DNA of 64,000 nucleotides. Source: Armatimonadota bacterium. Its GTDB lineage: Bacteria; Armatimonadota; UBA5829; DSUL01. Numbering within the stretch: the stretch's first letter is position 1; each line of letters begins with the position of its first letter. The notes below the pieces were generated by a model. That model did no database searches. It worked only from the letters and a program-made list of their open reading frames with translations, and was not told where the DNA came from. Below are positions 1 to 64,000 of this stretch, piece after piece. The DNA lies in the NCBI GenBank assembly GCA_039811685.1, contig JBDHZC010000002.1, forward strand, positions 576,001 through 640,000, read 5' to 3'. Both the position numbers and the translations under genes were made by a program.

Positions 1-87
1 TACCGCGAGGCACGCGGCGACGTTGACGGCTGTGGTAGTCTTGCCGACTCCGCCCTTCTGGTTGACGACTGCAAATTTGAATGCCAC
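1..87 (-). CDS. parA: ParA/Soj family ATPase, 5' part only (runs off the window)
   Basis: Manual translation from GTG at 87: MAFKFAVVNQKGGVGKTTTAVNVAACLAV, with the deviant Walker A KGGVGKTT of ParA/Soj. Confidence 0.85.
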   Translation of the reverse strand, partial: MAFKFAVVNQKGGVGKTTTAVNVAACLAV

Positions 88-291
88 TATGTCAGTGTTT
101 TTCCGTTCCTGCTCCTGGGGTCGCCATTTCTGTTACCGAAGGGTAGCAGTGTAGCAGACTCGTCGCCAGAGCATCACCAATGTACGCCCAAGCGGCTCAG
201 TTCGTCAATATCGCAGCCCAAATTGTCCTTTCTGAGAGACTATCTCCTGCTGTGTAATCTGTTATAATAGCCGCGCGATTGCTGGGAATGG

Positions 292-1281
292 ATGCCTATG
301 CCGACACTTGGACTTGAAGAAGAAGTATTCATAACCGAGCCTGAGCGACCATCACTGCGGTCGCTGTACTATCTGGCACGCCTCTTGGCAAAGAACCCGA
401 GATACTACTATGTGCACTCTGCGTCCAACTTTGCGCGTCTGGGCGACATTCGGCACGGGTTGATGAGTGGCGTTGAGATTTCTACCGGCGTCCACACAGA
501 TGCAGAGGCGCTTCTGGAAGACCTTGCGAAGCGCCGCCAGGACCTCAGCTCCGTCGCCAGCGGACTGATCGTCTCAGTGGGACATCTTCTCGAGCAAAAC
601 ACCCCCTCGAACGTCTGTGGGCTTCAGATACACGTCGGATCCCGCAATAAAGAGCGCACTTACAGAAATATCGTCCATTTTCTCCCACTGCTCATGCTGT
701 TGACAGCGAACTCACCAGGAGTCAATGGGCGACGCTATGGGAAGTCCTACCGAATCGCCAACTCCTTTGCCATCGGCCCCCTGACTCCCGATCGGACTCG
801 GCGCTTTCAGGACATTATCTACTCCAAACGACTTGGCACCATTGAGGTCCGGGTCTGTGATCCGACCTGGGACCGCAACAGAATCCTTGCGCTCATAAGG
901 GCTCTGGTCGCGATAGAAGCCCTGGGAGTGGAGTATCCGTTCAACCCTGTAGAGTACAACGAAATGCGAGGGATATCGGCGTCTGAGGGTTACACAGAGA
1001 GACACAAGACGCTCTACGGGGAGTTGTCGCAAATATGCGACGTGGATGAGTCACTCTTTATCACGTCTCCGGCGGATCAGCTCTGGGATATCTACCAGCA
1101 ACAGGGAAGCGTAGCCGCATATTCAGCCGTCGACAGCAGCTACCGTGGAGGTGAGTTCGCACCTCATCCCGTCAAGCGGCGGCATGTGCTGGGAGAGATC
1201 GCTGCGGGCGCTGCAGGACTTGCTGGATACTTCGTGCCCAAACTACCGTATTACACCTGGAAGGCTATCATCGAATCATAG
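292..1281 (+). CDS. Glutamate--cysteine ligase family 2 (GCS2/YbdK-like) carboxylate-amine ligase
   Basis: N-terminal TLGLEEE, VEIST, GLQIHVG, LTANSP and GTIEVRVCD motifs typical of the GCS2 family. Confidence 0.8.
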   Translation: MPMPTLGLEEEVFITEPERPSLRSLYYLARLLAKNPRYYYVHSASNFARLGDIRHGLMSGVEISTGVHTDAEALLEDLAKRRQDLSSVASGLIVSVGHLLEQNTPSNVCGLQIHVGSRNKERTYRNIVHFLPLLMLLTANSPGVNGRRYGKSYRIANSFAIGPLTPDRTRRFQDIIYSKRLGTIEVRVCDPTWDRNRILALIRALVAIEALGVEYPFNPVEYNEMRGISASEGYTERHKTLYGELSQICDVDESLFITSPADQLWDIYQQQGSVAAYSAVDSSYRGGEFAPHPVKRRHVLGEIAAGAAGLAGYFVPKLPYYTWKAIIES

Positions 1282-1312
1282 GCTTCTGCGTCTCAGCTAG
1301 ATTCTGTCTATC

Positions 1313-2029
1313 GTGATCACATTTCTTCTGACAATTGCGGCGCTGGTCTTTTGTGGCGGCCTCGGGCTCGTATTTCTGCGGACCGTCTGGTTCCACAGAG
1401 ATCCGAAACGCGTCCCATCGCTCACGGAAGATGTCCTTATTGCTCCTGCGGACGGGATGGTCGTGTACACGCGCCCGTTCCAGGAAGGGCGCGTAGTTTC
1501 AGACAAACTTGGAGAGCAGATTCCCATAACTGAGATCCTCCACGAAGGACAGGCTGCTGGTTCAGGATGGATGCTCGGCATCTACATGTCGCCGTTAGAC
1601 GTGCACTTCAACTACGCACCCTGCGGCGGAGTCGTTGAGAGCATCCACCACAAACAGGCGGAGCTGAATCTCCCAATGATCGATATGTGGGAATATGTCC
1701 GAATCGTATGGTTCCGCCGGCTGGTCCAACTCTTTGGACGGCGCTTCCATCTGGAAAATGAACGCAGCACGTTCTTTCTTCAGTGCGGGTCTCTGCGCCT
1801 TGCAGTGGTCTTGATAGCTGACAAGTTTGTCAGCAAGATACAGACTTTTGTCTCTTCTGGCGACAGCGTCAGGTGCGCTGACAAGCTTGCCTTTATCGGT
1901 CGCGGATCGCAGGCGGATGTCGTTATCTTTGACCAGAATGTCGAGCTGACCGTAGCGCCAGGCCAGCGTGTGCGCGGCGGAGAGACAGTCATTGCAAAGC
2001 TAAAGAGGAGTCAGCGATGCGACGCATGA
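1313..2029 (+). CDS. psd: Phosphatidylserine decarboxylase-family proenzyme
   Basis: N-terminal TM, FHRDPKR, APADG, IYMSPLDVHFN, ENER and GSQ self-cleavage motif. Confidence 0.85.
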   Translation: MITFLLTIAALVFCGGLGLVFLRTVWFHRDPKRVPSLTEDVLIAPADGMVVYTRPFQEGRVVSDKLGEQIPITEILHEGQAAGSGWMLGIYMSPLDVHFNYAPCGGVVESIHHKQAELNLPMIDMWEYVRIVWFRRLVQLFGRRFHLENERSTFFLQCGSLRLAVVLIADKFVSKIQTFVSSGDSVRCADKLAFIGRGSQADVVIFDQNVELTVAPGQRVRGGETVIAKLKRSQRCDA

Positions 2030-2385
2030 ACTCAGCAGTGCCAATCGTTCTCATCGCGCTTATACTTTTTCAGTCGTGGCAGATCGTGCAGCTACGGCGT
2101 CAGGTCCAGGCCATTTTGCAGACGCAAGATCATCCCGCAGCCGTGTCCGATTCAGTGACCAAACGTGAGACCGCGGCGCAGTATCTGCGGAAGGCGTTAA
2201 ATGCTTTGCAGAGTGGTAAGATTGAACAAGCTCAAAAGGCAGCCAGGACTGGTGTGGCCGAGCTGGAGAGATATGCTCGCAAACCTCAATCCATCACTAT
2301 CCAAAAAGGACTGCAGGCGACCAGAGAGCACTTGGAGAAACAGTTACATTTCATCTATCAACCCGCTAAAGACGGCAAGAAGTGA
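2017..2385 (+). CDS. Small membrane-anchored hypothetical protein
   Basis: GAGGAG RBS, N-terminal hydrophobic helix, overlaps the psd stop. Confidence 0.6.
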   Translation: MRRMNSAVPIVLIALILFQSWQIVQLRRQVQAILQTQDHPAAVSDSVTKRETAAQYLRKALNALQSGKIEQAQKAARTGVAELERYARKPQSITIQKGLQATREHLEKQLHFIYQPAKDGKK

Positions 2386-2407
2386 CTCATCTCTGCAGGT
2401 TGCGCGG

Positions 2408-3100
2408 GTGACAGTCACTTGCATAGTGCCTGCCTACAACGAGGCCTCCAGGATAAAACCCGTGCTGGAGGCAATTCACCGCGCCTCCCTGGTTGACGAC
2501 ATCCTGGTGGTGAGCGACGGTTCGAGAGACCGCACCTACGACACCGCTTTGGAGGTATGCGGAGTCCGAGCTGTTGAACTGGCGAATAACAGCGGCAAGG
2601 CAGCGGCTATGTGTGCAGGCGCTTCGCGCTGTGAGGCGGATATCATTCTCTTCCTGGATGCGGATTTGTCTGGTCTTGAGCCACGACACGTAGACGCCAT
2701 CGTGAAGCCTGTGCTGGAAGGCTCTGCTGACATGGCCGTAGGCGTCTTTCGCGGCGGCCGTTTCTGGACTGATCTCGCGCAAAAAATAGCGCCGGTTATT
2801 TCTGGTCAACGCGCCATCCGCCGCGATCTCTTCCTCCAGGTCCCTCATCTTGAAGAGGTACGTATGGGAGTGGAGATCGCGCTTACCCAGTGGTCACGAG
2901 TGAACCGGATTCGCGTGGCAGAGGTGATTCTGGACGGAGTGACGCACCCTATGAAAGAGGAGAAGCTGGGGCGCATTCGAGGGTTTGGTTCGCGCATGCT
3001 TATGTACTGGGAGATTGGTAAAGTCATGATGACCAGCCGCCATCTGCGCAACGGTTGCAGTGCAAAGCAGAGCTCTCACGTCGAGGACTCATCCCACTAG
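2408..3100 (+). CDS. Glycosyltransferase family 2
   Basis: IVPAYNE, SDGSRD, GKAAA and FLDAD motifs; start placed at GTG 2408 because the longer ORF overlaps the previous gene. Confidence 0.85.
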   Translation: MTVTCIVPAYNEASRIKPVLEAIHRASLVDDILVVSDGSRDRTYDTALEVCGVRAVELANNSGKAAAMCAGASRCEADIILFLDADLSGLEPRHVDAIVKPVLEGSADMAVGVFRGGRFWTDLAQKIAPVISGQRAIRRDLFLQVPHLEEVRMGVEIALTQWSRVNRIRVAEVILDGVTHPMKEEKLGRIRGFGSRMLMYWEIGKVMMTSRHLRNGCSAKQSSHVEDSSH

Positions 3101-3259
3101 CTGGACTTCCCCACTCCGCTATCTTGCCAAGGGCGACATCCGCCGCGCTTCTTCAGATGGAAGAATCATTGCTGCGAACAAATGTACGGCAAAACGGGGT
3201 GTTCGTACTGTCTTTTCGGCACTCATTTGTTGTAGAATGAGAGCAATAGGGAGTTACGC

Positions 3260-4291
3260 TTGACACTGGACCCGTTCGACGTACGCATAACAGGTGGAGA
3301 CAGGCTTGAGGAGGACGCACAGGCTGAAGTCTCCCTCCGGCCCAGACGATTACAGGAATTCGTCGGCCAGGACAAAGTTAAAGCTAACCTGTCGGTGTTT
3401 CTGGAAGCAGCGAGACGGCGAGGGGAAGCCCTGGATCACGTTCTGCTCTATGGTCCGCCAGGGCTCGGTAAGACGACACTTTCGCACATTATCGCCAGCG
3501 AAATGGATGTCGGGCTGCGGACCACCAGCGGCCCGGCAATTGAGCGGCCGGGCGATCTGGCAGCCATTCTGACTAACCTGGAGCCTGGAAGCGTTCTGTT
3601 CATCGACGAAATCCATAGACTCTCGAGAGTCGTCGAGGAGATTTTGTATCCAGCGCTTGAAGACAGGCAACTGGATCTCGTGATCGGCAAGGGGCCCAGC
3701 GCTCGAACGTTGAAGCTTCCGCTGCCAGCCTTCACGCTCGTCGGAGCGACTACAAGAGCTGGCATGCTGACTTCGCCTCTGCGCGAGCGCTTTGGCATCG
3801 TGCATCATCTGGAGTATTACGATACACAGGCGCTGACAAGTATTGTCGGACGCTCAGCGGGGATTCTAGGGACTCCGGTTGAAGCTGAAGCATCCGAGGA
3901 GATAGCGTCACGAAGTCGTGGAACGCCCCGGGTGGCAAATCGTCTTTTGAGAAGAACGAGAGACTTTGCGGATGTTGACGGTACGGGTGAAATTACCCTC
4001 CGGCAGGCGCGTAACGCGCTGGATCGTCTCGAGATAGACGAAGCGGGGCTGGACGCAACGGACAGAAAGATGTTGATCGCGCTGGTGGAGCGCTTCGGAG
4101 GCGGTCCTGTCGGGCTGGAGACAATAGCCGCGAGCATCAGCGAAGATCGGGATACGGTCGAGGATGTCTATGAGCCATTCCTCCTGCAGCAGGGTTTTCT
4201 GGAGCGAACCAGCCGCGGGCGAATGGCGACGAAACTGGCCTATCAGCACCTGGGGCGAGCCTACGATGCCCGACAGCAGACGCTGCTGTAG
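3260..4291 (+). CDS. ruvB: Holliday junction branch-migration helicase RuvB
   Basis: [44 protein letters not shown]. Confidence 0.97.
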
Positions 4292-4376
4292 CCTGATTAC
4301 TCCAGTAGAGCGAACTGTGGGAGTGGACAGGGCGCGGGGATCGTGGAGACTGAGTTTGCGCATTGACGACCCGCTT

Positions 4377-5552
4377 ATGGAAGCGAGCGAAACGATGTTC
4401 TGCACACAGTGTGGAATTCAAAACACCGAAGAAAGCAACTTCTGCCGAAAGTGCGGAGCACGACTTCGAACACCCAGAATGAGCGCGACGGACAACTTGC
4501 AGGAGACAGCCAATCTGGCTACAGACCTGTCGCCACCCGATGACGAAAAAGTCTCGCGACTGCTCGATCGCGCCTTTCAGCTCTACGACGAAGGAGCGCT
4601 TGATCAGGCCTTTGAGGTCTGCCGCACAGCCTTGCGTCTCAATCCCGACAGCGTAACTGCGCGTTCACTGCTCTCTAACATCTATGAGCGGCAGGGTCAG
4701 ATCGATGCCGCTGTTCGGCAGATGGAGCGCGTTGTCGAGATCAATCCCGAGAGTACGGCAGACATCGAACGCCTTGCGTCGCTGCGAACTCGGCAGAAGC
4801 TGCTCGCGGATGATACTCCTCAGCGACCGCAGCGCACAGGTCCCTCTTACCGGCAGCTCATTCTGAACAATCCGTCCGTCCTGGCCGCAACCGGCGCTAT
4901 AGCGATCGTCCTGCTCGCTGTCGTTGCTTTTGATATGAGAGGAAAAGCTGCAGAGCATCCTGTCTCACAACCCACCGCTCCTGCCACTCAGACTGTCCCG
5001 GATGCCGGTGCTGGCGCAAACGCAAGCAGCCCGGACACTGGTAGCTCACCCTTTGTCAATGGCAGCGTATTTGACGGGACGGTCTCCTCGTCAACCACTC
5101 GCGCGTCTGCTATGGCACGGGAGGCTACGCAGGAGCCGACTCCCGCATCAACGAGCACTCCATCAGTGCCCGACTCAAGACCTGCCTCCAACACAGCTCC
5201 GGCGCGCACACAAACCCCTGCTGGCGCCTCAGCGCAGCCCGCGCCAGCTCCCGCCCGCCCATCGCCTGCGCCACCGCCCCGAATGAGCATCACGCGCAGT
5301 TCTCCCCCGCCAACCCCACCTGACAACGGGGCTAACGCGTCTGCCAACGCATCGACTCCTTCTGGAAAAGACTATCAGCAGAAGGCGATGGAAGCGCAAA
5401 ACAGAGGAGATCGCGCGGCGGCGGTGGACAACTTCAAGCGCGCTATCGCCGCCTACCGCGCAGAAGCCGGCAGAAGCGCGAACAGTTTTGAAGCTCAACA
5501 AGGTGTGCGCTCGTGTCAACTGGCGCTCAAGTTGCTGGGTGAGTCTGAATAG
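4377..5552 (+). CDS. Zinc-ribbon + TPR membrane protein with a Pro/Ser/Thr-rich linker
   Basis: FCTQCG...FCRKCG, TPR helices, one TM segment, low-complexity linker; start at 4377 or 4395. Confidence 0.75.
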   Translation: MEASETMFCTQCGIQNTEESNFCRKCGARLRTPRMSATDNLQETANLATDLSPPDDEKVSRLLDRAFQLYDEGALDQAFEVCRTALRLNPDSVTARSLLSNIYERQGQIDAAVRQMERVVEINPESTADIERLASLRTRQKLLADDTPQRPQRTGPSYRQLILNNPSVLAATGAIAIVLLAVVAFDMRGKAAEHPVSQPTAPATQTVPDAGAGANASSPDTGSSPFVNGSVFDGTVSSSTTRASAMAREATQEPTPASTSTPSVPDSRPASNTAPARTQTPAGASAQPAPAPARPSPAPPPRMSITRSSPPPTPPDNGANASANASTPSGKDYQQKAMEAQNRGDRAAAVDNFKRAIAAYRAEAGRSANSFEAQQGVRSCQLALKLLGESE

Positions 5553-5565
5553 GAAAGGCTTTGCG

Positions 5566-7269
5566 ATGCGTCCCACACCCGGATGGTTGTATGCCGGTGG
5601 AAGCTGTGCATCTATGCTGAGAGGGACAGCGGTTTCGATAGGGGCTATTCTGTCCGTGCTGGTGCTGAGCTCTGCCGGGTGGAGTGCGCACAACTCACGC
5701 GCCGACCGCATCCTGCTCGCTCCGATTGGAGGCGAGAAGCCACTGGCTGGCGCGGTCACGCGCGCGATTAAGGCGAACCTGCGGCAAAGTCAAATGCTGG
5801 AGGTAACTGAGTTTCGCCCGGATCTTCCCACTCTGAAGCGCGCTGTCCTGGAGAAAAGACTTGCGGGCAGCGATCTGGATTCCACAGACGCAAAGTCGCG
5901 CCAGAGAGTCGGCGCTGCGCTGGAAGTGGACTATGTGCTGTTCGGCGATGCAAAGGGTTCTTCCGGCAGGATTGACCTGAAGATGTCGGCCATTCAGGTC
6001 AGCAGTGGCCGTCAGACAGACTTTGAAGCGTCGATGAGTACGGCGCCCGGGATAGGGCAGGACACACTGGTGCTTTCTGCCGCCAATACAGTGGTCTCCA
6101 AATTCATGCAGCAGGTTCTGGGGCTGGTGCCGCCCGCCGAGCCTGCTGTGATACCCGGAGGACTCGGTCTTCCGCACGATCCTGTGACTGGAAGCTCATC
6201 CGGCACTGGCGACAATCCGTCAACTACCAACCCTTCCGCTGAACCAAGCACCGGTGAGAACGCGCCGAAAGGTGAGCAGCCGGGAGACACACATCCAACG
6301 CCGGCAAGTCCGGCGCTGTCACAGAGGGAGGCACTTCCTGTCAGGCCGGGACCGGACACTGCGGCGTATACAACACAGGCGGAATCCCTTGCGGCTTCTG
6401 GCGACCTCGCAGGCGCTATTCAGGCAATGCGCACGGCTGTCAATTTGTCTCCTGACAACGTCGATCTGCGGTTGAAGCTGGCGGAGTATTACGAACGCAA
6501 AGGGATGAATGAAGAAGCCTCCAGCGAGAGGCAGCGCGCGATGAAGCTAGCTCCGGGCGAAGCGGGATCTCAACACGAGATCGCGGCGCAACTGGAAGCC
6601 AGCGGCTCTGACGACGACGCTGAACGCGTCTATCGCACTATTCTTGACGCCAGCCCCAAAGACATCAAGGCACGCATTGCGCTTGGAGATGTTCTCTGGA
6701 ACAAGGGGAAGGTTGACGACGCCGGCCTGGAGTACGCACAGGCGGCCAGCGATGCGCCCTCTGATCCCGCTCCCCAGGAGCGCCTGGCACGGCTGTTTGC
6801 TTCGCGCGGGCAGTTTCTAGAGGCGACCAGTAGCCTTGCCACGTCCAAAATGCTGCGCGGCCAGGACGATGACCACCCTGTCGAGCCCGGCCTTTACCGT
6901 TCGCTCCTCCAGAGCTCAGACATCGCCTACAACAAGGAACTCACAGCGCTGAGCTCTGCTGCCACCGCGTTTCGGAAAGGCGAGATCACTCGCGAGGATT
7001 ATTACAACAAGATCCGGGCTCTGGTAACAGAAGTGGAGCAGCTTGTGGACTTCCTTAGCGACCTTGATCCACCTGACAACTACGCGAAATCGCATCTGTA
7101 CCGGACTCTGGCAGCCAGCCTTCTTGCTCAGTCGGTAACAGCGACACAGGAATGGCTGCTCAAGAACGAGGCAGCGCAGAAAGAGCAGGCAGAGCAATTT
7201 CAGCGGGAGTCACAGATACAGATGGATTCTGCGTCACAGTTGGAGCGCCGCGTTCGCGCCGGACCCTGA
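5566..7269 (+). CDS. Exported TPR-repeat protein with an N-terminal CsgG/TolB-N-like domain
   Basis: Signal-like hydrophobic segment, 'VGAALEVDYVLFG' motif, multiple TPRs; start uncertain. Confidence 0.7.
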   Translation: MRPTPGWLYAGGSCASMLRGTAVSIGAILSVLVLSSAGWSAHNSRADRILLAPIGGEKPLAGAVTRAIKANLRQSQMLEVTEFRPDLPTLKRAVLEKRLAGSDLDSTDAKSRQRVGAALEVDYVLFGDAKGSSGRIDLKMSAIQVSSGRQTDFEASMSTAPGIGQDTLVLSAANTVVSKFMQQVLGLVPPAEPAVIPGGLGLPHDPVTGSSSGTGDNPSTTNPSAEPSTGENAPKGEQPGDTHPTPASPALSQREALPVRPGPDTAAYTTQAESLAASGDLAGAIQAMRTAVNLSPDNVDLRLKLAEYYERKGMNEEASSERQRAMKLAPGEAGSQHEIAAQLEASGSDDDAERVYRTILDASPKDIKARIALGDVLWNKGKVDDAGLEYAQAASDAPSDPAPQERLARLFASRGQFLEATSSLATSKMLRGQDDDHPVEPGLYRSLLQSSDIAYNKELTALSSAATAFRKGEITREDYYNKIRALVTEVEQLVDFLSDLDPPDNYAKSHLYRTLAASLLAQSVTATQEWLLKNEAAQKEQAEQFQRESQIQMDSASQLERRVRAGP

Positions 7270-7512
7270 AAGGGCGATCGTACCTGGAACCCTCATTCGT
7301 CCGTAACCTCGTGTATGCCACCAGTCTGGAGCCGCGTTATTTACGGCAGCGTTAGCGCGCAAGGCCGAGCGCTTTGTTGTCTCTGTCGAAAAAGCGTTTC
7401 TGAAGCTCCTGTGAGTGCTCTCAGCACTGTCCACAACAGACCTGCGCACGAGACTGAGGTTCCTGGCGAAAGCATCCGATATTAATTTGATGCTGCCGAT
7501 CCGGACGCCGCG

Positions 7513-7575
7513 CCGGACTCGGCTAAAGCCGGTCTCGGCCAAAGCCGGTCTCGGCCAAAGCCGGTCTCGGCTAAG
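7513..7575. repeat. 16-bp tandem repeat (CCGGTCTCGGCCAAAG), about 4 copies
   Basis: ccggactcggctaaag ccggtctcggccaaag ccggtctcggccaaag ccggtctcggctaag, read directly. Confidence 0.9.
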
Positions 7576-7590
7576 AAGGTACCCACACGC

Positions 7591-9438
7591 GTGTCATCAC
7601 ATTCCAAATCGCTGACATCTGGAGACCCTGAGGAACTGGTGCGCTCCGAAACCATCAATCCTGTCTTTCAAGCTGTGATCGACATTGAAGACGCTGGCTT
7701 TCTGCTCCTGGATATCTCCGGGCACGTAACCTACGCCAGCGAAGTTGCCCGGGAGATGCTGAGTCTGCCTTCTGTAGACTCCGCACGCCTTCCTCTTGAG
7801 GCCCTGGCCTTCACAGTGCTGACCCGGCTGTATCACTCTGCTCTTCTGAACCAGGGTGAAGTCTTTGTGGCTGACGTTGTCCTGCCGGAAACGGGCGAAC
7901 CTGGACAGCTCAGAGTGAAGAGTTTCGCTTCTTCAGATGGCTCTGTCGCCGGAGCGCTGGCGGTTCTGCGCAGCACCAGAAAGGAGCGGGAGCTGGACAG
8001 AATGAAGGCGGATTTTCTGGCTATAGTCTCGCATGAATTGCGCACCCCTCTGACCAGCATTCTGGGCTATTCCAACCTTCTGTACGAAGCGGGTGAGGCT
8101 ATCAGTCCAGAAGATCAGAAACAGTTTCTCCAGACGATAGAAAATCAGGGCAGGGTGCTGCTGGAGCTTATCAACGACTTACTGGAGATGGCGAAGCTGG
8201 ACTCAGACCAGTTGAAGCTGGAGAAGGAAGCCTGCCCGCCGGGTGCTATCCTCAGCTCGGTCATGAATGAATACGCGTCGCGCGCTGAGGAAGCTGGAAT
8301 TGATTTGCGCATGGAATGCGAGTGCGATCTTCTGGCGCACTGCGACCCGACGCGGATACAACAAGCGATCGGCTATCTGGTGGACAATGCGTTGAAGTTC
8401 ACGCCGGAGGGTGGCAGTGTCATTGTCGCAGCGTATCAGAAAGAGGGCCGGGTTGTCCTCCAGGTGACGGACACCGGGTGTGGCATAGCGCCCGAGAATC
8501 AGACCCGTTTGTTTGAGAAGTTTTATCAGGTGGATGCAGGAGCTGCGCGCTGCGTCAACGGGACAGGACTTGGCCTTGCTATCGTCAAGCGCATCGTCCA
8601 GCTCCACTGCGGAGACGTATTCCTGGAGAGTGAAGCGGATCACGGATCCACTTTTGGGATGACTCTACCAGGCCTGTCAACGGACGCCAGGCAATCCGGT
8701 CAACCCGCTCAGGGCCCTCAGCTTGCTCTTGTGTCCACCTCTGCATCGCTGGCACGCGAGCTGTCAGCCGTGGCGCCAGCAACGATGATCAATACAGACG
8801 AGGATTTGGTACTGTGGACCGCCACTCACTCTGACGGAATACTGGTTCTGGACTGTGAAATCGAAGAAACTCACCCGGAGCTCTTCCGAATGGCGCTTGT
8901 GTGCGCTCATTGCAACCGACTGAAAGTCATCCTCACTGGACAGACCGGGGCGCGCTGGTTCTCTCCATTTGCCCTGCGCATCATGGACGATGGGATGTCA
9001 ATGGAGGAGATGACTTTGGAGCTGTCCTCACTACATTCCGGTGACGGTCAGGGGACAGTTGTCTTCGCTGATGCAGGAGACCATGGCGCCGAGTCCCTCC
9101 TGAGGTCGCTGGAGCTTGTAGCGGACAAAGTGCAGCCCGCGCACTCGCGCTTTGGCCTGCGCAAACGCCTGGAGGACCCGCAAGTCTCGCTACTGGCCAC
9201 TGCTTGCGACCAGGCTGCAAGTGAGTCGCTGAAACTGCTGGATGGGACGCGCGAAGCGGGCTGGCTCGGCAATCTCGCCGTATTTTGCTCCTTTCGCAGT
9301 GAGTTGCCTGAAACATTCGGGCGCTGGCTGTGCGCCTGGGCCAGTGAGGTGACTATCAGTGAAGCTCAGGGGCGCAAACGCCTTGCGCAGCTTATTCCGG
9401 AGTGCCTCACCTCTGGGCAGACGGACGCCGCTGCGTGA
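7591..9438 (+). CDS. Sensor histidine kinase (PAS-like, HisKA, HATPase, degenerate receiver-like C-terminus)
   Basis: VSHELRTPLTSI H-box, NALKFT, DTGCGI, FEKFYQ, GTGLGLAI. Confidence 0.9.
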   Translation: MSSHSKSLTSGDPEELVRSETINPVFQAVIDIEDAGFLLLDISGHVTYASEVAREMLSLPSVDSARLPLEALAFTVLTRLYHSALLNQGEVFVADVVLPETGEPGQLRVKSFASSDGSVAGALAVLRSTRKERELDRMKADFLAIVSHELRTPLTSILGYSNLLYEAGEAISPEDQKQFLQTIENQGRVLLELINDLLEMAKLDSDQLKLEKEACPPGAILSSVMNEYASRAEEAGIDLRMECECDLLAHCDPTRIQQAIGYLVDNALKFTPEGGSVIVAAYQKEGRVVLQVTDTGCGIAPENQTRLFEKFYQVDAGAARCVNGTGLGLAIVKRIVQLHCGDVFLESEADHGSTFGMTLPGLSTDARQSGQPAQGPQLALVSTSASLARELSAVAPATMINTDEDLVLWTATHSDGILVLDCEIEETHPELFRMALVCAHCNRLKVILTGQTGARWFSPFALRIMDDGMSMEEMTLELSSLHSGDGQGTVVFADAGDHGAESLLRSLELVADKVQPAHSRFGLRKRLEDPQVSLLATACDQAASESLKLLDGTREAGWLGNLAVFCSFRSELPETFGRWLCAWASEVTISEAQGRKRLAQLIPECLTSGQTDAAA

Positions 9439-9513
9439 CAGGGGCTGTTTGAGTGCCTTTCCGGCGCTCTGACGAGGCGCCGTCTGCTGCCTGAAAATCC
9501 GGCCATTGCGTGA

Positions 9514-9543
9514 TTGACGCACTCTCCCCGCCCCGCGTATAGT
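9514..9543 (+). promoter_or_regulatory. Putative sigma70 promoter of murJ (probably leaderless mRNA)
   Basis: TTGACG-N18-TATAGT; ATG begins 8 nt downstream with no SD. Confidence 0.5.
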
Positions 9544-9550
9544 GACACCT

Positions 9551-11140
9551 ATGAGCAAGGGTTCTTTCGCCCGGGCGGCGGGCATCATGGTGATCGCGGT
9601 TTTCCTCAGCCGCGTACTGGGTCTCGTCCGCGAATCTATTATTGCCGCGCAGTTTGGCCAGTCAGCAGCGACCGACGTCTATCAGGCGGCTTTTAAGATT
9701 CCCGATCTCCTCTACTTCATGATTGCGGGCGGGGCGCTCTCCAGCGCGTTTGTCCCGGTCTTTACAGACTATTTGACCAAAGGAAAAGACGAAGAAGCCT
9801 GGCGCATCTACAGCACAGTGGCAACGTCCATGGGGCTGGTGATAACCGTCTTTATCATTCTCGGAGAGATCTTTGCCCGCCATTTGGTGCCGGTGCTGGC
9901 GGCCCCTGGATTCCAACCTCACGAGCTGGATCAGACGGCCTATTTGACGCGCATTCTCCTTCCCGCCCAGTTCTGTTTTTTCATTGGCGGTCTGACGATG
10001 GGCACTCTCTACGCGCGCAAGCAGTTTTTCATTCCGGCGCTCGGACCGATAATCTACAACCTTGGCATCATCTGGGGGGGCATCTTCCTCGCGCATCGCT
10101 TTGGAATCGTCGGGCTCACAATTGGCGCGTTGGTTGGCGCGGTCACCGGCAATTTTCTACTCCAGATATGGTACAGTTCGCGTCTGGGTATTCGGTTCCA
10201 ACTGTGTCTGGACTTCAAACACCCCGGTGTGAAGCAGGTGTTCGCGCTGATGCTGCCGGTGATTCTGGGATTGTCTCTGGTGCAGGTGGATTTTCTTATC
10301 AATAGCTGGTTTGCGAGCTTCCTTCCGGCAGGCTCTCTTTCGGCTCTGGGGTACGCCAACCGCCTGATGCAGCTTCCGCTTGGTATTTTTGGACAGGCCG
10401 CCGGAATCGCCGCGTTACCCGCGCTCTCGGCTCTGGCGTCGGCTGAGAAGTGGGAAGAATATCGCGACACGCTCAGCTTTGGAGTGCGCTCTGTCTTTTT
10501 CTTCACGATCCCATCCAGCCTGCTGATGATGGTGCTGGCGCGTCCGTTGATAGCGCTCATGTTTCAGGCTGGTGAGTTCACCTCTGAAGACACCGTGCAC
10601 GCGTCGGTAGCCATGATTTACTACGCAATAGGAATCTTCGCGTGGGGAGGCCAGGCGCTTATCGCGCGGGGTTTCTATGCGCTTCAGGACACACGCACAC
10701 CCGTCATCATCGGGACAATCATGACCGCTATCTTCATTCCATTGAACTGGATTCTGATGAAGCTCATGGGTCACGGAGGGCTGGCTCTGGCGACCTCAAT
10801 TATGGCCATTCTCTACTTGATCGCCATCTCTTACGTGCTGGCCCGGCGGGTCAAAGGTATAGGCGCGTGGCGCATTATCAACTCAACGACTCGCATCACG
10901 ATCGCCTCCGTATTGTGTGCCGCCGTGGCCGTGATTACAGCGAAGGTGACAGGTGGGCGCTTCAACCCCGAAAATACACTCACGGTTAAGCTGGCTGCGG
11001 CGGTGCAGCTTCTGCCAGGGCTGCTTGCTGGAAGCGTCGCCTACATAGCGGCGTGCGTGGCTCTGAGAGTGGAGGAGACGCAACTCTTCTTTGGAATGCT
11101 GAGGCGGAAACTGCGAAAAACGTCCCGCGCCGCTGCCTGA
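9551..11140 (+). CDS. murJ: Lipid II flippase MurJ (MviN)
   Basis: SRVLGLVRE..IAA.FG, AFKIPD, GALSSAFVPVF, ANRLMQLPLGIFG, FYALQDTRTP. Confidence 0.95.
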   Translation: MSKGSFARAAGIMVIAVFLSRVLGLVRESIIAAQFGQSAATDVYQAAFKIPDLLYFMIAGGALSSAFVPVFTDYLTKGKDEEAWRIYSTVATSMGLVITVFIILGEIFARHLVPVLAAPGFQPHELDQTAYLTRILLPAQFCFFIGGLTMGTLYARKQFFIPALGPIIYNLGIIWGGIFLAHRFGIVGLTIGALVGAVTGNFLLQIWYSSRLGIRFQLCLDFKHPGVKQVFALMLPVILGLSLVQVDFLINSWFASFLPAGSLSALGYANRLMQLPLGIFGQAAGIAALPALSALASAEKWEEYRDTLSFGVRSVFFFTIPSSLLMMVLARPLIALMFQAGEFTSEDTVHASVAMIYYAIGIFAWGGQALIARGFYALQDTRTPVIIGTIMTAIFIPLNWILMKLMGHGGLALATSIMAILYLIAISYVLARRVKGIGAWRIINSTTRITIASVLCAAVAVITAKVTGGRFNPENTLTVKLAAAVQLLPGLLAGSVAYIAACVALRVEETQLFFGMLRRKLRKTSRAAA

Positions 11141-11228
11141 AGGAGCGCCTTTCTTTGCCAGAGACACACACCGTATTCCCGGCGGTTCAGAATCAAGAAC
11201 ACCGGCGAATTGAAGATCTTCCGGGCGG

Positions 11229-12137
11229 TCAGGTCTGAAGAGCGTCCAGCGGACGGCTGCGATCTGAGAGGGCGACCCCTGCGAGAACAATCGCTACGCC
11301 GGCGAGTTGGACTGCGGTTGGCTTCTCCCCCAGTATGGCTGCGGAGAAAATCAGCCCGAAAACCGGAATCAGATAGAAGCACAGTGAAGCCCGCGCAGCG
11401 CCAAGCTCATGCAGGCCACGATGCCAGAGTAAATTGCCTATGACTGTGGCGGCCAGGCTCATGTAGAATACCGCCACCCAGAAGCCTGTAGTCAGAGAAG
11501 CCGGTGGTACGTCTGGAAGCGCGGGGAGAGCAAGGATTATCAGCAGCGGCGTGCCCACATAGCACGAATAGGCCGTCAACTCCAGCGCAGATAATCTCTC
11601 CAGCGCTTTCTTGCCCGTGACTGTGAAGATCGACCAGAGTAGCGCCCCAAGAACAAAAAAAGCATCTCCGAGTAGTCTTTCGCTACCGGTTGAGACCGAC
11701 GTGAGCGCCCCGTAAAACACCAGCGCCTGCCCACCCAGAGCCAGCGCAAGTCCCAGAACGCGCCCGCGGGTGACCTGCTCTTTGAATACCAGCACTGACG
11801 CCCACAGCGTGAAGATGGGATTGAGCGTGGGGATGATCATCGCTCCGTCCGCCGCCGGGGCCCAGTGCAGAGCGTAGTAGAGGACCAGGTTGTAAAGGAG
11901 AATGCCGGATATCCCGGGCGCAAGAGCGGCTCTCAGCTTCCAGAGCGAAAGTGGTTCCCTGCGGACCGCGCCTGCACTCAGGAAGACCGCGCTTGCGATG
12001 CCAAAGCGAAGAGCCGGCACGATGACTGGTGGGACACTACGAACGGACAGCCGGCCCGCAGGCCACATCCCGCCCCAAAGCGCTGCGGCGATCACAAGCT
12101 CCAGAACGGGAAGTGTGCTACGGGTCTCTTTTTTCAA
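11229..12137 (-). CDS. DMT/EamA family transporter
   Basis: About 10 TM segments in two EamA repeats, LWG, 'ILGEKPT..QL.G'. Confidence 0.9.
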   Translation of the reverse strand: MKKETRSTLPVLELVIAAALWGGMWPAGRLSVRSVPPVIVPALRFGIASAVFLSAGAVRREPLSLWKLRAALAPGISGILLYNLVLYYALHWAPAADGAMIIPTLNPIFTLWASVLVFKEQVTRGRVLGLALALGGQALVFYGALTSVSTGSERLLGDAFFVLGALLWSIFTVTGKKALERLSALELTAYSCYVGTPLLIILALPALPDVPPASLTTGFWVAVFYMSLAATVIGNLLWHRGLHELGAARASLCFYLIPVFGLIFSAAILGEKPTAVQLAGVAIVLAGVALSDRSRPLDALQT

Positions 12138-12201
12138 ATGCCAGGCTCCGGGGCAGATCTGTGACTGCGCCTGCCTCGCCTGTTCTCAACCATCGGGGGC
12201 G

Positions 12202-13083
12202 CTATTCGGCCTCGATCACTCCTCGCAGATGGTCGGCGTCTCTTCTGAGCACCTCTCGCCACTCGGCCTCAGGAAAGCGCCCGAGCGATTCATCCTCCAG
12301 ACACAGGTCTCCGGCGTAGCCAGCGCTCTTGAGGATGCGCACGACTTTGAAGTGGTCAATGTCGCCGTCTGGAAGCGGGCAGACGTATTCACCATATCCC
12401 CAGCCCATCTCCCGCTGTGTTTGCTGCAGCTCTGCCGGGTAGGCTATGTTCTTGGCGTGCGTGTGCTTAGTTCTGGCGGCGAAATGCTCGATTATTTCAT
12501 ACACCTTGTCCAGAGGGTGTCCCCACCAGTAGAAGTTGCCGGTATCCAGGGTGAGTCCGAGGCGCGGTGAGTCCACGGCATTCAACACATTGTCCAGAAA
12601 CTCCGGCGTGTTGCCCTGAAAGCCGTGGTTTTCAATTCCAAGCTCGACGATGTGATAGTCTGTACTGTCGAGAACGCGGCGCATGCATTCGGCGAAGCGC
12701 TGAACACGCTGATCGAGAGGCAGCTCTTTCTCCCCCGTCATGACAGCGTCAATGCGGATGGCAGGAATAGCCAGAGCCGCCGCCGCGTTCACCACGCTGA
12801 TGACCCAGTTGACTTCGGCCTCAACGTCATCGCGGTTGAAGTCGTTATGAAGGAGAAACGCGCTGGCGCGTGTGCTGTGTTGTCCCAGATGCTCAGCAAA
12901 AGCTTCAATAGCGGCCTGTGAATCAAGCGTCGCATGGGTTTGTCCGCCGTCTGGCTCCACCAGGTGAACACTCATATCCCGTGATACTTCCAACTCCACG
13001 GCATCCATGGAAAGCGCGTTCAGCGCCTCACGAATTGTCGGCCACCCCTGCAGGGCAATCGCATCTCTAATCGAAGCGTACAT
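12202..13083 (-). CDS. Sugar phosphate isomerase/epimerase (xylose-isomerase-like TIM barrel)
   Basis: LGIENHG, DTGNF, HTHAKN, G.G.ID, LCLEDE metal-binding motifs. Confidence 0.85.
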   Translation of the reverse strand: MYASIRDAIALQGWPTIREALNALSMDAVELEVSRDMSVHLVEPDGGQTHATLDSQAAIEAFAEHLGQHSTRASAFLLHNDFNRDDVEAEVNWVISVVNAAAALAIPAIRIDAVMTGEKELPLDQRVQRFAECMRRVLDSTDYHIVELGIENHGFQGNTPEFLDNVLNAVDSPRLGLTLDTGNFYWWGHPLDKVYEIIEHFAARTKHTHAKNIAYPAELQQTQREMGWGYGEYVCPLPDGDIDHFKVVRILKSAGYAGDLCLEDESLGRFPEAEWREVLRRDADHLRGVIEAE

Positions 13084-13317
13084 TGAGACTTTCCTTTACT
13101 TAACACATTAGGCCAGGCGCTGCGCTGAGCAGACCCGCGCCCCGGCTCCTGAATAGCGTGTTCTTCGGCCGCAAAGCCCTCTCCTGCCTTTGAGCCGACA
13201 GAGCAAGAAGGCTCTCGCGCGTTTTGCGAATCCTGTGCTCGAAGCGGTATACTCGCACAGACAACCTGGCAACCCCCGGAGGGTGCGCCCACTCAACTCT
13301 CGGAGACAACAGTACGC

Positions 13318-13458
13318 GTGAAAAAAGAAGAAGAGCGGCTTGAAGACGGCAGGCGGATTCTGTTTTTCAGCTTTGAGGACGAACAGCAAAGCGACGAATC
13401 CGACGAGCAAAGCTCAGCGGCGGACGCTGCAGCCCTTGATGAGAACTCTGCGCCATGA
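13318..13458 (+). CDS. Small acidic protein (46 aa) coupled to galT, absent from the ORF track
   Basis: GTG start, MKKEEERLEDGRRILFFSFEDEQQ...NSAP*, stop overlaps the galT start (ATGA). Confidence 0.6.
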   Translation: MKKEEERLEDGRRILFFSFEDEQQSDESDEQSSAADAAALDENSAP

Positions 13459-14435
13459 GCGAACTGAGATGGCATCCCATTCTGGGTGAATGGGTGATTA
13501 CCGCAACCCACCGGCAGAACCGGACGTTTCTGCCTCCAGATGACTTCTGCCCTTTGTGCCCGACCAAATCCGGAGCCTTCCCCACAGAAGTCCCGCGAGA
13601 AGACTACGACATTGTCGTCTTCGAGAATCGCTTTCCCTCGCTTCAGCACCCGGCGCCACCTCCAGCGGTGGATTCCAGGGGTTTTTCACCCGTAAAGCCG
13701 GCAGAGGGCATTTGCGAGGTCGTCCTGTACTCTTCGCGTCACGATTCTACCCTGGCTCAGATGCCCGTGCGCCAGATACACAAGCTGATCCGCGTCTGGC
13801 AGGATCGCTTTATGGAACTGGGTTCTCTGGAGTTTGTGGACTACGTCTATATCTTCGAGAACAAGGGTAAGGAGATTGGGGTCACGCTGACGCACCCTCA
13901 CGGCCAGATCTACGCGTATTCGTTCATCCCGCCAAGGATGCGGGACCGCCGCGAGAGCTTCCAGCGCTACTACGCAGAGAAGGGATCGTGCATGCTGTGC
14001 GACATTCTGAGCTCTGAGCTAGAGGAGGGAACCCGGATTGTCACCCAGACAGACGCCTTTGTCGCTTACGTCCCATTCTATGCGCGCTACCCCTACGAAG
14101 TGCACGTTGCGCCGCGCCGCCACGATGAGGGGCTCGGGATTCTCACTGAACAGACCTCAGCGGACCTGGCGCACATTCTGAAAACTGTGCTTCTCAAATA
14201 TGACGGACTGTGGGGGTTCTCGCTGCCGTACATCATGAATCTGTATCCACAACCCACCGACGGCGGAGACGACCCCGGCTGGCACTTTCAGATTGAGTTC
14301 TACCCGCCTTACCGCACCCCGCAGAAGTTGAAATATCTGGCGGGATCGGAAAGCGGCGCGGGCAGCTTCATCAACGACAACCTTCCGGAGACGATGGCGG
14401 AGCAGTTGCGAAATGTGGAGGTGGGGCTGTTGTGA
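13455..14435 (+). CDS. galT: Galactose-1-phosphate uridylyltransferase
   Basis: ELRWHPILGEWV, CPLCP, FENRFPSL, FENKG..IGVTLTHPHGQIY catalytic HPH. Confidence 0.95.
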   Translation: MSELRWHPILGEWVITATHRQNRTFLPPDDFCPLCPTKSGAFPTEVPREDYDIVVFENRFPSLQHPAPPPAVDSRGFSPVKPAEGICEVVLYSSRHDSTLAQMPVRQIHKLIRVWQDRFMELGSLEFVDYVYIFENKGKEIGVTLTHPHGQIYAYSFIPPRMRDRRESFQRYYAEKGSCMLCDILSSELEEGTRIVTQTDAFVAYVPFYARYPYEVHVAPRRHDEGLGILTEQTSADLAHILKTVLLKYDGLWGFSLPYIMNLYPQPTDGGDDPGWHFQIEFYPPYRTPQKLKYLAGSESGAGSFINDNLPETMAEQLRNVEVGLL

Positions 14436-14836
14436 GCGGAGCTGAAGTGCGCGGCACAAAGACGGCTGCGATCGTCGCCTCTGTTGCAGCGGCGGTTCTG
14501 GCGCCGTTTATCGCCTGGCGCACCGGTGATTCGTACGGCGCCTATCTTGCCCTGGACGCTCTGGCCGGCGCTGTGACGGGAGCCCTCACGGCTGCCCTGG
14601 TGAGCGCTCTGGTGAAGAGGCTGCGCACGACAGGCTATGTTCTGGCGATCGGTGTTCTGGTCGTGCTGCTGGTGCTCACGGGTTATCTGGCTACGTCAAC
14701 AGACTATATGGCAGTGGCGGTGACAATCGCCTTTCTTGCGCCGGTCTATGCGCTGTCCGTTATGATCAGCTGCGCTCTAATTCGTCCAGTCCGCCCGGAC
14801 AAAGCCCGCTCGAAGGCTTCCGAGACCAACGACTGA
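14432..14836 (+). CDS. Small 4-TM membrane protein
   Basis: Hydrophobic ORF whose start overlaps the galT stop (GTGA). Confidence 0.6.
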   Translation: MSGAEVRGTKTAAIVASVAAAVLAPFIAWRTGDSYGAYLALDALAGAVTGALTAALVSALVKRLRTTGYVLAIGVLVVLLVLTGYLATSTDYMAVAVTIAFLAPVYALSVMISCALIRPVRPDKARSKASETND

Positions 14837-15074
14837 ACTGTGGAGCGCCACGCGCGTACGCGGGCGTGAACCGTATCCTGACCTCGAGCATCCGACGCTC
14901 CCGCTTCGTCTGCGCTCTGAAAGATCCATACAAGATCTGGTATTTTTCAGCCTAGCGCGCTATTGTTTCCTCATCTGATTTGAAGGATACTGCCGCACAG
15001 GTCATCTAACCCAACAGACGCGCAAAAAAGAGTGCACTCGGCGCGTTCGGGAGGATGACGCCTCGCGCAGCGAC

Positions 15075-15746
15075 ATGCACACCTGGCACTTGCAGGCTGA
15101 CAGAACAACAGGAATCGGGAGATTGCCCGGGCATACAACTGAGTCCCTCGGGACACTTTCAACTGATACGCGGGACGCTTTGCTGGTAAAGCAGGCGCAG
15201 GAAGGCGACGCGGACGCATTCGGGCAACTCGTGCGCCGTCACGAGCGAAGCGTCTATGCCATCGCATCCCGTATGACTGCGTCTCAGGATGAGGCGGAAG
15301 ATGTCACTCAGGAGGTCTTTGTGCAGGCCTGGAAGTCTATCTGCAGATTTCGCGGAGACTCACAGTTCAGCACATGGCTGCACACGATCGCAGTCAACGC
15401 GACGCTGAAGCGTCTGCACTATCTGAGACGCCGGCGCACGCTTTCTACAGACGACCCCAATCTGGGTCTGGCAGAGCAGATTTCTGGAGACAGCTTGAAC
15501 GAACCCCTGGACAAAGCATTTTCTGCGCATACGAAAGAAGCCGTCCGAAGAGCGCTCTCCAGGCTGTCGGACAACCACCGCATGGCCGTGACACTGCACT
15601 ATTTCGAGGACTACAACTGCGACGAGATCGCCCGGATGATGCGCTGTTCCGTAGGGACGGTGTGGTCTCGTCTGCACTATGCGTGCAGGAAACTGAAAGT
15701 GGAGCTGGCATCTGCGGAGGCGGCTGGAGTGGAGCAGACAAAATGA
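15075..15746 (+). CDS. ECF RNA polymerase sigma factor
   Basis: AEDVTQEVFVQAW, FRGDSQFSTWL, EIARMM..SVGTVWSRL. Confidence 0.93.
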   Translation: MHTWHLQADRTTGIGRLPGHTTESLGTLSTDTRDALLVKQAQEGDADAFGQLVRRHERSVYAIASRMTASQDEAEDVTQEVFVQAWKSICRFRGDSQFSTWLHTIAVNATLKRLHYLRRRRTLSTDDPNLGLAEQISGDSLNEPLDKAFSAHTKEAVRRALSRLSDNHRMAVTLHYFEDYNCDEIARMMRCSVGTVWSRLHYACRKLKVELASAEAAGVEQTK

Positions 15747-16768
15747 CAGGTTGCCGAAAAGCTCAAAAGCTGCTTCTAAGACATTCAGAGGGTGATCTGG
15801 AAACGCGAGAGTCGCGGTGGCTGGAGACGCATCTGGAGCAGTGCGCGGGCTGCGCCAGAGATCTTGATGAGATACTCGAAGTGCGCGGCGTCCTGCTCTC
15901 GGTGAAGTCTCCCGCACCGGAACCTTCTGAAGACCTCCACGGCCGGGTTATGAGCGCGGTTCGCGCTCACACTTCTCCACCTGCGCAGCAAAGGCGGTCT
16001 TTTCCGGGGTTGCTGCGGCCTTCCTGGACCCTTGCGACAACAGGCGTAGCCGTACTCGTGGTCATTGCCGGGTATCTCCACATTTTGCCTGGCCTGCAGG
16101 TCGAAACTCACGACCAGGCGCAGACCACCGGGGCGGAAGTCCAGCGTGGGCGCGTCCTGCGGCAAGAGGAAGCGACTCCAAAGCTCGCCAAACCGTCACA
16201 TTCAACCGCGATGCAGGCCCCGCAGCCAGAGACTGCGCCGATGACTAAGGCAGCCTCAGGTGCGCCGCACACTGCCGATCAGCGGCCACGTCAGAAACAG
16301 CCGTTCATCCAGAACAAACCGAAGCCGTCTCCCGGTCTTGACAAAGCAAAGTCGGCACAGAGTACGCCGCCTGAGACGCCCTCACCTTCACCTACCGGGA
16401 GGTTTCGACAATACACAGACTCCCTTGAGGAAATGGGAGTGCCCACGAGACGAGATCAAGACAAGCCGTTGAGCTTTGCAGACGGGCACGCTGCAAAAGC
16501 CCGCGCGACGGTGGAAGCAGCCCCCGCGATAGATGCTGCCGGCACTCTCGCAAAGCCAGGGCTTGACAATCTGAGTGGAGACAGCCTGTCGTTCCACTCC
16601 ACACGGGATGAGCCTTCCGCAGGCTTTCCGCTTGCCTTAGCTCCGGCACAGTCCACAGGCGAGCGTTTCCTGGGCAAGGCAAAGGACGATCCGGAACGCA
16701 GCGCAGACGCGGTTGAGATGGTTTACAGCTCGATAGAGGAGAGGGCAAAGTCCCTTTTTACGTACTGA
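15743..16768 (+). CDS. Anti-sigma factor (zf-HC2/ZAS) with a TM segment and Pro-rich extracytoplasmic tail
   Basis: HLEQCAGC (HxxxCxxC); ATG at 15743 overlaps the sigma stop. Confidence 0.85.
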   Translation: MTGCRKAQKLLLRHSEGDLETRESRWLETHLEQCAGCARDLDEILEVRGVLLSVKSPAPEPSEDLHGRVMSAVRAHTSPPAQQRRSFPGLLRPSWTLATTGVAVLVVIAGYLHILPGLQVETHDQAQTTGAEVQRGRVLRQEEATPKLAKPSHSTAMQAPQPETAPMTKAASGAPHTADQRPRQKQPFIQNKPKPSPGLDKAKSAQSTPPETPSPSPTGRFRQYTDSLEEMGVPTRRDQDKPLSFADGHAAKARATVEAAPAIDAAGTLAKPGLDNLSGDSLSFHSTRDEPSAGFPLALAPAQSTGERFLGKAKDDPERSADAVEMVYSSIEERAKSLFTY

Positions 16769-18462
16769 TGACTATTCAAACTAGCAGGCTTCAGAGACTC
16801 CTGGTTGTGGTAAGTGTGATGTTTGGTCTGGCGGTAAATGCCTGTGCTGGAGCGCTTCCATCGCGCGGGCTGGCGCAGTTCAACAGCGGAGACTACTTCG
16901 GCGCTGTAAGGTCTTTGACACAGGAGTGCGCCAGGAACCCGTCTGATACGGGTCTTCGGCTCAGTCTGGCGGTAGCGCTGTTGCAGGTGAAAGACTTTGA
17001 GCGCGCCCGCGCCGCGCTTGACCGCGTTATTCAGATGGCGCCGGGCGCGGAAATCGTCCGCACTCTGCGCGCGAGCGCTGTTTCGTCCCAGGATAACAGC
17101 GCTAAGCGCACTGCCTCGAATCCGGGCGCTCCAAGGTACACATTCGCTCCGGCGGACGGGTCTATTGCAGCGCTGACGCTGGCGGCAATGGCGCATCCTG
17201 ACAGCGCCGCTGTGGCGAACCTCCTGGGCGATGCGTACCAGATGGCTCCCAACACCGCCAAAGCAGAGGAGTGGTACAGTAAAGCGACCGCGCTTGCGCC
17301 GGCCTGGAGCAAGCCCCGAATCGGCCTTGCGCTGGCGCTTCTGGACACTGAGCCTGCCCGCGCTGCCAGTCTCCTGGAGCAGGTTCTGACCAGTGAGCCT
17401 TCGAACGCTCAGGCGCGGTTGTGGCTGGGGGATGCGTACGCGGCTCTGGGCAGGCGGGAGGAGGCCATCGCAGCCTACCGTCTGGCGGACAAAGATTTGC
17501 AGACACGGTCTGATGCGCTGGTGCGACTGGGGACGATACTTCTGCGAAAGGATCGTCTGTCTGAAGCTGAGCAGATCTTTCAGGATGCGCTAAGAGATGA
17601 CCCGTCCAACCCGGCGGCTCAGGCCGGAACAGCGCAGGTTCTAGCTCTGCAAAAAAAGCCCGACCGCGCCCTCCAGGCAATGGAACAGGCGCAGACCGCT
17701 TCACAGACGGCTTCTCCGCAGCGGCAATCGGCAGTACTGAGCAACCTTGCGATTGTCGCAGCCAACAAAGGAGATTACGGCGAAGGGGAGCGTTACTTTG
17801 AGGCCGCCATACGAATTGACCCGGATCGGCAGTCCATTTACCGCCAGATGGCGGAGATGTACAGGCAGGCGGGAACACTGGATCAGAACAACCGGTTGCG
17901 GGAAAACTGGCTGAAGAGCAGACCCAACGACACGCGAAGCCTGCGCTACCTTGTAGAAGGCTACGAACTGAGTGGAAATACCGTGGAGGAGATCCGGGTC
18001 CTGCAGGTCCTGATTGAGAGTCTGGCCGCGAAAGACCGGTCGAGCCTGCGGTCAGTGAAAACGAGACTGGCTGGCCTCTACTGGGGCGATGGGCAGAAGC
18101 ACGAAGCTTTTCAGACGTGGCTGAGCGCAGTGGATACGGGTTATCCAACGTGGACCGTCGCCATCGCGCAGTCTATTCTGGCTCTCGACGGGGCAGCGCC
18201 GTATGTGGAGGAGCATCTGATCTCATTGAGAAGCTCACGAGAGGCCTGCCACCTCTCCTTTGCGATCAGCATGCGCCAGGGCCACTTTGACGCGGCGTTG
18301 AAAGCGCTCGATGACGTTATCTCGCGCGATCCGGAAAACAGTACGCTCTACGGCCAGAAGTCCTTTCTGCTACGAAGCATGGGGCGTCCGGAAGAGGCTG
18401 ACGATCTGGAACGGGCGCACATGCCTGCCAAAGTCAAAGATGAGAGCGGCCTCTCCAAATAG
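16768..18462 (+). CDS. Exported TPR-repeat protein
   Basis: Signal peptide, many TPRs, coupled to the anti-sigma stop. Confidence 0.85.
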   Translation: MTIQTSRLQRLLVVVSVMFGLAVNACAGALPSRGLAQFNSGDYFGAVRSLTQECARNPSDTGLRLSLAVALLQVKDFERARAALDRVIQMAPGAEIVRTLRASAVSSQDNSAKRTASNPGAPRYTFAPADGSIAALTLAAMAHPDSAAVANLLGDAYQMAPNTAKAEEWYSKATALAPAWSKPRIGLALALLDTEPARAASLLEQVLTSEPSNAQARLWLGDAYAALGRREEAIAAYRLADKDLQTRSDALVRLGTILLRKDRLSEAEQIFQDALRDDPSNPAAQAGTAQVLALQKKPDRALQAMEQAQTASQTASPQRQSAVLSNLAIVAANKGDYGEGERYFEAAIRIDPDRQSIYRQMAEMYRQAGTLDQNNRLRENWLKSRPNDTRSLRYLVEGYELSGNTVEEIRVLQVLIESLAAKDRSSLRSVKTRLAGLYWGDGQKHEAFQTWLSAVDTGYPTWTVAIAQSILALDGAAPYVEEHLISLRSSREACHLSFAISMRQGHFDAALKALDDVISRDPENSTLYGQKSFLLRSMGRPEEADDLERAHMPAKVKDESGLSK

Positions 18463-18575
18463 CGCGCCTGTGTATGACTTTTCTGGCTGAGCCTGACCAG
18501 AGTGAGCGCAGGCGGGCTGGCTTTGTGGCTGCTCTACTGGTAGGATTCTACTTCTTCGGCTAAAACTCTGGTGTT

Positions 18576-20171
18576 ATGAGTACACCTTCCCTCACGCGGT
18601 GGAGCACCTCCGACCCACAGCTTGACGCGCTCTGGCGGCGCGTCGTTATTGGAACAGTGCAGGATTTCGGTCTTCGGGACCTGGACAGCCAGATTGTCAC
18701 TCTTGGTCCAGCGTGGCTGCGCGACCATGTGCACGAGCTCAAGGGTTACAAGTACTTCGGCTATGATATGGCCAGCGGCCTGGAGTTCTTTTTTCGGCAT
18801 CAGTTTGAGGACGGGCAGTTCCCGGACTTCTTCGTGCCGACAGGCGACCAGCATGTCCCGTTTGTGACAGATGAGTTCAAGCGTGTAGACAATGCGCACG
18901 GGCAGGTGTACATGCGGATTCCCGTTGAGGCCGATCTGGAATACCTGGCGGTGGAGGGCGTCTATCAGGCGTGGAAAGCCAGTGGCAACGCGGAATGGCT
19001 GCGAAACCAGATGCCCGCTCTGGAGCGGGGACTCCACTACCTCACCACCGATCGCTACCGCTGGAACACCGAGCATCAGCTTGTTATGCGTCCGCACACC
19101 GTGGACACGTGGGACTTCACGTTTTTCTACAGCGACGATCACTTCCTGACAAACTGCGAGATACGGCGGCTGGACGACTCCACCCCGATGGCTATCTTCC
19201 ACGGCGACAACAGCGGGCTTTACAGCGCCTATCATATGATGGCAACGCTTTACAGGGCGCTGGGACAGGACAGGGAGGCCGAGGCGCAGCTTACGCAGGC
19301 GGAGGAGTTGAAAGAGCGCGCAAATCGCCTGCTGTGGGGTGACGGCTTCTACATTCACATGCTCCATCTGGACGAGGAGACGAAGAAGAAGTATCCTGAC
19401 GAAGCCTCGCGGCTCTCACTGAGTAACCCTTACGATATCAACCGCGGGTTCACTTCGCACGAACAGGCGGTGTCCATTATTGACGCTTACCAGAATCGCT
19501 GGGAAGCCAATCGGGACCGCTATTTCACGGAGTGGTTCACCATAGATCCGCCCTACAACGAACAGATTGCTTTCTTCCAGCCGTACGAATACGTCAACGG
19601 CGGGCTTTTCGCGACAGTTGGCGGAGAGTTGGCCAAAGCCGCCTTCCGGCACGGGCGGGAGGAGTACGGCGTGGATCTGTTGCGCCGGTACTACTCGGTG
19701 ATCAAAGACCGGAATAACATCGGCTTTATGTTCTACGCGGACGGACGTGAATACGGGGGCGGTCCGGTTGGCTGGTGCGGCGCAGCTTACATCTCTGCGC
19801 TTATGGAAGGCCTGGCTGGCATTGAAGATCACGGATCTGGCTTCGAAGACGTCACGATCAGTCCACGATGGATGGCGGCGGGAGTCAGCACCGCCTCCAT
19901 TGAAGCGCGCTATCCGGCAAGCGGCGCCCGGCTGGCTGTGGACTATGAGTATGACGTGATTTCGATTTCGCTGAAAATACAGGGAGACTGCGAGTCTGTC
20001 TCACTGAATGTGCTTCTGCCCGAGAGCCGTGACGTCGAAAAATTGTACGTCAATGGCCAAAGCGTGGAGTACAGCGTGGCAACAGTGGAAAATAGTAGAT
20101 ATCTTCAGGCAAAGCTGCCTGCGGACATAAAGTACACCGAAGGCGCGCAAGTCGTCGTCGAAGTCATGTGA
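18576..20171 (+). CDS. Six-hairpin (alpha/alpha)6 glycoside hydrolase-like protein
   Basis: WLRDHVH, EADLEY, DTWDF, YVNGG and C-terminal beta-sandwich; family unresolved. Confidence 0.65.
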   Translation: MSTPSLTRWSTSDPQLDALWRRVVIGTVQDFGLRDLDSQIVTLGPAWLRDHVHELKGYKYFGYDMASGLEFFFRHQFEDGQFPDFFVPTGDQHVPFVTDEFKRVDNAHGQVYMRIPVEADLEYLAVEGVYQAWKASGNAEWLRNQMPALERGLHYLTTDRYRWNTEHQLVMRPHTVDTWDFTFFYSDDHFLTNCEIRRLDDSTPMAIFHGDNSGLYSAYHMMATLYRALGQDREAEAQLTQAEELKERANRLLWGDGFYIHMLHLDEETKKKYPDEASRLSLSNPYDINRGFTSHEQAVSIIDAYQNRWEANRDRYFTEWFTIDPPYNEQIAFFQPYEYVNGGLFATVGGELAKAAFRHGREEYGVDLLRRYYSVIKDRNNIGFMFYADGREYGGGPVGWCGAAYISALMEGLAGIEDHGSGFEDVTISPRWMAAGVSTASIEARYPASGARLAVDYEYDVISISLKIQGDCESVSLNVLLPESRDVEKLYVNGQSVEYSVATVENSRYLQAKLPADIKYTEGAQVVVEVM

Positions 20172-20192
20172 GAGGAGGAAACCGAGCACACA

Positions 20193-20381
20193 GTGGAGAT
20201 TGAAGCCACCTGGTACTGCGGTTACTGCGGAGAAGAAAACAGCTCTGTTGTTGACATCACAGCGGGAGACGAGCAGACGTTCGTCGAAGACTGCTCTGTT
20301 TGCTGCAACCCCAACACCCTGCACATTGCTGTTGACCGTGACAACGAAGATGTGGATATAGAGGCGGAATACGAAGGCTAG
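20193..20381 (+). CDS. CPXCG-motif cysteine-rich small protein
   Basis: CGYCGEEN...QTFVEDCSVCCNP; GAGGAGG RBS. Confidence 0.85.
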   Translation: MEIEATWYCGYCGEENSSVVDITAGDEQTFVEDCSVCCNPNTLHIAVDRDNEDVDIEAEYEG

Positions 20382-20449
20382 ATGCGCCTCATTCGGGCCC
20401 AATACTTAGGCGCGCACAAGCGCAGGCGAGAGTACCGGGTCCGGACGAG

Positions 20450-21022
20450 CTAGGCCGCGATCGCCAGTCCAGCATCCCGGCCAGGTATGATCACGGTGGA
20501 CACCGAACGTTGACGCTGGGCAGCGCCGGACCAGGCAAAGGGCGCCTGGGCCTCGACAACGAGGTTCAGATGCATGTCGCCTACAATCATATGCAGAGGT
20601 ATCTCGAGCGCCGGTAGATTTACAGGGCTGAGCCGCTCATCCTGTCCCAGCACGAGACTGGACCATACGGGATAGCAGATTGCGCCATTGTCCTCCAGCA
20701 AAGCCAGTGAAGCGTCAGTGATGATGCTCCCCAACTCCGTCAGAGCGCTTAGCTCCAGCGTGCCCAGTTTGTCCGGCGGCGCCTGCAGCATCTGGGCGCC
20801 CAGACTTCGGGCGCTCTCAACGGTAAACCCAAACAGTATCTGTCCGGTCACATCTCCGGAAAACCTGGAGACAACCGTGACATCATCCCGCGTAAACTGT
20901 GCGGGCGTGATCTGGATCTGTCCTTCTTTGGGGCGATAGTTGACAATGTCGTGCAGGACATTGCCAGCGGCTCTGATAACAGTCTGGGCAATATCCTGCC
21001 TGGTGAGGTGGGCGTTTTCCAT
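20450..21022 (-). CDS. cheX: CheX/CheC-family protein
   Basis: FSGDVTGQILFGF...A..L...ML...SALTELGSII pattern; downstream of cheY. Confidence 0.75.
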   Translation of the reverse strand: MENAHLTRQDIAQTVIRAAGNVLHDIVNYRPKEGQIQITPAQFTRDDVTVVSRFSGDVTGQILFGFTVESARSLGAQMLQAPPDKLGTLELSALTELGSIITDASLALLEDNGAICYPVWSSLVLGQDERLSPVNLPALEIPLHMIVGDMHLNLVVEAQAPFAWSGAAQRQRSVSTVIIPGRDAGLAIAA

Positions 21023-21085
21023 AGCATATTCTCCGAGGAAGAGGCGTGGAGTGTTCAGATGAGGCGAAAAATGGGCAATGCGGGG

Positions 21086-21448
21086 CTATCCGATGAGTTT
21101 CTTCACACTGCGGATGACTTTGGTGTCGCAGAAGGGCTTGGTGACGAAGGCGGCGGCGCCCGCAACCATAGCCTCCACCAGCAACGAGCGCTGGCCAGTG
21201 CTTGAGCACATCAAGATGGTGGCGTCCGGGTCGATCTCTCGTATCTGCCGAACTGCGGCGACGCCGTCCATCTCTGGCATGGAGATATCCATAGTCACGA
21301 GATCAGGGCGCAGCTCGCGGTACTGCTCCACGGCCTCCCTGCCGTTGCTGGCCTCCCCGACAACGCGGTAGCCACGCGAGAGCAAAATGTTCTTGAGCAG
21401 TGTGCGCGAATACAGAGTATCGTCTGTTACGAGTACACTCTTGGACAT
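21086..21448 (-). CDS. cheY: Single-domain response regulator, CheY-like
   Basis: VLVTDD, PDLVTMDISMPEMDG, MCSS, KPF; GGAGG RBS before ATG 21448. Confidence 0.85.
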   Translation of the reverse strand: MSKSVLVTDDTLYSRTLLKNILLSRGYRVVGEASNGREAVEQYRELRPDLVTMDISMPEMDGVAAVRQIREIDPDATILMCSSTGQRSLLVEAMVAGAAAFVTKPFCDTKVIRSVKKLIG

Positions 21449-21860
21449 GCAAAAAACCTCCGGCTGAGAACGCACAGGATGTGAGCGCTTCTGGTGGGCG
21501 ATTGGCGACGGGCGTTTTGACATCCGCGCCTGGAAGAGGTTGTGAGTCGTATGCGGGGCGTCTGGCAAAGAGCAGGACCTGTGGATGTTGATCCTGGCCG
21601 GCTGGTGGTATGGGCTTTACAGCCGGCTTTCCCTGCGCTGGAGCGCAGGAGCCCGACGCCAGAGACGGCAGCAAAGTGAGCGATCCGCCGTCTGTTCGCT
21701 GGTAGATTTTGGATTCAACGCGCGATGCGGTTGAACGCTTACATCAGAAATATCCCATACCCCGGGCCTTTCACCCGCCCGTGAGAGTACGAGTTTTGGG
21801 ATGCAGGTGGCTGGGTGCGGGTTTGTCTTTCAGAAAGCTGGATGCGCGATGGAAGGAGCG

Positions 21861-22940
21861 CTACGGCTCTTCGGAACTCGATGGCCCACTCTTGCGCGGA
21901 CGCCGGGTAGATGCATGTGCCGAGGACTCAGAAGAGGGCAGGGCCTCCGGCTCTCTCAGACTGTCCGTTTGCAGAACGTGAACTCCAACGCCTTCCGTCA
22001 CAAAAAAGTCCCGATCATCGGCCCGCAGCCAGTGGACCCGCGCATTCCTGCCCAGATTTCGGGTGGCTATCAGGCGCAGCAGACTCGAGTCGCGCGGCTC
22101 GGCCGCGTTCAGCGCCGCGCCAGTCATCCTCACCATCAAAACCAGCACCGCCACCAGAACCAGAACTATCAGCCCGGCCAGTAGCAGCCAGGAGGCGCTC
22201 CAGCCCGCAACCCCGGCATTGCCGAGGCGAAAGCTGGCAGGTGAGCGCTGACCCTGCTTCACCACAATTCCGGACAGACTCTGAGGCCCAAATCCCGCTT
22301 TTGAAGCTGTGACGGTATAGGTTCCCTGTTCGACCCCCGCAATAAAATAGCTGCCATCCGATTTGCTGGTGGAGACGTAGTTGCCATGATCCGTGACGAT
22401 GTTAACGCCGTCAATCGGACGGGACTGGGCATCCGTTACTGTGCCGTAAATCTGCTGCTCCGCCGCCTTGCGCGCCTCTGGAGAGAGCGAGGAGACGTTC
22501 TTCTCGGGCGGAAAACGCCTATCCTCAGTGGCGGACAGATTCTCTAACGCCTTATGAGGCTCTTCGCTAACTTTGGACGGAGCTGGAACCGGCTTAGCAT
22601 CTACCTGAGGCGTCCCGTCAGGCGCTGGAGCAGAAGGCGGCTTCAACGCGGCTGCCGGAGTCTGCTTGCTCTCAGTGGTGGGAGAAGCGGGCTTCGGCGG
22701 CAGCTTTTTCACTGGCACAGAAATGCGCGTGCCTGTGTAGAGGAGATCCGGATTGCCTCTCGGAAAGCGCGCGCGGTTGAGCTGAATGAGCTGGGACAGT
22801 GGGACGTTGTAGATCCGGGCGATGTCCGCCAGACTCTCACCCTTGCGTACCGTGTGCGTGACCACGGCAGACATAACTGACGTGGACACCAGAAGGATCA
22901 CTCCCAGGACAAGCGCCGTAACAGCGGTCCTCACGCGCAT
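21861..22940 (-). CDS. LysM + carboxypeptidase-regulatory-like domain + TM + FliO-like C-terminus
   Basis: HTVRKGESLADIARIYNV..L..LN; IYGTVTD...DGSYFI.GV..GTYTVTASKAGF; TM; LRLIATRNLGRNARVHWLRADDRDFFV. Confidence 0.7.
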   Translation of the reverse strand: MRVRTAVTALVLGVILLVSTSVMSAVVTHTVRKGESLADIARIYNVPLSQLIQLNRARFPRGNPDLLYTGTRISVPVKKLPPKPASPTTESKQTPAAALKPPSAPAPDGTPQVDAKPVPAPSKVSEEPHKALENLSATEDRRFPPEKNVSSLSPEARKAAEQQIYGTVTDAQSRPIDGVNIVTDHGNYVSTSKSDGSYFIAGVEQGTYTVTASKAGFGPQSLSGIVVKQGQRSPASFRLGNAGVAGWSASWLLLAGLIVLVLVAVLVLMVRMTGAALNAAEPRDSSLLRLIATRNLGRNARVHWLRADDRDFFVTEGVGVHVLQTDSLREPEALPSSESSAHASTRRPRKSGPSSSEEP

Positions 22941-23339
22941 ATATCGAAAACTACCTTTCCTCTCACAGCAAGCGTTCGCACCTCGCGCCGTCTTCCGCGC
23001 CGATCTCGCCGTAACCGTCCCGCCTTCCCTGCTGAACGTCCCGTGGAGTCCTTCCGTGGAGCAATGGGGAGCCCGTACAATCACCAGTCGCCTCATCATA
23101 TCACCCGGTATCCACCAAACGCAAGTCGTTGTGGTCAAACAGTTGGGCAACCCCAAGGTATTGAGAAATTCACAGATGCAATGCGGGAGAGAAGGCGCCG
23201 TCGGAAGCGCTTGCGCGAAGGAAGGAATGGCTATTTGGCAGGCGAGTTTGGGAGATGACGGGTATTCTGTCACTACAATCTCACGCGGGCTTCTGTGTCA
23301 CAGAACAGCGCCCGCAAAAGCAAGGCATGGAAACGCACG

Positions 23340-24098
23340 ATGGTTAAAATTCCGATTGGTCTTCAAATGTTTACGCTGCGCGACGAAGCTGGCAAAGACT
23401 TTGCCGGCACGCTCAAAGCTGTTTCAGAGATCGGGTATGACGGGGTGGAGTTGGCAGGCGACGGTGGACTGAGCGCGAAGGAGCTGAAGAAGCTGCTGGA
23501 TGATCTGGGGCTGGCCTGCGCCGGAGCTCACGAAGGACTCGAAAAGCTGGAAACCAGCCTGAACGCAGTTGTGGATTTTCACAAGGAGCTGAACAGCAAG
23601 TTTATCGCGATTCCATTCCTGGGCGAGGAGCGCCGCAAAGGCGCGGAAGGCTGGAAGAAGACCGCCGGGATTATGACGGAGATCGGACACAAACTGCGGG
23701 AAGAAGGCCTGCAGCTCTGCTACCACAACCACGCTTTTGAATTCGAAAAGTTCGATGGGCAGTATGCTCTGGACATTCTGTACGAAAACACTGACGCGGA
23801 AGCTGTACAGGCAGAGCTGGATACTTACTGGGTGAAGTATGGCGGGGAAGACCCTATTGAGTACATTGAAAAGCTGGAGCACAGAGTTCCGCTGATTCAC
23901 CTGAAGGACATGGCCGCCACAGAAGACCGCACGTTCGCGGAAGTCGGCGAAGGCACTCTGGACATTCAGGGCATCTTCAACGCCGCCGAAAAAGCGCATG
24001 CGCGCTGGATGATTGTGGAGCAGGACTCCTGCAAGCGCCCGCCGCTTGAGAGTGTAAAGATCAGTCTGGACAATCTCAAGAAGATGGGGCTGGCATAA
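23340..24098 (+). CDS. Sugar phosphate isomerase/epimerase (IolE/XylA-like)
   Basis: GLQMFTLR, YHNHAFEF, ELDTYW, IHLKD, VEQD. Confidence 0.9.
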   Translation: MVKIPIGLQMFTLRDEAGKDFAGTLKAVSEIGYDGVELAGDGGLSAKELKKLLDDLGLACAGAHEGLEKLETSLNAVVDFHKELNSKFIAIPFLGEERRKGAEGWKKTAGIMTEIGHKLREEGLQLCYHNHAFEFEKFDGQYALDILYENTDAEAVQAELDTYWVKYGGEDPIEYIEKLEHRVPLIHLKDMAATEDRTFAEVGEGTLDIQGIFNAAEKAHARWMIVEQDSCKRPPLESVKISLDNLKKMGLA

Positions 24099-24117
24099 GA
24101 GGCTGACTCTCGGGCAG

Positions 24118-24885
24118 ATGGGACGCATTCCGATAGCGCTGACCATGTACACCGTTCGCCAGAGCGCTTCAGAGGACTATCTGGGCACTGTGCGGCAGGT
24201 GGCGCAGATGGGATACGAAGGTATCCAGACGCACTTTCAGGTCACGGACCCAAAGGAGCTGCGGACTCTGGCGGACGATATGGGCTTTGAGATCGCCGGA
24301 GTTCACACTGCATGGGAGGCGCTCGTGAATGACTTTGACGCGGCAGTGGAGTATAACAAAGCGCTTCGCTGCCGCGACATTTCGTGTCCCAGCCTGCCGC
24401 CAGAATTCCGTTCCGCGGAAGGCTTTGCGGAAGCGGGGCGCGTTTTGAGCGACATCGGGCGCAGACTGCGAGAGCGTGAGCTGCGCCTGACCTACCACAA
24501 CCATGCTTTTGAGTTCCAGAGCTTTGAGGGGCAAAGCGGCTACGACATTCTGTTTGAATCAGCGGACGCTCAGGCACTGGCGACTGAACTGGATGTGTAC
24601 TGGTTGGAGCATGCGGGGCAGGATCCCGTAACGTTTATCCGCCGCTTTGCCGGGCGCGCCCCCCTGCTGCACATCAAGGATATGGAAGCGGGCGAGGAGC
24701 GCTTCTTTGCGGAGGTTGGAGAGGGCATTCTGGACTGGCCAGCTATCTTCCAAGCGGCACAGGACGCCGCCGTAGAGTGGATGATTGTGGAGCAGGATGA
24801 GTGCCGCAGACCGCCTCTGGAGAGCGCGAGAATCAGCCTGGAGAACGCGCTGCGGTTCAGAGAGGACGCACAGTCAACGTCATAG
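24118..24885 (+). CDS. Sugar phosphate isomerase/epimerase, tandem paralog
   Basis: YTVR, YHNHAFEF, ELDVYW, LHIKD, VEQD. Confidence 0.9.
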   Translation: MGRIPIALTMYTVRQSASEDYLGTVRQVAQMGYEGIQTHFQVTDPKELRTLADDMGFEIAGVHTAWEALVNDFDAAVEYNKALRCRDISCPSLPPEFRSAEGFAEAGRVLSDIGRRLRERELRLTYHNHAFEFQSFEGQSGYDILFESADAQALATELDVYWLEHAGQDPVTFIRRFAGRAPLLHIKDMEAGEERFFAEVGEGILDWPAIFQAAQDAAVEWMIVEQDECRRPPLESARISLENALRFREDAQSTS

Positions 24886-24958
24886 CCGCGTGGACCGGGT
24901 TCGCAGCGGAGAAAGACTCAGGCAGATGGACTGGGATGTCTTGCGAAAAACAGGCTGA

Positions 24959-26272
24959 GTGATGAAGTTTCCGACGCAACTGTCATTCTCGCAATATCCT
25001 CTTCGCCTGAGACGGGCACTTGTTATCGGGATGGCTGTGGGTTTTCTATGGCTGTATCCGGCCTGGGGTCCACTCAAAGCAGTCGGCTTTGAGACTGACG
25101 GAGTTGATCCGATGCGTGTCGCGCGCATATTGGCGCCACTTCTGCTGTGGCTGGTGATTCCCCGGCGCGCGTACCGGGAGGTGCTGTGCTCCTTTTTCGG
25201 CGCGCCGCTGTCCGGCAGGATGCGATGGACACGCACACTTCTACTCACATGCCTGATCTTCAGCGCGTTTCCCCTGCTGACAGGTATTCTGAACACCAGC
25301 ATGCCCTTCGTCATAGCGGCTGTGCTTCCGATGGTGACGAGTATTCTGGCGCTGATAGGCGTGTGTATGCTGGACGATGAGACGCTGCGCGTGGTATTTC
25401 TGGGAGTTGCGCTGGTCGCGTTCGGCTTCGTCGCGGCCGGCATTGCCACAACGGGGCTGATGCCCTCCACCTACTTCGGGCGGCCACGCGTCTCTTTCGG
25501 CTTCTTTCACCCGACTTTCTCAGGAACAGCCCTTCTGGCGGCGGCCGTTTTGCCTCCGATGGCAGTGTGGAACTGGGTTCAGAAACTAAAGATGCTGTGG
25601 AGGATCACACTTGCGCTGGCATACGGCGCTGTGTGCATGGCGCTGCTGCACATGGCACAGAGCCGTAACCTCTTCATTGCGGTGATTGTGTGCGTGGCGT
25701 GCTGGGCGCTTGCGATGGTGAGCGGGAGGCGCAGACGCTCTCTGGTCTTCAGTCTCATTCTCCTGGCGCCGCTTGCGGTGTATGCATTTGCGCTGTTTGG
25801 CAACTCCAGCGACCCAATCTGGGCCTATGTGGACGAGCTTTCGTCTTACAGGCTGACAATCTTCCAGGGATTTCTGGTCAATCTCGTGCAACAGAGTCAG
25901 GGAAGCCTGTTTCTCGCTCCCAACAACAGGCTGTATCAGTTCCTTTCCACCTACTCCGGGTTTGCCGCCGTAGAGTCCGTGTATCTGTCGCTGTTTTTCA
26001 ACTTCGGGCTCTTGTGCATGCTTTTCTTTGTGGGAGCGATTGCCTGGATAGGACTGAAGCTGTCGCGCTATCGCCGCACTGCGCTACCCTTTGGCGTTCT
26101 TTGTGGTGTGGTGCTCTACTATGCGCTGTCGGCGGAGGGGTTGACGGTGAGCAATCTGGCGGTGTTTCTGGCGTTTGCTTACGCGGTGCGCTCAGCGCTT
26201 CGGGCTAATGGATTGGCGGAGCCTGCGCCAGCAAGAGTTCAGGCATCAATGCGCCCTCAGACGGTGTCGTAG
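24959..26272 (+). CDS. Polytopic membrane protein, probable O-antigen polymerase/ligase (Wzy-like)
   Basis: About 11 TM segments, R.SFGFFHP, SRN and LSSYRL loops; first gene of a polysaccharide cluster. Confidence 0.7.
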   Translation: MMKFPTQLSFSQYPLRLRRALVIGMAVGFLWLYPAWGPLKAVGFETDGVDPMRVARILAPLLLWLVIPRRAYREVLCSFFGAPLSGRMRWTRTLLLTCLIFSAFPLLTGILNTSMPFVIAAVLPMVTSILALIGVCMLDDETLRVVFLGVALVAFGFVAAGIATTGLMPSTYFGRPRVSFGFFHPTFSGTALLAAAVLPPMAVWNWVQKLKMLWRITLALAYGAVCMALLHMAQSRNLFIAVIVCVACWALAMVSGRRRRSLVFSLILLAPLAVYAFALFGNSSDPIWAYVDELSSYRLTIFQGFLVNLVQQSQGSLFLAPNNRLYQFLSTYSGFAAVESVYLSLFFNFGLLCMLFFVGAIAWIGLKLSRYRRTALPFGVLCGVVLYYALSAEGLTVSNLAVFLAFAYAVRSALRANGLAEPAPARVQASMRPQTVS

Positions 26273-27390
26273 TGGCGCTGGAGGTTTTTGTCAACGCATC
26301 CAACATGGTTGGCGCAGGAGCTATGTCGCTGGGAGTGAGTCTGCTGCCAGAGCTCGCCAGGCGGCTGGACTCCTCCTGCGTTGTCGAAGTTCCCGATGTT
26401 CCCGAGATGCGTAGAGCCGCATTTGACGGCCCAGCTGCGGTAGTGTTTGTCCCGAGACCCGGTGGCTCTAACGAGCTTGCCCGAATGCGGGATCTGTTCG
26501 TGAGAATTCCACGCGAAATACGGCGCAGAGGCTCCCGGGTGTGCCTGACACTTGGCGATATTGGGCCAGTATCCCTGAAATGCCCGCACGTTGTCTTCTG
26601 TCAGCAGGCTTTGCTGGTCTATGAAGGCGGCTTTGACACATGGTCTGGACTGAAAAAAGGGTATCTGACGCGGCACTTCGCCGCCTCAGCCCGGCGGGCC
26701 GCCGCTGTCGCGGTACAGACTCCGGTGATGGCCGCCCGTCTGAGCGAGCGCTTCCGCATCGAACCCGAGCGCATTCATGTTATCGGACAGCCTGCGCCGG
26801 ATCATGTCGCAGCACGCATGGACTCTGCGGAAGCGAACGAGGTGATAGCAGCGTGCGAAAAGCCTGTGAAACTGCTGTTTCTGGCGGCGTCATATCCGCT
26901 GAAAAACCACCGTATCCTCTCCGCTCTGTGCGCGGAGCTGAAGCGGCGCGGGATGGAGAAAGACGTAGAAATTTTTCTAACCCTCAGAGAGGACGCCGCA
27001 GCGCTTCGCGAGCTGCGAGGTTGTGAGGAGATCGTAACGAACCTCGGGCGGCTCTCGCAGGATGAGGTTGCCGGAGCCTTGAAGGCAGCCGACGCTCTAT
27101 TTCTGCCCACACTTCTCGAAAGCTACGGGCTGGTGTATGTGGAGGCGCTGGTGTGCGGGCGTCCGGTGATTACAAGCGACAGGGATTTTGCGCGGTATAT
27201 GTGCGGAGAGTTTGGCATCTACTTCGAGCCAACTTCGCCGCAGTCCGCTGCGGAGGCTATCGGCGCGTTCGCAGCGCGCAAAGAGGAGATTGGCCGAATG
27301 CAGGGTGTGGAGCGGCACCTGGCGCAGTTTCCTCCTGACTGGGGAAGCGTGGCTGATGAGTTCGTGCGGATGATTCGGGAGGCTTGCTGA
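26272..27390 (+). CDS. Glycosyltransferase family 4
   Basis: [21 protein letters not shown]. Confidence 0.88.
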
Positions 27391-27457
27391 CTGCGGAGCA
27401 GGAGCGCGGCTTGAAGTGCTATCATCCGCTGAGAAAACGCAAGGCGAGAGAGGACTA

Positions 27458-28504
27458 TTGAAGAAAGCGCTGATTTCGGGAGTTACGGGGCAGGACGGGT
27501 CGTATCTGGTGGAGTTTCTACTGAAGAAGGGCTACCAGGTTCACGGGATCATCCGCAGAGCATCAACCTTCAATACCGACCGCATTGACGCGATTTATCA
27601 GGACCCTCATGAGGCGGATGTGCGCCTGTTCCTTCACTACGGAGACCTCTCCGACGGCACGGGACTGAGGCGGATACTTGAAAGTGTCCAGCCGGATGAA
27701 GTGTACAATCTCGGCGCGCAGTCGCATGTCAAGGTTTCTTTCGAGCAGCCGGAGTACACGGCGGATGTGGTAGCGACCGGCGCTCTTCGGCTGCTGGAAG
27801 CGCTGCGGGACTACGTGAGCCTTTGCGGCAGGAAAGTGCGCTACTATCAGGCGGGCTCATCAGAGATGTACGGCAGCGCGCCGCCCCCGCAAAATGAGGC
27901 CACACCATTTCACCCCCGCAGCCCCTACGCGGTCGCCAAAGTGGCCGCACACTGGTACTCTGTGAACTACCGCGAATCGCATGCAATGTTCATCTGCAAC
28001 GGGATTCTTTTCAATCACGAGTCTCCGAGGCGGGGCGAAACGTTTGTCACACGCAAAATCACACGGGCGATTGGGCGCATTAAGCACGGCTTGCAGGAGA
28101 AGCTGTATCTGGGAAATCTCGACGCAAAGCGGGACTGGGGCTTCGCGGGTGACTATGTGGAAGCGATGTGGCTGATGCTGCAGCAGGATGAGCCGGATGA
28201 CTATGTGGTGGCGACTGGTGAATCGCGCAGCGTGCGAGAGTTTCTGGAGGAGTCTTTCGCGCTCGCGGAGATGGACTGGCAGCAGTACGTGGAGATTGAT
28301 CCCCGCTACTTCCGTCCCGCGGAGGTGGACTATCTGCTGGGCGATGCAAGCAAGGCGCGAGAGGCGCTGGGATGGACGCCGAAAGTGAGCTTCTGGGAGC
28401 TGGTGCGGATGATGGTGGAGCACGACATGGAACTGGCGCGCCAGGAACGCACGCTCAAGCAGGCCGGGCACAGAGTCACTCTCAGAGGAATCGCCAATGG
28501 ATAA
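27458..28504 (+). CDS. gmd: GDP-mannose 4,6-dehydratase
   Basis: [43 protein letters not shown]. Confidence 0.97.
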
Positions 28505-29435
28505 GGATGCGCTTGTCTTTGTCGCGGGACACAGAGGGTTGGTTGGCTCCGCGCTGGTGCGCAGGCTGGAGCGCGATGGATATCAGAAGCTGGTGACACG
28601 CTCCCGGCAGGAGCTGGACCTGACCGATCAGCTTGCCGTTGACAGATTCTTCCGCGAGACTCATCCAGATTATGTCTTTCTGGCTGCGGCGCGCGTGGGC
28701 GGCATACTGGCCAATGACAGCTTCCCTGCCGACTTCATCCGGGACAACCTTCTGATTCAGACAAACGTCATTGACGCCGCCTACCGGAACGGAACAAGGA
28801 AGCTGCTTTTTCTGGGTTCTTCGTGCATCTACCCCCGCCTGGCCGAACAGCCGATTCGAGAGGACTGCCTTCTGACCGGACCACTGGAGAAGACCAACGA
28901 AGCCTACGCGGTAGCCAAAATTGCGGGAGTCAAGATGTGCGAAGCCTACCGGCGGCAGTACGGCTTTAACGCGATTACCCTGCAGCCGACCAACCTCTAC
29001 GGACCTAACGACAATTTTGACCTGAACTCCTCGCACGTTCTGCCCGCACTTCTGCGCAAGTTCCATGAGGCCAGGCAGCAAAGCAACCCGCAGGTGGTTG
29101 TCTGGGGCACCGGAAAGCCGCGCCGCGAGTTTCTGCACGTGGATGATCTGGCGGATGCAGCGCTGTTTCTGATGAACAGCTATGACGCAGCGGAGATGGT
29201 GAATGTCGGCACGGGCGAAGATTTGACGATTGGTGAGCTGGCGAATCTGGCGCGGGAGGTCACAGGCTACAGCGGAGAGATTGTCTATGACACGTCCCGA
29301 CCGGACGGCACACCGCGTAAGCTGCTGGATGTTTCCAGGCTCTTTGGTCTGGGCTGGCGGCCGAAAATCGGTCTCAGAGAGGGAATGCAAAGCACGTACG
29401 AGTGGTTTCTTGCAAACGAGACCGCGGCTGTGTAG
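28497..29435 (+). CDS. fcl: GDP-L-fucose synthase
   Basis: [42 protein letters not shown]. Confidence 0.97.
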
Positions 29436-29688
29436 GAGCGCTTCCGAGAGCCGGATCAGGCGGAGCGTTCGGATTCAGGCTGTTGTGCAAATTTCGCAGC
29501 CTTGCGCTAAGATGCAACGTCTGGTCTTCGCTAAAGAGTCCGCTTCGGTAACACCTCATAAAAACACCAATTTTCATTCGACCGATGCGCCCGCGACGGC
29601 TCTTTCAGCCAGTCCAGTTTCAAGGATGAAAGTATCCGCCTGAGTTGTGCGCGAAAAGCGCTGCACGGGTACGGGAAGGGGAGTCAGT

Positions 29689-30723
29689 ATGTCAACTTTG
29701 GAAAACAGCCGCGTCCTGGTCACCGGCGCAGGCGGCTTTATCGGCCATCACCTTGTGAGTTTTCTCAAACAGAAGGGCTACTGGGTGCGGGGCGTTGACA
29801 TAAAGGAGCCCGAGTACGCGCCGACGGACGCTGATGAGTTCGAGCTTCTGGATCTGCGGCGCTGGGACAGTTGCCTGCAGGCGACACGCAGCATTGACGA
29901 AGTGTACGCTCTGGCGGCGGATATGGGCGGGATGGGCTTTATCTCCGCCAATCACGCGCAGATTCTGCACAACAACTCGTTGATTAACATTCACACCCTG
30001 GAGGCGGCAAGAGTCAACGGAGCGAAGCGCTATTTCTACACTTCATCAGCCTGCGTCTATCCGGAATACAGGCAAACCGACGCGCATGTCACGCCGCTGA
30101 AGGAAGAAGATGCCTATCCGGCTGCGCCCCAGGACGCCTATGGGTGGGAAAAGCTGGTGACAGAGCAGCTTTGCGCGCACTACCGCAACGACTACGGAAT
30201 ACAGACACGCACAGTGCGCTTTCACAACATCTTCGGTCCACTGGGGACGTGGGACGGTGGACGGGAAAAGGCGCCAGCCGCCATGTGCCGGAAAGTGGCG
30301 CAGGCGAAGCTCAGTGGCAATCACGAGATTGAAATCTGGGGTGACGGGGAGCAGACGCGCTCTTTCTGTTACATTGACGACTGCCTGGAAGGTATTTACC
30401 GCCTGATGCGCTCCGACTACGCTGAGCCGCTGAACCTCGGGTCCGATGAGCTGGTGACAATCAACCAACTGGCGGATATCGTTGCAGAAGTAGCCGGCAT
30501 AACGATAACCCGACGCCACGTGTCAGGGCCGCAGGGTGTGCGCGGGCGAAACTCCGACAATACGCGTCTGCGAGAAGTCTTGAAGTGGGAGCCCGCACTG
30601 ACGCTCAAACAGGGGATTGCGCGGACGTATCCGTGGATTGAAGAGCAGGTGCGAGAGCGGGAAGCGCTTGCGTATTCGAAAGAGGTGCTCATCAGCGACG
30701 CCTCTCGCATCGCTACTGTTTGA
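29689..30723 (+). CDS. GDP-mannose 3',5'-epimerase-like NAD-dependent epimerase
   Basis: LAADMGGMGFI, SSACVYP, PQDAYGWEKL, GGREKAPAAMCRK, GVRGRNSDN (GME signature). Confidence 0.9.
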   Translation: MSTLENSRVLVTGAGGFIGHHLVSFLKQKGYWVRGVDIKEPEYAPTDADEFELLDLRRWDSCLQATRSIDEVYALAADMGGMGFISANHAQILHNNSLINIHTLEAARVNGAKRYFYTSSACVYPEYRQTDAHVTPLKEEDAYPAAPQDAYGWEKLVTEQLCAHYRNDYGIQTRTVRFHNIFGPLGTWDGGREKAPAAMCRKVAQAKLSGNHEIEIWGDGEQTRSFCYIDDCLEGIYRLMRSDYAEPLNLGSDELVTINQLADIVAEVAGITITRRHVSGPQGVRGRNSDNTRLREVLKWEPALTLKQGIARTYPWIEEQVREREALAYSKEVLISDASRIATV

Positions 30724-30737
30724 GACATCGCTCTGCA

Positions 30738-32000
30738 ATGCGTGTCCTCGTTACAGACCCGTACTACTCCCCGGAGAGTGTCGGACCGGCCATCTGGATA
30801 GAGCAACTCAATCTGGACCTCGTGGAGCGCGGACACAAGGTGACCATGCTTACGGCCATGCCGCACTTCCCGCTGATGGTCGTTTTTGAGGGCTTCAAGC
30901 GCAAGCTGTTCATGCGCAGTATGGAGAACGGCGTGCGGGTTATCCGGTCCTGGGTTTACGCCAACGGAGACAAATCCTTCAAGCCACGCCTCCTCAACTG
31001 GGGAAGCTTCACGGTAACCTCCTTTCTCGCCGGACTCTTCAGCGCGCCAAAGTGCGATGTGGTGTACGCTATCCTATGGCCGCTGCCGCTCGGGGTGAGT
31101 TCGGCGTTTCTGGCATGGACTCGGGGAGCGAAGCTGGTGGTGAACGTGCAGGATATGTATCCTGACATCGCGATTTCACTGGGACTGCTCAAGAACCCGC
31201 GCGTTGTGCGCTTCTTTCAGAAGATGGAGAAGTGGATCTACCGGCGCGCCAGCAAAGTTGTGGTGCTCTCAGAGGGTTTCAAAGAGAATCTGCTGGCCAA
31301 AGGTGTGCCGGAGGACAAAATTGTTGTCATCCCAAACTGGGCGGATCCGGACGCTATCCAGCCCGGCCCTCGCGACAACAGCTTCCGCGAAGAGCTGGGG
31401 GTGGGTGAGCGCTTTACGGTGCTGTACTCCGGTGGCCTGACCCACAACAGCGATCTGGAGCCAGTGGTGAGGGCAGCGGCTCTACTCAGAGACGAACCAT
31501 TTGAGTTTGTCATCTGCGGAGACGGCTATCACAAACAGGCTTTGACCGATCTGGCCAAAGAGCTGAAACTCAGCAATCTGCAGTTCAAACCGTTTCAGCC
31601 TCTCGAATACTACCCGACTGTGCTCCAGGCGGCGGATATCACCCTTGTGACGCTGAATAATCAGTCCACGTACGCTTCCGTCCCGTCCAAGGTCTACAAG
31701 CAGATGGCTGCGGGCCGCGCCATTCTGGCGGTGACGGCTCCGGGCAACGAGGTGGACAGGATGATTTCAGAGGCGCAGTGCGGTCTGTGCGTGCCTCCGG
31801 GCGACCCCGAGGCTCTGGCGGAGAAGATCCGATGGGCTGCGCAACACAGGGACGAAGTGGACCAGATGGGCGCCAACGCGCGGGCCTATCTCGAATGCCA
31901 TCACGGTCGCAAACAGTGCGTGGATAGGATTGAAGAGGTTCTGCTGGAGGCTTGCGGCAAGTCCGGTCGCGCGCAGATTTCGACTTCTCGAGTGGCCTGA
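30738..32000 (+). CDS. Glycosyltransferase family 4 (WcaI/WbuB-like)
   Basis: YYSPE, VQDMYPD, IPNWAD, SVPSKVY..MAAGR. Confidence 0.9.
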   Translation: MRVLVTDPYYSPESVGPAIWIEQLNLDLVERGHKVTMLTAMPHFPLMVVFEGFKRKLFMRSMENGVRVIRSWVYANGDKSFKPRLLNWGSFTVTSFLAGLFSAPKCDVVYAILWPLPLGVSSAFLAWTRGAKLVVNVQDMYPDIAISLGLLKNPRVVRFFQKMEKWIYRRASKVVVLSEGFKENLLAKGVPEDKIVVIPNWADPDAIQPGPRDNSFREELGVGERFTVLYSGGLTHNSDLEPVVRAAALLRDEPFEFVICGDGYHKQALTDLAKELKLSNLQFKPFQPLEYYPTVLQAADITLVTLNNQSTYASVPSKVYKQMAAGRAILAVTAPGNEVDRMISEAQCGLCVPPGDPEALAEKIRWAAQHRDEVDQMGANARAYLECHHGRKQCVDRIEEVLLEACGKSGRAQISTSRVA

Positions 32001-32057
32001 AGAACCAGCCTCAGCGCACGCGGCTACAACCGGTGAAGTGGAGACCAGCTGCAGGAA

Positions 32058-33419
32058 TCAGGCGCTGGCGCCGTAGCGGCGCTCGGCATCATGGAGTGCC
32101 GCTTCCAGGAGACGCTCCAGAGTTTCCCGCTTATGTTGCTCGTGGCCGTTACCAGTGCGTTGTAAGGCGTTGCGGGTATCCACCACCAAGGCACAGCCTT
32201 CCAGTTTCTCGTACGGCAGGTCAGAGTGGTCAGTGCAGATGAGAACGCAGTCTGACTGCTTCAGTTCATCATCTGTGAGATCGACAGAATCAAAGCGCCC
32301 GCATCCGTTCTCGAAGCTGTAAACATGCGGATCGTGGTAGTGCACGCGCGCCCCACGGGCGACAAGGTTTTCGATGACCCGAATGGCGGGAGACTCGCGC
32401 ACATCGTCAATATCTTTCTTGTACGCGACACCCAGAACCAGAAGGTTGGAGCCTTTGAGCGGCTTGCCCTGCTCGTCAAGCGCATAGGCGACCTTGTCCA
32501 CGATCTTCTCCGGCATGTGTTCGTTAACATCGTTAGCCAGCTCGACAAAACGCAGGTTGAAGTTGTGCTGGCGGGCCTTGAAGAGCAGATACTGTGGGTC
32601 AACCGGAATACAGTGCCCACCGACACCCGGCCCAGGATAGAACGGCATAAAACCGAACGGTTTGGTAGAGGCCGCCTGAATGACCTCCCAGATGTTGATG
32701 CCCATCTTCTCGCACAGCATCGCCATTTCGTTGGCAAAGCCGATGTTGATGTGACGGAAGGTATTCTCGTAGAGCTTTGTCATCTCAGCGGTGCGCGGTG
32801 AGCTGACGGTATGCACTTCTTCGGCGACAACGCTGTAGAAGGCTTCAGCCAGCGCAGTGGCTTCAGGAGTCGTGCCAGCGACGATCTTGGGAGTGTTGCG
32901 CAGGGTAAACTCCGCGTTGCCAGGATCTATACGCTCCGGTGAAAAGGCCAGAAAGAAGTCCCGTCCCGCTTTGAGTCCGGACGTCTCCAGAATTGGTTGG
33001 AGAATCTCTTCGGTGGTGCCTGGAAAAGACGTGGACTCCAGAATAACCAGATGTCCCGGTTTGAGCTGCGAGGCCGCCATCTTCGCGGCAGCTTCTATGA
33101 AAGAGAGGTCCGGCTCGTTGCCGTGGCTGCACGGCGTGGGAACACAAATGGCGATAATGTCGGAAAGGTTCAGATACTTGGTGTTGGAGGTAGGTATGAA
33201 GCGCTCGCTGTTGATTATCTCAGCGACTGAGCCGGAGGAGACGTCTTTTATGTAGCTTTCGCCCGCCTGGAGCATCAGGAGCTTCTGGCCATCTATGTCC
33301 ACTCCTGCGACCTTCAGGCCAGCGCGAGCAAACTCCACTGCAAGAGGAAGCCCCACGTAACCCAGCCCGATCACTGCCAGCTTCGCCTGCCGCTTCGCTA
33401 TTTTCTCCAAAAGCACCAT
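32058..33419 (-). CDS. Nucleotide-sugar (UDP-HexNAc) 6-dehydrogenase, WbpA/WecC-like
   Basis: GLGYVGLP, CVPTP, FSPERIDPG, GVGGHCIPVDP, GVAYKKDIDDVRESP. Confidence 0.93.
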   Translation of the reverse strand: MVLLEKIAKRQAKLAVIGLGYVGLPLAVEFARAGLKVAGVDIDGQKLLMLQAGESYIKDVSSGSVAEIINSERFIPTSNTKYLNLSDIIAICVPTPCSHGNEPDLSFIEAAAKMAASQLKPGHLVILESTSFPGTTEEILQPILETSGLKAGRDFFLAFSPERIDPGNAEFTLRNTPKIVAGTTPEATALAEAFYSVVAEEVHTVSSPRTAEMTKLYENTFRHINIGFANEMAMLCEKMGINIWEVIQAASTKPFGFMPFYPGPGVGGHCIPVDPQYLLFKARQHNFNLRFVELANDVNEHMPEKIVDKVAYALDEQGKPLKGSNLLVLGVAYKKDIDDVRESPAIRVIENLVARGARVHYHDPHVYSFENGCGRFDSVDLTDDELKQSDCVLICTDHSDLPYEKLEGCALVVDTRNALQRTGNGHEQHKRETLERLLEAALHDAERRYGASA

Positions 33420-33738
33420 AAGAAAAAGTCGCGTCCTTTCTGCAGTCGTTAGACGAGGAGCCATACCGCCGTCTAAACAGCCAGTATCGACAGCCCGTTA
33501 GCACCGCCAGCCGGCAGTCGCGGCGGTGTATCGCTGTCTCGAGTCTGTGCCAGACTTCTGAAAGCCTGCCACACCCCGCCGGCCCGAGGAAAACGAGTGC
33601 CACACCCCTGCGTTTTGCGCTGACCGGCTGACCTATTGTATTGTGGCGTCCGCACGCCAAATCTGAACCTTTTCCTTCTGAAAAGCCAGATACTCAGAAG
33701 TCTATTTCAGATGTTTTTTCCCACTGTTGAGCCGAAGC

Positions 33739-33767
33739 ATTCTATCTTTGGCACATAGAATTGTCAA
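33739..33767 (-). promoter_or_regulatory. Near-consensus sigma70 promoter upstream of the dehydrogenase
   Basis: TTGACA-N17-TAGAAT on the minus strand. Confidence 0.6.
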
Positions 33768-33811
33768 TTGTTGCACCATACCTGAACACAATTCAGCCGG
33801 TGCACGCGAAG

Positions 33812-36778
33812 CTACTTGGCAATCAACGCTGCAGCGATTGCGACGTTTCCGACAATGCGGGCAATCTCAGAGATGCCATCCCACCGGTTGCGCGGCGCGG
33901 TGAGGGCTTTTGCTGGAACGATGATGATGTCGCCAAGCTCCACCTCCCGCACGGAAGAGCGGGGAGCGATGTCTCCATTGGCGCGTACGACGACAACATT
34001 CTTCTTGTCTGCGTCGCGCGCATAGTTACCGACTCTCTTGACATAGTCGTCAATCCGCTGTCCCGGACGGTAAACAACCACAGAAGGGTTTATGACCGCG
34101 CCTGCGACACTGACCACCAGCGGTTTCTTCGGGACGACCAGTTTATCGCCAGCTTCCAGCGGAATGTCGTCCTCAGACCCGGGATGAGCCAGCGCGGAGG
34201 TAAGGTGAATTGTCAGACGGCTGGTCCTGGATACCTGCTCCACTGTGCGGGGTTGGTCCAGCATCACTTCCCCACGCGGGCCAGCCTGCGCCCCCCTGGA
34301 CTGGTCCGCAATGTTGGTGAGAACGGACGTGGCAGCCAAGGTCGTGTTCCCCGTGGAGACCGACGGTGTTGAAACGGCCGGCGCCCGGATGCCGTACTTC
34401 GCCAGTTCGAGTGTTCTGAGCTCATCGCTCAGCTTGTCGAGTCCCTGCTGAATGTCAGCGGCGATGTCAACCTGGCGCTCGGCCAGCACCACGCTGGTAT
34501 CTCGCGCAAAGATTGCGCCCTCCGCGAAGGCGTCTCCGGTCAGTCCACCAGCTCTGGCTATCAGGCTGGAGAGCTTCTCTCCGCGAGCCGTCAGAGCGTA
34601 TGGTCCGGGGTACTTCACTTCACCAGCCAGATAAACCACCTCGGCCTGAACCTGCGCATCCCGCCGGTTGCGCACGGAAACCTGATCCCGATCCTGCAGA
34701 ATGAGATTGTCCGTTTCAGCGCCGTCCATGGCTTTGGCAAGGTTGACGGTGAGCACCTGCAGTTGTCCGTTCTCCGCCGGATCAGCGCGGCCAATCTCAA
34801 CTACTCCGTAAGCCTCGGGTTTCGCCCCACCCGCAGCTATGATCAGGTCGCGCAGGCGCATGTTCTCTTTGCGCTCATAGACTCCTGGGCGGCTGACCTC
34901 ACCCTCAATGCCGACAGTGCGGTTCAGAGAGGCGGCTTCTTCAAGAGAGTAGATAATGACGCGGTCGCGCGGCTGAAGGGCGATATCCTGCGAAGCTTCA
35001 CGCGCCATCGCCCCCCTCAGGTTGGCGCTGAGAAGCTGCGTGCCGCCGTCCGGAGTCACGCGGATAACTGTGGCGCGGTCAAGGAAAATCTCGGTGTCAT
35101 CAAAGCCTTCGGCGCGCTGCACGAGAGCCGAGAGCGTCATAGCGTCGGAGAGCTCGTAGGCGCCCGGGCGCTTGACATGACCGATAATCTCCACCCGATT
35201 AGCGGCGTCGTCCAACACCGGACGAACCAGCACAGAGTCACCGTTCTGCAATGGAATCCGCCAGTCCGGCGCAGTTGGGGAGGACAGGGCTAGATCCATC
35301 ATGATCTTCTTTGTGGAGCCAACTACACGCTCAATGCGCACATCGCTGAGGGAAGCCAGACCGCTGGCGCCGCCAGCCATCCGCAGGACGTCGCCCACGT
35401 CGGTAGGGCCGTTTATCTCATATATCGCAGGGCGGCGCACTTCTCCCAGCACAGTTACGGTGGGACCAAGTGCAGGCACAAACACACTGTCTCCGCTTTG
35501 CAGTGTCAGGTCCTTTGAGCGGTCTCCCTTGAGAAGGATGTCGTACAGATCAACGGTGGCCAGAGTCTGTTTGTTGCGCTCAACGCGGATGGTGCGCAAA
35601 GAGCCGGTCATGCTGGGGCCACCGGCGCTGTACAGAGCGTTCAAGAGCGTGGACAGTCCCGGAAGAACATAGGAACCCGGCTTCTTGACTTCGCCGATAA
35701 CGAACACTTGAATGGGGCGGATCGAGCTCAGAGCCACCTGCGTCATCAGAGCCGGAAACTTGGCCCGCACCTGACCTGCGATGGCCTGCTGAGCGCCCAG
35801 GACCGTCATCCCGCTGACTTTGATGAGGCCGACATTGGGAATCTGCACGCGCCCAAGGGCGTCCACCAGAAGCTGCAGATTCGTCTCCTGGCCAACAGGG
35901 CTCGTGAGGATGACACGGACGTAATCCCCCGGACCGAGCGGGTACTCGGCCGGAGCGGGAAGATTTGGAATGGGTTGAAATCCTTCACTGCCCGCATTGA
36001 AGAAGTCGTAGCCAAAGGGCGTGACCTGGAGACCCTGCGGCCCGGGGGGCAGCAGGACTGGCGAACTCAGAACCGGCGCTTGCTGCGGCTGCGGCTGTGG
36101 TTGAGGAGGCTGGACAGAGGGCGTGACCGAAGGCGCGGATACTTGCGTCTGTGGAGGCTGCGAAGGCTGCAACAACCCGGGCTGAAGGGCGCCTGGCGCA
36201 GAAAGTGGTTGCGCGCCAGTCGAGACGGCGGGCGGATAGATGGGCAACGGCTGCGGCTGGGGCGGCTGTCCGGCAGTGCTTTGAGACGGCGAGGTGGCTG
36301 ATGCTCCTGGTTGTGAAGGCTGCAGCGCAAACGGAGACGGCGGCTGCGGCGCTGGATAGCTAACCTGAGGAACAGCAGGTGGTGCGATGGAACCTGAAGG
36401 AGCCGGCGCGGGAACTCCATAGCTTCCTGGTGGAGCTATGGCAGCCGGCGGATAGACGAAATAGTACTGCGGGCCGCTGTAATACTGCGGAGGGAGAAAC
36501 TGCGGTGTCGCTGAGGCGGGCGGATAGCTGTTGACACCGGGCGCGGGGTATTGCCACGGCTGCCCGGTATACCTCACAGGCGGCATTGCGTACGGCGGTG
36601 GGTAACCAGGGCTGTAGGTGTACCCATAATAGTTGTAGCCGTAGCCGGGGTTGGAATAGGCTGGGCTTTGCGTCTGCGCGTTCGCGACAGAGAGCAGTGC
36701 CAGAAATACTCCCAGCGATACCGAAGCGCACCGTACCTTTGCGCCGAATCTCAAGAGTCTGTTGTAGGGGTTAGGCAT
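33812..36778 (-). CDS. Polysaccharide export protein with multiple SLBB repeats (Wza/KpsD-like)
   Basis: PFGYDFF, Y.LGPGD, VIGEV..PG.Y and repeated 'AGG' SLBB units; GGAGG RBS. Confidence 0.9.
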   Translation of the reverse strand: MPNPYNRLLRFGAKVRCASVSLGVFLALLSVANAQTQSPAYSNPGYGYNYYGYTYSPGYPPPYAMPPVRYTGQPWQYPAPGVNSYPPASATPQFLPPQYYSGPQYYFVYPPAAIAPPGSYGVPAPAPSGSIAPPAVPQVSYPAPQPPSPFALQPSQPGASATSPSQSTAGQPPQPQPLPIYPPAVSTGAQPLSAPGALQPGLLQPSQPPQTQVSAPSVTPSVQPPQPQPQPQQAPVLSSPVLLPPGPQGLQVTPFGYDFFNAGSEGFQPIPNLPAPAEYPLGPGDYVRVILTSPVGQETNLQLLVDALGRVQIPNVGLIKVSGMTVLGAQQAIAGQVRAKFPALMTQVALSSIRPIQVFVIGEVKKPGSYVLPGLSTLLNALYSAGGPSMTGSLRTIRVERNKQTLATVDLYDILLKGDRSKDLTLQSGDSVFVPALGPTVTVLGEVRRPAIYEINGPTDVGDVLRMAGGASGLASLSDVRIERVVGSTKKIMMDLALSSPTAPDWRIPLQNGDSVLVRPVLDDAANRVEIIGHVKRPGAYELSDAMTLSALVQRAEGFDDTEIFLDRATVIRVTPDGGTQLLSANLRGAMAREASQDIALQPRDRVIIYSLEEAASLNRTVGIEGEVSRPGVYERKENMRLRDLIIAAGGAKPEAYGVVEIGRADPAENGQLQVLTVNLAKAMDGAETDNLILQDRDQVSVRNRRDAQVQAEVVYLAGEVKYPGPYALTARGEKLSSLIARAGGLTGDAFAEGAIFARDTSVVLAERQVDIAADIQQGLDKLSDELRTLELAKYGIRAPAVSTPSVSTGNTTLAATSVLTNIADQSRGAQAGPRGEVMLDQPRTVEQVSRTSRLTIHLTSALAHPGSEDDIPLEAGDKLVVPKKPLVVSVAGAVINPSVVVYRPGQRIDDYVKRVGNYARDADKKNVVVVRANGDIAPRSSVREVELGDIIIVPAKALTAPRNRWDGISEIARIVGNVAIAAALIAK

Positions 36779-36961
36779 GCCTTTGATCCTCCAGACGGAG
36801 CCTGCAAACGTAGAGTGCGCCTTCCTTAGCTGCACTGACTGTCACCATACAACAAAGCCCGCCGCCGCAGCCGCTCTGACGGGTGGGTGAACGCCTCATC
36901 ATATACCACTGCAAGACTCCCGGCGTCAAGAATTCTTGAACTTATGGCTCAGTCTCAACTT

Positions 36962-38702
36962 TTACAGACGCTTCGGCGCAGCGTATGTGACACGCAGCCG
37001 GTACGGCAACGCCCGGCGTCCCGCTGGCAGACTGGAAGCCTGCAGGTCAAAGCTGTACCAGCCTGTGCGCAGAGCCGTAACTCTCAGCGCGGCAGTTCTC
37101 GATCCGCGGCGAACGAGTAACGCACCCAGTGTGCGTCCATCCGGTCCGAGCGCTCTCAGCCGCACGCGAGTGCGCACAGTCCAGTCTGTCCGGCTCAGAA
37201 AAAGCTCAGCTTTCATGGCTGTTAATCCGGTGGCAAAGACCCGCACCGGAGTCACTGGTTTGATGCCCACAGGTGGAATGTCGAGGTCCGCAGCGCCTTC
37301 GTAGACCTGGGTTACAGTGTAGGACGCAGGTGGTGGCACGATAAGTTTCCGGCCAGCGGGAGCATAGCAGACGTATCCGTGCCCGTCTGAGTTGGCTGGA
37401 ACAGTTAGCGTGATCACCCCGTAATCGCCTGTGGCTACATCCGGCGCATGACCTGTGTAGTCGTGGAGAATCACACCAGGCCCCCAGCCAGTGGCCGGGG
37501 TCACTGTCCTGCTGACGGATGGGCTGTCGTTCAGGCCTACCAGAAGAGCCGGCTGGCCGTCGCGCGTGCGCTCGTAAACAAAGACATCGTCATCTTTCCA
37601 GCGCTCGCGCGTAGCGGTAGCGTCAAAGGTGTTTCTAATCGCAATGAGACGGTCAATATCAGGTTTGAGGCCCAGACATCCGGGGCGAACACTGTAATCC
37701 TGGTAGAAGACGCACGGAGTGCCTTCGCTGGTCAATATGCAGGCGTAGGCGATGGCTTTGTTCGGCACAGGGTCTTCACGGATGGTGTCGTGGTTGTCAA
37801 CAAAGGTTACAGAGTGGGAGGCATCCCGGCCTGTGAAGCCGCCCCGGTGCAGACGCCGCATATCGAAGGAGCCGTTCGCCCTGCACATATCCCGCAGCAG
37901 ATAGCGCAGTGGAAAATCAAAAGCGCTTACGCAGCCAGCCATACAGCTCTGGACATAGTCCGCGACAGCCTTGTCATCGCCGTCCCAGAACTCCGCTACA
38001 GCGAACTTGTCCCTGCGACTACCCTCACGCAGCAAGCTCATCAGCCACGTGCAGGAGATGCCTTTGACGTAGTCCAACCGATAGCCCTGAACGTCCAGTG
38101 CCCGCGTCATCCAGTCCACAGAGTCCTTGAGTCCCTCGCCGATACGCGCGCCGTTGACATGCGCGACATCCCGTCCGAAAGAGGCGATATCCGCCGGGAC
38201 GTCAGGGTCCTGTGGCACGTTCGGGTGAAAGTCCTTCGCGCTCTTGGGAAAGCGCCCCGTGCCGGGTACCCCGCCAGCTCCGTTGTAAGCAAAAGTGTAG
38301 TTGCCTGGATCGCCGTTGCGGTGGTTCAGCACCAGGTCCACATAGACGGCCAGGCCGTTTGCGCGCATTACAGCGACGCTGCGCTCCAATTGCTCACGAG
38401 TCCCGTAGCGCGTTGGGACAGTTCCTCTCTGGTCTTTTGATCCGAGGTCGTAGTCGTCGAACGGGTCGTACCCGACCGAGAATCCGCCAGAGGCGCCCTT
38501 CAGCACGGGAGGAATCCAGACAGAAGTGAAGCCGCTGCGCCCAAGCTCTTCCGCTTCAGAGGCGAGCTGATCCCACCACCAGGGAGCCAGCTTGTCTCCA
38601 GCAGCGGGCGACGGCACATCCCAGTAGAAACCCTGCAGCATAACCGGCGCGCGCGCCAGCGCGACGCTTGAGCCGGCAATGAGCCACGCGCAGGCTACCA
38701 AT
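36962..38702 (-). CDS. Secreted alpha-amylase, GH13 (start uncertain)
   Basis: VMLQGFYW, GYDPFDDYDLG, DLVLNH, GYRLDYVKG, AEFWD, FVDNHD. Confidence 0.9.
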
Positions 38703-38720
38703 AGAAGGCGAACGAGTCTG

Positions 38721-39212
38721 TTATCTCTTCTTCTGGCACTCAGGGCAGTAGCCGCCCACCTCGCAGCGAGCCATCTCAATGGTGTAGCCGGTCTGAGCCT
38801 GAATCTCACGCTCAACGTCTGCCCAGGCTTGCGGACTGGCTTCACGCACCTGGCCGCACCCTGTACAGACAATATGCAGGTGCATTTTGTCTGGCGCAAG
38901 CTCGTAGAAGTGTCCGTCGTGACGGAAGTGCAGCAAATCCAGCTCGTCTATCAGGCCAAGCTGCCGCAAACGCCGGATGGTGCGGTAAACAGTGGTTTTA
39001 TCAATGTCAGGAACCCGCCGCTTTGCCTGCTCCAGAAGCTTCTTGGCGTCCAGGTGGTCGGCTGCGTTGTCCAGAAGGTCAACGATAGCCACCCTCTGAC
39101 GCGTCATCCGGATTCCCTTTTCCCGGCACGCCTGCTTCAACGCCCCGCGTGGCCGCGCTGGCGCCGTGCGTTCACGCGTTGATTTTTGATCGGAGTCACT
39201 CACATGAGGCAT
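38721..39212 (-). CDS. Fur-family transcriptional regulator
   Basis: RMTRQR, HLDA, TTVYRT, HLHIVCTGCG, GYCPEC. Confidence 0.92.
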   Translation of the reverse strand: MPHVSDSDQKSTRERTAPARPRGALKQACREKGIRMTRQRVAIVDLLDNAADHLDAKKLLEQAKRRVPDIDKTTVYRTIRRLRQLGLIDELDLLHFRHDGHFYELAPDKMHLHIVCTGCGQVREASPQAWADVEREIQAQTGYTIEMARCEVGGYCPECQKKR

Positions 39213-39472
39213 GGTGCGACTTTGAGCAGATCTTGTCAATGCCCGGACAGCGCACGTCTCCGAAGGAGATACACTCCTCTGGCGATAAGGAGTTAGCGAG
39301 TTGGACTGCTCAGCGAAAGAGGTCTGCAGGCCGCCTGAGCGCCGCGACCCCGTGAGTATCTGATACGCGTTTTTGAGAAGTGTTGCGCCGGATTACCCCG
39401 CATGCAGCGCAGAGCGCGAAGCCTGCGTCAACTTGTGGACCCGGCCTGAGTGTCAACTGGGAGCTTGGAGCA

Positions 39473-40861
39473 ATGGAACTGATAACGCCAGAGATCACCC
39501 CGCCGCTGGAAGACAGCTATCGACCGGCGGTCCTTGCCAACCGTTCTTTTTGCAGTGCGGTGAATGAGTCCGGCGGAGGACTGCCGCTGCGGATTCTGCT
39601 GGAGCGAGGCGGCGGGGCGACGTCAGTCTTTGACACGTACGTCTTTGCCGCAGGTCATCCGCGGGAACAGGAAAATCTGAGGTACGTGGAGCGGCTTGTC
39701 AAATTCCTGCTGTGGCAGCGGGGCGGCTGGCGAGTGGTAATCGGAGGGCCGCAGGCTATTGCCGAGCATATAAAACAGGTGTACAGCCCTGGCGGCGCTC
39801 GCGCGTTTGACTATGAGTTTATGGGCAATGTTTACGGCCACCGCTTTACGGTGGAGGCCTGCGGTGCAGACGAGATCGAAGACCCCAAGGAAACGGCCGT
39901 GGCTGTGGGCCGGCATACGGACGGCTGCCGGATCGGCTTTGACGCCGGGGCAAGTGACTGGAAGGTCGCTGCGGTCATTGACGGGGAGAGCGTCTTCAGT
40001 ACAGAAACTCCCTGGGACCCGCGCAACAACAGCGACTGGCGCTATCACTACGGACACATTAACAACGCGCTGAAACTGGCGGCGTCCAAAATGCCCCACC
40101 TGGATGGAATCGGAGTCAGCTCGGCAGGAATCTATATCGACAATCAGGCGATGGCGGCATCGCTGTTCAGGGGAGTTCCCAAAGCGGATTTCGAAGAGCA
40201 CGTCAAACCGATCTTCCTCAATATCCAAAAGGAGTGGGGAGTACCTCTGGAGGTAGCCAACGACGGCGATGTGACAGCGCTGGCCGGGTCTATGTCGCTG
40301 GGAGTCAACCGCGTGCTGGGCATTGCAATGGGCTCCAGTGAGGCCGCTGGCTACGTTGACGCAAGTGGAAACATCACTGGCTGGTTGAACGAACTCGCCT
40401 TTGCGCCGGTGGATTACAGCCCTTCCGCGCCTGTAGATGAATGGTCTGGCGACAGTGGCGTGGGGGCGCTTTATTTCTCCCAGCAGGCAGCCATTCGTCT
40501 GGCGCCAAAGGCGGGCATAGCGCTTAAGGAAGGCTCCATGCCCGGCGACAAGCTGGCGGAAGTACAGCAGATGATGAAGGCCGGAGATGAGCGCGCGGCG
40601 GCAATTTTTGAGAGCATTGGCGTCTATCTGGGCTATACAGTCGCTGAGTACGCGAGCTTCTACGATCTTGCCCACGTGCTGGTGCTCGGCCGGGTGACCT
40701 CCGGAGAGGGTGGGCACATCATTCTGGACACGGCCAAGCGAGTGCTGGAGAAGCAGTTCCCGGACCTGGACGACATCAGCGTGAACCTACCGGATGAGAA
40801 GAGCCGGCGGGTTGGCCAGGCGGTCGCGGCGGCCAGCCTTCCAGAGGTTGCAACCGCCTAG
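39473..40861 (+). CDS. ROK-family protein
   Basis: IGFDAGASD.K, GIGVSSAG, VANDGDVTALA, ELAF. Confidence 0.85.
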   Translation: MELITPEITPPLEDSYRPAVLANRSFCSAVNESGGGLPLRILLERGGGATSVFDTYVFAAGHPREQENLRYVERLVKFLLWQRGGWRVVIGGPQAIAEHIKQVYSPGGARAFDYEFMGNVYGHRFTVEACGADEIEDPKETAVAVGRHTDGCRIGFDAGASDWKVAAVIDGESVFSTETPWDPRNNSDWRYHYGHINNALKLAASKMPHLDGIGVSSAGIYIDNQAMAASLFRGVPKADFEEHVKPIFLNIQKEWGVPLEVANDGDVTALAGSMSLGVNRVLGIAMGSSEAAGYVDASGNITGWLNELAFAPVDYSPSAPVDEWSGDSGVGALYFSQQAAIRLAPKAGIALKEGSMPGDKLAEVQQMMKAGDERAAAIFESIGVYLGYTVAEYASFYDLAHVLVLGRVTSGEGGHIILDTAKRVLEKQFPDLDDISVNLPDEKSRRVGQAVAAASLPEVATA

Positions 40862-40995
40862 GCGGCAGGCCGGGTGGGTACGTGAAAACCTATGAATCCT
40901 GAGGCGCACGAAAGGCGGCGCTTGCACAAGGGAATGGTGAAGTCCTGAACGAACCTTCAAGAGACTTCATTCCCAATCTATCCTAGAGGTTATCA

Positions 40996-42000
40996 ATGGC
41001 AAAAGACACTGGCATCCGCGTTGGCGTTATCGGGTACGGCGGCGCGTTCAATATGGGCAAGGGACATCTGTCCCACTGTCAGGCGGCGGGAATGATACCG
41101 TCTGCGGTGTGCGATCTCGACCCGGCCCGCACAGAAGTGGCCAAAGCGGACTTTCCCGGTATCGCGACGTACAACAACGTTGAGGAGTTTCTGACCAAAG
41201 CGCCAGTGGACCTGGTCATTGTTATTACACCGCACAACACACATGCTGATCTGTGCATCCAGGCTTCCAACGCCGGCAAGCATGTGATTACTGAAAAGCC
41301 ATTCAGCATCACCGTCGCCGAAGCCACCGCGATGATTGAGGCGGCCAAGAAGGCTGGAAAGATGCTCAGCGTCTATCACAACCGGCGCTGGGACGGGGAC
41401 TTTATGGCCATCCGTCAGACTATAGAGGCGGGACTCATCGGCGACGTGTTCTCCATTGAGATGGGGATGGGCGGCTACGGGCACCCCGGAACCTGGTGGC
41501 GGGCGGACAAGAAGATATCCGGTGGCAACTTCTACGACTGGGGCGCTCACATCATTGACTGGATGCTCCACATTGTGAACAAGCCCATGGTGGACGTGAC
41601 CGGCATCTTCCAGAAGCGCGTCTGGATGGACGTCACCAACGAGGACCATACACAGGCCATTGTGCGCTTTGAGGACAACGTCTGGGCGAATGTAGAGATG
41701 TCGCAGATTGCGGCGGTTTCAAAGCCGCGCTACCGCATTCTGGGCACAAAGGGCGGCATTCTGGACCGATGGGAAGGGCATTTCACCCTTTTCAGCGACA
41801 TCGCGGGCTTGCGGGCAGAATCGAAGGTACCCTATTTGAAGGACGACTGGGCGGCGTACTACGGCAATATTGCCGCGCATCTGAGTGAGGGAGCGCCGCT
41901 GGCCGTGACACCTGAGTCAGCGCGAAGGATCATCTCTGTCATTGAGACAGCGGAGCGTTCCGCTGAGGCTGGTAAAGCGCTGGCGCCACCCTTCCGGTAG
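40996..42000 (+). CDS. Gfo/Idh/MocA oxidoreductase
   Basis: VGVIGYG, TPHNTH, GKHVITEKP, YHNRRWDGDF, DWGAH. Confidence 0.93.
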   Translation: MAKDTGIRVGVIGYGGAFNMGKGHLSHCQAAGMIPSAVCDLDPARTEVAKADFPGIATYNNVEEFLTKAPVDLVIVITPHNTHADLCIQASNAGKHVITEKPFSITVAEATAMIEAAKKAGKMLSVYHNRRWDGDFMAIRQTIEAGLIGDVFSIEMGMGGYGHPGTWWRADKKISGGNFYDWGAHIIDWMLHIVNKPMVDVTGIFQKRVWMDVTNEDHTQAIVRFEDNVWANVEMSQIAAVSKPRYRILGTKGGILDRWEGHFTLFSDIAGLRAESKVPYLKDDWAAYYGNIAAHLSEGAPLAVTPESARRIISVIETAERSAEAGKALAPPFR

Positions 42001-42089
42001 ATCGCGAGAGACCGCCGGCGGATTGCGGCAGTGTAGCAGATACCGCCGGCGTGTTGCGGCACCGTAACAGATACCGTAACACATACCGC

Positions 42090-42388
42090 CGGCGGTTGAA
42101 ACCGCGCCTGCGCAAACAAAGCCTGCCTGCGCAGGCTCAACTCCCGCAGTGTCCGCAGGGACACTTCGTACGGTAGGCGCGACTTCAGCCGCCGAGAACC
42201 CCCAGATTATCCCGCAGGCGGTTGAAACCGCGCCTGCGCAAACAAAGCCTGCCTGCGCAGGCTCAACTCCCACAGTGTCCGCAGGGACACTTCGTACGTA
42301 GGCGCGACTTCAGCCGCCGAGAACCCCCAGATTATCCCTCCGGCGGTTGAAACCGTGCCTACGCAAACAAAGCCTGCCTCCGCAGGCT
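42090..42388. repeat. REP/BIME-like cluster: ~125-bp unit x2.4 built from inverted hairpin elements
   Basis: Units start at 42091, 42217 and 42342; each holds GCGGTT-GA-AACCGC and AGCCTGC-N4-GCAGGCT; full units add AGTGTCC-N4-GGACACT and an inverted GTAGGCGCGACTTCAGCCGCCG. Confidence 0.85.
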
Positions 42389-42417
42389 CTGCGTATGATT
42401 GTTCGATGGAGGACACG

Positions 42418-42449
42418 AAAAAAAAGCCCGCTGAGATTCCTCAGCAGGC
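42418..42449 (-). terminator. Rho-independent terminator
   Basis: GCCTGCTGAG-GAAT-CTCAGCGGGC followed by T8 on the minus strand. Confidence 0.85.
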
Positions 42450-42501
42450 GTAGTGTCAAAATATATGACAGAAGGAGAAAAAGATGATTTTTGGTTTCCA
42501 C
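42418..42501 (-). ncRNA. Candidate sigma54-dependent small RNA (~85 nt)
   Basis: Lies between a consensus sigma54 promoter and a strong terminator; CU-rich anti-SD tract; no credible CDS on this strand. Confidence 0.6.
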
Positions 42502-42511
42502 TTATTAATAC

Positions 42512-42527
42512 TGCAAGAAGCGTGCCA
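42512..42527 (-). promoter_or_regulatory. Sigma54 (-24/-12) promoter
   Basis: TGGCACG-CTTC-TTGCA, exact match to TGGCACG-N4-TTGCW. Confidence 0.75.
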
Positions 42528-42675
42528 ATGTTCCCGTTCCCAGTATAAATACTGGTAGAAAATGTCCATTTTTCGCTGCCTCGCCTTCTGAGGGAAGCTG
42601 GATGATCTAACCTCAGACCTCTACGGCGAGCGAGAACGCAGGCTAGCAGAATTTTTCCCGTATTCAGAAAAACTC

Positions 42676-42736
42676 TTGACAACAAGTGCCGTCTGTGAGA
42701 ATATTTAGGCGTATATCTAATTAGGCACATGCCTAA
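42676..42736 (+). promoter_or_regulatory. sdpR promoter with two abutting TTAG-N8-CTAA operator-like palindromes
   Basis: TTGACA at 42676; TTAGGCGTATATCTAA (42705-42720) and TTAGGCACATGCCTAA (42721-42736). Confidence 0.6.
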
Positions 42737-42746
42737 GAGCAGTGCA

Positions 42747-43061
42747 ATGTCGACTAACAGCGTATTCAAAGCTCTGGCTGATCCAACGCGGAGGGAGATT
42801 CTCCGGCTGCTTGGGCATGGCGAGATGACGGCGGGTGAGCTGGCCGGGCGCTTCGACGTATCCTGGCCCTCCATGTCACATCACTTTGCCGTTCTGAAGA
42901 AGGCCTCTCTGATCGAGGGACGAAGAGACGGTCAGACAATTTACTATTCGCTGAATACGACAGTGCTGCAGGAGCTGCTGGCGTGGGCTTTTGATCTGGT
43001 TCCGAAGCTCAAAGCGGAGTCATCCGGACACGCCAGGGACGAATCCTCGGAGAAATCATAA
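42747..43061 (+). CDS. sdpR: ArsR-family repressor, SdpR-like
   Basis: FKALADPTRREIL..L..GEMTAGELA..F..S.PSMSHHF..LK...YSLNTTVLQE. Confidence 0.88.
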   Translation: MSTNSVFKALADPTRREILRLLGHGEMTAGELAGRFDVSWPSMSHHFAVLKKASLIEGRRDGQTIYYSLNTTVLQELLAWAFDLVPKLKAESSGHARDESSEKS

Positions 43062-43708
43062 ATGAACAACAGATGGTTCTGGTATTCGGTCGCGCTGAGC
43101 GCGGCTGTGTTCGCCGTAACGATTGTTCTGTATCCGCGCCTGCCGCAGATGATGCCCATCCACTGGAATATTCAGGGACAGGCGGACAACTACGCTCCAA
43201 AGTGGCCGGGGGCATTCCTGATTGCGTTTATGATGGCGGGATGGTGCGTGTGCTTCTGGCTGCTGCGCTGGCTCTCTCCGCGTGACTACGATACCGAGCG
43301 CTTTCGCGAGACGTTTTCCTACATCCTGTTCTGTGTTGCGGCGCTGTTGGCGTACATTCACGCGCTGACGCTGTACTTTGTCTTTGGCCGCATAGATTTT
43401 TCGCGGTGGATGATGGGGGGATTGTTCCTGTTCTTTGCGCTGCTTGGCAACGTCCTGGGGCGCGTGAAGCGCAACTTCTGGGTGGGCGTGCGCACTCCGT
43501 GGACTCTGGCGGATGAAGGGGTTGGAACGCGACGCACCGTCTCGCCGGACGCCTGTGGGTCGCCGGTGGCATAGCGGGGCTGATTCTCACAGTGCTCGGG
43601 GTTGGTTACGTGTGGCTGATAGCCTTCTTTCTGGTTGTTGTGATACTTCCCGCTCCTTATTCGCTTTATCTCTCAAAGAAACCGTCGGCGAATGGCGCGG
43701 CGCATTGA
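43062..43708 (+). pseudogene. sdpI: SdpI-family membrane protein with a 1-nt frameshift near 43518-43523
   Basis: MPIHWN..GQAD and NFWVGVRTPWTLADE in the first frame; the conserved WNATHRLAGRLW continues in another frame to TGA 43708. Confidence 0.75.
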
Positions 43709-43774
43709 GCGCACGGCAGGGAGCCGGTGTCTGGCGCCAGGAAACCGGGGCGGCAGATACAGCGGGAGGTGAGG

Positions 43775-46153
43775 CTACGGGCCGGAGATTCGCCAGTTCA
43801 TATCGGTGACCCGGTCAGGGCTCAGCGTACCACCGGAGAGAAAGTGCGTGCCGTCCATACTCCATGCGGCAAGGCTTCCGAGAGTCACATGCTGCCAGAT
43901 GAGGTCTGTTTTTCCATCACCTGAGATATCGTAGGCGGAGGCGATCGTCCAGTTGGGGTCTGGCACGAGATTCGGCGAAAGCTGGGTTCCCGACACAAAC
44001 TGTGTTCCGTTCATCAGCCAGGCTGCCAGGGCGCCCACCGTCTGGTGCCGCCAGATGAGGTCCGGCTTGCCGTCCTGGTTAATGTCCCGGACAGCGACAA
44101 CCCACCACCGGGGATCGCCAACCTGCGCCGGTGTCAACGGAGTTGAGCCTATGTGTGTTGCGCCATCCATCAGCCATACGAGAAGCGAGCCGTCAGAGGT
44201 GTTCTGCCACAGGATATCGTTGTGGCCGTCTGCGTTGAAGTCGCCGACACCGCCGATGCGCCAGCGCACGTCCGCCATCTGACCGACGGTGGCCGCTGAG
44301 GAGCGTGTGACGCCGTTCATAAACCAGATCGCGACTGAGCCCACCCCCTGGTGGCGCCAGAGCAGATCGGGCTTACCGTCACCGTTCATGTCCGGTGTGC
44401 CGACGACCCACCAGCGCGTGTCAGGAACCTGACTGGGGGTGAGAACACTGGAGCCGATGCGCTGACGGCCGTTCATGAACCAGACGCACAGACTGCCAAC
44501 TCCCCTGTGATGCCAGAGCAGATCCGTCTTTCCGTCTCCGTTGAAATCTCCGACAACCGGGCTGGAAGGGGCGGGCGGCGGTGTCTGAGCCTGAGCCGCG
44601 AAGTTGGCAGAAATTCGCAGGCTTCCGCTGCCTGAAGCGTAACCCCCGACGAGCAGCAGATAGCTCACTCCGCCAGCCACATTGTAGGACAGCCGACTCG
44701 TGGTAGTAACGCCGGAAACGTCATCGTCGTTACATGCCAGCGTCTGCCAGTTCCCACACACTCCACTGAGAAGACCGAGCACCGTATCGTAAGAACTGCC
44801 GGCCGTCGTAACAGTGAGCGTACCGTTAGACGGCGCCGTGTACCGGAACCATACGACTTTTCCAATCCCGACACCGCAAAGCGAGGCCGGGTCTGCGTCT
44901 GAGGTCGCAGTGCTGGTGGACTGGGTAATCACTGCTCCCGAGGTCAGGTTGGTCGCCCCGGCGCACTGGTCGTTGGCGGGAGCCGGCGGCGCGGGTGGCG
45001 GTGTCGCGGACTTTGGCATGTAAAGCGACTGAATGCCCTGGATATCGTCCGAATGCAGACCGCTTACCCGCTTGTAGTACGCGTACATCACCGCGTTGGT
45101 GTCACTGGAGTGGTTCAGACCCAAGCCATGCCCCAGCTCGTGGAGGGCGACAGAGAACAGGTCAATGTCTGAGCCGATGTTCCAGTTTTCATCTGCGTCA
45201 AAATGCAGATCCCCGGCAATGGATTCTGGATTGGGTGGCGATGGGAAGAAACAGTGCGCCAGAACTGTCCCCGGACCGTCGAACGCATATCCATCTCCAT
45301 GATCTCTGCTGTAGAAGCCAATTTCCAGACAGCGCGCCAATCCAGGCTGAGAGGTTTCCGTGAAGCTGAGTGCCGCATACCTGGCCCATTCCGCAAGAGC
45401 GCGCTCGATCTCGGCTTTCTGGTCGGCAGCGCTCAGGCGGCTCGTGAAGTTGCGAAAGCTGTACGTGAGAGAGGCGGAGCCCAGGCCCGGGCCGTCCCAC
45501 CCATCTCCGGTTGCGACGTAGTTTGGAACCGGACCCATTCGCGTAGAGGCGCCGGCACAGTAGTACATGCTTTGTCCGGCTGTCATACCTTCTGGCGCCT
45601 GACCCACCCATGCCACACAGTCCTCCCGCGCTATGGCTGAGGCGGACGCGACGTCCGCAAAGACGGCCAACGCGACATGATCCGGAAGCGACGGCGCCGG
45701 CACGATGCTGCCGCCGTGGGCAACAATGACAGCGCGCGCATTATCTGGTGTGGTATCCGGGAAGAACTCCACGACGGCCTGCTGAGCGGCGGAGGCGTCC
45801 AGCTTGTCCAGCGGACCAAAAGAACCTACCCAGCGCACTCCACGGACAGTCTGCGGGTTGAAACCGGCTGGAATCAGCGCTGCAACCGTGTAGTCCGGGA
45901 TGAAGTGTTCAATCCGGACTCCCTTCGCCTTCAAAGTTGCAGCAGCAGAGTCCATGGCTCCGGCTTCAAACTGAATGAGACCGTGCCAGTCACGGGCTCT
46001 GACCGACTGGGCGCCCACTGCGGAGGGCGAAGGCGTGAAGGAGCGTGACTTGAAGTGGAGGGTGTAGTCCGCAGAATCGCTGGCGCTGGCGCCACCAGCG
46101 ATAACGGCGCAGGCTATGAAGGCAAAAAGAGAAGTGGTAAGTCGGTCAATCAT
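43775..46153 (-). CDS. Secreted matrixin (M10) metalloprotease with C-terminal FG-GAP/VCBS repeats
   Basis: HGDGYAFDG, LAH.F, HFDADE, HELGHGLGLNH, AVM Met-turn; DFNGDGKTDLLW repeats. Confidence 0.9.
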   Translation of the reverse strand: MIDRLTTSLFAFIACAVIAGGASASDSADYTLHFKSRSFTPSPSAVGAQSVRARDWHGLIQFEAGAMDSAAATLKAKGVRIEHFIPDYTVAALIPAGFNPQTVRGVRWVGSFGPLDKLDASAAQQAVVEFFPDTTPDNARAVIVAHGGSIVPAPSLPDHVALAVFADVASASAIAREDCVAWVGQAPEGMTAGQSMYYCAGASTRMGPVPNYVATGDGWDGPGLGSASLTYSFRNFTSRLSAADQKAEIERALAEWARYAALSFTETSQPGLARCLEIGFYSRDHGDGYAFDGPGTVLAHCFFPSPPNPESIAGDLHFDADENWNIGSDIDLFSVALHELGHGLGLNHSSDTNAVMYAYYKRVSGLHSDDIQGIQSLYMPKSATPPPAPPAPANDQCAGATNLTSGAVITQSTSTATSDADPASLCGVGIGKVVWFRYTAPSNGTLTVTTAGSSYDTVLGLLSGVCGNWQTLACNDDDVSGVTTTSRLSYNVAGGVSYLLLVGGYASGSGSLRISANFAAQAQTPPPAPSSPVVGDFNGDGKTDLLWHHRGVGSLCVWFMNGRQRIGSSVLTPSQVPDTRWWVVGTPDMNGDGKPDLLWRHQGVGSVAIWFMNGVTRSSAATVGQMADVRWRIGGVGDFNADGHNDILWQNTSDGSLLVWLMDGATHIGSTPLTPAQVGDPRWWVVAVRDINQDGKPDLIWRHQTVGALAAWLMNGTQFVSGTQLSPNLVPDPNWTIASAYDISGDGKTDLIWQHVTLGSLAAWSMDGTHFLSGGTLSPDRVTDMNWRISGP

Positions 46154-46406
46154 GGTCGGTCATCAGGGGCGAACTGTTGCGGGACAAGGACAAGCGCGAG
46201 GCGTAGCGCACGGGCGCAGGCTGCGCATTTGAGAGGTCAGTGTGCGCTCGCCGGTACGAAAGGCGTTTTGCACCCATAGAGAATATTCCACAGTTTGAAC
46301 CGTTGGCTGTCGCCTGGTTTGACAAAGCATCTGAGATGGCCGCTTCGACCTCTGACAACTGTCAGCTTATCCGCAGGCAGCCGCACACGCAAGAGCAAAG
46401 ATTTGT

Positions 46407-46435
46407 TTGACCAAACCTGTGGTGTGAGGTACAAT
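46407..46435 (+). promoter_or_regulatory. Sigma70 promoter with no long CDS downstream
   Basis: TTGACC-N17-TACAAT. Confidence 0.65.
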
Positions 46436-46441
46436 AGCTGT

Positions 46442-46675
46442 ACCGACTACTCACAGGAGGTGATGGCCATATGGACTATTCTTTACGAGGTGATGAGCAG
46501 GGCTGACGTTTTAGCCTTGTAGAGCAAGCTGGACGGGCGCGTCCGGTAAGCCTCTAAGGGTTATGAACTCGGCCCTGGGCGGAAAACGCATCCGCCAGCA
46601 GGAGCAATCTTGCTTTCGTTCGAGTTCATCTCAAAAATGCGGCCGGAGCCTCCGGGCTTCGGCCGCAACTCGTTT
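46442..46675 (+). ncRNA. Candidate structured ncRNA, or sORF-containing RNA
   Basis: Promoter upstream, tandem GAGGTGATG motifs, several helices including a three-way junction, terminal 13-bp hairpin. Confidence 0.5.
46633..46675. terminator. Probable bidirectional terminator hairpin
   Basis: AAAAA-TGCGGCCGGAGCC-TCCG-GGCTTCGGCCGCA, between convergent units. Confidence 0.6.
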
Positions 46676-46738
46676 GAGCCAGAGCTACTCCGCGCTTTTG
46701 AACCGCCTGGCACAGTCAAGCGTGGCGTACTAGAAGAG

Positions 46739-47179
46739 CTACATCCCCAGATCTCTGCGAATGCTGTCTGCGCGCCGCACTGTGCCCAGTGAAGATCGCC
46801 GCCGATCCAGCGCCTGTCCAACCTTGATGCTCAGCAGATCGTACACGTCCACCCCGGGAATATTTTTCTCTACGTAATCGAAAGCGCCCAGCTTCATGCA
46901 CTCCACAGCATTCGCCACGTTGCCATAGGCGGTGAGTACGATGACTTCTGTGAATATGTCGCGCGCAACCGCAGCCTTGAGAACACTCACACCCGCCTGC
47001 TCACTGTTCATCACCATGTCCGTCACCACAACGTCGTAGCTGGGCTGAGTTTCGAGGATCATTTGCTCGGCAGCTTCCTCATTCTCTGCTTCGTCCACCT
47101 GATAGCCATCGCGCGAAAGCCGCCTCTTCACAGCCGCGCGCACGGATTCTTCGTCATCAACAATAAGTAGTTTTGTCAC
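46739..47179 (-). CDS. Stand-alone response regulator receiver
   Basis: LLIVDDE, VVTDMVM, LTAYG, GAFDYVEK. Confidence 0.9.
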   Translation of the reverse strand: MTKLLIVDDEESVRAAVKRRLSRDGYQVDEAENEEAAEQMILETQPSYDVVVTDMVMNSEQAGVSVLKAAVARDIFTEVIVLTAYGNVANAVECMKLGAFDYVEKNIPGVDVYDLLSIKVGQALDRRRSSLGTVRRADSIRRDLGM

Positions 47180-47242
47180 GTGTCAGCGTTTCCTCATTCA
47201 TCCGAAGACTCGGTTCATCAGCCGTTTGTCAAAGCTCTGTGG

Positions 47243-48970
47243 TCAGGCTGAGGCCACAGGCAACAGGATTTCAAAGCGAGCGCCCTTGCCTTCTTCGCCA
47301 GTTTCTGTGATCTCTCCCCTGTGCGCATCTATTATGCCCTTCACGATAGAGAGTCCAAGTCCCATGCCCTTGGAGCGCGTTGAGAAGAACGGGCGGAAAA
47401 TCTGTTTCTTTACATCCCTCGGAATGCCGGGCCCACGGTCTTCGAAGGTGACGCGTATCTGCTCCGGTTGGTGGGGCACAGGTTCTGTTCGCACACGCAC
47501 AAGCCCGCCTTCCTGCTGGAAATTGAAGCTGTTTTCGATAAGCTCGGAGAAGCAGCGGCGCAGCTTGGATGGGTCAGCTTCCACCGGTGGTAGATCCGGC
47601 GCGAACTCCAGCTCCAGCTTCACGGGCGTATTGCGCGGGAAGGCCTCAGTTACGGCTTCCTGTAACAGCTCGTTAATGGAGATGCGGCTGGTTTGCAGCT
47701 TGGTGGCGACGACAAATTCCCGGAACTCTGAGAGAATCTCTTCAAGGCGGAAGATCCCTCTCTCAAGGCTGGTGATGAGGGGCATAATCTTCTCTCGGTC
47801 GCAGCACTCTTCGCACACGTGGCGCAGTTCGTTTAGATCGCCTTTGATGGCAAAGACGCGGTTGCCGATCATGTGCGCGGAGCGCGCCGACATCTCACCC
47901 CATGCCGCCATTCTCTCGGCGGCGACTAGCCTCTTGACGAGGTTGACGCTGTCGATGACTGCTCCCAGAATGCTGGCGATCGCCACGACCAGCCCCTCAT
48001 CCTCATCCGTAAAATCGTTTGGCACCCAGGCGTAGGCGCTGCGCCTTCTCAGGATGCGCAGCACCCCCAGCAGATGGTCGTAGCCCTGAATGGGCGCTGC
48101 GATGAGGCCGCCCACTTCTTCCGGCGGCAGCTCTTCGTGCCGTCCCCGCCAGCGCGGGTCTTTGCGCGGGTCTCCCACGCGCGCCGGCTGTCCGTGCTCA
48201 GCCACCCAGCCGGTGATGCCCTCACCCAGGCTGTAGCGCGCCTCATGAACCTTCTCCCCCAGCGATCCTCTCGAAGCTTCGAGCACGAGGGCGGTGTTGT
48301 CTTTGTCCAGCAAAAAGATGGAGCAGTCTTCAAACTGGATTGCTCCGGCCACCAGGTCTATGACGCGGTTATAGAGGTCAACGGAGCGCGCAAAGCGGCC
48401 GATCTCGCGCCCCAGTGAGACCAGGGCCGCCTGTCTCTTGCGCTGCTCGTCCGCCACAATGCGCAGCGCGATGAGATTGGCTACGGCTACCAGAAAATCT
48501 TCGTGCTCTTCAGTGAAGGCATTCAGCGCAACGCTCTCGACGTTGATAACTCCCTGCGTCCTTCCGTCCGCGTCAAGGATGGGCACAGCGAGTTCGCTCC
48601 TGGCATCCGCGAAGTGGCGCACATAGTACCTGTCACTTGACACATCGCCGGTGCGGTAGGGAGCGCCAGTAGCCGCGACGTGGCTGGTGATACCACGCCC
48701 TGTCTCCTGCGACATCTTCAACCGCAGCCGCGCGCTCATCTCACTCCAGCCCGCCCCCGCCGTGTAGCGCACAGCGAGCTCACCGTGCTCATAGTCCACC
48801 ATAGCGATGAACGCGCGGTGAGCATTGAGGGCGTGCATGGACTCTGTGAGGATGGCGTCAATGATGTGATCCAACTGGGCATCGTTGGAGACCAGCAGAC
48901 GAGAGATCCGTCCAAACACCGAGGCGTGAAGATAGGCGCTTCTTGTAGCCTTGTTCCCAGCGTTACTCAT
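47243..48970 (-). CDS. Cytoplasmic GAF-GAF histidine kinase
   Basis: Two GAF domains (GITSHVA..G, GEGITGWVA), AHMIGNR H-box, DRGPGI, FRPFFST, GMGLGL. Confidence 0.9.
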   Translation of the reverse strand: MSNAGNKATRSAYLHASVFGRISRLLVSNDAQLDHIIDAILTESMHALNAHRAFIAMVDYEHGELAVRYTAGAGWSEMSARLRLKMSQETGRGITSHVAATGAPYRTGDVSSDRYYVRHFADARSELAVPILDADGRTQGVINVESVALNAFTEEHEDFLVAVANLIALRIVADEQRKRQAALVSLGREIGRFARSVDLYNRVIDLVAGAIQFEDCSIFLLDKDNTALVLEASRGSLGEKVHEARYSLGEGITGWVAEHGQPARVGDPRKDPRWRGRHEELPPEEVGGLIAAPIQGYDHLLGVLRILRRRSAYAWVPNDFTDEDEGLVVAIASILGAVIDSVNLVKRLVAAERMAAWGEMSARSAHMIGNRVFAIKGDLNELRHVCEECCDREKIMPLITSLERGIFRLEEILSEFREFVVATKLQTSRISINELLQEAVTEAFPRNTPVKLELEFAPDLPPVEADPSKLRRCFSELIENSFNFQQEGGLVRVRTEPVPHQPEQIRVTFEDRGPGIPRDVKKQIFRPFFSTRSKGMGLGLSIVKGIIDAHRGEITETGEEGKGARFEILLPVASA

Positions 48971-49143
48971 GTCGCATACTATTTAGCCGGAAACGGCGCA
49001 GTATGCCTCCGCAAGACAGTACAAACCGCGCCAGATGAGCTTGTGTGGCACTGGCGCAGGAGTCGTTGCTCAGCGCGAAGAAACAGCTTCCAGGCTTGCG
49101 GGTATTGTTCCGCCGCGCCGCTTTTCTTCGTCTCACACTCTCT

Positions 49144-50052
49144 ATGGCCACAGTCGCGCCCATATTCTCCACGTTTTTACTGTTGCTGGTCGGTTTCGCC
49201 CTGCGCAAAGGACGCATCCTGAAGCAGGGTGAGACGGACACGCTCAACGCCGTGATTATCTTCGCGACCGTGCCGGCCCTGGCTTTCACCATCATGTACG
49301 GTCAGAAGCTGAGCTGGAGCGCGGCGGCAGTTGTGGTCGGCGGGAACCTGGCCAATCTGGTCAGCCTTGCAGTTGCATGGAGTATCGCGCGCGCATTGAA
49401 GCTCAGCCGGCCGCGAACCGGGGCGTTTATGATAGCCGCAACCTTCGGCAACACGACTTTTATGGGAATTCCGATTATCGCGGCGGCCTTTCACGGAAGC
49501 AAGCATGCGCTCTTGTACGGGATTGTGTATGGCGAGCTGGCGATGTCGCTACCGGTATATACGCTGGGATTGTGGGTGGCTTCGCACTTTGGCGGCGCGC
49601 AGGCGCATATGCGGGAGCTTCTGTCCATCAAGCGGCTGCCAGCAATACCGGCGCTTTTTGCTGGACTCGTGTTGTCCGGAGTGACAGTGCCTGGGGCGTT
49701 GATGGACGTCATCAAGAGCCTTGGCGCCTGCACGCTGCCGCTTTCGATGATCTCGGTGGGCGTTATGCTGAGCGGCCGGAGCTTTCGCGGAAACGGAGCG
49801 CTCATCGTGTGTACGGGCATTTTGAAGTTGTTTTGCATGCCGCTGATTGTGTATGCCATACTGACTCTGTTCGGAGTTGGGGGGCTCACGAGGCAGGTGG
49901 CGACTTTGCAGGCGGCGATGCCGAACTCAATCATCTCCAATATTATGACCGTCCAGGGCGGCTCGGATGGCAATCTGGTTTCCAGCGCTACGCTGGCCAC
50001 GACCATCGCCAGCGTAGCGACGCTGCCGCTTGTGCTGATGGCGCTTCGCTGA
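49144..50052 (+). CDS. AEC-family transporter
   Basis: PALAF, FGNTTFMGIPII, QAAMP; about 10 TM segments. Confidence 0.88.
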   Translation: MATVAPIFSTFLLLLVGFALRKGRILKQGETDTLNAVIIFATVPALAFTIMYGQKLSWSAAAVVVGGNLANLVSLAVAWSIARALKLSRPRTGAFMIAATFGNTTFMGIPIIAAAFHGSKHALLYGIVYGELAMSLPVYTLGLWVASHFGGAQAHMRELLSIKRLPAIPALFAGLVLSGVTVPGALMDVIKSLGACTLPLSMISVGVMLSGRSFRGNGALIVCTGILKLFCMPLIVYAILTLFGVGGLTRQVATLQAAMPNSIISNIMTVQGGSDGNLVSSATLATTIASVATLPLVLMALR

Positions 50053-50166
50053 GCGCAGACTCTGGCGGCGTAAAGCGAATTGATACCCGGGACGGCCTGA
50101 CCGCAGCAGACGATAAGCCGTCTTGCGCCTGCGGTAAGGCCTGGCAGATTTCACGGCTCACTATTT

Positions 50167-52404
50167 ATGGATTTTCTACAGGGACTGAACGAATCACAAA
50201 AAGAGGCTGTCTCCCACGAAGGGGGGCCGCTGCTGGTTTTTGCGGGCGCGGGATCCGGCAAGACCCGGGTGCTGACGCACCGCATTGCCTGGCTGATTGA
50301 CCAGGGCAAAGCGCAGCCCTATCAGATACTCGCTGTCACCTTCACCAACAAAGCCGCCAGAGAGATGAAGACGCGCATCGAAGATCTGCTGGGGGCGCAG
50401 GCGGCATCAGAAGTGTGGGCAGGCACGTTCCACTCCGTGTGCGCGAAAATCCTGCGCATTTCAGGGGAGAAGATCGGGCTGGACCGCAACTTTGTGATTG
50501 TGGACGATGACGATCAGATATCGCTGATCAAGGAGTGTCTGCACGAGCTCAATATCAGCGAAAAGAACTATCCGGCGCGCGGCGTTCTTTCCCAAATCAG
50601 CCACGGCAAGGAGCAGCTTCTGGACCCGGAGTCTTTTCTGCGCAAGAATACGGGCCGGCAGGAAGAGACAGTAGCGACTATCTGGCGGCTCTACGCAAAG
50701 AAGCTGCGCGATATGCGCGGGGTGGATTTCGACGACATCATCCTGTACGCGGTGCGTCTGCTGGAGGAGCGGGAGGATGTGCGGGACAACTACCAGCGCA
50801 AGTTCCGGCATGTGCTGGTGGATGAGTATCAAGACATCAACTTCAGTCAGTACCGTTTCGTGGAGCTGCTGGCGGAGAAGCATCGCAATATCACAGTGGT
50901 TGGCGATGACGATCAGTCCATCTATTCGTGGCGCGGCGCGGATATCAGTATCATCCTCAACTTTGAGCGCGATTTTCCGGACGCGAAGATTGTCAAGCTG
51001 GAGCAAAACTACCGCTCAACGCAGATCATTCTGGACGCAGCGCATGAGGTTGTGAGCTCCAACGAAAATCGCGCGGACAAGAAGCTGTGGACAGAAAATG
51101 GCGTTGGAAAGCTGATCACGATGTGGGAGGCGATGGATGAACTGCACGAGGCGGATCTGGTGGCGCAGTTCATCGAAGAGCAGGTCGCAGGGGGACGGCG
51201 CGCGTCTGACTTTGCCATCCTCTACCGGACCAACGCGCAGTCACGTCCCTTTGAAGAGGTCTTTTTGCACCACAAGCTGCCTTACCGCATTATCGGGGGC
51301 GTTCGCTTCTGGGCGCGAAAGGAGATCAAGGACGCCATTGCCTACCTGCGCCTGATCGCCAACGACGCGGACAACGTGAGTTTCAGGCGCATCGTGAACG
51401 TTCCGACACGCGGCATTGGCGCAACGACAATCGAGCGCCTGGAAGACTACGCGGCAGTGCACGACACCAACCTGTGGAACGCGGCGACTTCGAAAGACGT
51501 GCTGGAGCGCATCCAGCCCAAGGCCGGACGCGCTCTTCAGGGGTTCTCCGGCGCAATCTCGCTGTTGCGCGACAAAGCCAGGAATCTCCCCGTCAGTGAT
51601 CTGCTGAAGGAAACGCTTGAGGAGAGCGGCTATCTGAAGACACTTGAGCAGGAGCGCACGATGGAAGCGCAGGGACGCCTCGAAAACTTGCAGGAGCTTG
51701 TTTCGGTGGCGACTCTGTTTGACACGCAGGCGGAAGATACGTCGCTGGAGGCGTTTCTGGCGCAGGTGGCGCTGGTTTCAGACGTGGACGCTTTAGAGGA
51801 CGACGCGCAGGCTGTCGTGCTGATGACGCTGCACGCAGCCAAGGGTCTGGAGTTCCCGGTCGTCATTATGACGGGGCTTGAGGAGGGGATTTTCCCGCAC
51901 TCGCGTTCGCTGTACGACTCCAGGCAGCTTGAGGAGGAGCGCCGGCTGTGTTATGTGGGCATGACGCGGGCAAAAGAGGAGCTTTACTTCACCTATGCGT
52001 TTCGCAGGATGCACTACGGGGCGTCAAACCGGTCCAGCCTGTCGCGCTTTGTCAAAGACATCCCCTCACAATACTTTGACAACCCGCCGAAGGCTGAACC
52101 CACTGCCTGGAACACATCCGCAGTCCTGACTTCGCGCGCGCCGGTTTCAAACACGGGCTCTCAGTTCCGCGAGGGTGACAGGGTGGCGCATGCAAAGTTT
52201 GGTAAGGGCGTGGTCATCAACTCGACTGGTTCGGGTGATGAAGAACAGGTCACGGTGATGTTTGCGGGCGGTGTTGGGCTGAAGAAGCTGCTGCTGGCGT
52301 ATGCGAAGCTGGAGCGGGCGACAAACGGAGCGCACGCAGGCAGCGATCCGGCGGGCGATAGTGAGGCCGTTGGAAGTGTCGAAGACCCGTTTTTCCGGGA
52401 CTGA
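50167..52404 (+). CDS. pcrA: ATP-dependent DNA helicase PcrA/UvrD
   Basis: AGAGSGKTRVL, VDEYQD, VGDDDQSIYSWRGA, LEQNYRST, TLHAAKGLEF, C-terminal Tudor-like domain. Confidence 0.96.
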   Translation: MDFLQGLNESQKEAVSHEGGPLLVFAGAGSGKTRVLTHRIAWLIDQGKAQPYQILAVTFTNKAAREMKTRIEDLLGAQAASEVWAGTFHSVCAKILRISGEKIGLDRNFVIVDDDDQISLIKECLHELNISEKNYPARGVLSQISHGKEQLLDPESFLRKNTGRQEETVATIWRLYAKKLRDMRGVDFDDIILYAVRLLEEREDVRDNYQRKFRHVLVDEYQDINFSQYRFVELLAEKHRNITVVGDDDQSIYSWRGADISIILNFERDFPDAKIVKLEQNYRSTQIILDAAHEVVSSNENRADKKLWTENGVGKLITMWEAMDELHEADLVAQFIEEQVAGGRRASDFAILYRTNAQSRPFEEVFLHHKLPYRIIGGVRFWARKEIKDAIAYLRLIANDADNVSFRRIVNVPTRGIGATTIERLEDYAAVHDTNLWNAATSKDVLERIQPKAGRALQGFSGAISLLRDKARNLPVSDLLKETLEESGYLKTLEQERTMEAQGRLENLQELVSVATLFDTQAEDTSLEAFLAQVALVSDVDALEDDAQAVVLMTLHAAKGLEFPVVIMTGLEEGIFPHSRSLYDSRQLEEERRLCYVGMTRAKEELYFTYAFRRMHYGASNRSSLSRFVKDIPSQYFDNPPKAEPTAWNTSAVLTSRAPVSNTGSQFREGDRVAHAKFGKGVVINSTGSGDEEQVTVMFAGGVGLKKLLLAYAKLERATNGAHAGSDPAGDSEAVGSVEDPFFRD

Positions 52405-52740
52405 AGCGTCTGGAATCCAGAGCCCTTTGAAGTGAGATCTCTCAGCTAAGGGACATCGGAAGCCTCTGAGGAATTGCGGGCGTCTTTGACTGGCCGCATC
52501 TGTCCGGCGACGGCCAACGCGTGTAACTTTCTGATGATAATCGTGAGACTGCAGCGCGATAATATGTGACAGAGTTCTGGGAAGTGGCGGCTCCTGACGG
52601 TACACAAGTAAACGCCAGCCCCGGAGGAGCTGGCGTCTGAGAAGGAAGCGTCTCGAGACTGCTGAGTGCCGAGTGGATCAGAAGCTGTTGCAGAAGCCTT
52701 CAACTCCTGATCCGCCCCTCACTCACGAATCATCTTCGGG

Positions 52741-53211
52741 CTACCTGGTAGCGCAGGCCTCACAGTAGCCGGCGACATCAATCTTCAGTGACTCCACGCT
52801 AAAGCCCATCTCTTCGGCCACTTTGTCCCGCAGCCGCCGCGCGTAGTCGGTCTGAAACTCGATGATATTTCCGCACGAAAGGCAGCGAATGTGGTGGTGC
52901 TGATAGCCGTTGCCCCTCTTGAACTCATAGCAGCGGCGGTCGTCTTCAAAAATCAGCTCATCCACCAGACTCGCTTCCTTAAGCAGCGAGATAGTGCGAT
53001 AGACCGTGGACAGACTGACACGGGAATCGATGTCCCTGGCCCGCCTGTAGAGATCCTCAACGCTCAGATGGTCGTTGGATGATTTCAGAATGTCATAGAT
53101 CAGCTTGCGCTGCCTGGTCGAACGCTGCCCAAGAACTGGCGGGACCGTCTCTTCTGCAGGATGCTCGACATTGTGGTTGTTATCCGCAATACAAAACTCT
53201 GGGGAACTCAT
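52741..53211 (-). CDS. Fur-family transcriptional regulator (second copy)
   Basis: TRQR, HLSVE, STVYRT, HHHIRCLSCG, GYCEAC. Confidence 0.92.
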   Translation of the reverse strand: MSSPEFCIADNNHNVEHPAEETVPPVLGQRSTRQRKLIYDILKSSNDHLSVEDLYRRARDIDSRVSLSTVYRTISLLKEASLVDELIFEDDRRCYEFKRGNGYQHHHIRCLSCGNIIEFQTDYARRLRDKVAEEMGFSVESLKIDVAGYCEACATR

Positions 53212-53221
53212 GTCAATCTAG

Positions 53222-53250
53222 ATGCTACTCACTTTCAAGCATTACGTCAA
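53222..53250 (-). promoter_or_regulatory. Putative sigma70 promoter of the second Fur gene
   Basis: TTGACG-N17-TAGCAT, with a Fur-box-like TGAAAGTGAGTAGCA overlapping it. Confidence 0.4.
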
Positions 53251-53396
53251 CATATATTAAACAATCTGTCATTCCATAAACACGCAGCATACACACGCGA
53301 GAGTGCGTCACATTTCCGATACAGATTGCGTCGCGAGCGGGCGGTGTGTGTTTGATCTGTGTCTGCGCCGGAGGACAGAACGCAGGATAGCCTGGT

Positions 53397-53855
53397 TCAC
53401 TCTCCGCCATGCGGCACGCCTGCGTGACAACTGGAGCACGCTTTGCCTTTGGCCATGGCAGCGTGCTGGGGCTGCGCTTTGGGGTCCAGCCGGTCAGAAT
53501 GACAGCGGATGCAATTGTCATTGATGACTTTCAGAGTATCCGGGCGCGCTTTGATGTTTTTGTGGTTGTGATCCGTGAGATAGACAAAGCTGTGACGCAG
53601 CCCGGAGCGCGACTTGAAGACGTAGCCTGCAAAGGCTGATGAGTGCGGCGTGTGGCAGTCCATGCAGTTGGTCACGCTGGCATGGGGTGAGGCCTTCCAC
53701 GAGTCATACATAGGCTGCATAATGTGGCAGTTGAGGCAAGCTTTCGGGTCGTCTGAAAGATAGGACGCGGCGTTCGTGGATTTCAGGGCGTAGGCGCCGG
53801 CGCCGAACAGGACTGCGCACGCTGCGAACGCAACAATCCGGTACTGTCTTGTCAT
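53397..53855 (-). CDS. nrfH: Tetraheme cytochrome c, NrfH (NapC/NirT family)
   Basis: TM anchor; SYLSDDPKACLNCHIM, CMDCH, CIRCH, CSSCH..VPHG. Confidence 0.88.
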   Translation of the reverse strand: MTRQYRIVAFAACAVLFGAGAYALKSTNAASYLSDDPKACLNCHIMQPMYDSWKASPHASVTNCMDCHTPHSSAFAGYVFKSRSGLRHSFVYLTDHNHKNIKARPDTLKVINDNCIRCHSDRLDPKAQPQHAAMAKGKACSSCHAGVPHGGE

Positions 53856-54144
53856 TGTGTGAAAACGGGGAATCCGCGGCATAGTCATTCACCTTGGGCG
53901 GCGCGTCGCAATGGCAGCGCGTTATGTTATGAACGAAACACGGACAGGGGTGAGCAAGACCCGGGCGGCGTCGCAGACTGTGCCCGCCGCGGGCGCACGC
54001 GCGGACACTGGTTCCCAGACAACTCAGAGAACAAACAGACACACGATAGATTGTGCGTCTCCGTACAAAGACTTCGCGGAGGAGCGGAAAGTTTCCTTCC
54101 GCGACACCCAGGGGACAAAATGCCAGGGTGCGGACTGCTGAGCA

Positions 54145-54915
54145 ATGAACAACCCTACTGTCAATACCAAAACGTGGGATGAGCGCGAGTTTACATCAGC
54201 TTTGCAGGCAGCGCTGAAAAAGCTGGCTCTCAAGCTGTCCGCAGAGCAAGAGACCCGGATGGGCGCATTCGCGCGTCTGCTTTTTGAAACCAACCAGCGC
54301 CTCAACCTCACCCGCATCACCGATCCGCAGGAGGTGGCGGTCAAGCACTTTGCAGACTCACTGACGGTGTTGTCTGTTGGGGTGGAAGAGAGAGCGGGCG
54401 CAGTGGATGTGGGCTCGGGAGGAGGTCTTCCGGGGATACCGCTGGCGATCGCCCGCCCGGACCTGCGGGTGACGATGCTTGAGGCGACGGGGCGCAAGGC
54501 GGCTTTTCTGAGTGAAGCTGTCGCCTCTCTCGGTCTTGATAATGCTGAGGTGCTGTGCGGACGCGTTGAGGAGCTGGCTCACGAGCGCCAGATCCGGCAG
54601 CGCTTCGACATCGCCGTGTGGCGCGGGCTGGGCGATCTGGCGCTGGGAGCAGAGGTCTGTGTGCCTCTGGTGCGCACTGGCGGACGCGCGGTTGCGATGA
54701 AGGGTCCGAAGCTGGAAGAGGAGCTGGCCGCAGCGAGAGCGCTCATCGGGCAGCTTGGGGGCAGGGTAGAGAAGATAGTGGAGGCTGCACTGCCTGGCGA
54801 TATTCGCCACCGCCTTCTGGTTATAGAGAAAATCCGCCAGACCCCGCCTCAGTTCCCGCGCGCCTGGAAGCGAATCAAGAACAGCCAGACGCACGCGGCA
54901 AGCGAGCGCGAGTGA
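54145..54915 (+). CDS. rsmG: 16S rRNA m7G527 methyltransferase
   Basis: NLTRI, KHFADSL, DVGSGGGLPGIPLAI, MKG. Confidence 0.95.
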   Translation: MNNPTVNTKTWDEREFTSALQAALKKLALKLSAEQETRMGAFARLLFETNQRLNLTRITDPQEVAVKHFADSLTVLSVGVEERAGAVDVGSGGGLPGIPLAIARPDLRVTMLEATGRKAAFLSEAVASLGLDNAEVLCGRVEELAHERQIRQRFDIAVWRGLGDLALGAEVCVPLVRTGGRAVAMKGPKLEEELAAARALIGQLGGRVEKIVEAALPGDIRHRLLVIEKIRQTPPQFPRAWKRIKNSQTHAASERE

Positions 54916-54988
54916 CGGTTGCGCCCGCGCTCAGGCAGGGCTGGGCTCTGTTTCAATCGAAGAGGGCGCAAGAGAAGGAGTGTTTTGA

Positions 54989-56851
54989 ATGGCAAGCGCG
55001 CAAACCCCGGTTACGGCGGCTGAAAAGGCCGATCAATTCCTGACAGAATCCACTCAGTTCCGGCTCGGGTCGCTGTTGACGGAGAGTCCGCATCCGCGCT
55101 CGCGTACGCTGAGCGACGTTGCCCGCGCAAGCGCCGCGGACGGGCTGGCGATGCTTTTCGATGTGGACCGCGACGTGGTGAAGAAATTTCGAGACTTCGC
55201 TATGAGCGGCCGTCCGCAAAAGATTGCGCAAACTGTGGTGGATGCTTTGCAGGCAGGCGGGCGCATCTTCTGCACAGGGTGCGGCGCGACCGGGCGGCTG
55301 AGCATTCAGATGGACTCCATCTGGCGGGACTTCTGGCAGAGGCGGCGCGTGGCCGGAGCGCTGGAGCCCGACCCTGACGAGTGGGAAGAGCGCACTTTCA
55401 GCGTAATGGCAGGCGGTGACTTTGCGCTGATCAAGAGCGTGGAAGGCTTTGAGGATTTCACGCAGTTCGGGCGTCAGCAGATTGCCGATCTGAATATCAG
55501 CGATCGCGACGTTGTCTTTGCGATTACGGAAGGCGGGGAGACGTCGTTCGTCATTGGGACCGCCTGGCAGGGTGTGGATGTTGGCGCAAAGGTCTACTTT
55601 GTCTACAACAACCCGGATGAAGTGTTGCGGGAGCACGTCATCCGAAGCCGCGAGGTGATTGACGACGGACGAATTGAGACCGTAAATCTCACCACCGGCC
55701 CGATGGCCATTACCGGATCCACGCGCATGCAGGCCACCAGCATTCAGCTTTGCGCCATGCTGTTGATCTGGGAGATCGTTCTCAGAGAAATTACAGGACA
55801 GGGGAGCGTGGAAGCGATCGCTTCGGAAGTATGCGCAGAGTTTGCCGCATCGCTGGAAGCTGTTCATGCGACTCTTCAGTCGGAGGAGCTACGCTGTGAA
55901 CTCGGCGCTTTGGTGGAACGAGAGGAGCGGGTTTACCGCGCAGGCAAACGCAACAGCTACTTCGCCGACCGTCTGTCCATAGATGTTCTGACAGACACCA
56001 CCGAGAGAAGCCCCACTTTCTGCATCCCGGCGTTTCGCAAGTTTGACGACGAACAGGCTGCGGAATCCTGGTCGTTTCTATTTTTGCCGGAGGAGAGCGC
56101 GCAGCTTGCATGGCGGCGTCTGCTGAGAAGAGACCCGCGACCGGTAGAGTGGAGTGAAGAGCAAGTGCGCCGGATGATTGGCCCGGAGCTTGCGCCGCGA
56201 CAGCACGCTATTATGAAGACTATCGGGCTGCAGGAAATCTACCGCTTCAAGATCGGGCTGGACGGGTTGGCGTATCGAAGGTTTCAGCAGGGCGACACGG
56301 CGACAGCAATTACGACTGAGCAGGAGCTGGGAGAACTCCGGGAGGACGGTTTCTATCAGAGGATGCTCTGGCAGGCGCATGCGAACGGAGCTGAGACGAG
56401 CCTGGTGTTTCTGGGGACTGAGGAGGCGCTCAAAGACGCGCGAGCGCTTGTGAAGGAATCTTTGCCTGCTGGCACGTTTCTGGTCGCTTTGAAGCTGCCG
56501 GAGGAGTCCGGTCTACTTGAGTTTGCTTCCAGAATCGGCGTTAAGATGATGTTGAACGCCCTGTCCACGTGTACGCTGGTGCGTATGGGACGGGTGATGG
56601 GCAACGTGATGATCTGGGTTGTTCCGAGCAACTTGAAGCTTATTGACCGCTCAACGCGCTACATTTCACAGCTTGTTGGTGTCCCTTATGAGCAGGCCTG
56701 CCACATGCTCTTTGACGTTATCGAGTATGTCTCGCCGCGGATGCGCGCCGGACAGGTGTATCCGGCTCCGGTGGGCGTGTCCGTCATGCGTCTGCGGCAC
56801 GGACTGGACAACGAGCAGGCGGAAAAGCGGCTCTATGAGGAGCTGGGGTAG
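54989..56851 (+). CDS. Long SIS-domain protein, MurQ/glucokinase-regulator-like
   Basis: LLTESPHP, GCGATGRLS, AGGD.AL..SVEGFED, TGP.AITGSTRM, KMMLNALST...GRV.GN.M..V.PSN.KLIDR. Confidence 0.8.
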   Translation: MASAQTPVTAAEKADQFLTESTQFRLGSLLTESPHPRSRTLSDVARASAADGLAMLFDVDRDVVKKFRDFAMSGRPQKIAQTVVDALQAGGRIFCTGCGATGRLSIQMDSIWRDFWQRRRVAGALEPDPDEWEERTFSVMAGGDFALIKSVEGFEDFTQFGRQQIADLNISDRDVVFAITEGGETSFVIGTAWQGVDVGAKVYFVYNNPDEVLREHVIRSREVIDDGRIETVNLTTGPMAITGSTRMQATSIQLCAMLLIWEIVLREITGQGSVEAIASEVCAEFAASLEAVHATLQSEELRCELGALVEREERVYRAGKRNSYFADRLSIDVLTDTTERSPTFCIPAFRKFDDEQAAESWSFLFLPEESAQLAWRRLLRRDPRPVEWSEEQVRRMIGPELAPRQHAIMKTIGLQEIYRFKIGLDGLAYRRFQQGDTATAITTEQELGELREDGFYQRMLWQAHANGAETSLVFLGTEEALKDARALVKESLPAGTFLVALKLPEESGLLEFASRIGVKMMLNALSTCTLVRMGRVMGNVMIWVVPSNLKLIDRSTRYISQLVGVPYEQACHMLFDVIEYVSPRMRAGQVYPAPVGVSVMRLRHGLDNEQAEKRLYEELG

Positions 56852-56853
56852 CA

Positions 56854-57642
56854 ATGCCGGAGTCGTTCGACAGATTTGTTGAGATTGTCGCGGCTCTGCG
56901 CGCTCCCGGGGGCTGTCCGTGGGACCGCAAACAGACGCATGAGTCGCTGAAGCGCTACTTCGTGGAGGAGACCTACGAGGCGCTGCAGGCGATTGACGAT
57001 CAGGACGACGCGGGGCTTTCGGAAGAGCTTGGCGACGTACTGCTTCAGATCGGGTTGCATGCGCAGATCGCCAGTGAGCGCGGCAGTTTTGAGATTGACG
57101 ACGTCGTGCAGGGCATTAACGAGAAGCTGATCCGACGCCATCCACACGTCTTTGCGGAAGTCGAGGTGGATAGCGCGGAGGAGGTGCTGGTCAACTGGGA
57201 GGCGATCAAACGCCAGGAGAAGAACGCATCTGAACTGGACAGCGCGCTGTCGGGAGTGCCGCAGGCGCTTCCGGCGCTGCTTCTGGCGATGGAGGTGTCG
57301 AAGAAGGCAGCCAAGCAGGGCTTTGAATGGCCGGATATGCAGGGCGTTGTGGCCAAGATGCGCGAGGAGGTGGAGGAGCTGGACGCAGAACTCCGCGCGC
57401 CCTCTCTGGATAGCCAACGCATTGCGGATGAGCTGGGAGACCTGCTCTTCACTGTTGTGAATGTAGCGCGATGGGCGAAGGTGGACCCGGAAGATGCGCT
57501 GCGGCGAATGGTGCGCCGCTTTACCGAGCGCTTCAAAGCGATGGAAGAGCGCGCCCGAGCCGCTGGTCTGGCCCTGCAAAAGCTGACGCCGGAGGAGTGG
57601 GAGGACCTGTGGCAAAGCTCCAAACGCGCTGAGAAGGTTTGA
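56854..57642 (+). CDS. mazG: Nucleoside triphosphate pyrophosphohydrolase MazG
   Basis: LRAPGGCPWD..QTH.SL, EELGDVLLQ, KLIRRHPHVF, DELGDLLF. Confidence 0.95.
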   Translation: MPESFDRFVEIVAALRAPGGCPWDRKQTHESLKRYFVEETYEALQAIDDQDDAGLSEELGDVLLQIGLHAQIASERGSFEIDDVVQGINEKLIRRHPHVFAEVEVDSAEEVLVNWEAIKRQEKNASELDSALSGVPQALPALLLAMEVSKKAAKQGFEWPDMQGVVAKMREEVEELDAELRAPSLDSQRIADELGDLLFTVVNVARWAKVDPEDALRRMVRRFTERFKAMEERARAAGLALQKLTPEEWEDLWQSSKRAEKV

Positions 57643-57739
57643 GATACAGCTAACGACCTCAGACGGTCGAAGAAGGGTTGTGCGCGGTGAGGCGTGAGAA
57701 GGCAGTGGTGAAGCGGAGCAACCTCAAAAACTTGCCTCT

Positions 57740-60700
57740 TTAGTTGACCATCCGCACGGTCTGGCGGGCCAGCTTTGCGGGCATGGAGTAGCGCAGACGA
57801 AAGACGAAGCTGATCGGGCGCGCGCCCTGGTGGCTCACGTAGTCGGCGGGACCCAGGTAGAAGTACGGGTTTGCGAGACCGGAGGTCGCCCTGTTCTCGC
57901 GCACAAAAAGCAGGATAGTGTGCCCGGTTTCGCGGTGATGGATATAGCGTTGGCCTACCGGGCTTTCGGGCGTGGTAGTGCTTTGAGACTGCCAGTGAAA
58001 CAGCTCCGGACTGATGGCGTAGTCCTCGTACATGGTAGTTGGGGAGTAGTCAGTTTCAGTCTTATTGAGGGTGATGAAAAAGAGGTCCGCCTTCTGTTCG
58101 CGCAGGTAGAGAACGCCTTCCCGCATGGACGGCTGGGCCTCCAGAGTCCAATGGCCAACGCCAGCCAGAATCTCATCGCGTGTGTACTGGCAATGCAAAT
58201 CCAGCGGGCAGAAGAATGGAAGCTCCGGGCGTTTGCGTACGCTGTCAATCTGCTCCTTGCGATAGTCCAGCAGCTCCAACAGCTCACCCATGTGCGCTGG
58301 GTTCTGGCGCAACCGCGCATCACAAGCTCTCAGGTCCCCTGGCAAGGCGTCTCTTGACCACAGCGACATGTGCATCATCGTCAGAAGTCTGGCGCATTCT
58401 TCAGAGTAGGTCGTCTGAGGATGGGTCGCAGCGTTGTGGACACAGGCGATAACTGACGGGCTATCCGTGTGTTGGAGCCGCCGCAAACCACGCGCGAGCA
58501 GTGGCTCATCTGGCTCGCTCAGGCCGGGTAGCCATCCCGCTTCATGGCAAAGTCGCGTGTACGTAACCTTTCGGCGATAGATGTCATCTGACTGGAGCTG
58601 GGCATAACTCAGGAACTGAGCGAGGGATGGACGCCCTCCGATGCTGTCGCCTGCAGCCCGCACTTCGTCTGCAAGCGATGCTGTGTTGCGCTGGATGTTT
58701 TGCCGAATGTTGTCCAGCACGTACTTGCGAGCAAACCGTTCTAGCTGGATCGTGCAGCCCGCGGGCAGATGAGGAAATCCCCGGCTGACCTGAGTCGCTA
58801 CACTTTGAGTCGCGTCACCCATCAACGCCCGGAAGCGCAGGTCGTAGCGGAAGTTTTTGTGCGCGTGACCGATGAAGTCCAGCACAGTAAGGCACTCTTT
58901 GTCATCCTGAAGACGCAGGCCACGGCCAAGCTGCTGGAGAAAGACGGTCAGGCTCTCAGTGGGTCGAAGAAACAGAACCGTGTCAACCTCAGGTATGTCC
59001 ACACCTTCGTTATAGAGGTCTACGGTACAGATAAAATTGATCTTCCGCTCGCGAAGCTGGCCTTGAACTGCCCGGCGCTCATCCCTTGGAGAATCCGCCG
59101 ACAGCGCAATCGCGGGAATACCGGCCAGCCGGAGTTGTTCCGCCATAAACTGCGCATGTCGGATGCTAGCGCAAAACGCAAGCCCTCTCGCCTCGCAAGG
59201 ATCGAGAAGAATCTTGTGCATGCTTCTAATCACGAGACCCGCTCGCTCTGTCTGCGATAGCAACGCGGTAAGCTCGTTCAGGTCGTAGCCCCCGCGCTGC
59301 CAGCGCAACCCGCTCAGGTCCACCTCATCACTGATTCCGAAATACTGAAACGGGCACAGCAGCTTGCGGTTGATGGCATCTGGCAGCCGTATCTCGGAGG
59401 TGATATGGCCGCCAAAGTAGTGCAGGATATCTTCCTGATCTGTGCGCTCAGGTGTTGCAGTCAGGCCCAGTAGCACCTTTGGACGCACATGACTCAGAAG
59501 CCGCTCATAGGTAGGAGCGGCGGAATGATGAAACTCATCTACCACGACGTAGTCGTAGAAATCCGGCGGAAGTTGATCCATCTCCTGGGAGTTCCACGAC
59601 TGAATCGAGCAGAAAAGATGCTCATCCTGCCCTGGCCGGGCGCCGCCTACCAGCTTATCCCCGAAGTTATTGTTGCGTAGCACAGCGCGAAAGGTGTGCA
59701 AGCTCTGATTCAGGATCTCCTCGCGGTGAGCAATGAAGAGGAGCCGCTTCCGTGCTGCGCTTTCGCACCAGCGACGGTAGTCAAAAGCTGCGATCATGGT
59801 TTTTCCTGTTCCCGTCGCCGCCACTACAAGTTGACGCTCACGGCCGCTAACGTCGCGCTCCGCCTGAAGTTTGTCCAGAATCTCCTGCTGGAAGGGATAA
59901 GGTCTCAGATCAAAAAACGTGTCGACAGTGCCGGCGTCGCGCGTCTGCTCGTGGCGCAACGCGACCTGCAGGCGCTCCCGCTGCTCCGGAGAATAGAGCA
60001 CAAACTCCGGGTCTTGCCAGTAGGTCTCGAAGGTCCCGCTGATCTTTTCCCAGAGCCCGGGGCTCTCATACTGGCTGACCTTCACACTCCACTCCAGGCC
60101 ATCTGTTATGGCGGGGCGCGTCAGGTTCGCCGAGCCGATGTAGGAGGTCCCGAAACCGGTTTCCCGGTGAAAGGTGTAAGACTTGGCGTGGAGACGAGTC
60201 CGCTCGGTGTCGAAGGTCAGCCTGACCTGTGTGTTTGGTAGCTCCGCGAGAAAGTCAACGGCTTTCAGATCCGTTGCGCCCATATAACTGGTGGTGATCA
60301 CGCGCAGGCGCGTGTGTTCCCGCTCGGTGAATCGGACAAGCTCATTCTCCATCGTGCGGATGCCGCTCCACTTGATGAAGGAGCAGAGGATGTCCAGACG
60401 ATCTGCGCTCTCCAGCTCCTTGCTGAGTTGGGAGAGCAGGCTTGGATCCAGACGGGTCCCTGTCAGCAGACATGCGGTGGTAAGGGGGGTATCCGGCCTG
60501 AGCCGCTGCGGCCCCTTCTGACGCTTGATCTCAAGGAGTTTGCGCGCCGGTCGCGCCAGATCGTTGCCCTCTGCGCCCTGCAAAAGGCCGATGATTTGAT
60601 TGCAGAGAGCTATCTGCGCATCCAGCTTCTTGCCGGCGCCCTCCGCAGCGATCTGGAGGGCTTGGCCGATGGCGTGCTTCAGATGCTGCGCCAGCACCTG

Positions 60701-60820
60701 GTGGCTGTCCCCGACTTCCAGTTCCATGCACTGGGCTTCCAGAAGCGGGTTCAGGGCTTCAAGCTCGCCTGCTAGCGCGAGGGTTACAACCTGTTCGTAG
60801 AGTCCTTCTTTAAGAGGCAT
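57740..60820 (-). CDS. PLD nuclease + SF2 helicase + DUF3427 protein (SauUSI-like type IV restriction enzyme)
   Basis: LHAKSY...GSANLT, ATGTGKT, DEFHH, GLTATPER, QQLGRGLR, C-terminal YSPTTMYEDYA...FHWQSQ. Confidence 0.85.
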   Translation of the reverse strand: MPLKEGLYEQVVTLALAGELEALNPLLEAQCMELEVGDSHQVLAQHLKHAIGQALQIAAEGAGKKLDAQIALCNQIIGLLQGAEGNDLARPARKLLEIKRQKGPQRLRPDTPLTTACLLTGTRLDPSLLSQLSKELESADRLDILCSFIKWSGIRTMENELVRFTEREHTRLRVITTSYMGATDLKAVDFLAELPNTQVRLTFDTERTRLHAKSYTFHRETGFGTSYIGSANLTRPAITDGLEWSVKVSQYESPGLWEKISGTFETYWQDPEFVLYSPEQRERLQVALRHEQTRDAGTVDTFFDLRPYPFQQEILDKLQAERDVSGRERQLVVAATGTGKTMIAAFDYRRWCESAARKRLLFIAHREEILNQSLHTFRAVLRNNNFGDKLVGGARPGQDEHLFCSIQSWNSQEMDQLPPDFYDYVVVDEFHHSAAPTYERLLSHVRPKVLLGLTATPERTDQEDILHYFGGHITSEIRLPDAINRKLLCPFQYFGISDEVDLSGLRWQRGGYDLNELTALLSQTERAGLVIRSMHKILLDPCEARGLAFCASIRHAQFMAEQLRLAGIPAIALSADSPRDERRAVQGQLRERKINFICTVDLYNEGVDIPEVDTVLFLRPTESLTVFLQQLGRGLRLQDDKECLTVLDFIGHAHKNFRYDLRFRALMGDATQSVATQVSRGFPHLPAGCTIQLERFARKYVLDNIRQNIQRNTASLADEVRAAGDSIGGRPSLAQFLSYAQLQSDDIYRRKVTYTRLCHEAGWLPGLSEPDEPLLARGLRRLQHTDSPSVIACVHNAATHPQTTYSEECARLLTMMHMSLWSRDALPGDLRACDARLRQNPAHMGELLELLDYRKEQIDSVRKRPELPFFCPLDLHCQYTRDEILAGVGHWTLEAQPSMREGVLYLREQKADLFFITLNKTETDYSPTTMYEDYAISPELFHWQSQSTTTPESPVGQRYIHHRETGHTILLFVRENRATSGLANPYFYLGPADYVSHQGARPISFVFRLRYSMPAKLARQTVRMVN

Positions 60821-60985
60821 GGGCCAATTTTACCAGGCGAAGGCCGGAAACGGAAGGTTGGGCGCAAACGGGCGTACCAATTCTAGCCGGTCAGAGGGCG
60901 GGAATGAGGAAGTCGTTTGTGGCGTCGGAGGCGGATACGGTTATACGCAGGCGGCTGTGGGGCTCGGATCGCACTTTGCCTCGAA

Positions 60986-62294
60986 GTTTCAATCCACACC
61001 GCCCCCGAAGGGGCGATGCAACTAGCGCTGCCGCCCAGGTGCAGCCGATCGACGCGTTTCAATCCACACCGCCCCCGAAGGGGCGATGCAACGATGTTTA
61101 CGCATTTTGATTGCAGGGTAGGCAAGTTTCAATCCACACCGCCCCCGAAGGGGCGATGCAACAGGTGCCGGTCGAGACTGTCTGTAGTTGAAAACAGTTT
61201 CAATCCACACCGCCCCCGAAGGGGCGATGCAACAGTCGAGGCCAACCGGAAGGGATAGGGAGAACGAGTTTCAATCCACACCGCCCCCGAAGGGGCGATG
61301 CAACAGGAAGCGGAAAACATGCTTCCTTTAGCGCGCGTTTCAATCCACACCGCCCCCGAAGGGGCGATGCAACCACTGCCCCGTCCCCATCTCGGGTGGG
61401 GCATTACGTTTCAATCCACACCGCCCCCGAAGGGGCGATGCAACCACCTTCAGACGGTCTCGTGTCCGATTGTCATAGTTTCAATCCACACCGCCCCCGA
61501 AGGGGCGATGCAACAATGTAGCATACAGCTGCAGAGTGTACAGGGTTGTTTCAATCCACACCGCCCCCGAAGGGGCGATGCAACACAGCACCAATACGAA
61601 GAAAGAGGAAAACCCATGTTTCAATCCACACCGCCCCCGAAGGGGCGATGCAACCGAACCCTTCTCTGAAGCAGTCGCAGTCGAATACGTTTCAATCCAC
61701 ACCGCCCCCGAAGGGGCGATGCAACGGAGTCCGAGCTTTCAAGCTCGTATCCACAGCGGTCGTTTCAATCCACACCGCCCCCGAAGGGGCGATGCAACGA
61801 CGTCAGAGAGCAGTTGAGCCATGGTGACGAAGTTTCAATCCACACCGCCCCCGAAGGGGCGATGCAACGTTACGCGGCCGAGTTCTACGTCTACGATTCG
61901 CTGTTTCAATCCACACCGCCCCCGAAGGGGCGATGCAACGGTCGCGGCGCACTGTTCCGGTGTTCTGTCTGCGGGTGTTTCAATCCACACCGCCCCCGAA
62001 GGGGCGATGCAACCCGTCCCGCTAACTAGCTTGCCGATCCGCTTGGTTTCAATCCACACCGCCCCCGAAGGGGCGATGCAACCACTGTCGCTCCGCGGCA
62101 TCGTCGTACCGATGCGTTTCAATCCACACCGCCCCCGAAGGGGCGATGCAACTCGACTTACTTGCCCTCCGATGCGGTGGATGCTGTTTCAATCCACACC
62201 GCCCCCGAAGGGGCGATGCAACATGCCTGTTCAAGACTTGCCTTTTCCGCCTCTATCGTTTCAATCCACACCGCCCCCGAAGGGGCGATGCAAC
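60986..62294 (-). CRISPR. Type I-C-like CRISPR array, 19 identical 37-bp repeats and 18 spacers of 32-37 bp
   Basis: Repeat GTTGCATCGCCCCTTCGGGGGCGGTGTGGATTGAAAC (minus strand), counted directly; next to cas2. Confidence 0.98.
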
Positions 62295-62480
62295 GCGCCC
62301 AAATTCACCCAAAAACGGGCAATCTGAGCACGAAATGACCTTCTCCAGCTGTCTTCAGGCGCCCTCCATAATTTTCAACTTTTTGCAGCCGCTCGCTTAG
62401 CTCACGCACGAATCACCCCAAAAATGTCTGCGAACCTCGTGCTCAAGGCTCCGGAGCTTGGGGTTCGCACAGCCGCCTGC
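62295..62480 (-). promoter_or_regulatory. CRISPR leader
   Basis: Non-coding, between cas2 and the first repeat; contains a GCGAACC...GGTTCGC inverted repeat. Confidence 0.75.
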
Positions 62481-62777
62481 TTAGGTGATCAGCGGTTCGG
62501 TGAAGTCCACATACTTATCGACGCCAAAGGTTTCCACGCACCGCTTTCTTCCGCCCGGCAGACTGTAGATTCGCAGGCTATCCTTATCGGCGTCAATAAT
62601 CTGCAGCAGCCGGTGTCTCAACTCCTCCAGCTCCACATCCGTCAGAGACAACTCAAACACGGAGTACTGAACCCGCGTGCCGTAGTTAACACACTGCTTT
62701 GAAGCCTTGCGAAGCCTTTTGCGCCCCGCGGCGTCCTCGGTATTTACGTCGTAGCTGATCAGGTAGTCTGCACGCAC
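62481..62777 (-). CDS. cas2: CRISPR-associated Cas2
   Basis: LISYDV...G.KRLRK....C.NYG.RVQYSVFE, DSLRIY. Confidence 0.96.
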   Translation of the reverse strand: MRADYLISYDVNTEDAAGRKRLRKASKQCVNYGTRVQYSVFELSLTDVELEELRHRLLQIIDADKDSLRIYSLPGGRKRCVETFGVDKYVDFTEPLIT

Positions 62778-62788
62778 GCATGGATCTC

Positions 62789-63823
62789 CTATCCTGGAAT
62801 GAAGGGGGCGTAGGAGGGAATCTCTCCCCGCAGATGCCGCGCCAGAATCCGCGCCTGCAGATGCGGAACCAGGCCAAGTGGAACTTTCTTCTTGAGCAAT
62901 GGGTGGCTGATCTCGCGCTGTTTACGCTTCTGATACGCCACGATCACCTTCTTGCGCCCTTCGTCGGTCAACAGGAAAGACGGCCCCGGACGCTCTTGAA
63001 AGTCGTCCGCATCAATCTGCTTGAGATTGACCAGACTGAGCGCAAGGCGATCCGCCAGAGGAGCGCGAAACTCCTCCACCAGGTCAAGGCAGAGTTCTGG
63101 CCGACCAGAACGGATCGAGTGCAGAAAGCCAAACTGAGGATCCAGACCCACGCCCTCCAACGCCGTGCGGCAATCAGTCGAGGCAAGCGCATACAGAAAG
63201 GAGAGAAGGCAGTTCATGCGGTCCCGCGGTGGGCGGCGGCTGCGGCCTGCAAAGCGGAAGTGCGTGCGCTGTTGAGTGATCATGACGTCAAAGGCATCAA
63301 AGTAAGCCGAGGCGCCATGACCTTCAATGCCCCGAAGCGTTTCCAGTGAGGCCGCCAGCCCGAGCTCACGCAGCAGGTTCTCCATTTGAGCAATTGACGC
63401 TTGAAGGACCGGTGAACTATCTCCCGCGCCACCTTCGCGCAGAGCGCGGCGCAGGACTGCGCGACTGTTCTGCAGCTTACCCGCTACAAACTGCCGGGCG
63501 ATTGTCAGGGTGCGCGCAGGGGAGGAAAACGCCTCATAGTGGGCCTTGCGCAACAGCACATTTCCACTGGTCGCACCTACCATCCGGGCAAGATAGCGCC
63601 CATTCATATCAAGATAGGTGATGCTACGCCCATCCTCCGCACACCGCTGGACCAGGTACGGGCTGACTCCCACCTGCCCGAAGAGCACGATTCCTCCGAG
63701 ATGCAAGAGCGGGGTCTGCGTCAACCTGGATCCCTCGGCTTCGACCTTGACAGTCTCTCCGTCCAGCCGAACGTAAGCGCCCTGCGTCATCACAAACAAT
63801 GTGTTCAGAAGCTCGGCGTTCAA
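62789..63823 (-). CDS. cas1: CRISPR-associated Cas1, type I-C
   Basis: LLNTLFVMTQGAY, SGNVLLR, LRGIEG, RSRRPPRD..N.LLSF.Y, GLDP..GFLH, LDLVEEFR. Confidence 0.96.
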   Translation of the reverse strand: MNAELLNTLFVMTQGAYVRLDGETVKVEAEGSRLTQTPLLHLGGIVLFGQVGVSPYLVQRCAEDGRSITYLDMNGRYLARMVGATSGNVLLRKAHYEAFSSPARTLTIARQFVAGKLQNSRAVLRRALREGGAGDSSPVLQASIAQMENLLRELGLAASLETLRGIEGHGASAYFDAFDVMITQQRTHFRFAGRSRRPPRDRMNCLLSFLYALASTDCRTALEGVGLDPQFGFLHSIRSGRPELCLDLVEEFRAPLADRLALSLVNLKQIDADDFQERPGPSFLLTDEGRKKVIVAYQKRKQREISHPLLKKKVPLGLVPHLQARILARHLRGEIPSYAPFIPG

Positions 63824-63838
63824 CGGCTGCCTCGCATG

Positions 63839-64000
63839 TCACTCCAGCCCGAGGCCGTCGACCGGCACGAACCGGGCTTCTTCCCGATCTACCGAAAGCT
63901 CAGCCAGAAGCGACGGCTGGCACGCCTCGATAAGCGAGCATCTGGGGCAACGGCTGTCATTGACTGGCGCTGGCACCCTCTCGCGAAGCAGCATCTCCCT
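63839..64000 (-). CDS. cas4: CRISPR-associated Cas4, 3' end only
   Basis: Manual translation REMLLRERVPAPVNDSRCPRCSLIEACQP...GLE*, with C-terminal Fe-S cysteines; directly upstream of cas1. Confidence 0.88.
   Translation of the reverse strand, partial: REMLLRERVPAPVNDSRCPRCSLIEACQPSLLAELSVDREEARFVPVDGLGLE

Follow-up and report, generated by a model that had tools for sequence, protein, structure and literature searches.

In enterobacteria, the SigmaE-dependent RNAs RybB, MicA and MicL use an unpaired 5' seed to repress translation of many abundant exported envelope proteins. CJnc230 of Campylobacter jejuni is linked to the RpoN tier, and FlgR, the flagellar enhancer-binding protein (bEBP) of that species, can act without DNA binding. 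In the portions of the published account considered here, CJnc230 is described with RpoN-dependent flagellar genes (PMC11187230). Paralogous, quorum-regulatory small RNAs (sRNAs), Qrr1-5, are known from Vibrio, again from parts of the respective accounts (RF00378; 10.1101/2021.07.01.450815, PMC3730234). Sigma-54 control of PEP-CTERM genes has been described in Proteobacteria, in the form of the PrsK/PrsR/PrsT system, in the sections of that work considered (Haft et al. 2006, PMC1569441), and the corresponding parts of a further report describe an RpoN-dependent PEP-CTERM gene in Aquincola (PMC9850573).

The locus described here lies in the genome of an uncultured member of the Armatimonadota. 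When the whole window (that is, the complete 64-kb stretch of DNA that was analysed) was searched against Rfam 15, no family was obtained at gathering score, in agreement with the initial annotation, which had recognised none. Qrr (RF00378) was not among the 27 Rfam matches obtained for positions 42100-42900 at E values up to 10. The best sub-threshold match, Ref84 (RF02846; 35.1 bits, E = 0.013, cut-off 52), was aligned on the U-rich tract and the terminator and was rejected; OmrA-B, SdsR and RseX gave only sub-threshold scores of 20-22 bits, which derive from a common general layout. No regulatory RNA described for Armatimonadota came to light; the literature search yielded no paper on an sRNA of this phylum, nor any that reports regulation of PEP-CTERM or exosortase substrates by an sRNA. 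With no Rfam 15 match, and no description found in the literature, the sRNA family appears to be undescribed so far.

The initial annotation had proposed a stand-alone, sigma-54-dependent sRNA on the minus strand of an AT-rich island, with a promoter, a seed following the predicted +1, a small hairpin and a strong terminator ending in U8. All of these elements were located, and the G+C content is indeed lower across 42400-42800 (0.43-0.47) than in the flanks (0.52-0.64). The features are as follows.

42512..42527, minus strand: sigma-54 promoter TGGCACGCTTCTTGCA, with the -24 GG at 42526-42525 and the -12 GC at 42514-42513.
42418..42501, minus strand: predicted small RNA of ~84 nt, from the putative +1 to the end of U8, both ends being predictions.
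42466..42499, minus strand: 5' seed region GGAAACCAAAAAUCAUCUUUUUCUCCUUCUGUCA, supported by the centroid fold, the alignment and target complementarity.
42454..42470, minus strand: small hairpin UGUCA-N7-UGACA, with arms at 42470-42466 and 42458-42454, overlapping the 3' end of the seed.
42418..42449, minus strand: intrinsic terminator, with a stem-loop at 42449-42426 followed by U8 (T8) at 42425-42418.
42540..42572, strand not assigned: two palindromes, CCAGTATTTATACTGG (42555-42540) and AAAATGGACATTTT (42572-42559), whose membership in the unit is only proposed.

The promoter is the sole match to TGGCAC-N5-TTGCA within the window, where 0.05 matches are expected by chance; at least one match was found in 5 of 100 shuffled windows. 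The putative +1 (~42501) was placed about 12 nt past the -12 GC, and AUCAUCUUUUUCUCCUUCU follows it on the minus strand. The seed core, CAUCUUUUUCUCCUUCUGUCA, occupies 42486-42466 on that strand. The RNA begins with ~31 nt, a CU-rich 5' region among them, that are without pairing in the centroid structure; there the seed region is unpaired up to 42471, and the five bases at the 3' end of the seed region, UGUCA, make up the 5' arm of the first hairpin. The minimum-free-energy structure contains one extra weak stem of 3 bp (nt 2-4 with 8-10). The terminator stem comprises 10 pairs, 7 of them G-C, with a loop of 4. The fold of the 84-nt RNA has an energy of -24.1 kcal/mol (z = -4.40), which was equalled by none of 200 shuffles.

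Part of the stretch is contained in 20 of the 24 public sequencing runs listed, and 5 of these 20 are recorded as RNA. Contigs from four metatranscriptome runs span 41847-42137, 42513-42670 and 42783-43038, and none covers 42418-42501; because these contigs come from size-selected libraries, the gap over the RNA is uninformative either way and has no bearing on expression.

The initial annotation had raised the matter of paralogous copies, and five copies of the sRNA gene were found in this metagenome-assembled genome from activated sludge: besides the copy in the window, contig 1 carries two in tandem, of which the second is degenerate, and contigs 3 and 5 carry one each. Homology between the copies begins exactly at the promoter and is limited to the promoter and the RNA, the flanks of all five being unrelated. 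The TTGCA-N12-GGAAACC spacing is kept in four of the five; in the fifth, the GG-GC spacing is shorter by 1 nt and the seed carries two substitutions. Alignment positions T21-A36, which form part of the seed, are invariant in 7 sequences save for one column. The terminator stems vary among the copies yet remain paired, and folding of the other copies gives a comparable small hairpin of 4-6 bp with shifted partners. All 7 homologues that were folded show an unpaired seed and, 3' of it, an intrinsic terminator ending in a U-tail.

These comparisons bear on what the unit could be other than a base-pairing sRNA. Protein sponges are frequent among multi-copy sRNAs, CsrB and CrcZ being examples, and the RNA might in the same way mainly bind or titrate a protein or another RNA instead of initiation regions. 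It contains only one GGA motif, however, and no repeated protein-binding motif, and a single invariant, unpaired stretch followed by variable terminators is the pattern of a base-pairing seed; a sponge or decoy is thus considered very unlikely.

Alternatively, the expressed unit could be a small protein, encoded either by the plus-strand ORF of 24 aa (RBS and start GAAGGAGAAAAAGATG), which the initial annotation had named as a competing product, or by a leaderless minus-strand GTG ORF of 63 aa (42310-42501). In the window copy the plus strand does read AGAAGGAGAAAAAG-ATG followed by 24 codons, and the minus-strand ORF does begin at GTG 42501. The plus-strand ORF is nevertheless not conserved: an ATG is found in only two of the five copies (c1 and c4), in frames that differ relative to the conserved bases, while c2 and c5 have ATA at that position and c3 is also without ATG. 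As for the minus strand, c4 and the copies of genomes G002 and G004 start with GCGG or ACGG, which provide no start codon, the c2 frame reaches a stop after 11 codons, and the f3 copies have a different frame. The features that are conserved, namely the promoter and the terminator, both belong to the minus strand, and a small protein as the product is scarcely credible.

The genomic settings of the copies are likewise relevant to the suggestion that the element serves a gene downstream of it in cis, as a leader or attenuator, or that it is a promoter-bearing repeat or mobile element. A REP-like array abuts the window copy, and leader terminators do occur in the sigma-54 regulon, since at the sigma-54 promoter C3:83135 a hairpin and U-run follow within the leader of a PEP-CTERM gene. 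However, all that follows the window copy on the minus strand is the repeat array and a gene in convergent orientation; convergent neighbours are found at c2/c3 and c5 too, and in the case of c4 the distance to the next gene is ~970 nt. Given, in addition, the unrelated flanks noted above, an origin of this kind is regarded as highly improbable.

Conservation was assessed with two covariance models, one built on the RNA part alone (R1) and a broader one (R2), with which the window RNA scores 82.3 and 77.4 bits, respectively. R1 gave 17 matches, distributed over all six genomes of the family at two to five copies each. The DNA upstream of 14 of these 17 contains an exact TGGCAC-N5-TTGCA at a fixed distance; in two others the -12 element differs by one substitution, and the last is degenerate. 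This occurrence of the promoter beside homologues found with an RNA-only model supports the original reading of a stand-alone, sigma-54-dependent sRNA, and the other computational checks of that central reading were in its favour as well. Among 24 further matches inspected in the class, a sigma-54-type promoter was seen at 17 and none at six, and one was N-masked.

R2 matches were obtained in 43 of the 53 class genomes, and rpoN was above cut-off in 46. The two are associated: matches were found in 42 of the 46 genomes with rpoN as opposed to one of the seven without it (Fisher p = 6e-5, kin not being independent). Outside the class, single weak matches were found in 10 of 137 sampled genomes, and a sigma-54 promoter at none of these 10. 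Covariation is seen in the terminator: all 8 modelled pairs have changed on both sides across 33 distinct sequences, and 83.7% of its cells are paired, a share that falls to 62.8% on shuffling and to 33-49% on sliding of the partner. Mainly because of the four further copies in the genome and the homologues across the class, the unit is taken to be more than a chance assembly of motifs, and the locus is very probably a real sigma-54-driven sRNA gene.

The proteins that such a gene would need, rpoN and a bEBP, had also been named for confirmation, and both are encoded in the genome. rpoN scores 126.7 bits, and there is one strong bEBP (235 bits), the other five PF00158 matches being at 21-33 bits; an hfq gene is present as well (96.8 bits). 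The bEBP (399 aa) consists of a REC domain (10-120), a Sigma54_activat domain (149-315) and an AAA lid (321-397), and no HTH or other DNA-binding domain was detected in it by Pfam. It aligns to the AtoC, NtrC and PrsR profiles only as far as position ~380 of 445-463, and its score against the PrsR equivalog TIGR02915 is 386.9 bits (cut-off 502.6), and the alignment extends no further than position 374 of that profile's 445. Orthologues that likewise have no DNA-binding domain are present in class genomes G001, G004, G013 and G023; second bEBPs, examined in G013 and G010 (L172 and L170), retain a Fis-type HTH. The bEBP gene adjoins the gene for a cytoplasmic (soluble) histidine kinase of the architecture 4xGAF-PAS-HisKA-HATPase, and PrsK was not among the 25 listed of 94 NCBIfam families matching this kinase.

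An exact TGGCAC-N5-TTGCA occurs at 12 sites in the genome, which also has three exosortase genes. Three of the sites belong to sRNA copies, seven lie upstream of six PEP-CTERM genes, one precedes a REC-PilZN-PilZ gene and one is within a peptidase ORF. With a sole bEBP that lacks a DNA-binding domain, there is no reason to expect an activator site upstream. The two palindromes upstream of the window promoter are present as first described, but the activator-binding role that had been suggested for them was not supported: a search of the 200 nt preceding each of the other 11 sigma-54 promoters, with up to three substitutions allowed, found neither. The best common 8-mers occur in 9 of the 12 upstream regions, and in 6-8 in shuffles. 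The hexamer TGGACA, which looked enriched in this genome, was tried as an activator motif and rejected, being found in relatives in 6 of 72 upstream regions and 2 of 37 control regions, a set that also includes unchecked non-Armatimonadota loci.

The anti-Shine-Dalgarno (SD) character of the seed, also part of the original proposal, is evident from its sequence: the reverse complement of the seed core is an idealised initiation region, GAAGGAGAAAAAGAUG, and the core terminates in CUUUUCUCCUUCUGUCA. The genome contains six non-self stretches of 14 nt or more that are perfectly complementary to part of the RNA's first 46 nt. Four of them are situated at the starts of PEP-CTERM genes, where they cover the SD (C1:180152, 18 nt; C12:2218, 17 nt; C9:29763, 15 nt; C5:82791, 14 nt). 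PEP-CTERM-like genes number 56 among 2565 called genes, the calls and start codons being those of a crude purpose-written caller, with at least two wrong starts corrected by hand. Ranking of the genes by duplex energy placed seven PEP-CTERM genes among the first 10, nine among the first 14 (0.31 expected, p = 1e-12) and 14 among the first 37. Other signal-peptide proteins were not enriched among the predicted targets (8 observed, 8.1 expected). TIGR02595 was above cut-off in 7 of 10 proteins scanned, which were drawn from the predicted-target and sigma-54-driven sets. Comparison of the mature proteins of the 17 PEP-CTERM genes within the top 60 revealed detectable similarity in only 3 of 136 pairs, so the common start regions are not those of recent duplicates.

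A match at the ribosome-binding site of the SIS gene had been noted initially. The sequence AGAAGGAG is present at 54973-54980, 8 nt before the ATG, but it amounts to only the 8-nt SD core, and the gene is not among the 45 best targets predicted from duplex energies; it was not retained as a target. Feedback targets were likewise sought and rejected, as none of the starts of the kinase, bEBP, rpoN, hfq, exosortase and PilZ-regulator genes ranks higher than 226th or pairs more strongly than -18.6 kcal/mol.

Other genomes of the class were also considered. In G001, the 31 PEP-CTERM genes have a mean energy of -27.2 with that genome's own seeds, and 61% of them reach -25 or below, compared with 5.3% of the surrogate background. 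With a class-consensus seed, the 31 PEP-CTERM starts of five sRNA-containing genomes average -16.0, as against -10.6 for 11 starts in G039 (p = 4e-4), which is the sole sRNA-less comparison genome (no sRNA or rpoN match) and is AT-richer; the mean for all genes of the genome studied here is -9.5 with the same seed. PEP-CTERM genes are absent from four of the six genomes checked that lack both rpoN and the sRNA, and a fifth has one such gene.

It could be argued that the RNA, while a real sigma-54-driven sRNA, is a general anti-SD regulator or has other main targets, and that PEP-CTERM genes lead the ranking only through their strong, purine-rich SDs. The seed, UCUCCUUCU, does resemble the 3' tail of this genome's 16S rRNA, CACCUCCUUUCU, and strong SDs are common to PEP-CTERM genes, 25 of the 56 having AAGGAG. 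Energies of -22 kcal/mol or below were obtained for 54 start regions, a number within the range given by five shuffled seeds (11-70), and control oligos in which CTCC was kept also pick PEP-CTERM genes at 11/15 matches (e.g. 17 of 63). Furthermore, R2 finds no sRNA in four genomes that have rpoN and hold 7-30 PEP-CTERM genes. As the genome-wide energies are not clearly above those of shuffles, the case for specificity depends on the identity of the top-ranked genes and on the long perfect matches. Several results speak against a general role. Even among genes with an AAGGAG SD, those of the PEP-CTERM class pair about 6 kcal/mol better (mean -22.1 versus -15.8 kcal/mol for the rest, p = 7e-8); the perfect matches of 14-18 nt run through the spacer and AUG at four PEP-CTERM genes; at 13/15 or more matches, five of the six genes found with the seed are PEP-CTERM genes, compared with 0-2 genes for control oligos; and the extended tract is missing from the PEP-CTERM starts of the one sRNA-less genome. 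On balance, a general anti-SD role is thought rather unlikely.

Some further results do not favour PEP-CTERM mRNAs as the targets. Orthologues of the best target in four relatives show only moderate complementarity (-21 to -24 kcal/mol). The exact 17-mer GAAGGAGAAAAAGATGV has 9 matches in the class genomes, and its reversed control none; three of the 9 are in this genome, one being the antisense of the sRNA gene itself, and of the six in other genomes, two are at a PEP-CTERM start (G013/G017, a single orthologous pair) and four are elsewhere. As to whether the sRNA spares the PEP-CTERM genes driven by sigma-54, there is no more than a trend: these pair less strongly than the others (-16.0, n=6, versus -18.5, n=51), a difference that is not significant (p = 0.19), and in G001 the sole sigma-54-driven PEP-CTERM gene has the weakest pairing of the 31.

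Taken together, the data are best accounted for by a multi-copy sigma-54 sRNA that pairs with, and represses, PEP-CTERM mRNAs, an explanation whose prospects as a whole are put slightly above even. That the sRNA acts by pairing at initiation regions is probable; that PEP-CTERM mRNAs are its main targets is an evenly balanced proposition. According to this PEP-CTERM explanation, the locus would be one of five genes for a trans-acting small RNA of ~75-90 nt, transcription of which would start about 12 nt past the -24/-12 promoter and stop at the intrinsic terminator. Transcription would depend on RpoN and on the sole enhancer-binding protein, a REC-AAA+ response regulator without a DNA-binding domain, and would need no upstream activator site. 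The layout is that of Hfq-type sRNAs, and the RNA may depend on Hfq; the 5' ~30 nt, being largely unpaired, would be free to act as a seed. This seed is predicted to pair with the purine-rich SD-spacer-AUG of some of the mRNAs for PEP-CTERM (exosortase-sorted) exoproteins, where it would block ribosome binding, while the same sigma-54/bEBP system would directly transcribe a different PEP-CTERM gene set and the REC-PilZ protein. The net outcome would be a re-programmed set of surface or matrix proteins.

A wider reading, put forward tentatively and with somewhat less than even confidence, is that of a Qrr-like cell-surface circuit across a class of Armatimonadota, in which one GAF-rich kinase and the bEBP lacking a DNA-binding domain activate all sigma-54 promoters, including those of two to seven sRNA copies. 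The promoters would drive PEP-CTERM exoproteins, the c-di-GMP-binding REC-PilZ protein and the sRNA copies, and the seed would be antisense to the SD-spacer-AUG of another set of PEP-CTERM mRNAs with nothing else in common. Because sigma-54 would drive one set and the sRNA target another, one signal could swap one exosortase-sorted repertoire for another, and the purine-rich PEP-CTERM starts would have co-evolved with the sRNA.

The sRNA family is multi-copy and easily recognised by its promoter, seed and terminator. If the targets hold, a post-transcriptional layer would be added to the sigma-54/PEP-CTERM system, which is tied to exopolysaccharide in the portions of the original description considered (Haft et al., PMC1569441). 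Others have connected that system with the formation of flocs in activated sludge, which is where this organism lives.

With respect to the known systems, the resemblance to CJnc230 consists in an sRNA tied to a sigma-54 regulon in a host whose bEBP is able to act without DNA binding; as far as the account considered extends, the Campylobacter jejuni RNA differs in belonging to a flagellar regulon, in being present in one copy and in its unrelated sequence. RybB, MicA and MicL are also driven by an alternative sigma factor and have an unpaired 5' seed and exported envelope-protein targets, but they are single-copy, and the sigma factor, phylum and target class are different. The PrsK/PrsR system, in the sections of its description considered, shares with the present one the sigma-54 -24/-12 motifs in front of PEP-CTERM operons of one gene each, a response regulator of the NtrC type, a histidine kinase, exosortases and the setting of activated sludge or flocs. 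It is distinguished by the bEBP, which here is below the PrsR cut-off and without the Fis HTH, by the upstream 'motif 1', which is not shared, and by the kinase, here a soluble 4xGAF-PAS protein with no PrsK among the NCBIfam families listed for it; no sRNA arm appears in those sections or in the literature found.

The Qrr comparison, which the initial annotation had already drawn for the layout, is one of design. No sequence or covariance-model similarity exists, the phylum is different, the activator here is without a DNA-binding domain whereas LuxO has one, and the seed here is an anti-SD/anti-start-codon tract with exoprotein mRNAs, not master regulators, as predicted targets; in the kinase, bEBP and rpoN start regions no complementarity was detected. 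In common with Qrr1-5, as presented in the parts of the accounts considered, there are several paralogous genes of ~80-110 nt per genome, each with its own sigma-54 promoter and presumably under one NtrC-type response regulator, and the copies have a conserved seed in common while the rest differs, with an Hfq-type layout and intrinsic terminators. The system would represent another case of the Qrr design, independent of the first, namely sibling sigma-54 sRNAs under one response regulator, in this instance one that is unable to bind DNA.

The predicted sRNA (approximately 84 nt, minus strand, 42501-42418; ends inferred) is encoded between two plus-strand genes, in the following arrangement.

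42527-42512, minus strand: sigma-54 promoter, TGGCACGCTTCTTGCA, in the window sequence.
Beginning 12 nt past the promoter, minus strand: 5′ part of the RNA, GGAAACCAAAAAUCAUCUUUUUCUCCUUCUGUCA, in the window sequence.
Between GGAAACCAAAAAUCAUCUUUUUCUCCUUCUGUCA and the terminator stem, minus strand: UGUCA/UGACA hairpin, in the window sequence.
42449-42426, minus strand: stem (10 bp, G+C-rich) of the terminator stem-loop, then U8; window sequence and consensus terminator scan.
40996-42000, plus strand: Gfo/Idh/MocA oxidoreductase gene, convergent with the sRNA unit.
42729-43061, plus strand: ArsR-family gene, divergent from the sRNA unit.

TGGCAC-N5-TTGCA is matched once in the 64-kb window, where 0.05 matches would be expected by chance; at least one match was obtained in 5 of 100 shuffles. 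The terminator was recovered by a consensus terminator scan of the window. The 84-nt RNA, taken from the inferred +1, folds with an energy of -24.1 kcal/mol (z = -4.40), which none of 200 shuffles equalled. The centroid structure leaves its first ~31 nt unpaired, and the MFE structure adds one weak 3-bp 5′ stem. The G+C content of the region is 0.43-0.47, versus 0.52-0.64 in the flanks. It is apparent that the elements described in the initial annotation, namely an exact sigma-54 promoter on the minus strand, a small UGUCA/UGACA hairpin, a strong terminator with U8 and an AT-rich island, are all present; the two palindromes upstream of the promoter and the AGAAGGAG match at the SIS gene also lie where they had been placed.

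Several other features were observed nearby. Directly behind the sRNA terminator, 42083-42423 contains a REP/MITE-like unit, rich in palindromes and repeated three times in tandem (period ~125 nt; the other two copies 97% and 64% identical to the first), which has 21 blastn matches across 5 contigs of the source genome and accounts for sub-threshold 'CRISPR-DR28' and 'mir-H3' Rfam matches. The ArsR-family gene is preceded by a sigma-70-like promoter (TTGACA-18-AATATT, 42676-42705) and the palindrome TTAGGCACATGCCTAA, and is abutted by a DUF1648/SdpI-like membrane protein gene (43062-43574); the two look like an autoregulated pair, divergent from the sRNA. A metatranscriptome contig (run X16, depth 4.7) spans 42513-42670, reaching upstream from the sigma-54 promoter to roughly that of arsR; the sRNA and the arsR gene both lie outside it. 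The contig could represent either a transcript not yet annotated or carry-over of DNA.

The source genome (3.42 Mb, 15 contigs, 97% complete) was searched at the DNA level with window 42400-42600, which identified three further places, the homology starting exactly at the promoter; a separate search with the core, the conserved part of the CU-rich 5′ seed, yielded a fifth copy. Paralogues, a check proposed in the initial annotation, are therefore present, as follows.

c1, the window locus: exact promoter.
c2, C1:768625-768713: exact promoter.
c3, C1:768496-768579: 134 nt behind c2.
c4, C3:285445-285524: -12 element GTGCA.
c5, C5:99004-99093: exact promoter.

The spacing TTGCA-N12-GGAAACC is kept in four of the five, and UUUUCUCCUU(C/U)UGUCA is invariant save at one position. 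Copy c3 appears to be decaying: its GG-GC distance is shorter by 1 nt, and two substitutions lie in its seed. The terminator stems differ in sequence from copy to copy, and the flanks of the five are unrelated. The sRNA is a gene family, not a chance match.

A covariance model (R1) was constructed from the RNA part alone, the promoter being left out. All six genomes of the source genome's family matched, with 2-5 copies each (17 matches in total). In the 45 nt upstream of these matches, TGGCAC-N5-TTGCA was found exactly, at the same distance, in 14 of the 17; two others have one -12 substitution, and c3 is degenerate. Since the model contained only the RNA, the promoter is an independent, conserved property of the gene. 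Within the class, 23 of 53 genomes matched R1. Inspection of 24 matches outside the family revealed a sigma-54-type promoter in 17, none in six and N-masked sequence in one; several form tandem arrays of 2-3. A second model (R2), from 37 aligned matches, found the RNA in 43 of the 53 genomes. Changes on both sides were observed at all 8 modelled terminator pairs, and 83.7% of terminator cells are paired, versus 62.8% after shuffling (0 of 500 reached the observed value) and 33-49% with the partner slid, in an alignment that was fitted to the model and so favours structure.

In a 151-genome sample of the phylum, matches were obtained in 11 of 14 class members and in 10 of 137 other genomes, each of the latter single, weak and lacking a sigma-54 promoter. 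A pattern scan (promoter-N(18-34)-UUUUCUCCUU) of 185,579 species genomes gave 47 loci, 21 of them titled Armatimonadota or Armatimonadetes; by title alone, 11 others are 'bacterium' or 'uncultured bacterium' and 15 are other taxa. Most of the DNA runs containing the stretch are metagenomes from sludge, activated sludge or bioreactors; one is from a biofilm and one is unlabelled.

Other small units were encountered during these searches. In another family of the phylum (loci L151, L157 and L158, in G131, G071 and G096), GUGAAACCUCAUUUUCACCUCCUUUCG is followed by a terminator and preceded by a sigma-70-like -10 element, with no sigma-54 promoter; its CACCUCCUUUC is the 16S rRNA 3′ tail as in the source genome, and the unit could be another anti-SD sRNA family, promoted independently. 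A sibling RNA type (L147, L148 and L164, in G012, G018 and G010) starts with (G)CACAA(G)AC, has the core CAUCUUUU(U)CCUCCUUC(U/C)CUCC and a terminator at its end, and is without a sigma-54 promoter. G010 has the sigma-54 type as well; in G012 and G018, one further inspected match is a third, non-sigma-54 seed variant.

The initial annotation had called for rpoN and a sigma-54 enhancer-binding protein (bEBP) to be confirmed in the genome. Both are present: rpoN scores 126.7 bits and, of six PF00158 matches, only that at 235 bits is a true bEBP, the remaining five scoring 21-33 bits. hfq is also present. The bEBP (399 aa, C1:498022-499221) comprises REC (10-120), Sigma54_activat (149-315) and an AAA lid (321-397), and then ends; no HTH was found in it by Pfam. 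NCBIfam alignments to AtoC, NtrC and PrsR extend only to about position 380 of 445-463, all with scores under the curated cut-offs. Orthologues in G001, G004, G013 and G023 stop at the same point, and a Fis-type HTH is retained in the second bEBPs that were inspected in G013 and G010 (L172, L170). Immediately upstream lies a gene for an 1187-aa kinase with four GAF domains, PAS, HisKA and HATPase. FlgR and CtcC are reportedly activators without a DNA-binding domain in other bacteria; such activators do not need an upstream site. The proposal that the upstream palindromes bind an activator was not upheld: neither was detected in front of any of the genome's other 11 sigma-54 promoters, and no motif common to the upstream regions stands out, which is consistent with a bEBP lacking a DNA-binding domain.

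Across the class, rpoN was above cut-off in 46 of 53 genomes, and R2 matches occurred in 42 of these 46 versus one of seven without rpoN (Fisher p = 6e-5, relatives not being independent). That one, G021, has two weak matches, and the one inspected is without a promoter. Like the source genome, G001 and G004 of the same family have a single bEBP. Most f2 and f4 and several f3 genomes (other families of the class) contain two rpoN paralogues and 2-3 bEBPs; f1, that of the source genome, has one of each.

The sRNA gene is a conserved, multi-copy, free-standing unit (sigma-54 promoter, unpaired CU-rich seed, small hairpin, terminator), located in genomes that encode RpoN and Hfq together with a bEBP devoid of a DNA-binding domain.

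The rest of the sigma-54 regulon points to PEP-CTERM proteins. Exact TGGCAC-N5-TTGCA occurs at 12 sites in the source genome: three drive sRNA copies, seven lie upstream of six genes for proteins with a C-terminal PEP-CTERM sorting signal, one precedes a REC-PilZN-PilZ protein gene and one is inside a peptidase ORF. TIGR02595 was above cut-off in seven of ten scanned proteins (predicted targets and sigma-54-driven), and there are three exosortase genes. At C3:83135-83220 (L100), a hairpin and U-run lie within ~80 nt downstream of a sigma-54 promoter, in the 163-nt leader of a spondin-domain PEP-CTERM gene; they may constitute an attenuator or a further short RNA. The PEP-CTERM gene at C7:141698 has an unusually long leader (~500 nt), and a seed-like tract, CUCUUUUUCUCCUUCAUC, lies ~80 nt upstream of its sigma-54 promoter (C7:~141105-141125, plus strand). 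In the window, a 1007-aa ORF (33812-36835) has a long, proline-rich N-terminal half; by eye, the rest looks like a polysaccharide-export region, and the ORF may be part of the exopolysaccharide arm of the PEP-CTERM system.

Reverse-complemented, the conserved core becomes GAAGGAGAAAAAGAUG, in which an SD is separated from a start codon by a purine spacer of 6 nt. When the source genome was searched with the first 46 nt of the window RNA, the sRNA genes themselves excluded, six perfect complements of at least 14 nt were found, four of them at PEP-CTERM gene start regions.

C1:180152: 18 nt, AGAAGGAGAAAAAGAUGA, extending 1 nt beyond the AUG.
C12:2218: 17 nt.
C9:29763: 15 nt.
C5:82791: 14 nt.

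Targets were ranked with RNAduplex on positions -40 to +25 of 2565 genes, using the start codons of a crude custom caller (85% of the genome), and 56 genes were assigned a PEP-CTERM-like C-terminus by regular expression. The C1 gene with the 18-nt match ranked first (-34.5 kcal/mol), and PEP-CTERM genes took seven of the ten leading places, nine of the first 14 (0.31 expected) and 14 of the first 37. Other signal-peptide proteins were not enriched (8 in the top 37 versus 8.1 expected). The effect is not abolished when SD strength is controlled for: where the SD is AAGGAG, PEP-CTERM genes average -22.1 versus -15.8 for the rest (p = 7e-8). The mature parts of the 17 PEP-CTERM genes in the top 60 are similar in only 3 of 136 pairs, and so their common start region is not a by-product of recent duplication.

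In G001, pairing with the seeds native to that genome averages -27.2 over 31 PEP-CTERM start regions, and 61% of these reach -25 or lower, versus 5.3% of a surrogate background made from source-genome start regions. Five sRNA-positive genomes of three other families contributed 31 PEP-CTERM starts, which average -16.0 with a 19-nt class-consensus seed. Among six genomes without rpoN or an sRNA match, PEP-CTERM genes are absent in four, one has a single gene and G039 has 13; 11 PEP-CTERM starts of G039 average -10.6 with the consensus seed (p = 4e-4 versus the sRNA-positive set), near the all-gene mean of -9.5, although this is a single genome whose sequences look AT-richer. Its PEP-CTERM starts have the SD and lack the purine spacer.

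Several results weaken the target claim, in addition to the dependence of this contrast on one genome. Strong duplexes counted genome-wide are no better than for some shuffled seeds, and low-stringency control oligos retaining CTCC favour PEP-CTERM genes too. Four rpoN-positive genomes with 7-30 PEP-CTERM genes have no R2 match. Orthologues of the best target (32-39% identity) keep only -21 to -24 kcal/mol. The exact 17-mer occurs at six sites in other genomes, of which just two, an orthologous pair, coincide with a PEP-CTERM start. Pairing is weaker for the six PEP-CTERM genes driven by sigma-54 than for the other 51, a difference that is not significant (p = 0.19).

A possible scheme is that the GAF/PAS kinase phosphorylates the bEBP, which would activate all sigma-54 promoters from solution and turn on one set of PEP-CTERM genes, a PilZ response regulator and the sRNAs. 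The latter, with Hfq, would block initiation on a different group of PEP-CTERM mRNAs by pairing over their SD-AUG; repression is the predicted direction because of the pairing position.

The initial annotation recognised no family, and Rfam 15 likewise contains no family match for the window sRNA. Literature searches turned up no report of an sRNA in Armatimonadota or of PEP-CTERM genes being controlled by one. This is a new sRNA family, with a predicted regulon that is coherent, testable and so far unreported. Passages of Haft et al. 2006 (PMC1569441) describe, in Proteobacteria, sigma-54 motifs before PEP-CTERM genes, with PrsK/PrsR/PrsT proteins. The regulon seen here resembles the PrsK/PrsR regulon as set out there, but the bEBP lacks PrsR's DNA-binding domain and, scoring under the curated cut-off, was rejected as a PrsR equivalog. 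The likeness to Vibrio Qrr noted initially holds for the layout, since Qrr1-5 are also sibling sRNAs that have individual sigma-54 promoters and answer to one NtrC-type regulator; there is, however, no sequence or model similarity, and membership of the Qrr family is therefore ruled out. The sRNAs of the sigmaE response repress envelope proteins, and the logic proposed for the sRNAs described here resembles theirs.

Follow-up and report, generated by a model that had tools for sequence, protein, structure and literature searches.

A candidate family of structured small RNAs in the Armatimonadota with a mini-ORF predicted to thread through the RNA core

A stretch of 64,000 nucleotides from the genome of an Armatimonadota bacterium (hereafter the window) contains, at positions 46407-46670, a small unit equipped with a promoter, a ribosome-binding site and a reading frame of only eleven codons. 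Is its product a non-coding RNA, the messenger of a micropeptide, the leader of a neighbouring gene, or an RNA whose structure depends on the act of being translated? The unit occurs in one copy in its own genome, according to a genome search. It opens on the plus strand with a sigma-70-type promoter, TTGACC-N17-TACAAT (46407-46435), which had been predicted at this very place and matches 10 of the 12 consensus positions; it is the sole promoter-like site within 45800-47400, shuffled sequences containing 0.5 +/- 0.6 sites, and transcription would start at about 46442. A promoter-like pair occupies the corresponding position in 45 of the 58 distinct upstream regions of homologues if a relaxed rule is applied, and a strict rule leaves 22 of the 58. 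The extended Shine-Dalgarno (SD) sequence AGGAGGTGAT follows at 46455-46464 (plus strand) and, as originally described for the canonical tail, complements exactly, over 10 nt, the 3' tail of the genome's own 16S rRNA, which ends in ...GGAUCACCUCCUUUCU. This 10-mer is found 10 times in the 3.42-Mb genome versus 3 times for the reversed control, and the predicted folds leave it unpaired. GGAGGTG(A/G)T is retained by nearly all homologues, including those found with covariance models, with the reservation that in loci from pattern scans the SD was required by the search pattern itself. Downstream lies the mini-ORF of 11 codons, from ATG to TGA (46471-46506, plus strand, with the TGA at 46504-46506), which encodes MDYSLRGDEQG exactly as first proposed and whose frame is kept across the phylum. 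The associated statement that the unit holds no long ORF was correct in part: mechanical ORFs of 56-86 aa do overlap it, and they are not conserved in the homologues. A second 16S-complementary motif, GAGGTGATG (46487-46495, plus strand), begins 32 nt after the first, and not 30 nt as previously given. Four RNA runs (X18, X19, X20 and X22, of the 24 listed) yielded over 43000-50000 of the window a few short low-depth contigs, all falling on coding parts and leaving 46276-46743 uncovered.

Homologues were identified by BLAST in the genomes G002, G004 and G030, then also in G034 and G035 among 53 genomes of the class, and an exact-pattern scan of metagenome contigs added 14 loci. A covariance model (R1) matched 29 of the 151 sampled Armatimonadota genomes, the window itself scoring just 18.7 bits under it, and a second model restricted to the 5' module (R2) matched 78 of the 151, usually with a single match per genome; the count is 70 of 135 among the high-quality genomes and 58 of 99 among the genera. 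Several of the R2 matches are in genomes assembled as a single contig, e.g., G018, G072 and G155. No match to the family was found in viral contigs. Several BLAST matches were discarded: that in G024 (L005) covers only 26 nt of the terminal hairpin, L007 lies within an apparent coding sequence devoid of promoter, L015 is coding-like, and those in G009 (contig C35), G028 and G036 are short and due to chance or irrelevant; the true copy of G009, found with R1, sits on another contig. Both 16S-complementary motifs and the 11-codon frame are kept across the phylum, in agreement with the conservation that had been expected of them. A search of the whole 64-kb window against Rfam 15 gave no family at the gathering threshold; within 46100-46800 the best sub-threshold match was MIR7510 (19.4 versus 93 bits, E 0.55), and 16 homologous loci gave nothing but an unrelated tRNA. 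The impression that the unit resembles neither tmRNA, 6S RNA, RNase P nor SRP is consistent with this search, which returned no family at the locus. For two of these RNAs the genome has its own copy elsewhere: the canonical tmRNA is at G000:C2:702184-702570 (184.7 bits), without any RF00023 match at the locus, and the 6S RNA, likewise unmatched at the locus, is on contig C4 (52.3 bits). Literature searches on noncoding or small RNAs of the Armatimonadetes/Armatimonadota found no described small RNA, and a search combining the anti-SD with sRNA and sORF found nothing. The unit belongs to an undescribed family, widespread in the Armatimonadota and usually single-copy, of putative independent small transcripts of about 150-235 nt.

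The plus strand at 46441-46680 folds at -116.3 kcal/mol versus -82.1 +/- 4.8 for its shuffles (z -7.07; none of 200 folds as well), compared with z -1.90 for the minus strand, which bears out the original prediction of a structured RNA. In the full-length minimum-energy fold, the 3' half of the mini-ORF pairs with 46569-46577 and 46618-46632. Helix P1 (plus strand) associates the internal SD-like GAGGTGA (46487-46493) and TGAGC (46494-46498) with GTTCG (46618-46622) and the anti-SD-like TCATCTC (46626-46632), which gives GAGGUGA/UCAUCUC as the pairing in the window. Elsewhere the anti-SD-like strand reads CACCUC, UCACCUU or UCACC; homologous GAGGU/ACCUC pairs appear both in the MAFFT alignment and in the model-fitted one, and in L105 a compensatory change turns GGUGA/UCACC into GGUGG/CCACC. 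The notion of tandem 16S-complementary motifs has therefore to be amended: both are conserved throughout the phylum, but the second is the 5' strand of P1, in which one-sided and compensatory changes keep the pairing, and not a free ribosome-binding site. Helix P3 (plus strand) pairs CAGGGCTGA (46498-46506), i.e., codons 10-11 and the stop, with TCGGCCCTG (46569-46577), and its covariation is directly visible from CAGGGC/GCCCUG in the window to GAGGGC/GCCCUC in G002, GCGGGC/GCCUGC in G035 and GAGGGCU/AGCCCUC in G034. The internal loop of P4 is bordered by two conserved motifs on the plus strand, TTTTAGCC (46509-46516, pairing with 46556-46568), in which TTTTA and C are invariant columns among 37 sequences, and GGGTTATGAAC (46558-46568), whose consensus GGTYATGAAC is found in most homologues. 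The ATG at 46563 in the latter is an RNA motif rather than a start codon, because the frames it opens differ in length; a second ORF at this place was rejected, with frames ranging from 2 to about 300 aa (56 aa in the window, 2-9 aa in G030, G034 and G035).

Among the homologues, compensatory changes occur in the core helices. RNAalifold, applied to a MAFFT alignment of 9 sequences, predicts 39 pairs, and compensatory changes affect 7 of these. In a larger alignment of 42 distinct rows, which was fitted to the model and in which the 3' half is misaligned for the window, L002, L003 and other diverged rows, 92.8% of the cells pair versus 79.8% in shuffles, and 29 of 39 pairs show changes on both sides; none of 500 shuffles reaches the observed values, and slid controls give 33-54% pairing. 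An alignment-free swap test with 12 representatives gave -22.7 kcal/mol for the 3' half of each sORF with its own downstream segment versus -18.0 +/- 0.83 kcal/mol for permuted pairs, none of 20000 permutations being as low. The window's own pair, at -16.6 versus -18.0, performed no better than foreign pairs; its tested segment lacks UCAUCUC (46626-46632), the 3' strand of P1, because the 55-nt segment ends at 46623. The local hairpin previously drawn around the stop codon (46497-506/46511-520) is devoid of covariation: its GGCU/AGCC pairing was not adopted, since 176-227 of 500 shuffles equal the observed values in spite of 88.1% paired cells. On an alignment of the 5' part only, RNAalifold does choose this hairpin.

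Since the frame is so closely bound to the fold, it has to be asked whether it is a frame at all. In a purely non-coding RNA, the SD-like sequence, the AUG and the stop would serve as structural or binding motifs and no peptide would be made; the RNA might then be a 30S/70S decoy or sponge, or bind a protein via the UUUUAGCC/GGUYAUGAAC internal loop. RNA pairing explains most of the ORF conservation, with AGUCA in P0, GAGGU in P1 and codons 9-11 in P2/P3; third codon positions hardly vary among the families, both loop motifs are invariant without a coding role, and the 10-nt SD complement is exact. We nevertheless consider this reading unlikely, in view of the way the 57 distinct homologous ORFs vary. 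The ATG, located in an unpaired loop, is kept in 55 of them and replaced in the other 2 by TTG, also a start codon; all 57 have an in-frame stop, for which all three codons are used (TAG 33, TGA 15, TAA 9) and TGG never. The length is 11 codons in 45 of 57, and the variants of 10, 12 and 13 codons, which result from indels in threes, stay in frame to the homologous stop, whereas the SD-to-start spacer shifts by single bases between 7 and 13 nt, 10 nt being the commonest GGAGG-to-AUG distance (19/57). Both start and stop are present in all 14 metagenome loci, though the search pattern specified neither. Owing to the relatedness of the sequences these counts are not independent events, and the switching between stops could partly reflect a purine-purine constraint.

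If the frame is translated, the RNA might act through its 11-residue peptide, with the structure serving as a 3' UTR that stabilises the messenger or as an element of translational control. The strong SD, the start, the stop and the length are all conserved, and synonymous codons alternate by lineage for Leu (TTA, TTG, CTA), Ser (TCT, AGT) and Arg (CGA, AGA, CGG). The peptide consensus is M-x-x-S-Q/L-R-G-D-x-x-G. Against this reading, codons 2-3 sit in a loop and are free to vary (residues D, E, I, N, V, K, A, L, G, H, S, Y, among others), and the conserved residues coincide with paired nucleotides. Changes which preserve pairing and alter the residue are tolerated: L025 has Cys for Ser together with a compensating change, L040/L044/L048 have Arg for Gly (RG to RR) with GGAGG retained, and family f10 replaces the last Gly by Val, Ala or Ser. 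To judge from the sequences compared, the residues are conserved only where RNA pairing demands it; in addition, the covariation in the 3' core far exceeds what a UTR would need. A micropeptide mRNA, one of the functions originally envisaged, is thus disfavoured as the main function and appears quite improbable. Among other coding possibilities, programmed frameshifting at the ORF end is unlikely, visual inspection having revealed neither an X XXY YYZ slippery site nor a long alternative frame, and a type I toxin mRNA was rejected because the peptides are hydrophilic (e.g., MDYSLRGDEQG, MIDSQRGDRAG) and the minus strand has no significant fold.

The members share the succession of a sigma-70-type promoter, a near-perfect extended SD, a mini-ORF, a multi-helix core and a terminator hairpin, and codons 6-11 together with the stop codon supply the 5' strands of the core. 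Translation probably switches the shape of the RNA, because the 11-codon frame is folded into the RNA's own structure. Ribosomes would start at the strong SD and the AUG, both accessible in the fold, and would unzip P1, P2 and P3 to read codons 6-11, upon which the 3' strands so released would form P7, the alternative junction. The distance from the end of the internal GAGG to the stop is 13 nt in 47 of 57 ORFs, which places the motif 10 nt before the last sense codon, at the modal SD-to-AUG spacing. With a ribosome at the stop codon, GAGGUG would therefore sit 10 nt before the P-site codon, and the anti-SD of the ribosome could displace the intramolecular mimic, since this spacing is that of a genuine SD to its AUG. 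We thus give roughly even chances to a structured small RNA with a translated mini-ORF in which translation, as an act and irrespective of the peptide, toggles the RNA between two folds, a reading drawn from sequence comparison and modelling. From these comparisons we infer that the transcript exists, that its ORF is translated and that the switch operates. A more specific version makes the RNA a phylum-wide housekeeping device that would gauge or buffer the translation capacity by trapping a terminating ribosome: the SD-like tract, which precedes the last sense codon by exactly the spacing used in initiation (10 nt) and is normally masked by the anti-SD mimic, would be taken over at the stop codon by the anti-SD of the ribosome itself. 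The ribosome would then stay bound to the RNA, and the conserved 3' elements, GGUYAUGAAC and the anti-SD-like strand, would rearrange into another conformation, the active one. We regard this version as rather improbable.

The second fold required by the translation-dependent switch has its counterpart in silico, where the window adopts the closed fold at full length and the P7 junction once the 5' part is removed. Helix P7 associates ATGAACTCG (46563-46571, plus strand) with CGAGTTCAT (46621-46629) and closes a three-way junction. The 3' strands of P1 (46618-46632) overlap the latter segment, and full P1 and full P7 are mutually exclusive because both pairings need the same bases. The three-way junction of the original prediction holds as far as its strands are complementary as described; it is unformed in the full-length minimum-energy fold and is the best fold only with the 5' part omitted. 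The complementarity of the other predicted helices (46497-506/46511-520, 46528-535/46540-547, GGCGGA/TCCGCC, the GCAA hairpin and the 13-bp terminal hairpin) was equally correct. P7-like helices occur in other subfamilies as GAACUG/CAGUUC, GAACGGCG/CGCCGUUC, GAACGGGAC/GUCCUGUUC and GAACAGG/CCUGUUC. A swap test of P7 over all sequences, in which the script mis-picked some motif positions (in L030 and L004), gave no signal (-7.87 versus -8.18, with 13053 of 20000 permutations as low), and outside the class-level subfamily the signal was modest (-11.08 versus -10.11 +/- 0.48, 499 of 20000 as low), so that the covariation-type support for P7 is weak.

An RNA of this type might still act in cis. 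In the window, the next ORF 3' of the unit (46739-47179) lies on the minus strand and is convergent, as is the downstream gene in L013, L014, L017, L020, L036, L047, L048, L050 and L053, which makes at least 10 loci in total; a gene of the same orientation follows in just some loci (greA, mraZ, serS). The unit is accordingly free-standing and not a leader, because contexts vary and the next gene is often convergent, a point on which the original prediction was sound. The opposite reading takes it for a cis-acting leader or attenuator, ancestrally of greA-lysS, in which translation of the sORF sets terminator read-through and of which the window copy has lost its target. The order RNA, greA, lysS on one strand in L002, L003, L031, L033 and L037, across families f1, f3 and f4, fits such a reading, as do the RNA followed by mraZ-rsmH in L046 and L052 or by serS in L043, and greA placed directly upstream of the RNA in L056; moreover, the E. 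coli greA leader is described in PMC2836576 as giving terminated short RNAs, GraL. However, beyond the wide differences in context among families, gaps of about 270-380 nt separate the RNA from greA, no alternative pairings overlapping the terminator stem were seen, the alternative folds that exist (P1/P3 versus P7) both spare the terminal hairpin, and no Rfam family matched at gathering score, GraL included if it is in Rfam. We hold the leader reading to be very doubtful. A leader-peptide or translational attenuator was rejected for the window, where a regulated same-strand gene directly downstream is absent, and a riboswitch for lack of a consistent downstream gene and of an Rfam riboswitch match; a ligand-binding core within the RNA is possible.

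Known dual-function sRNAs possess ORFs of about 26-43 aa, which are mostly separate from the base-pairing region and whose peptide is itself functional. SgrS/SgrT, SR1/SR1P, RNAIII/hld and VcdRP, as presented in PMC12612679 and PMC12310071, are likewise free-standing with their own promoter and terminator, and combine on one transcript a short translated frame (29 aa for VcdP in the account of PMC8672173) with an RNA-level function, a combination for which the present RNA is a candidate. In contrast, the Armatimonadota frame has just 10-14 codons, is embedded in the structured core and appears to conserve its residues only as pairing needs. Neither sequence nor Rfam similarity links the two. 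Leader-peptide switches comprise ribosome-mediated attenuation of the trpL type and translational attenuation of the ermC or cat type. They share with the Armatimonadota RNA a short ORF with a strong SD, an ORF 3' part paired with downstream segments, and mutually exclusive helices, the choice between which depends, in those switches, on the position of the ribosome. Here a regulated downstream gene is missing, the next gene being often convergent; a run of regulatory codons is likewise absent, and neither a terminator/antiterminator overlap nor a sequestered second start was found. Like tmRNA (RF00023), the RNA is a single-copy structured RNA of housekeeping type with a frame of about 10 codons and a stop in a helix region, whereas tmRNA has a tRNA-like domain and neither SD nor AUG, both of which the Armatimonadota frame possesses. 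SD-sequestering cis elements include translational riboswitches and RNA thermometers. As in these elements, an SD-like purine tract pairs with an anti-SD-like pyrimidine tract of the same RNA, but the masked tract is inside the ORF, 10 nt before the last sense codon, instead of before a start. As for GraL, the likeness consists of a short terminated transcript 5' of greA in the five loci with the greA-lysS order; the GraL RNAs of E. coli are given as 40-60 nt in the abstract of PMC2836576, which mentions no ORF, whereas the Armatimonadota RNA is 150-235 nt long, contains an ORF and, in most loci, is not linked to greA.

The Armatimonadota are widespread in soils, sludge and freshwater, and a single-copy RNA which at least 58 of the 99 sampled genera have retained probably matters to the cell. 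Two features of its design are unusual: a mini-ORF of fixed length is threaded through a structural core, and an SD-like tract pairs with an anti-SD mimic while standing, relative to the stop codon, at a spacing like that of initiation. If its ORF is translated, the RNA would represent a natural RNA whose conformation is set by the ribosome while being the leader of no gene, and would extend the idea of the leader-peptide switch to trans-acting or autonomous RNAs; were the trapping of ribosomes real, it would act as a riboregulator actuated by the ribosome, or as a device for parking ribosomes, and would lack any described counterpart. It further offers a new family for Rfam and genome annotation and a tractable test case for the effect of SD-like sequences within ORFs on terminating ribosomes.

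The remaining elements of the fold are hairpins. The variable hairpin P5, GCTGGACG-GGCG-CGTCCGGT (46528-46547, plus strand), is predicted in the window, and its homologues show compensatory changes in 7 of 7 pairs of the model-fitted alignment. Two other predicted hairpins on the plus strand follow, GGCGGA...TCCGCC (46578-46596) and AGCAGGA-GCAA-TCTTGCT (46597-46614), the latter closed by a GNRA tetraloop; at a comparable place the class-level subfamily has a GNRA (GUGA) hairpin with compensatory changes in 6 of 6 pairs. A resemblance to box C/D (GUGAUGA ... CUGA) in the window is not conserved in homologues. The unit was said to end with a terminal hairpin, and the G+C-rich stem of 13 bp does exist (46638-46667, assigned to neither strand) in the predicted folds. 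The T-run after the stem (ATTTTT), however, stands on the minus strand, the plus strand having only TTT, 6 nt further on, and the hairpin is probably a bidirectional terminator common to the unit and to the convergent response-regulator gene at 46739-47179 on the minus strand.

The 585-nt gap at window 46154-46738, flanked by two minus-strand ORFs, houses a putative structured small RNA with an embedded mini-ORF (sORF) that is predicted to be translated; on the best reading, held at about even odds, it is the act of translating, and not the product, that would move the RNA between two folds, one closed and one open. The flanking ORFs encode a matrixin and FG-GAP protein (43775-46153, minus strand) and a response-regulator receiver (46739-47179, minus strand), the latter convergent to the RNA unit and followed by a GAF histidine kinase ORF (47243-48970, minus strand). 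The promoter TTGACC-N17-TACAAT (46407-46435, plus strand) is the sole promoter-like site within 45800-47400, and among 58 distinct homologues a promoter-like pair precedes 45 when the rule is relaxed and 22 when it is strict. The extended SD AGGAGGTGAT (46455-46464, plus strand), originally described as a 10-nt complement of the canonical 16S tail, is also an exact complement of the genome's own, since the own 16S rRNA ends in ...GGAUCACCUCCUUUCU; the 3.42-Mb genome contains 10 copies of this 10-mer. The second motif, GAGGTGATG (46487-46495, plus strand), begins 32 nt past the start of the first, and not 30 nt as first stated, and the sORF, running on the plus strand from ATG 46471 to TGA 46506, reads MDYSLRGDEQG. 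Promoter, motifs, 11-aa ORF and named helices of the original prediction were all recovered in the gap. The plus strand folds at -116.3 kcal/mol (z -7.07; none of 200 shuffles equally good) and the minus strand with a z of -1.90, an asymmetry in favour of a plus-strand RNA. On the minus strand the stem of the terminal hairpin (46638-46667) runs into a T-run (ATTTTT), so that the hairpin reads as an intrinsic terminator of that strand; judged from sequence, it probably also ends the convergent response-regulator and GAF-kinase operon (46739-48970, minus strand).

No Rfam 15 family matched anywhere in the window at gathering score, a permissive scan of 46100-46800 gave chance-level matches only, and on 16 homologous loci the single match type was an unrelated tRNA. 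The tmRNA and 6S genes of the genome are located elsewhere, in agreement with the earlier impression that the unit is neither. A literature search on Armatimonadota small or noncoding RNA, and on anti-SD sRNA with an sORF, retrieved nothing relevant.

The unit is single-copy in its own genome. BLAST retrieved homologues in three related genomes (G002, G004, G030) and, among 53 genomes of the class, in two others (G034, G035). Of 151 genomes sampled from the phylum, covariance model R1 (from nine class-level sequences) found the unit in 29, with a single match per genome, and R2 (from the 5' module of 37 sequences) found it in 78. Counted over the 135 high-quality genomes, R2 matched 70, and over the 99 genera, 58. 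Copy number with R2 is mostly one; two matches occur in four genomes (G001, G078, G160, G171), where the second is weak (E 0.001-0.007) and may represent a paralogue or chance. Among the genomes searched with R2, none matched in families f8 (0/13), f19 (0/6), f20 (0/5), f12, f22 and f25 (0/4 each), and viral contigs gave no family match. Beyond the phylum the search consisted solely of two exact-pattern scans: the public contigs that matched are labelled as Armatimonadota, and the metagenome pattern, which fixed GGAGGTG, CGAGGT, GGGCT and TTTTAGCC and left start and stop codons open, yielded 14 loci. Contigs of the RNA runs compared with the window do not extend over the unit, a result uninformative about its expression. 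Contigs from runs X20 and X22 (1075 and 840 nt) match the window over only 18-22 nt per side (45692-45709 and 46784-46805); their "joint" skips the entire unit with 20 other letters between, and they probably derive from other organisms and not from a deletion form.

Neighbouring genes vary among lineages, and a convergent gene follows the RNA in the window, in L013 (NUDIX), L014 and L017 (YkuD), L020 and L036 (panB), L047 and L053 (ferrochelatase), L048 and L050. The RNA is thus free-standing and not a leader. That it arose as a greA-lysS leader, since detached, would agree with its position directly upstream of greA-lysS on the same strand in five loci of three families of the class (L002, L003, L031, L033, L037; f1, f3, f4), but the varying neighbours and the many convergent loci make this improbable. 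In L056, from a fourth family in another class, greA lies upstream of the RNA; RNA-mraZ-rsmH order occurs in L046 and L052, and serS follows the RNA in L043. We take the recurring synteny as gene order preserved around housekeeping genes, and hold an ancestral cis connection with greA as a minority possibility. An ABC-F-type ATPase lies upstream in L048; like mraZ, rsmH and serS it is housekeeping or translation-related, and no consistent partner emerged.

The mini-ORF was tallied over 57 distinct homologous sequences, which are related to one another and were picked by a start rule seeking frames of 9-15 codons, so that the counts are not independent trials. Starts are ATG (55) or TTG (2), stops are TAG (33), TGA (15) or TAA (9) and never TGG, and the frame has 11 codons in 45 cases, 10 in six, 13 in four, and 12 and 14 in one each. 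Of the 42 distinct rows in the model alignment, 38 have the stop at one common position, or 41 with the proper ATG in three f1 rows. Stop choice differs among close relatives (TAG in L024, TAA in L030; all three in f27), the 10-, 12- and 13-codon variants remain in frame with the homologous stop, and the GGAGG-to-start spacer shifts by single bases between 7 and 13 nt. Stop switching without TGG, in-frame length variants and single-base shifts look, at the sequence level, like marks of a read frame; an untranslated RNA acting through binding to ribosomes or to a protein is considered unlikely, though deserving some weight. A functional micropeptide seems as hard to favour as the detached leader, for the looped codons 2-3 differ widely among members, those residues that are conserved (S4, Q/L5, R6, G7, G11) occupy the same places as paired nucleotides, and changes that alter residues preserve pairing or the purine tract: AGU to UGU with a compensating U to A in L025, CGAGGU to CGGAGG in L040, L044 and L048, and the final GGC to GUC, GCC or AGC in f10. 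The peptide itself therefore looks unimportant. Members L098, L099 and L102 of f29 have a TTG start at the homologous place, with SD GGAGGUA and still 11 codons, and genus g46 of f18 (L047, L049, L053-L055, L058, L059) combines a 10-codon ORF with two tandem UUUUAGC...AUGAAC modules.

RNAalifold on a nine-sequence MAFFT alignment, fitted to no model, predicts seven helices: P0, UGAC(U)/(A)GUCA surrounding AUG; P1, internal GAGGU with ACCUC or GCUUC; P2, in which codons 9-10 pair with a strand further downstream; P3, GGGC/GCCC; P4, an internal loop of invariant UUUUAGCC/GGUYAUGAA; P5, a variable hairpin; and P6, a GNRA hairpin. Compensatory change is present in seven of the 39 pairs. In a model-fitted alignment of 43 matches, which misaligns the 3' half of diverged rows, the window among them, 92.8% of cells are paired against 79.8% after shuffling and 33-54% in slid controls, and 29 of 39 pairs have both-sided changes (0/500 shuffles reach the observed values). 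Owing to the misaligned 3' half, pairing was also examined by an alignment-free swap test, in which the 3' half of each sORF from 12 representatives was combined with the 55-nt downstream segment of its own locus or of another: cognate combinations averaged -22.7 kcal/mol and permuted ones -18.0 ± 0.83 (0/20000 permutations that low). The window's own pair did no better than foreign ones because its segment stops at 46623 and omits the P1 3' strand UCAUCUC (46626-46632).

In 47 of 57 ORFs the internal GAGG ends 13 nt ahead of the stop, leaving 10 nt to the last sense codon, and the true GGAGG most often lies 10 nt from AUG (19/57; range 7-13). When the stop occupies a ribosome's A site, the internal SD-like tract would accordingly lie at initiation-complex distance from the P site; the spacing is observed, and what it signifies is inferred. 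In the full-length fold, GAGGUGA-UGAGC (46487-46498) pairs with GUUCG...UCAUCUC (46618-46632), and CAGGGCUGA (46498-46506) with UCGGCCCUG (46569-46577). The three-way junction first proposed, closed by AUGAACUCG/CGAGUUCAU, appears as the best fold (-80.9 kcal/mol, z -5.92) once the 5' part is removed as under a ribosome, but in the full-length RNA 46618-46632 pairs with the sORF strand; both pairings have 46621-46629 in common. Translation of the mini-ORF would then shift the RNA between the closed and the open fold. Other subfamilies have matching helices after AUGAAC (GAACUG/CAGUUC, GAACGGCG/CGCCGUUC, GAACGGGAC/GUCCUGUUC, GAACAGG/CCUGUUC), each adjoining the anti-SD-like strand. Statistical support for such a P7-type helix is weak: with all sequences pooled the swap test gives no signal, and with the class-level subfamily left out 499 of 20000 permutations are as low as the observed pairing. 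The modelled helix could instead be a pseudoknot with P3.

Distant families replace the loop motifs and in nearly all cases retain the 11-codon frame. Type-D members (e.g., L103, L105, L106, L107, L110) keep P1, with GGUGAYUG paired to CAR(U)UCACC right before the terminator; P1 is compensated as GGUGG/CCACC in L105, and reads GAGGUG/CACCUC in G001, from the window's own family. The UUUUAGCC/GGUYAUGAAC loop (46509-46516 with 46558-46568), present in most homologues and replaced by GUGAUGAAC in f10, could form a motif resembling a K-turn (GGU/GCC stem, 3-nt bulge, G.A then A.U), by analogy a candidate protein-binding site. Nine distant members (L103, L105-L107, L109, L110, L115-L117) are devoid of the UUUUAGCC/AUGAAC motifs and have in common CCUCCAAUCC(A)AAC, containing the anti-SD core CCUCC, 5' of the UCACC strand, so that their two SD-like tracts are matched by as many anti-SD-like ones.
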